From IMG/VR virus record IMGVR_UViG_3300032245_000303: a stretch of 20,000 nt of DNA; one strand, 5' to 3'. This document shows, piece by piece, positions 1-20,000 of this stretch (within the stretch, counting starts at the first letter, position 1; every line of letters begins with the position of its first letter). Origin of the DNA: an uncultured virus (IMG/VR IMGVR_UViG_3300032245_000303) (Duplodnaviria > Heunggongvirae > Uroviricota > Caudoviricetes). Made by a program: the position numbers and the translations under genes. The notes below the pieces were generated by a model. It was not told the DNA's origin and made no database searches. It saw only the letters and a list, made by a program, of their open reading frames with translations.

Positions 1-159
1 TATTTGGAGGTTCTTGAGGACTTGCATTTCATCAAGCCCCCAATTGACTAAAACTTGGTTATTACCCATGTCTTTACTTTTAGGTATAACAGTCGTGACT
101 TTATTAGGGTCGCGAAGTTTAAGCAATATTGCTTTGTTGTCAATTATCTCCAAATCCAT
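1..159 (-). CDS. N-terminus of probable SNF2/DEAD-like helicase (runs off the window)
   Basis: Not in the ORF track. Manual translation gives MDLEIIDNKAILLKLRDPNKVTTVIPKSKDMGNNQVLVNWGLDEMQVLKNLQI, open to the window edge. GGAGA SD lies just upstream, so the true start may be the TTG at 153. The helicase call rests on recalled similarity of this N-terminus and on gene context; no helicase motif is inside the window. Confidence 0.5.
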   Translation of the reverse strand, partial: MDLEIIDNKAILLKLRDPNKVTTVIPKSKDMGNNQVLVNWGLDEMQVLKNLQI

Positions 160-171
160 TCTCCAATAGAT

Positions 172-270
172 GTCGGCTCCCCGCAGGAAACAAGCAGTAC
201 CGACTGGTAAGGTTTATTATGAACCCTTTTTATCGGGCTAGTGTCTACCACTCCTACCTTACGTAGACAC
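172..270 (-). ncRNA. Candidate structured (pseudoknotted) cis-regulatory RNA in the intergenic leader of the helicase-like gene
   Basis: Complementary pairs: 241-248 GTGTCTAC / 263-270 GTAGACAC; 207-213 GTAAGGT / 256-262 ACCTTAC (in the loop of the first stem); 222-226 / 235-239; 172-176 GTCGG / 200-204 CCGAC. Confidence 0.4.
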
Positions 271-281
271 CTATCACATCA

Positions 282-617
282 TTATTTTAATTTAACTACT
301 TTTGATAATTTTTTATCGCCACGTTTAGTCTTTTCAGAAACTAAGTTTGATTTTTTATCTCGTTTAAATGACCTATTCTGACCAGACTTTTCAATATAAA
401 TACCATCCTTATTAGAACCACCCTTGTCAAGTGCTTTTACATGGGCTACATCTTTACCTTTTCTAATATCGGCTTCACCATCTTTATTCTTATCGGGATA
501 CATCTTATCCACTGCACGTCTTGCACGTTGACGTTCCATACGGCGTTCAAGTTCGCCTCTAGCTTTTTGTTGCTGATATTCTTTTTTATAGGGTCTTGGC
601 TTATTTACATAAGGCAT
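282..617 (-). CDS. HNH endonuclease-like small basic protein
   Basis: DVAHVKALDKGGSNKDG...NRS resembles the phage HNH beta-beta-alpha motif (DxxH...GGxN...N); basic N-terminus. Confidence 0.65.
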   Translation of the reverse strand: MPYVNKPRPYKKEYQQQKARGELERRMERQRARRAVDKMYPDKNKDGEADIRKGKDVAHVKALDKGGSNKDGIYIEKSGQNRSFKRDKKSNLVSEKTKRGDKKLSKVVKLK

Positions 618-618
618 A

Positions 619-1287
619 TTAGTTCCTTCCGTTATGGGCGCACTCTAGTACATAACAATGTTTTTTACACAGGCCACTTGGTCTTGGATTCCATACATTG
701 TTTTCATATGAATATTTCATACGATTAATTTCACTAAACCACTTCATCCACATTTTATCTTGATTTTCGATAGAATACGAGTCTTTAACAAAGTTTTTTG
801 ATACAACAAAAAGTAGTCCTGCCTTTACTTTTTTAATCTGTGGAAAATGTTTAAACACAGCTAAAGCCATTAGTTCTAGTTGGTCAGTATCGGCATACTT
901 GGCAGATTTACCTGTCTTATAATCAATACATCGGGCTTCATCACCATTTATAATAAGTAAGTCAGCAATACCACGCCACCATACATTTTCATCTTTAAAC
1001 TTACAAGGTTCTAAATTAGAAGTTAATCCCATTTCATACTCGCAAAGTTTTTCACCTTCGAGTTGTTTAAGATTATCTAACGCACTCTTTACAAAATCAA
1101 ACTGAGATGGTAGTGGTACGTTATCACGTACGTATTTTTCTGCTGCTAAATGAAAATTCTTGCCGTATGTAATTGCATCAGTAAATGGTTCAACCACATC
1201 TTTTAATACTTTAATATGATAATACTTTTTAGGGCATTGGTCATACATTTTTATAGAAGAGTACGACCAAGCGGGCATTTTAGTCAT
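619..1287 (-). CDS. PD-(D/E)XK nuclease superfamily protein (Cas4/RecB-like phage exonuclease)
   Basis: WSYSSIKMYDQCPKKYY N-terminus, GIADLL...IDYKTGK catalytic motif, QLELMA, and C-terminal CxxxCxxxxC. Start trimmed to the ATG at 1287, which overlaps the upstream stop (1278 is an alternative). Confidence 0.85.
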   Translation of the reverse strand: MTKMPAWSYSSIKMYDQCPKKYYHIKVLKDVVEPFTDAITYGKNFHLAAEKYVRDNVPLPSQFDFVKSALDNLKQLEGEKLCEYEMGLTSNLEPCKFKDENVWWRGIADLLIINGDEARCIDYKTGKSAKYADTDQLELMALAVFKHFPQIKKVKAGLLFVVSKNFVKDSYSIENQDKMWMKWFSEINRMKYSYENNVWNPRPSGLCKKHCYVLECAHNGRN

Positions 1288-1579
1288 TTGTGCATCTTTC
1301 AATTAACGCTGCATAACCACAAATATCTACAATAGAATCTCTATTGTTTGGGTCATTGGCTAATCTAGCTGTTTTTAATAGTATCATTAGTATAGCAACA
1401 TCTTTAGCATTTAATTCACGTTCTCCAACTGCGGTAATGTAAGCATTCCACATTTTAGAAATTGTCTTTAAGTTTTTATCGGGGTGTCCATAGGTTTGTT
1501 CTCTGTCACCATAAATAATTTTATGTGCTTCTTGTAGTACAGATAGTGTCTTTTCGTTCATATCATTCTCCATTAACAT
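1280..1579 (-). CDS. DUF6378-like small phage protein (often beside nucleotide-metabolism genes)
   Basis: Pattern LxEAxxIIxGDRxxxYGxP...I..MW.AY...DVAxxMxxLKxAR.......DSxVDIxGYAAL. Confidence 0.7.
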   Translation of the reverse strand: MLMENDMNEKTLSVLQEAHKIIYGDREQTYGHPDKNLKTISKMWNAYITAVGERELNAKDVAILMILLKTARLANDPNNRDSIVDICGYAALIERCTND

Positions 1580-3405
1580 TCTCCATAATTTTTGCCATAG
1601 CCCGACTCACAATTTACGGGTAATCCTGTAGCCCATTCGGGTGTCCATCTCATACATTTTTCTACGTACTTCTGTGCTGTTTCTGCTTCTTCTTCTTTAG
1701 CAATACACGCTACTGCATCATGTACTGTAAGTACTACATCATATTTTTTTGCAATCTCAATCATTTGTTCACCAATAATACAACGAGCTAGGGCTTGACA
1801 AACATTTTCAATTACCTTACCACCATATATTTTATTCCAACCATATCTTGTTTTATATTGGAACTGTAATTTGTCATCTTCATCTCGCATGTGAACAAGT
1901 TGGTCATATCTCATCAATAACCCACTAGGGAGTCTTACGCCCTTTTCATCTGGGGCCAGAGCTAATACACCATATTTACCTAAAGATGTTGTCATACCTT
2001 TTGATAATGCCTCTAATGACTTTTGTCCTTCACGCCATAGGTTTACTATATATGGATATGTTTGACGATACACTTCAATAATATGTTTAGCGTCATCTTC
2101 AGTCACGTCAGTACCAAATGTTTTTAATTGAGATTTAAATTTAACTGCACCCATGCCATAGCCTGCACCAAGAATTGTAGTCTTACCTACAAATCTTTCT
2201 TCTTTAGTAATTTCTTCTCTAGGTTTGCCATAAATTTTAGATGCCATAATTTTATAAACATCTTCATTTTTAGCAAACGCTTCAACTAAGTCGTTCTGTC
2301 CTGCTAACCACGCTAATACTCGTGCTTCTATCTGACTAGAATCGGCATCAATAATGACATAACCTTCGGGGGCTACAATAGATTTCTTTAATTTACCTGC
2401 ATTGTCGCCACGTGATGGTAAGTTTTGTAAGTTCAAACTATCTGAACCACCCCACCTTCCTGTGTGCGCTGCATAATATTTCAAGGGGACTGGCATCAAT
2501 CCTCGTTTAGCAATCCCAATAAATCTTTCAGTTCGAGTTTCTTCAAGTGTAGACTTAGTTCCAAGTCTTGCCGCAACTAACGTCTGTACTCTGACATCGG
2601 GATGTTCTGCTAAGGCTTTAAATTCTTCATCATTCTTAGCTAGTGCAAAGGTTTCTTTCCCTGTTGCTGGTGAAATCTTTACTGGGGGTTCTACACCTAA
2701 ACTTCTTAATAGTTCTGCAAACTTAGGATTGCTTGCTAGTTCTTCTTTCTCTACATTAGCCTCAGCTAATAGTTTAGCTTTCTTTTCTTTAATATCTGTT
2801 AAGTGCATTTCTAACAAATTTAAATCTAAATCTAGTTTCGGCTGAATAAACATACGTAATGTCAAATCAATTAACTTCATTTCCTGTTTAGGAAATCCTT
2901 TACCTAACATGGCATAAAATAATTTGTGCGTAAGTTCTACGTCATTAATACAGTAATCACCATACCTACTAAGTTCTTCTGATGTAAAGTCCTCACGTCT
3001 TTTACCCGACGCTGCAATAACCTCATCACCCTTAACACCTAGTTTGTATCTTTCAGCCAATGCGGCTAGGCTGCCGCCTACTTCGACACCATGAATTGCA
3101 CGACCCATACATAAAGTATCTGCGTACACTTTAGGATAAATACCAAACTTTTCACTTAATATAAACCCATCAAACATGCAGTTATGTGCCACCATCATGG
3201 CATCTTTCCATGGGAATGTTTGTAGCCAACTTTTAAGTTCTTCATGTGAGCCACTTGCCCATTGGGTTTCTTTGTTGTCTACTTTGACAGATACGCCTAT
3301 GACTTCAAATCTATCATCACGCACGTATTCTTCTGTTGTCATTTTAGATAAACTAAATATTACCTTGTCATAGTATGTTTCAAAGTCAATTGTTATTAAT
3401 TTCAT
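1573..3405 (-). CDS. polA: Family A DNA polymerase with 3'-5' exonuclease domain
   Basis: ExoI DFETY, ExoII AHNCMFD, ExoIII YCINDV; HTGRWGG; motif A DADSSQIEARVLA; motif B RFVGKTTILGAGYGMG; motif C TVHDAV. Confidence 0.95.
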   Translation of the reverse strand: MKLITIDFETYYDKVIFSLSKMTTEEYVRDDRFEVIGVSVKVDNKETQWASGSHEELKSWLQTFPWKDAMMVAHNCMFDGFILSEKFGIYPKVYADTLCMGRAIHGVEVGGSLAALAERYKLGVKGDEVIAASGKRREDFTSEELSRYGDYCINDVELTHKLFYAMLGKGFPKQEMKLIDLTLRMFIQPKLDLDLNLLEMHLTDIKEKKAKLLAEANVEKEELASNPKFAELLRSLGVEPPVKISPATGKETFALAKNDEEFKALAEHPDVRVQTLVAARLGTKSTLEETRTERFIGIAKRGLMPVPLKYYAAHTGRWGGSDSLNLQNLPSRGDNAGKLKKSIVAPEGYVIIDADSSQIEARVLAWLAGQNDLVEAFAKNEDVYKIMASKIYGKPREEITKEERFVGKTTILGAGYGMGAVKFKSQLKTFGTDVTEDDAKHIIEVYRQTYPYIVNLWREGQKSLEALSKGMTTSLGKYGVLALAPDEKGVRLPSGLLMRYDQLVHMRDEDDKLQFQYKTRYGWNKIYGGKVIENVCQALARCIIGEQMIEIAKKYDVVLTVHDAVACIAKEEEAETAQKYVEKCMRWTPEWATGLPVNCESGYGKNYGEC

Positions 3406-3578
3406 CAGAAGGGGGCTTCCTCATAATCGTTTGTGTTAAATGGTTTTACTATTTCTTTTGGTAATGCAACTACATTCTTGCCTTGTTCTTTATGCCACTT
3501 GGCTTCTTTAACATTCCATCTATACTTGCGTATGACTTCACCATCACTATCTAGTACTGCATGAGTGAAGTTACTCAT
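3405..3578 (-). CDS. Hypothetical protein (57 aa)
   Basis: Not in the ORF track. MSNFTHAVLDSDGEVIRKYRW...DYEEAPF. AAGG SD; its stop overlaps the polA start (TGATG) and it fills the gap exactly. Confidence 0.7.
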   Translation of the reverse strand: MSNFTHAVLDSDGEVIRKYRWNVKEAKWHKEQGKNVVALPKEIVKPFNTNDYEEAPF

Positions 3579-3753
3579 TCCTTAACTTCCTATTAAGTTC
3601 TTGCACTATCTTGACACGTTTCTTACCTGCTTCTGCTTTCGTCAATGCTTCTTCTAATTGTTTAATGGTAAACGCTTTGTATTTAGGTCTGCCGTTATGT
3701 GTAAGCATAGGGTTGTTGTGTCGTCTACTCTTGTGTACTTGGGGTTGTGCCAT
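3571..3753 (-). CDS. Hypothetical basic protein (60 aa)
   Basis: GAGGAG SD upstream; fits the operon. Confidence 0.7.
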   Translation of the reverse strand: MAQPQVHKSRRHNNPMLTHNGRPKYKAFTIKQLEEALTKAEAGKKRVKIVQELNRKLRNE

Positions 3754-3925
3754 GTTGTCTCCTCGTATGACTTATATTAATAAGGTGTTCTTCTTCTAAT
3801 TGGTTTAATCTACGTTCATTTGTTCTAAACTGTTGACATATTTCTTTTTGTGTTGCATTTGGATTGTCTAATAAATATTGAATTATTTTAGTAGCTATTT
3901 CTTTATCATCTAATTTTGTATACAT
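3725..3925 (-). CDS. Small putative winged helix-turn-helix protein
   Basis: KIIQYLLDNPNATQKEICQQF...RRLNQLEEE matches the MarR/AsnC-like wHTH pattern (IlxxLxxnPxxtqxei...rLxxLe). Confidence 0.5.
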   Translation of the reverse strand: MYTKLDDKEIATKIIQYLLDNPNATQKEICQQFRTNERRLNQLEEEHLINISHTRRQHGTTPSTQE

Positions 3926-3926
3926 T

Positions 3927-4286
3927 TCATTTATCTGCTATCTCAGCAAAAAATTTATAAATAAACTTACGTAATGACTCACGCGATTTACCTAAAGATT
4001 TTTTAGTGCCATCACTTTTTAATAACCAAAACTCATCTATCTGCATTTCTGTATCTGTATTGCCTTGTATGATTAATACAATAGTCTTTGGTTGTTTTGC
4101 TAACTGCTTCAACAATATGGATTGCCCAATACTTATAGATTCGTTAGGGCGTTTCCATTCACCTACTAAGAAATATCCATTACGTTCATACATCATATCG
4201 ATATTTGAAGGTACATAGTTTTTATATACCCCATTCAATTCGGCAAAATCTATATGTGGTGCGTTGGGGTTTCGCATTAATCCCAT
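3927..4286 (-). CDS. Hypothetical protein, possible restriction-endonuclease-fold nuclease
   Basis: IDMMYERNGYFLVGEWK...SIGQ has D-xn-ExK spacing; tightly coupled to its neighbours. Confidence 0.5.
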   Translation of the reverse strand: MGLMRNPNAPHIDFAELNGVYKNYVPSNIDMMYERNGYFLVGEWKRPNESISIGQSILLKQLAKQPKTIVLIIQGNTDTEMQIDEFWLLKSDGTKKSLGKSRESLRKFIYKFFAEIADK

Positions 4287-4555
4287 TAATCAATGTCCGC
4301 GTTGTGTCTTGTAAATGAATCTATTTCTTCTGCAATATCCGCTTCATCTAAATTTTCATGCGGATTGATTTCGGTTTCGTAAGGAACATCAATAATTTCT
4401 TTGTTATCTTTTTTATGAGTTGGTTTTGTTTCTTCTATTTTTTTAACTAATCTATCAATCATTACAGATGCTTCATACATGCGTACTAAAACTTCTGCAT
4501 TTGATTCAAAAGGTTGTTTTAAAAGATAAGATAATTTTCTTGCTTGTTCTAACAT
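4286..4555 (-). CDS. Hypothetical protein (89 aa)
   Basis: Trimmed from the track ORF 4286..4774 to MLEQARKL..., which has an AAGGAG SD upstream. Confidence 0.65.
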   Translation of the reverse strand: MLEQARKLSYLLKQPFESNAEVLVRMYEASVMIDRLVKKIEETKPTHKKDNKEIIDVPYETEINPHENLDEADIAEEIDSFTRHNADID

Positions 4556-4692
4556 GTTGAATAACTCCTTAAATACATTAAATCTATTGCTAAATATAAT
4601 CCATACATAATTCCTACTGTACCAAAGATAACAATGGTCATAATAATTTGTTCTACTATAAGTTCTTGTAGGGGTATCTTTTGTTTTCTCAT
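4549..4692 (-). CDS. Small membrane protein (47 aa)
   Basis: MRKQKIPLQELIVEQIIMTIVIFGTVGIMYGLYLAIDL has one hydrophobic helix; ATGA overlap with the glycosyltransferase stop. Confidence 0.55.
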   Translation of the reverse strand: MRKQKIPLQELIVEQIIMTIVIFGTVGIMYGLYLAIDLMYLRSYSTC

Positions 4693-5450
4693 ACTCTTGG
4701 TAAGAATCCGCTGAATGTATATGAGCCTGTATGAGATAGTTGCGCCCAAGGTGCCGCCCATACTTTAAAGCCATTGTCCCTAGCTAATTTGCAGAAGTGA
4801 TAATCCTCTGATAAAAGGCGATTACCCGAATCTTTATCAATACTTGTATCAAAGAACTGGTATATTTTTCGTGGTTTACGTTCTGTATCTATGATGGTGT
4901 ACATGTCACTATTATAAGTGGGTACAACATCTTTTAATTTTTCTAGTACTTCACGCTTAATAAGCATAAACCCCGTACCACCATTAGCAATCTCAATAGG
5001 TTCACTAAGTTTTACTTGTATATGTGGTGCATGGTCTACGGCATTTACTACAAACACTCCCGTATAATTTCCTAATGATTGTGGTGGTATGCCTTCTTTA
5101 ACTGCGTCTGATACTTGATTCCAATTAATTTCTTTTTTAGGATATATACCACATATAACATCTTTATCAGCAGTCACCATCGGGATAATATCTTGTGGAT
5201 TAAATCCAATATCAGAATCTATAAATAGTAGGTGTGTACATTCTTTGGTATCTAAAAAATCATTTGCTAAACTATCACGTGCGCGAGTAATTAAAGACTC
5301 GTTCATCATATGAGAAAAGGTAAAACCCATTCCCGAATTGGTAAAGGTATTTACCATAGTAAGTAAACTTGTGGCAAACGCACCATGACACATTCCACCA
5401 TACATTGGAGTTGCTACAAATAAAAACGGCACTTCTACTTTTTGTTCCAT
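4689..5450 (-). CDS. GT-A fold glycosyltransferase-like protein
   Basis: LFVATPMYGG, ESLITRAR, DxD motif LFIDSD, GTGFMLIKR, LSEDYHFC...GFKVW...LSHTG. Confidence 0.8.
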   Translation of the reverse strand: MEQKVEVPFLFVATPMYGGMCHGAFATSLLTMVNTFTNSGMGFTFSHMMNESLITRARDSLANDFLDTKECTHLLFIDSDIGFNPQDIIPMVTADKDVICGIYPKKEINWNQVSDAVKEGIPPQSLGNYTGVFVVNAVDHAPHIQVKLSEPIEIANGGTGFMLIKREVLEKLKDVVPTYNSDMYTIIDTERKPRKIYQFFDTSIDKDSGNRLLSEDYHFCKLARDNGFKVWAAPWAQLSHTGSYTFSGFLPRV

Positions 5451-5465
5451 AAGTATTCTCCTTGA

Positions 5466-5726
5466 TTAAACTTCGGTGGTGTCGGTAGTTTGTGCTTCTT
5501 GATTTTTTTGTTTCATATCATTCACCATGTCATAAACTTCTGACAGTCTATTAGTGAGTGCTTCTTTAGGAATGTTAAGGTTGTGTGCTACATCTGATAG
5601 TACAAAGAATATACTTGATACTGCAACTTCAATAGGTGGGTTGTGCTTACGAAATACGTCCATGACTTCTTTAATTAAAATATTAAAGTCTTGTTCTGTT
5701 TTTAATTGTTGCTCGTCCATTCTCAT
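5466..5726 (-). CDS. Hypothetical protein (86 aa)
   Basis: ORF with AAGGAG SD; fits the operon. Confidence 0.7.
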   Translation of the reverse strand: MRMDEQQLKTEQDFNILIKEVMDVFRKHNPPIEVAVSSIFFVLSDVAHNLNIPKEALTNRLSEVYDMVNDMKQKNQEAQTTDTTEV

Positions 5727-5731
5727 TCTCC

Positions 5732-6031
5732 TTATGATGTTAGTCGACCGACTAACTGATTTTCTAAATTTACTACGTCATCTTCATATACAACTAATGC
5801 AGTTCCACCTGCTTCGCGTATACGATTAAGATTCAATTCTTGTAATGCAGTCGTCTTACCTTTGCCTGCTTTAGTTTCTATACCAAAAAACTTTCCTTGA
5901 TAACAAACTAAAAAATCGGGCGCACCTTGCTTACCAAATCCGTTAGTGACTGGCATCAAATAATATGCGCCTAGCTTGTCTAACACTAGGCGCACTTGTT
6001 TCTTAACTTTCCCCTCGGGGGTTGTTGCCAT
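5732..6031 (-). CDS. VRR-NUC domain nuclease / Holliday junction resolvase-like
   Basis: TPEGKVK...GAPDFLVCYQGKFFGIETKAGKGKTTALQ...AGG. Start trimmed to MATTPE (AAGGAG SD). Confidence 0.85.
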   Translation of the reverse strand: MATTPEGKVKKQVRLVLDKLGAYYLMPVTNGFGKQGAPDFLVCYQGKFFGIETKAGKGKTTALQELNLNRIREAGGTALVVYEDDVVNLENQLVGRLTS

Positions 6032-6032
6032 T

Positions 6033-6422
6033 CTAATTCTCCTTGTATAGCCAATAGATATTACGGCTAATACGTCTCCCCACACCCTGTATATCGTTAT
6101 TAATTTTCATAGGGTCAAGCACCATAAGTACGGCTAACTTCTCCTGCGCCCACTTCGGTAATTCATTTATCGTATCATAACGCATTTTTAATTCGGGTGC
6201 AAAGTTTTCTAACAAATCATAACAATCTGTATTAACCTCTCCTGTTCTGTCATGTATAGTTATACGATAGATAGGTTGTTCCTTTAACATATTAAGGAGT
6301 GAATCAATATGATGCTCTGATAAATGCTGATGTATTTTTTCTCCTCGACTTTGCACACTCTTAAACAAGTCTGTAATGACTTGTGATTTTACATTATCTT
6401 CTCTCGTTATTTTATATTCCAT
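6033..6422 (-). CDS. Hypothetical protein (129 aa)
   Basis: Tightly packed ORF. Its C-terminus (ELPKWAQEKLAVLMVL...GVGRRISRNIYWL) resembles the C-terminus of 6424..7377. Confidence 0.75.
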   Translation of the reverse strand: MEYKITREDNVKSQVITDLFKSVQSRGEKIHQHLSEHHIDSLLNMLKEQPIYRITIHDRTGEVNTDCYDLLENFAPELKMRYDTINELPKWAQEKLAVLMVLDPMKINNDIQGVGRRISRNIYWLYKEN

Positions 6423-6423
6423 A

Positions 6424-7377
6424 CTATCCCCTCTCTAACCAAAATGTTTTGTCATCAATCTTTTGCCCGATACGTGCAACGTACTGTTCATCTTGTAATA
6501 TGTTAAGGACTGATACGCCGTTGAGTATTTCTTCAGGTAGCGTATCCATAGAATAGGTAGTCGGCGGACTAACAAATTTTGGTATGCTAGTGCTACTCAT
6601 CACATCTACTGTTTCCTGTACATCAACATATGTTTCATCACCTACTTGACGGAAGCGTACAAATAGTGCATTTATTTTACGGGCATCTTCTTCCTTAACT
6701 TTTTGTAGCGTCTCTACCATTTTACTTGCAACATCAATAAACGCTTGTGTTTTAAATTTAGTTCCCATGGTTATTAGATGTATCATCTCTTGTTCTATGG
6801 TCGCTTGGTTTGCATAAGTGATACCCCGTAATAAGTTGTTAAGGTCACTACGTGCAGTCTTACTATTGTTATATATCTTATACGCTACATCACTAAAGTA
6901 TTCTGACGCAAGTTCTCTATCTGTGTAGGGTACAACATACTTACTTATAATTTTAAATGCTTTGTCCATGTTAGATGTCATGAGCATATTATATTCAGTA
7001 CGTCCATCACTATACTTAGCATTAGTTATCTTGCGACTGTACACTCCATAAGTTTCTGTTGGGTGTGCTTTATGCGATACAGTATAATCCTTGTACCCTA
7101 CGCGTCCGAGTTCAAATGCACAATCGTCTGTGTATAAGAAAAATTCCCTTACTGTATGTACCGAACCATTAGTGTGTATAGCTTTGGGGTGTATCTTTAG
7201 TGTTGGCATATACTGTAATATCTTATCCATTAAAGGTTTAAGTGGTTGTTCAACAGGATAGTCTTGCACCCATGTTTGCCAATTATTATCCTTAGCATGT
7301 TGTATTGCTCTTACTAATCCATCTTTATTACCTTGATGTTCTAATACTTCTTTCATTTTCTGAGCCGTCATTTCCAT
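6424..7377 (-). CDS. Hypothetical protein (317 aa)
   Basis: Long ORF with AAGGAG SD; no motif recognised. Confidence 0.8.
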   Translation of the reverse strand: MEMTAQKMKEVLEHQGNKDGLVRAIQHAKDNNWQTWVQDYPVEQPLKPLMDKILQYMPTLKIHPKAIHTNGSVHTVREFFLYTDDCAFELGRVGYKDYTVSHKAHPTETYGVYSRKITNAKYSDGRTEYNMLMTSNMDKAFKIISKYVVPYTDRELASEYFSDVAYKIYNNSKTARSDLNNLLRGITYANQATIEQEMIHLITMGTKFKTQAFIDVASKMVETLQKVKEEDARKINALFVRFRQVGDETYVDVQETVDVMSSTSIPKFVSPPTTYSMDTLPEEILNGVSVLNILQDEQYVARIGQKIDDKTFWLERG

Positions 7378-7383
7378 TCTCCT

Positions 7384-8355
7384 TTATTTATAATCAACAT
7401 CATACATATTGCCAACCTTACGCATCATCTCTATAAACTTTTGGCGTGATTTATCTCCTACTTGATAGTGCCTACCCGTTCCAATAGACTCAGTTGCATA
7501 AGCAATACATACTGCGAGTGCCATTTTCTTTGGGTGTTCCTCATCATTAAGTATGTCCAATACTTCTTTAGAGTTAGTTGATTGATGCCAATACCATATA
7601 CTAGTCTTGCCATTTGTCATCAAGTCTGAATAAACATCTAGTCCTTCATGTGTTAGACTGTCACCCAACACAGGCAACATGACGTTTGTCCATTCCCAAA
7701 ACTTTAATATCTTGTCTTGATATTGATATGCAAGTTCACCCTTACGTTTAGTGGGTACAGGCAATAAGTTATTAACACGTGTAAAATTATTTCCTTCACG
7801 TTTAAATATAATCTTATGGTCTTGTAATATCTCTATACTTCCACTCGAACCCCACTTCACATTACTAACCATTTTCGGCAATGCATAATCTTTGTCCTCA
7901 TAGTTAATAAAATGTTTGCCTGTGTTATACCAAAATGTTATTCCGACAGGCAAGTACCATGCTAGAAATTCAAACCTTGTATATGATGTTTGAAATTTAT
8001 GATAGTGATTGCGTATTGTTAAATACTCACCATCGGCTCTACGTTCCCATAGGATAGGGCATGTTTGTTTTAATTCTTCTTTACCACCCCACCACCATTC
8101 ATGTCCGTCACATAAGCCATAAGTATTATCATCAAACTTATATACACGTTCCCACCATTTCCAACGACTATTGAGTGGTCGTCTGTCCTGCATACGTAAG
8201 CCTGTATCTTTAGTTCTTACAGGCGTAATGCTTTCATATGCCTTTACTACTTCATCAAACGTAGACATACCACGATGAATTGATTTACCATATTCAGATG
8301 TTTTAAATTTATTTATTCTACCTATTTGTGCTACCTTAACTTCTATTGCACCCAT
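7384..8355 (-). CDS. Hypothetical Trp-rich protein (323 aa)
   Basis: Long ORF with AAGGA SD; no motif recognised. Confidence 0.8.
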   Translation of the reverse strand: MGAIEVKVAQIGRINKFKTSEYGKSIHRGMSTFDEVVKAYESITPVRTKDTGLRMQDRRPLNSRWKWWERVYKFDDNTYGLCDGHEWWWGGKEELKQTCPILWERRADGEYLTIRNHYHKFQTSYTRFEFLAWYLPVGITFWYNTGKHFINYEDKDYALPKMVSNVKWGSSGSIEILQDHKIIFKREGNNFTRVNNLLPVPTKRKGELAYQYQDKILKFWEWTNVMLPVLGDSLTHEGLDVYSDLMTNGKTSIWYWHQSTNSKEVLDILNDEEHPKKMALAVCIAYATESIGTGRHYQVGDKSRQKFIEMMRKVGNMYDVDYK

Positions 8356-8394
8356 TTTAGTTTCCTTAGTTATGTTAGTCTGCCGACTAACGTG

Positions 8395-9585
8395 TTAATC
8401 AATATGTACTGCCACACCCACATTAGGTGTCGCACGTTTATTACCTTGTATGCACCATATTAATGGTACACTCCATGCACCCCATGAGTTGCCCAAGTGT
8501 CCGTCTGTCAATACCACTACACATTCGGGTTTGATGCCATGCTCATTCATATAGCTTGGTACACACTCGACCATAGTTCCACCACCACCTTTCGGCTTAG
8601 TAGCTTTAGGTAAGTTGTCTAACTCATCTTGGTTATATACTTCGTGACCACATACTTCGGTATCCCAATAAAGTACACGTACCTTACTTGGCTTGACACT
8701 ATCACATATACCCTTGACTTCTGAAAGAAATGCACGTAGTTCTCTCTCGCCGATTGAACCCGACGTGTCGATTGCTACGACTATCTCACCGATTGACTCA
8801 CTGATACTACTTGGCATTAACATGTTATAACCTATGTATCGTCGATTAGGTTTGCGCCATGTCGAATAGTCTTTGCCTGCACACGTGGTAGATACAAAGT
8901 CTCGTAAGAGTTCGCGCCAATCTTTCTTAGGCTCGAGTAAATCTTTTAAGTCACGTAGTCCACCCGTACCCATCTTGCCTGCCATGATTGCACCTTGACG
9001 TACTGCTTCATCAATCTCACGTGCTAGGGCTTCGGCTTCATCACTCGATAGTTCTTTAGCACCTGCCCAATCATGTTCATCGAAACCTTGCCCATCACCT
9101 TGCTTACCTTGACCTTGCCCTTGACCATCATCACCACTATCCTCTAGTAGTTTAAATACTTGGTCTGTGTTCATGTTGGTGTACTTACTATCCATGAGTC
9201 CACCTTGTGGCATCTTAATCCACTGACTCTTGTATGCGTCTGTGTCTGCAAGTTTAAGGTTAATCACATAGTCACATGCTTGGTTAGTTCGCATAGAGTC
9301 TATCTGATTAAGATGTTGCCATGTACTAAGATGTCGGTACATCTTGTGATAGCACTCATGTAGCATAACAAATCTGAATTCGGCATCACTTAACTTATCT
9401 ACAAATGCTCTGCCATACATTTCATCTTTGCCATTAGTACATGCAGTAGGTACATCATCTACCACCTTCTTACTACCAATCATCAATACACCTGCGAGTG
9501 CTACAAATTCATCTCGACCAATGATGTCGGTCGTTGCTTTATACAAGCGTTGTTCTGCCGTTAAAGTTTTACCTATGTTTAACAT
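8395..9585 (-). CDS. DUF2201-type HExxH metallopeptidase-like + vWA domain protein
   Basis: PTACTNG, HECYH (HExxH), NQACDYVIN, G/Q-rich linker, MIDAS DTSGS, GGGGT, VLTDG. Confidence 0.88.
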   Translation of the reverse strand: MLNIGKTLTAEQRLYKATTDIIGRDEFVALAGVLMIGSKKVVDDVPTACTNGKDEMYGRAFVDKLSDAEFRFVMLHECYHKMYRHLSTWQHLNQIDSMRTNQACDYVINLKLADTDAYKSQWIKMPQGGLMDSKYTNMNTDQVFKLLEDSGDDGQGQGQGKQGDGQGFDEHDWAGAKELSSDEAEALAREIDEAVRQGAIMAGKMGTGGLRDLKDLLEPKKDWRELLRDFVSTTCAGKDYSTWRKPNRRYIGYNMLMPSSISESIGEIVVAIDTSGSIGERELRAFLSEVKGICDSVKPSKVRVLYWDTEVCGHEVYNQDELDNLPKATKPKGGGGTMVECVPSYMNEHGIKPECVVVLTDGHLGNSWGAWSVPLIWCIQGNKRATPNVGVAVHID

Positions 9586-9619
9586 ATCATTCTCCTAGTT
9601 GTTAGTCGGTCGACTAACA

Positions 9620-10744
9620 TTATTTTTTATCGGCACTAAACATAAAGTTATTAGCAATACACCATTCGGTAAACTTCTTATTACTCATGACGATTGCTTG
9701 TTTCTGATACTTAGGGTTTCTCACTTGCATAGCAAACAAGGCTTGTGCTTCTTTATCAAGTCTGTTTAGATATACCATAAACGAGTCAATGAAGTCTTTG
9801 TTCATAGTTGCCAATGCTCGATACACAATCATGACGATTGCTGATGATGACTCTGGAACTTTAGCTTCGAGTGGTTTCGTCTTAATATCTTCCTGTGTTG
9901 GAAGTTGGTCAACCAATTCGATATATGCATCTAGGTCTGCGCCACCACGTGCGCCAATAGTACCAATCAAGTTGGACTTCAAGGCATTGTGACTTAACTT
10001 ATCCTTAGCCCATAACCAATGAGACGCTAACTCGGCTGAACGTGGCGTAAAGAACGCAGGACGTTGAGCCTGTGGGTGATAGATATACGGATTACCACCT
10101 ACTTCGTCGTCGGGTTTATCGACTTCCTCATACGATTGAAATAGTTGTTCACCATTTTCTTTGACCCACATAATAAGTGATGGGTGTATTCCTGCATTGA
10201 ACGCATAATTTTCTATCCATTCAGTTGCAGTTGGTTTCTTCATACGTATAACTGTGATACGATTTCTATGGTGGGGCATAAGTAAGTCACCAACACCTTC
10301 TGTGCCAAGATTAGTCGTTGCAAATACGATAGACTCGGGGTGCAATTTCTTATTCCCCATTGTTCTCTCTAACATAATTCGCATCATGCCATTCTTAACT
10401 GATGGGTTCGCTTTACCAAACTCGTCAATCATTAAGATGATGGGCTTATCATGGTGCATACCCATTTCTTCGTTCGGTACAAACTTTACAAAGTCTTGAG
10501 TGTCATCACTTACTATTTTCGGCAACATCAAATCACCTAAATCTTTAGTGGTACAATCAAAATAACATGGGATATGGTCGGGCAATTTACTTGCCAATAT
10601 CTTAAGGATTGATGACTTGCCTGTACCCATATGACCTTGTACCAATGTTGTCACCTTGTGTCCTGTTGCTAAGATACTGTCTGCACACTCGTCGATAGAT
10701 TGTGCGAATAAACTTTCTGCTGATTGTTTCATGTATGTCTCCAT
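9620..10744 (-). CDS. MoxR/dynein-related AAA+ ATPase
   Basis: Walker A GHMGTGKS, Walker B LMIDEFGK, sensor ATTN, TPRS; adjacent to a vWA partner. Confidence 0.88.
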   Translation of the reverse strand: METYMKQSAESLFAQSIDECADSILATGHKVTTLVQGHMGTGKSSILKILASKLPDHIPCYFDCTTKDLGDLMLPKIVSDDTQDFVKFVPNEEMGMHHDKPIILMIDEFGKANPSVKNGMMRIMLERTMGNKKLHPESIVFATTNLGTEGVGDLLMPHHRNRITVIRMKKPTATEWIENYAFNAGIHPSLIMWVKENGEQLFQSYEEVDKPDDEVGGNPYIYHPQAQRPAFFTPRSAELASHWLWAKDKLSHNALKSNLIGTIGARGGADLDAYIELVDQLPTQEDIKTKPLEAKVPESSSAIVMIVYRALATMNKDFIDSFMVYLNRLDKEAQALFAMQVRNPKYQKQAIVMSNKKFTEWCIANNFMFSADKK

Positions 10745-10778
10745 TTTAAAATTAAGTTAGTCGTCGGACTAACACGTA

Positions 10779-11669
10779 CTACCATGCAAACTCTTTTAAT
10801 AACTCATCAACCTTGCGCTTTGTGTCATGACGTAAATAGTCATCATCACGTAGTGCGTCGGGTGTAATACCTTTTAATGCGTCAGTAATTTTTAACTTAG
10901 CTTTACGCATAGCGTCATCATTCGTCACATTAAACTTGTCGAGTAATTCGACGATGCCAGTCACATTTGTGACAAGTGTATCTCTGAATATCTGCTTGTT
11001 ATCGCCTGCTAACTTCTCACTCATAGATTTCAGTGCGTCATAAGTTCTCTGCCATACATCTTTATAAGCGTTATGCAGTTGTTCCTCATAGTAGTTGGCA
11101 TAACTCTCGTTAAGTTGTTTGAGTGCGTCCTGTCCCACATCAACCCTAAAGTCCCCCACTTCGGGTACAGGGCTATACTTCAATCTAAATGCAAACTTCG
11201 CTGAGACTTCAGATATATCGGGATAGTCCTCGGGATTAAACAAGTTGCCTAGTTTCCCATGCGCACGTGCAATCATGTTGTCGTAGTCATTGATAAACTC
11301 TGTCACTAGCCGATTGAATTCGGCGTCGGCTTCAGTCATCTTTTTGTTATACTCAAAGAATAAGGGAGTTGTAAGTAAACGTAAGCCACTGTCTGACCAT
11401 GGCATAGTTTGGTAATAGTGTGCAGTTCTAGCTGAGCCTGCAAACTTATTGATAGCTTCAAACTTAGGTTCGTCGGCAAATAACTTCTTATGATAATTGC
11501 CTGCCCTTGTCGTTGTATGCTTTTGAGTGTCAATCTCTTGTGATACGCTTTTATCAAACTTGCGTCCTGTCCACAAAGATATGTTTAGTTCTACTAACAT
11601 AGCTGATGATGCTATGCTTGGTGCATTGTTAGTCGGCTGACTAACAGTCGTTGATGTTTCCATTTCCAT
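10779..11669 (-). CDS. DUF3150-like alpha-helical phage protein
   Basis: MLVELNISLWTGRKFD, TMPWSDSGLRLL, LFNPEDYP...KF. This family is typically found next to AAA/vWA genes (recalled). Confidence 0.6.
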   Translation of the reverse strand: MEMETSTTVSQPTNNAPSIASSAMLVELNISLWTGRKFDKSVSQEIDTQKHTTTRAGNYHKKLFADEPKFEAINKFAGSARTAHYYQTMPWSDSGLRLLTTPLFFEYNKKMTEADAEFNRLVTEFINDYDNMIARAHGKLGNLFNPEDYPDISEVSAKFAFRLKYSPVPEVGDFRVDVGQDALKQLNESYANYYEEQLHNAYKDVWQRTYDALKSMSEKLAGDNKQIFRDTLVTNVTGIVELLDKFNVTNDDAMRKAKLKITDALKGITPDALRDDDYLRHDTKRKVDELLKEFAW

Positions 11670-11710
11670 TCTCCTTAGTTGATTTAATAAACTTTACCAC
11701 CATATGATAC

Positions 11711-11739
11711 AGTATAACACACTTTAACATCTTAGTCAA
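11711..11739 (-). promoter_or_regulatory. Strong sigma70-type early promoter
   Basis: Minus strand TTGACT (11739-11734), 17 bp, TATACT (11716-11711), with TGn extended -10; upstream of the DUF3150/AAA/vWA operon. Confidence 0.85.
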
Positions 11740-11741
11740 TG

Positions 11742-11891
11742 TTAGTGGGTGGGTCTACGAATACCATAAACTTTACGCCGTGACTTCGTGATGATGTCGT
11801 TCGCGTCTAACACGTTCTGCATAATGACTTCATCTTTAGTCCATGCGAGTATCACATATTCCTTTCGGTTAATTCTTTTTGTGAGTCGCAT
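11742..11891 (-). CDS. Hypothetical protein (49 aa)
   Basis: Trimmed from the track ORF to MRLTKRINRK..., with a GAGGA SD. Confidence 0.5.
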   Translation of the reverse strand: MRLTKRINRKEYVILAWTKDEVIMQNVLDANDIITKSRRKVYGIRRPTH

Positions 11892-11892
11892 A

Positions 11893-12183
11893 TCAATCCT
11901 CACACGTGCCACTACTGCACATTTTAGCCTCGAGTATTTCACGTTCTAGTTCCTCGACTGCTATATGGTTGATGAGTGTATGCTGATATTCCTTAACGTC
12001 TTTGTATATATCACCTTCTAAAACATTGACGTTTATCAACATTCCTCGGTCTTGCACGTGGTCTTTAATGACTGACTCTATATAGGTCTCGGGTGTAATT
12101 TCGCTACCTAGCGAACCAATCATTCTTAACTTGTCCTCGTCCAATGTCACTTGGGCTACGATACTAAACTTAATTGTTTTCAT
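11893..12183 (-). CDS. Hypothetical protein (96 aa)
   Basis: ORF overlapping its upstream neighbour in the early operon. Confidence 0.7.
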   Translation of the reverse strand: MKTIKFSIVAQVTLDEDKLRMIGSLGSEITPETYIESVIKDHVQDRGMLINVNVLEGDIYKDVKEYQHTLINHIAVEELEREILEAKMCSSGTCED

Positions 12184-12409
12184 TTTCTATCCCTTCCATA
12201 TAGTCTATAAAATCATCTCTATCCATATACGCTTTCAATACTGCTTTTATATGTGTAGCCATGGCTTGTCTATGTTCAACATCTTCACACTCGGGGTCTT
12301 TTAAAAACTCCAAGATAAGTTCATAGTATTCCTGCAAGTCTGTTATTACTATGTCGTTTATTTCACTCTCATCTAGTTCATACCTAATATCAATGGTTTG
12401 ATTACTCAT
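12170..12409 (-). CDS. Hypothetical acidic protein (79 aa)
   Basis: D/E-rich ORF with AAGGA SD. Confidence 0.7.
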   Translation of the reverse strand: MSNQTIDIRYELDESEINDIVITDLQEYYELILEFLKDPECEDVEHRQAMATHIKAVLKAYMDRDDFIDYMEGIENENN

Positions 12410-12585
12410 TTGTCATCTTCCTTTATTTCACGTACTCGACCATAGCCACGTTTTTTACTTTCGTGCATTTCGTCAAGCATTTCTTGATAACGTCTTTTGG
12501 TTTCTCGGTTAATCTTATCTCGCATTAACGTCGCACCACAAAAGAACCCACATACAAACCATACTAAAAAATGTATATATTCCAT
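12406..12585 (-). CDS. Small membrane-anchored protein (59 aa)
   Basis: Not in the ORF track. MEYIHFLVWFVCGFFCGATLMRDKINRE... has a hydrophobic N-terminus, an AAGGA SD and an ATGA overlap with the next gene. Confidence 0.65.
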   Translation of the reverse strand: MEYIHFLVWFVCGFFCGATLMRDKINRETKRRYQEMLDEMHESKKRGYGRVREIKEDDK

Positions 12586-12586
12586 A

Positions 12587-12808
12587 CTATCCTTTCAAAC
12601 TCATGATTGAAAAAATTAACACCATTGCTACTACATACGGCAAAACATAACATACAAAATCTTTTGCCACTTCCTTTACGCGTTCAATTCGGCATCGTCT
12701 TACATGCCGATTGTGTTCTGACATAGCTACGTGCCTGTCATAATTATATGCACGTTGTTTTGTTTCAGTTGTTAGTCTGTCGACTAACTTTTTATTTAGT
12801 GTTTCCAT
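12587..12808 (-). CDS. Hypothetical protein with C-terminal TM helix (73 aa)
   Basis: Hydrophobic tail FVCYVLPYVVAMVLIFSIM; GGGGG SD. Confidence 0.65.
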   Translation of the reverse strand: METLNKKLVDRLTTETKQRAYNYDRHVAMSEHNRHVRRCRIERVKEVAKDFVCYVLPYVVAMVLIFSIMSLKG

Positions 12809-12957
12809 ACTTTAGTCCCCCTTAAAATAATATCGATTGCTAAAAGTTTTGTTTCATTATCTACATCTACTTCTTGTTTCAATTTCTTTTTAAGTTTCAT
12901 TAACGTGTTAATAGGTAAGTCCCGATACTGCACGATATAGCTCTGAATTAAACTCAT
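12796..12957 (-). CDS. Hypothetical protein (53 aa)
   Basis: Not in the ORF track. MSLIQSYIVQYRDLPINTLMKLKKKLKQE...; AGGAG SD; ATGA overlap with the upstream stop. Confidence 0.6.
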   Translation of the reverse strand: MSLIQSYIVQYRDLPINTLMKLKKKLKQEVDVDNETKLLAIDIILRGTKVWKH

Positions 12958-13157
12958 TTTGTTTCTCCTATTCTTTTACCATTAACTTCAATGTCATCAT
13001 AGTTTTCACCTGTCACTACAATGTCATCACCAAAATACTTCTTAAAGATAGGTTCGATTTCACCTACTGATATTATCTCGTAGGCTTCTTCTTCCGTCTC
13101 GGCTTCAACATCAAACATTTCCCGTGACTGCATTATTATTCTGTATCGCTTTGTCAT
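12954..13157 (-). CDS. Hypothetical protein (67 aa)
   Basis: Common small phage early-protein pattern VEAETEEEA; ATGA overlaps. Confidence 0.7.
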   Translation of the reverse strand: MTKRYRIIMQSREMFDVEAETEEEAYEIISVGEIEPIFKKYFGDDIVVTGENYDDIEVNGKRIGETK

Positions 13158-13357
13158 TTTACTAAACCCCCCTTGTTATTCAAACCTTTCAAATCGTCCA
13201 TGTTTGTGATGAGCATGTAATTACTCTTGTGCATAGGTGCTATGGTGTGCTTTACTCGTCGTGCTATTTCCTCACCACATTGTAGGCATACGGCATAACC
13301 TAACCTTGCACGTGCTTGGTGTATCTGATTACCACAATCTTTACAGTGATGCTTCAT
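13154..13357 (-). CDS. DksA/TraR-like C4 zinc-finger protein
   Basis: CKDCGNQIHQARARLGYAVCLQC matches CxxCGxxIxxxR...CxxC; AAGGAG SD. Confidence 0.65.
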   Translation of the reverse strand: MKHHCKDCGNQIHQARARLGYAVCLQCGEEIARRVKHTIAPMHKSNYMLITNMDDLKGLNNKGGLVK

Positions 13358-13391
13358 AATATTCTCCTTAAAATGTTAGTCGGCTGACTAA

Positions 13392-13823
13392 CTACCATGC
13401 ACTTAATCGGTGCGCTAGTTTTGAGTTGGCTATGTTATGTATGGCTCGGTTAATTTCTTCCTCAGTCATACGCATTGATGAGTTGTTCTCGGGTTGTACT
13501 ACGACACCGACTATGCCATAACGAGCTAGTCGTTTCATCTGTTCTGTATCCATAGGTATCGTGGGGCTACTTGGGCGTGTGTGACTCTGTTGTCTTGTGG
13601 TGCTTCGTGAATACTTATCGGTGTTCTCGTACCATGTGGGTGTGCCACCTTCAAACCATTCAGCTACATACATGGGGAAGTGGTAGCCATATGAATAGAC
13701 TACGTATAAATAAGTGGGGCGTGTTTCAGTTGGTGCGTTAGTTTCGGCAAAGGTATTGCTACCTTTGAAATCTGTTAGTCCGTTGACTAACACTCTTGCG
13801 TTCTTGTTTGATGTTGCTTTCAT
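13392..13823 (-). CDS. Hypothetical early protein (143 aa)
   Basis: GGAG SD; first gene after the promoter at 13965-13993. Confidence 0.75.
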   Translation of the reverse strand: MKATSNKNARVLVNGLTDFKGSNTFAETNAPTETRPTYLYVVYSYGYHFPMYVAEWFEGGTPTWYENTDKYSRSTTRQQSHTRPSSPTIPMDTEQMKRLARYGIVGVVVQPENNSSMRMTEEEINRAIHNIANSKLAHRLSAW

Positions 13824-13964
13824 AATGTGTCTCCGTAAAAGTTATACAAAAGTAAAACATATTGTTCGTGAGCCTGATGAGCCTGTCATTAACATACAAC
13901 GTATTAACATGTTATGACATAGTTAGTCGGTGGACTAACAGCAATACCTCGACCACTTAATAAT

Positions 13965-13993
13965 AGTATAACACGTATGTCGGTCTTAGTCAA
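13965..13993 (-). promoter_or_regulatory. Strong sigma70-type early promoter
   Basis: Minus strand TTGACT (13993-13988), 17 bp, TATACT (13970-13965), with TGn. Shares TTGACTAAGA and GTGTTATACT with the promoter at 11711-11739. Confidence 0.85.
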
Positions 13994-14027
13994 GTAAAGT
14001 GATATCAAAGTCTAGTAATTCGTTAGT

Positions 14028-14306
14028 TATATTATTAATATATATTATATTATATTATAAAGTATTTGAACCTATTGAACCTTATTTGTTCTTTAATGCC
14101 CCTTGGTACGACTGCTTTGTACCTTTGTTCCTTTTGAACCCTGCTTTTTAGTGTGTCGGGCAAAAATGGATTTAAGTTAAGAAATATTGAAAAGGTAAGG
14201 TCTGTTTGGCGAAACACTCAAAAACATGGGTTCAATAGGTTCAATACGAACAAAACTTAATAATCAATGACTTACGGGGTTCAATACAAGGTTCAATTGG
14301 GTTCAA
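14028..14306. repeat. Origin-like region: AT tract, GGTTCAA iterons and IHF consensus site
   Basis: Pure A/T run about 14028-14061. TTGAACC at 14066, 14075, 14134. GGTTCAA at 14229, 14238, 14278, 14290, 14300. Perfect 16-bp inverted repeat 14066-14081 / 14229-14244. AATCAATGACTTA at 14262-14274. Confidence 0.65.
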
Positions 14307-14325
14307 TACAAAGTTAAAATAAGTC

Positions 14326-14354
14326 TTGCACATGAACAAAAAAAGTGATATGCT
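14326..14354 (+). promoter_or_regulatory. Putative sigma70 promoter for the cell-wall hydrolase gene
   Basis: TTGCAC (14326-14331), 17 bp, TATGCT (14349-14354), with TGn. Confidence 0.55.
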
Positions 14355-14383
14355 GTGAAGCATATCAGTTAGACAAGGCAACA

Positions 14384-14884
14384 ACCCTATGCTTTACGCT
14401 TTATAAAGTCACTGGTATACATTGTTAGTCCACTGACTAACATATTAATAGGAGAACTATATGGTGAACTTATTACCACAAGTTGCTTGTATGGCTATCG
14501 CTTTAATTGGTGAAACATACGGGGCTAACAATATCGAACTCACTCATGGTGTAGGTTATGTCATTATGAACCGAGCCAATCAAGATGTTAATAGGATATG
14601 TTCCGTGACCGAAGCACCTTATCAGTTTGATGGTGTTAGAAAAGTATTACAAGGTAAGATGTATATAGATGAAAAGACTTTGTTATCTTATGAGTTAATA
14701 TCTTTACAGATAATGAACAAGCAAGTCACTAATCCAGTTGGCAATGCTACACATTTTCATGATGACCGAGTAAAACCTTTTTGGTCTGTAGGTAGAAAAA
14801 AAATAATACGTATTGATAACATGACATTCTACTGAGCCGAAACTAATTTACCCTGTGCTACACGCGTTAAATAGTCACTGGTAT
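14384..14884 (+). repeat. 35-bp imperfect direct repeats (14384-14418 and 14850-14884) flanking the hydrolase gene
   Basis: ACCCTATGCTTTACGCTTTATAAAGTCACTGGTAT vs ACCCTGTGCTACACGCGTTAAATAGTCACTGGTAT; 29/35 identical, last 12 nt identical. Confidence 0.75.
14461..14835 (+). CDS. SleB/Hydrolase_2-family cell wall hydrolase
   Basis: CMAIALIGE (catalytic Glu), VGYVIMNR, ICSV...PYQF, ATHFH, PFWS, IDNMTFY; AGGAG SD. Confidence 0.85.
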   Translation: MVNLLPQVACMAIALIGETYGANNIELTHGVGYVIMNRANQDVNRICSVTEAPYQFDGVRKVLQGKMYIDEKTLLSYELISLQIMNKQVTNPVGNATHFHDDRVKPFWSVGRKKIIRIDNMTFY

Positions 14885-14942
14885 CTTTTCGCATAGCGAA
14901 ATATTCAGTAAGATATTAATGTTAGTCTTGCGACTAACAGGC

Positions 14943-14970
14943 AAAAAAAAGCCACCAATTAAGGTGGCTT
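14943..14970 (-). terminator. Rho-independent terminator
   Basis: Minus strand AAGCCACC-TTAATT-GGTGGC followed by T8; just after the stop of 14977..15186. Confidence 0.8.
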
Positions 14971-14976
14971 AAGATA

Positions 14977-15186
14977 TTAATATTTAGCTGGGTTATTTTT
15001 AAGTTCATAATCATTCTCACAATTTAATTCAAATTCCAAATCTATCGTGTGAGTTAAAACTATATGTCTGAGTTCCTCTAAAAATTCCAATTTATCGAAA
15101 GTAGAAAATTTAAAAAAATCTAATTCCATTAAATCAGCTTCAAGTTTAATTTTGTATTCATTCAATAAAACTTTATCGTGAGTCAT
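14977..15186 (-). CDS. Hypothetical acidic protein (69 aa)
   Basis: AGGA SD; followed by a terminator. Confidence 0.65.
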   Translation of the reverse strand: MTHDKVLLNEYKIKLEADLMELDFFKFSTFDKLEFLEELRHIVLTHTIDLEFELNCENDYELKNNPAKY

Positions 15187-15225
15187 AATTTAGTTTCCTA
15201 TAAAAATGTTAGTCATAAGACTAAC

Positions 15226-15259
15226 AAAAAAAAGAAGGGTTAGCTTTCACTAACCCTTC
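15226..15259 (-). terminator. Rho-independent terminator
   Basis: 10-bp stem GAAGGGTTAG / CTAACCCTTC, 6-nt loop, T8 on the minus strand; after the stop of 15267..15773. Confidence 0.85.
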
Positions 15260-15266
15260 AACCTGT

Positions 15267-15773
15267 TTACTTAACCATTGCTTTCGCACTAGCTACGATT
15301 TTCTTGAAACCTGCTATATCAAAATTAGGTTCCTCAATCTTTTCTGCTACTTCTATCGCGTCATTGAGTGAGTCAATGATACGTTCTACTGCACTACGTG
15401 TGACGCGTGGCGCCGTTGATTTTGGCGTTTCAAAATCTATCAAAGCGCGTTTTACTTTTCCATAATAAGAGCCGACTTGCATTTGCGCGTAGCGCTTTTC
15501 GGTCTTATCGCTTTCGCTAAGCGTCTTAGTATCCTTAGCTAACAATGACTGCCATGTCACAGGCAACCCTTTTATAATTGCTTGAGTGATACCAAATTGC
15601 AACGTGGCGTTTGGGTTCGCGTCAGTCTTTTTGCTAGGCTTATCTAACATTGATGACTTCACACCATCTGCGACTAGTAAATCAGTCATCTTTTTAGTTT
15701 TACCTTTTACATCTTGAGTAGCACTAACAACGTTAGTGATTGATACTTGAGTTAGTTCTTTTAATGTAGCCAT
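15267..15773 (-). CDS. Hypothetical basic protein (168 aa), first gene of the early arm
   Basis: AGGA SD, own terminator, K/A/T-rich; TATAAT on the minus strand at 15839-15834. Confidence 0.8.
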   Translation of the reverse strand: MATLKELTQVSITNVVSATQDVKGKTKKMTDLLVADGVKSSMLDKPSKKTDANPNATLQFGITQAIIKGLPVTWQSLLAKDTKTLSESDKTEKRYAQMQVGSYYGKVKRALIDFETPKSTAPRVTRSAVERIIDSLNDAIEVAEKIEEPNFDIAGFKKIVASAKAMVK

Positions 15774-16030
15774 GATATAAGTTTCCTATATAGTTAATGT
15801 CTGCATTGCGTTATTGCCTTGCCGACAGTTCCTATTATACGGGTTCTTGCCATGCCATGCTGAAAAGCCTGTTAGTCCTGTGACTAACATTGACCCCTAT
15901 ACCCCATTTTGTAGATTTGGTTCCATACCAACCTATAGGTCTACTATTACGCACACTACTAATCCAATATTTACAAATCACCCCCCGTCATCATTTTTAA
16001 GTACCTAGCCTAAAAAATTTTTTATATAAA

Positions 16031-16043
16031 AATCAAGCACTTA
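16031..16043 (+). promoter_or_regulatory. IHF consensus site
   Basis: AATCAAGCACTTA matches WATCAANNNNTTR, with an A/T tract upstream (about 16011-16030). Confidence 0.55.
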
Positions 16044-16157
16044 AGTTCACATAAAATTCGGCCGTGTAATTCATGGTTTTACGTAGGACATACTATATAT
16101 AGGGGTGCACAATGCAGTTATACACACGGTGTGTATAAAATTTTAAGGAGTATTACG

Positions 16158-16235
16158 ATGGCAACTTGGACTAAACCAGCAGCTACAGAAATGCGTTTTG
16201 GCTTTGAAGTGACTATGTACGTAATGAACAAATAA
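16158..16235 (+). CDS. pqqA: Pyrroloquinoline quinone precursor peptide PqqA (25 aa)
   Basis: Too short for the ORF track. MATWTKPAATEMRFGFEVTMYVMNK has the PqqA signature W-x-K-P...R-x-G-F-E-V-T-x-Y (ExxxY). AAGGAG SD at 16145-16150; terminator downstream. Confidence 0.95.
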   Translation: MATWTKPAATEMRFGFEVTMYVMNK

Positions 16236-16293
16236 TGATTATTGTAACGGACTGCTACTAAGTCACAAATAAGTAATAATTGCGTTATATACT

Positions 16294-16317
16294 AAGGGGC
16301 CTCGTGCCCCTTTTTTA
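16294..16317 (+). terminator. Rho-independent terminator after pqqA
   Basis: AAGGGGC-CTCGT-GCCCC followed by TTTTTT. Confidence 0.85.
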
Positions 16318-16342
16318 TTGCTTTTTATGTATACTATATAGT

Positions 16343-16687
16343 ATGGCCCCCAAAATACTTACTAGACGAAATTTAAGAATACTATATGGTGCACTTATTA
16401 AAATGCCACCGTTTAATCAGTATCGTATGCCTGCATCCCACAAGATTCAATTTGCAGTAAAGAAGTTAGACGGAGCCCTAGGATACTTTTATACAGAGCC
16501 TTGCCGAATTGAACTCGATATATCGAATGATACGTGGCATAAAATGAGTGAGACGTTATTGCATGAGATGATTCACTTGTGTCGATACCACAACGGCAAG
16601 TGGGATTTTGATTCACATAACCACAACTTCATGGGTTTGGCTCAAAGAATATGTGACATATATATGTTTGATATAGACACGTTCTAA
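16343..16687 (+). CDS. SprT-like zinc metalloprotease domain protein
   Basis: ETLLHEMIHL (HExxH) with downstream H...F (DSHNHNF). Start trimmed to ATG 16343 because the track extension crosses the terminator. Confidence 0.75.
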   Translation: MAPKILTRRNLRILYGALIKMPPFNQYRMPASHKIQFAVKKLDGALGYFYTEPCRIELDISNDTWHKMSETLLHEMIHLCRYHNGKWDFDSHNHNFMGLAQRICDIYMFDIDTF

Positions 16688-16738
16688 CAAATTAATATAT
16701 AATGCGCAAACCCCATATCAATCTGGACATAAGATTTG

Positions 16739-17380
16739 ATGCAACTAAACATAGAACCCGACGTAGGTATTGAGTTACCTGAAAACAATATTCCACTAGC
16801 TGACTTTAAAGAGAAAGCGGATGCCGCATGCGCGACAGCTGAGTATCTCGAACTAAAGATAGAACCCACCGAAGAAGATAAAGAGAAAGCTGAAGAAGTT
16901 ATTCTCAAGCTTGCTGAAGACCCAGACAAGGGGAACCGGAAAGCCCTGACGCAATCTAAACATTTTTCAGCGCCCACATATATACAGACTAAACACATAT
17001 TAGATTCTTATGCGTTGAAGGTGGTTGAGAACGCCACACAGATAAGACTGTTAGTAACAAATAAACTCATCCTGGAGTCAGAGAATGAAGATGCGAAGAT
17101 TAGACTTCGTGCACTCGAGCTACTTGGTAAGATTACAGACGTGGGACTTTTCACAGAAAAATCAGAAGTCACAGTGAATAACCGTTCATCACAAGAGTTA
17201 GTCAATACACTCAAAGATAAAATTAGAAAACTTATGTACCCACAAGAAAATGTTCAGGACGCTGAGACTGTGGAGTCAGTTGAACTTGATGGTGAGACTG
17301 TAGATATAGATAAAGAATTAGGAATAGAACCTGCCGAATCTAACGAACAGTATGATGATGACACAGACAAACCAGCTTGA
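16739..17380 (+). CDS. Probable terminase small subunit
   Basis: Directly upstream of and overlapping terL; RLRALELLGKITDVGLFTEK motif; acidic tail. Confidence 0.6.
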   Translation: MQLNIEPDVGIELPENNIPLADFKEKADAACATAEYLELKIEPTEEDKEKAEEVILKLAEDPDKGNRKALTQSKHFSAPTYIQTKHILDSYALKVVENATQIRLLVTNKLILESENEDAKIRLRALELLGKITDVGLFTEKSEVTVNNRSSQELVNTLKDKIRKLMYPQENVQDAETVESVELDGETVDIDKELGIEPAESNEQYDDDTDKPA

Positions 17381-18905
17381 GTCTTTAGATGATGTGGAAT
17401 TAAATTTTCTCCTCAATAATTTAGATGAGTTTGATTTAACTGACCAGGAAGAAATAGACTTAGTATTAGTTGAGTTAGAAAGACGTCAGAGTGCTCAAGC
17501 GTGTCGTGAGGACTTGATTGAGTTTTGTAAAAAGATGCAGTCTGATTATAAAGTGGGTAAGCACCACAGACGACTTGCAGACTTGCTAATGAATATTGCA
17601 GAAGGTACTGAGACAAGAATATGTGTGAACATGCCACCTCGTCATGGTAAATCTCAACTTGTATCTATATATTTTCCAGCATGGTTCTTAGGAAAGTATC
17701 CAGATAAAAAAGTTTTGATGGTATCACATACGACTGACTTAGCGGTTGACTTTGGTAGAAAGGTAAGGAACTTAATTGATAATCCTGCATATAAACAAAT
17801 ATTTCCTACAGTTACTTTGGCTGCAGATAATAAATCTGCTGGTCGGTGGAATACGAATGTTGGCGGTGAGTATTTTGCTTGTGGTGTGGGTTCCGCTCTT
17901 GCTGGTCGTGGCGCTGATTTACTCCTTGTTGATGACCCTCACAACGAGCAGGATATTATTAGCGGGAACTTCGAGATATTCGAGAAGGCATATGAATGGT
18001 TTACATATGGTGCGAGAACACGACTTATGCCAAAAGGACGTGTCGCGATTGTACAAACTCGATGGCACCAAGATGACTTAACTGGACGTGTTGTCCGTGA
18101 CATGCTCAATAATGAGGAAGCAGACCAGTATGAAGTGGTTGAGTTCCCTGCAATATTTAATGAAGGCGCTAAGGATGAGAAAGCACTTTGGCCAGAACAA
18201 TATACCTTACAAGCATTACGTCAAACAAAAGCGTCCATGCCCGTGTTCCAGTGGAACGCACAGTATCAACAGAATCCTACGGCAGAAGAAGCATCTGTTA
18301 TAAAAAGGGAATGGTGGAATATATGGAAAGAAGAAAGACCACCACAATGTGAATATATTATTATGAGTCTTGATGCCGCAGCCGAAACTAACAATCGAGC
18401 TGACTTTACTGCCCTCACTACATGGGGAGTATTTATGAATGAGGAAAAAGAAGCGTATAATATAATACTATTAAATAGTATTAAGAAACGGTTAGAATTT
18501 CCAGACCTAAAAGATTTAGCTTTAAATGAGTATAAAGAATGGGAACCTGATAGTTTTATTGTAGAAAAGAAGTCAGCAGGTACAGCTTTATATCAAGAAT
18601 TAAGAAGAATGGGTATGCCGGTGCAAGAATATACCCCACATCGTGGAAGTGGTGATAAACTAGCAAGATTAAATAGTGTAGCCGATATTGTAAAGTCTGG
18701 ACTATGTTGGATACCAGAAGCAAGGTGGGGCGAAGAAGTTATAGAAGAAATTGCAGGATTTCCATTTATGAGTCATGATGACTTGGTGGACTCAACCACA
18801 ATGGCACTCATGCGATTCAGACAAGGTGGGTTTATTAGGTTACCTTCAGACGAACCTGATGAATTAAAAATGTTTAAGTCAAGAAGAACTAAAGGTTATT
18901 ACTAA
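17352..18905 (+). CDS. terL: Terminase large subunit
   Basis: Walker A MPPRHGKS, GRGADLLLVDD Walker B, QTRWH coupling motif, RNase H-like nuclease SLDAA...DFTA...HDDLVDS. Confidence 0.95.
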   Translation: MMMTQTNQLESLDDVELNFLLNNLDEFDLTDQEEIDLVLVELERRQSAQACREDLIEFCKKMQSDYKVGKHHRRLADLLMNIAEGTETRICVNMPPRHGKSQLVSIYFPAWFLGKYPDKKVLMVSHTTDLAVDFGRKVRNLIDNPAYKQIFPTVTLAADNKSAGRWNTNVGGEYFACGVGSALAGRGADLLLVDDPHNEQDIISGNFEIFEKAYEWFTYGARTRLMPKGRVAIVQTRWHQDDLTGRVVRDMLNNEEADQYEVVEFPAIFNEGAKDEKALWPEQYTLQALRQTKASMPVFQWNAQYQQNPTAEEASVIKREWWNIWKEERPPQCEYIIMSLDAAAETNNRADFTALTTWGVFMNEEKEAYNIILLNSIKKRLEFPDLKDLALNEYKEWEPDSFIVEKKSAGTALYQELRRMGMPVQEYTPHRGSGDKLARLNSVADIVKSGLCWIPEARWGEEVIEEIAGFPFMSHDDLVDSTTMALMRFRQGGFIRLPSDEPDELKMFKSRRTKGYY

Positions 18906-18914
18906 GGAAAAACT

Positions 18915-20000
18915 ATGGCAACTAATATAGATAAAGGTTTATACGCAGCACCTCAAGGAATTGAAGAGGCAGCTCAACAAGAGGCTCCAATTGAAATACA
19001 AATTGAAGACCCTGAGTCTGTCAAAATTGGAATGGATGGCTTAGAAGTTATCCTTGACAATTCAGTAGAAAAAGGTGAAGACGAATTCAACGAAAATCTT
19101 GCAGAACTTTTATCTGATGGTGAGTTAGCTGAATTATCGGGTGATTTAATTGGTGATTTTGATGGCGATGTATCATCAAGAAAAGACTGGATACAAACTT
19201 ATGTAGACGGTTTAGAGTTATTAGGTTTAAAAATTGAAGAAAGAGCTGAGCCATGGGAAGGCGCATGTGGTGTATATCACCCGTTATTAGCTGAAGCTTT
19301 AGTTAAGTTCCAATCAGAAACTATGATGTCCATTTTCCCAGCAAAAGGACCCGTCAAAACTATCATTGTTGGTAAAGAAACACCTGAAAAGAAAAAATCT
19401 GCTGAGCGTGTTGAAGATGATATGAACTATCAGCTCACAGAAGAGATGCCAGAATACCGTCCTGAGACCGAAAGAATGCTTTGGGGTCTAGGATTAGCAG
19501 GAAATGCGTTCAAAAAAGTCTATTATGACCCACAATTACAGCGTCAAGTGGCTATGTATGTACCTGCAGAGGACATTGTTGTCCCTTATGGCGCATCAGA
19601 TTTAGCATCTTCCCCGCGTGTATCGCATGTTATGCGTAAAACAGAGAATGAATTACGTGTTTTACAGGTAAATGGCTTCTATAGAGACGTAGATTTAGGT
19701 GAGCCGGTTGCTTCTTTAGATGAAGTTGAGAAGAAAATTGCAGAAAAACTAGGTTTCCGTGCATCTTCTGACGATAGATACAAAGTTTTGGAGATGCATG
19801 TTGATTTAGACCTTCCAGGCTTTGAAGATATCGATGAAAATGGCGAAGAAACAGGAATTGCACTACCTTATGTAGTGACTATTGAAAAAGGTACTGGCAC
19901 TATCTTAGCTATACGTAGAAATTGGCAGCCAGACGACAAATTAAAGACTAAACGCCAGCATTTTGTGCATTATGGCTACATTCCTGGCTTTGGATTCTAT
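18915..20000 (+). CDS. Portal protein (partial; runs off the window)
   Basis: Not in the track because it has no stop in the window. MATNIDKGLYAAPQG...SRKDWIQTYVDGLELLG...EPWEGACGVYHPLLAEALVKFQ...FPAKGPVKT...GNAFKKVYYD; AAGGA SD; follows terL. Confidence 0.85.
   Translation, partial: MATNIDKGLYAAPQGIEEAAQQEAPIEIQIEDPESVKIGMDGLEVILDNSVEKGEDEFNENLAELLSDGELAELSGDLIGDFDGDVSSRKDWIQTYVDGLELLGLKIEERAEPWEGACGVYHPLLAEALVKFQSETMMSIFPAKGPVKTIIVGKETPEKKKSAERVEDDMNYQLTEEMPEYRPETERMLWGLGLAGNAFKKVYYDPQLQRQVAMYVPAEDIVVPYGASDLASSPRVSHVMRKTENELRVLQVNGFYRDVDLGEPVASLDEVEKKIAEKLGFRASSDDRYKVLEMHVDLDLPGFEDIDENGEETGIALPYVVTIEKGTGTILAIRRNWQPDDKLKTKRQHFVHYGYIPGFGFY

Follow-up and report, generated by a model that had tools for sequence, protein, structure and literature searches.

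One PqqA peptide is consumed for each PQQ cofactor that is made. In the part of PMC12124388 available to us, PqqA is described as being modified to PQQ by PqqB-F, and producers as losing PQQ by diffusion. Hyphomicrobium denitrificans has five pqqA copies (PMC9851590, available part). The closest viral system is VP_266 from Lake Baikal, whose virus-encoded PqqA was proposed by Coutinho et al. 2020 to be an auxiliary gene for methanol oxidation (PMC7678222, available part), and pqqA is also among the viral genes in the accessible part of a 2026 listing (PMC13188868). The papers on Melnitz, MEP301 and other OM43 phages (PMC9004378, PMC8024684, PMC10580990), like PMC13059738, do not use the term pqqA in their main text.

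Here we analyse a pqqA gene in a 20,000-nt stretch (the window) of the uncultured virus record IMGVR_UViG_3300032245_000303. A first-pass annotation, made from the sequence, had proposed that the phage feeds the PQQ precursor into host machinery, and had mentioned earlier reports of pqqA in viral metagenomes; PMC7678222 bears this out and lowers the novelty of our gene, since a phage pqqA has been in print since 2020. We think it likely that this pqqA works and sits on an optional expression cassette with which a freshwater phage of lytic type, whose hosts are most likely Methylophilaceae, tops up the PQQ precursor.

An intact pqqA gene among phage genes

The pqqA ORF lies on the plus strand at 16158-16235 (25 codons plus TAA) and encodes the same peptide as in the first-pass annotation, preceded, as also reported there, by a Shine-Dalgarno sequence (AGGAG, 16146-16150) 7 nt before the ATG. 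The HMM search proposed at that stage upheld the assignment to PqqA, with 42.1 bits for PF08042 of Pfam (cut-off 21.1) and 40 bits for TIGR02107 of TIGRFAM (cut-off 20); PHROGs and PDB gave no match for the peptide. The ExxxY motif expected of such a short peptide is present near the C-terminus as E17-V-T-M-Y21. With both curated models at about twice their cut-offs the ORF is a genuine and intact PqqA. It has two residues extra after the Met relative to the usual 23-aa form, and residues 4-25 match the Methylophilaceae form of PqqA; the usual form with identical residues 4-25 accounts for 34 of 126 distinct host copies among the matches listed. Given this identity with host copies, the peptide should be convertible to PQQ by host PqqD, PqqE, PqqB and PqqC.

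Those enzymes are not encoded nearby. A Pfam scan of 24 window ORFs turned up no member of the PqqB-E families, in agreement with the earlier reading, and pqqA does not head a pqqBCDE operon in the window. PqqE and PqqC were also absent from eight related fragments, and searches of the window and of the sister fragments, each fragment covering 9-44% of a genome, gave no PQQ-dependent dehydrogenase.

The surroundings are those of a phage, as had been claimed. The minus strand encodes PolA, an exonuclease and an AAA/VWA pair, and the plus strand 3' of pqqA carries, as a context gene, a SprT-like ORF (16343-16687, start codon uncertain; PF10263, 36 bits), then a 214-aa ORF with no HMM match, the terminase large subunit gene (17352-18905; 46% identity to Pelagibacter phages HTVC023P and HTVC027P) and a portal gene. 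Judged by its genes, the window comes from a lytic-type freshwater phage related to HTVC023P, with a genome size of about 62 kb implied by sister contigs. The gene is thus a metabolic gene of host origin flanked by phage genes with no host contamination, and it has its own expression signals (SD, box, -10 and terminator) along with the mark of purifying selection (pS far above pN, with the IMG/VR value subject to the bias given below). Rfam searches over 13500-17000 gave just two chance-level matches, both at terminators, and a tRNA search found none.

Several other features of the window were recorded. Eight GGTTCAA repeats at 14066-14306, three facing five on the opposite strand, lie in an AT-rich gap near the GC-skew switch and are a candidate replication origin. 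An 18-bp palindrome, GTTAGTC-N4-GACTAAC, occurs in 14 copies (13 perfect) between 5739 and 15888, where 0.06 would be expected; start codons follow six of the copies at 29-39 nt and two more at about 115 nt. Sister phages keep the palindrome with variable spacers. It is probably the phage's own operator or promoter element and is absent from the pqqA promoter. One copy lies 37 nt upstream of a lone plus-strand cell-wall hydrolase gene (PF07486, 14461-14835) in the divergent region. In the row of DUF3150-like, AAA ATPase and DUF2201/VWA genes at 8395-11669, copies stand just upstream of two of the three genes and another lies within the first. A glycosyltransferase-like ORF at 4689-5450, whose best phage match is annotated as 'dpG-synthase-like protein' (54%), has a counterpart in the pqqA-bearing record MW202481 and a possible role in DNA modification. 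In some sisters terL and portal are separated by an inserted stretch of about 0.9-1 kb (the L318:2585-3548 equivalent in L255, and L252:6169-7101).

Host

The C-terminal pattern of the peptide was found in at least 123 genome stretches. Among the matches listed, 80 had genome titles, and these comprised 70 named Methylophilaceae or Methylophilales, eight higher-rank labels and two from one Acidovorax-labelled bin. From its cassette, therefore, the phage most likely infects Methylophilaceae. Searches with TerL, PolA, the glycosyltransferase-like protein and the hydrolase placed no methylotroph phage among the best matches listed. The methylotroph host suggested in the first pass from the look of the peptide thus keeps its first leg, a PqqA of Methylophilaceae type, while the other window genes give no independent host signal.

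An optional 196-bp cassette

Eight contigs were found via the 214-aa ORF, four of which reach the pqqA site. L251 and L253 have pqqA at the same site as the window. L250 and L252 share 98% identity with the window in the genes downstream; they lack exactly the 196 bp at 16066-16261 and have no pqqA elsewhere in their fragments. This plus-strand block comprises the box, -10, hairpin, SD, ORF and a 26-nt trailer, and is bounded by GT microhomology. Because L250 and L252 lack promoter, hairpin and ORF yet keep a variant of the terminator, the cassette is optional. The self-contained mini-unit described at first has to be redrawn for the same reason: its promoter (16070-16113) lies upstream of the range it was given, and its terminator persists without the cassette.

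We placed relatives with a quick version of a terL tree, which served for that purpose only. The fetched locus contained pqqA in none of 80 terL relatives (34 with at least 2.5 kb upstream, two of these being L250 and L252), and no pqqA was found in 35 more distant terL-related records searched whole (three near-complete) by a search that did recover the gene in G008. Its absence from near-identical L250 and L252 and from those 35 records indicates that the cassette is dispensable. Between the window and L253 the block 16114-16340 is nearly identical (e.g. 26/26, 31/31 and 47/48 bases), but the next two genes share just 87% and 79% identity, so recent recombination or exchange is likely. The sister comparison does not distinguish gain of the cassette from its loss.

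The first-pass annotation had named a chimeric assembly as grounds for abandoning its claim. Such a joining of host and phage DNA could draw on the fact that, among assembled contigs of four other runs, none spans the whole stretch. Single junctions are nevertheless bridged: run X9 has a contig running from the pqqA trailer into the SprT gene, run X5 has one from upstream phage DNA into pqqA, and run X2, whose study is not that of X9 or X5, has one that crosses the pqqA promoter. In addition, L251 and L253 independently show the window's arrangement, and GC content is even across the site. A chimera is therefore largely refuted and, in our judgement, extremely improbable. High contig depth over pqqA reflects copies from many organisms.

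A putative PQQ-supply box in host genomes

Methylophilaceae genomes hold three to five pqqA copies, most of them stand-alone, and would use the dosage trick that we propose for the phage. Upstream of host pqqA we found a 17-bp palindrome with a consensus near CTMATGA-WWW-TCATKAG. In 101 of 118 host copies among the matches listed, the centre of a strong box lies 53-54 nt ahead of the -10, and a second, degenerate site lies about 30 nt ahead of it. This two-site layout we take to resemble that of LysR promoters. LysR-type operators are defined by a centred T-N11-A motif, which occurs in none of 100 strong host boxes, and we rejected that assignment. A second type of host pqqA leader contains TCTCAAGTTGAACC; it is echoed in some viral leaders (CTCAAG...AGAC) and is possibly a conserved RNA leader (L154, L162, L201, L230 and L241; L002, L005, L006, L049 and L051).

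A strict box pattern matched 19 distinct places (24 rows) in five host genomes, 12 of which precede pqqA. The other seven comprise three inside the start of a quinoprotein-relay hydrolase gene, three in unrelated coding sequence and one before a pentapeptide-repeat gene. The conserved box at the start of the quinoprotein-relay metallohydrolase gene (TIGR04559; L287, L290 and L291, about 1500) is also upstream of a divergent cytochrome b561 gene, and these two genes are possible further regulon members. In G002 (L295:4378-9999) the box precedes a pqqB that lacks a pqqA; downstream of this pqqBCDE operon come an MFS gene and then a PqqU-type receptor gene with a box of its own.

The box is present upstream of all five best PqqU-like receptors (scores 11.9-14.6) but upstream of only 1 of 13 PQQ-dehydrogenase genes at a score of at least 8, and upstream of neither of two other TonB receptors. 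That single dehydrogenase upstream, together with the lack of any site scoring at least 12 in 68 kb, led us to discard a general methanol regulon. At the five pqqU-type genes the spacing from box to -10 is 30-31 nt. None of the five PqqU-like proteins reaches the cut-off of 1200 set for NF041535 (338-567 bits). The one of them that was checked, L309, aligned to 6v81, has F at Y99 together with R304 and R365, which corresponds to the PqqU signature of an aromatic residue at Y99 plus R304 and R365 given in the available part of PMC12124388. From these patterns we infer a PQQ-supply regulon in the hosts, whose one-box promoter type, as at pqqU, the phage would use. The literature searched, with subscription papers such as Ge et al. 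2015 (multiple pqqA promoters) outside its scope, describes no such box for Methylophilaceae.

The shared box at the receptor gene raises another use for a phage pqqA, namely the exclusion of superinfecting or competing phages: extra PQQ might close a PqqU-type receptor, or lower its expression via the box, and so bar other phages. Phages use PqqU as a receptor in E. coli, where infection by IsaakIselin is blocked by PQQ (PMC12124388, available part), and the Methylophilaceae receptor keeps the PqqU signature. We nevertheless regard this as unlikely, since pqqA is carried by many unrelated phage types that would hardly all depend on one receptor, and a route through four host enzymes would be slow and indirect.

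The predicted phage promoter has a single box

An imperfect 17-bp palindrome at 16070-16086 of the window matches this host box and is a putative regulator site at about -42. It adjoins a predicted weak promoter of the sigma70 type on the plus strand (16085-16113), with a -35-like AGGACA, a 17-nt spacer and a -10-like CACAAT (16108-16113); the predicted +1 is at about 16120. The -10 fits a model learnt from 100 host pqqA promoters, and a generic promoter scan left the promoter below threshold. With a matrix trained on hosts only, the window box scores 10.1-10.6. It is the sole site scoring at least 8 among 23 upstream regions of window genes and ranks third in the window as a whole, behind two sites within coding sequence. 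A single pattern match (1 against 0.04 expected) is not counted as evidence, as the pattern had been widened to fit the window.

After duplicates and copies with less than 150 nt upstream had been dropped, upstreams with a box score above 10 numbered 98 of 118 in hosts (0.4% of shuffled controls) and 42 of 102 in viruses (1.1%), both among the matches listed, and five of six in GenBank phages (4.2%). The window box is centred 30 nt before the -10, and among the 102 listed viral copies 33 have a box at 29-31 nt only, 16 a distal box and 53 neither layout; none of the six GenBank phage copies fits either layout in a joint test of box plus -10. The proximal box has a median score of 9.3 in phages, where sites were pre-selected at 7 or more, compared with -2.7 for the proximal half-site at host pqqA.

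A proximal box so much nearer the consensus than its host counterpart might suggest a regulatory or protective role, with the box acting as a sink for the host regulator, the peptide tying up PqqD/E, or PQQ buffering the redox state of the infected cell. This too seems improbable to us. A decoy would need no intact ExxxY, SD, leader stem or terminator, and the one-box layout has a natural host model at pqqU.

Probable leader stem and terminator

Just after the -10 the plus strand carries the perfect 9-bp hairpin of the first-pass annotation (16118-16138). Its start only 4 nt past the -10 would put it at the very 5' end of the mRNA; it is probably a 5' mRNA stem, which plausibly stabilises the transcript. 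Alone, the window hairpin is unexceptional, as perfect stems of at least 9 bp occur at four places in the window and its folding z is -1.45. Across the 102 listed viral copies, however, 54 leader stems have z below -2 compared with 8 in an upstream control window, and these stems have many different sequences in which pairing is kept. We rejected an operator function of the hairpin, since its sequence varies while pairing persists.

The terminator reported earlier was also recovered, as a plus-strand terminator-like stem (16294-16312; -11.4 kcal/mol, z -2.09) with a T-run extending to 16318, outside the optional block. Terminator-like sites lie 3' of pqqA in 53 of 100 viral and 106 of 113 host copies among the matches listed.

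Prevalence in viruses and selection

An IMG/VR search with a pattern that fixed 18 residues returned at least 120 viral pqqA stretches. A PqqB motif was nearby in 0 of 120 viral stretches versus 14 of 123 host loci, both among the matches listed. Eighty listed loci of at least 2 kb and the window, 81 in all, fell into 26 flank clusters, and the 45 neighbouring genes scanned include capsid, terminase, primase, RNR and recombinase genes. Of the 14 tblastn matches in 50,697 phage records, nine are cultured Methylophilaceae phage records, one is a spring-water metagenomic phage and four are weak or partial; no match came from nine other named phage taxa of Methylophilaceae, whose sequences may be outside the collection. 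As the first pass had supposed of gene callers, pqqA had been missed: it is annotated in none of the six pqqA-bearing phage records examined. PqqE, PqqC and PQQ dehydrogenase were not found in six phage records searched whole, with a positive host control.

A dN/dS check across phage relatives, proposed earlier and run here as pN/pS, found divergence that is nearly all synonymous. Relative to the window, six GenBank copies have pS 0.58 and pN 0.06, and 86 viral IMG/VR copies among the matches listed have pS 0.52 and pN 0.012, the latter value being biased because the search pattern fixed 18 codons.

These data bear on whether pqqA is a neutral passenger, a short conserved host gene that is often picked up by recombination and then lost without benefit. 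Its presence and absence among 98%-identical phages would suit such a passenger, as would the recent exchange suggested by a cassette and terminator near-identical to those of L253 between flanks of 79-87% identity. However, the gene recurs in many independent contexts with synonymous-only divergence, its promoter layout is unlike that of host pqqA in the 33 listed one-box copies, and its leader stem is kept by structure. Together these observations point to selection in phages, and we give a neutral passenger little credence.

Discussion

We therefore return to the top-up of PQQ precursor as the likely role of the cassette. Host sigma70 polymerase, together with a putative host PQQ-supply regulator bound at about -42, would produce a short mRNA with a 5' stem. 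Host PqqD/PqqE would then accept the phage peptide and cross-link it at Glu17-Tyr21, and PqqB/PqqC would mature the product. By topping up the sole component that is spent per PQQ, the phage copy could keep methanol dehydrogenase loaded during infection, and host-type control of that copy would keep the precursor flowing while host enzymes are reused. Counting against this reading are the three to five copies that hosts already have, the sisters without the cassette and the 53 of 102 listed viral copies that fit neither promoter layout. The earlier proposal of an auxiliary metabolic gene feeding the host is thus supported in part: PqqA identity, phage context and absent enzymes speak for it, and its self-contained character needs the correction given above.

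A broader picture, which we offer tentatively and hold to be somewhat more apt to fail than to hold, is that PQQ homeostasis in Methylophilaceae is governed by an undescribed regulon, which comprises the pqqA copies, pqqBCDE and a PqqU-type importer and is marked by the 17-bp palindrome. Phages may repeatedly have added one RiPP precursor gene to this regulon, in many cases via a compact one-box promoter, so that the gene fires when the infected cell is short of PQQ, and pqqA may come close to a signature gene of methylotroph phages, overlooked in annotation. A phage pqqA of the kind described here shows a minimal form of phage steering of host metabolism, in which only the consumed peptide is supplied and the host's enzymes, and probably its regulator, are borrowed. 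The plus/minus cassette pair and cultured phage-host systems make the benefit directly testable; indeed, the effect of pqqA can be tested now, because the unannotated gene sits in cultured methylotroph phages. Moreover, uncultured phages that infect abundant methanol oxidisers may be assignable to their hosts by pqqA and its box.

Comparison with known systems

The podoviruses HTVC023P and HTVC027P are the best matches to the window's TerL in the phage collection, at the 46% identity given above, but the window lineage is freshwater and only its small clade carries pqqA among sampled relatives. The cultured Methylophilaceae phages P19250A, Venkman, MEP301, MEP401, MEP402 and Melnitz likewise have an intergenic pqqA, and five of them plus one metagenomic record are without the enzymes; in contrast to the window, they are unrelated phages with other insertion sites, and they share no DNA similarity with window positions 11000-17400 beyond pqqA. 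Stand-alone chromosomal pqqA genes of methylotrophs have the same peptide, monocistronic layout, SD, terminator and upstream box, but their strong box at 53-54 nt and weak second site (101 of 118 listed) are replaced in the window by one box at 30 nt. VP_266, as described in the available part of PMC7678222, is similar in being a freshwater phage with pqqA and a predicted Methylophilaceae host, yet it is T4-like and encodes methanol dehydrogenase, whereas the window phage encodes PolA and a terminase like that of HTVC023P, and neither the window nor the sister fragments yielded a dehydrogenase; the promoter, indel and prevalence are described here and not in that part of the report. Relative to these systems the gene class itself is known, and what is new is the proposed regulon link of the phage promoter, the natural plus/minus cassette pair and the missed pqqA in cultured phages.
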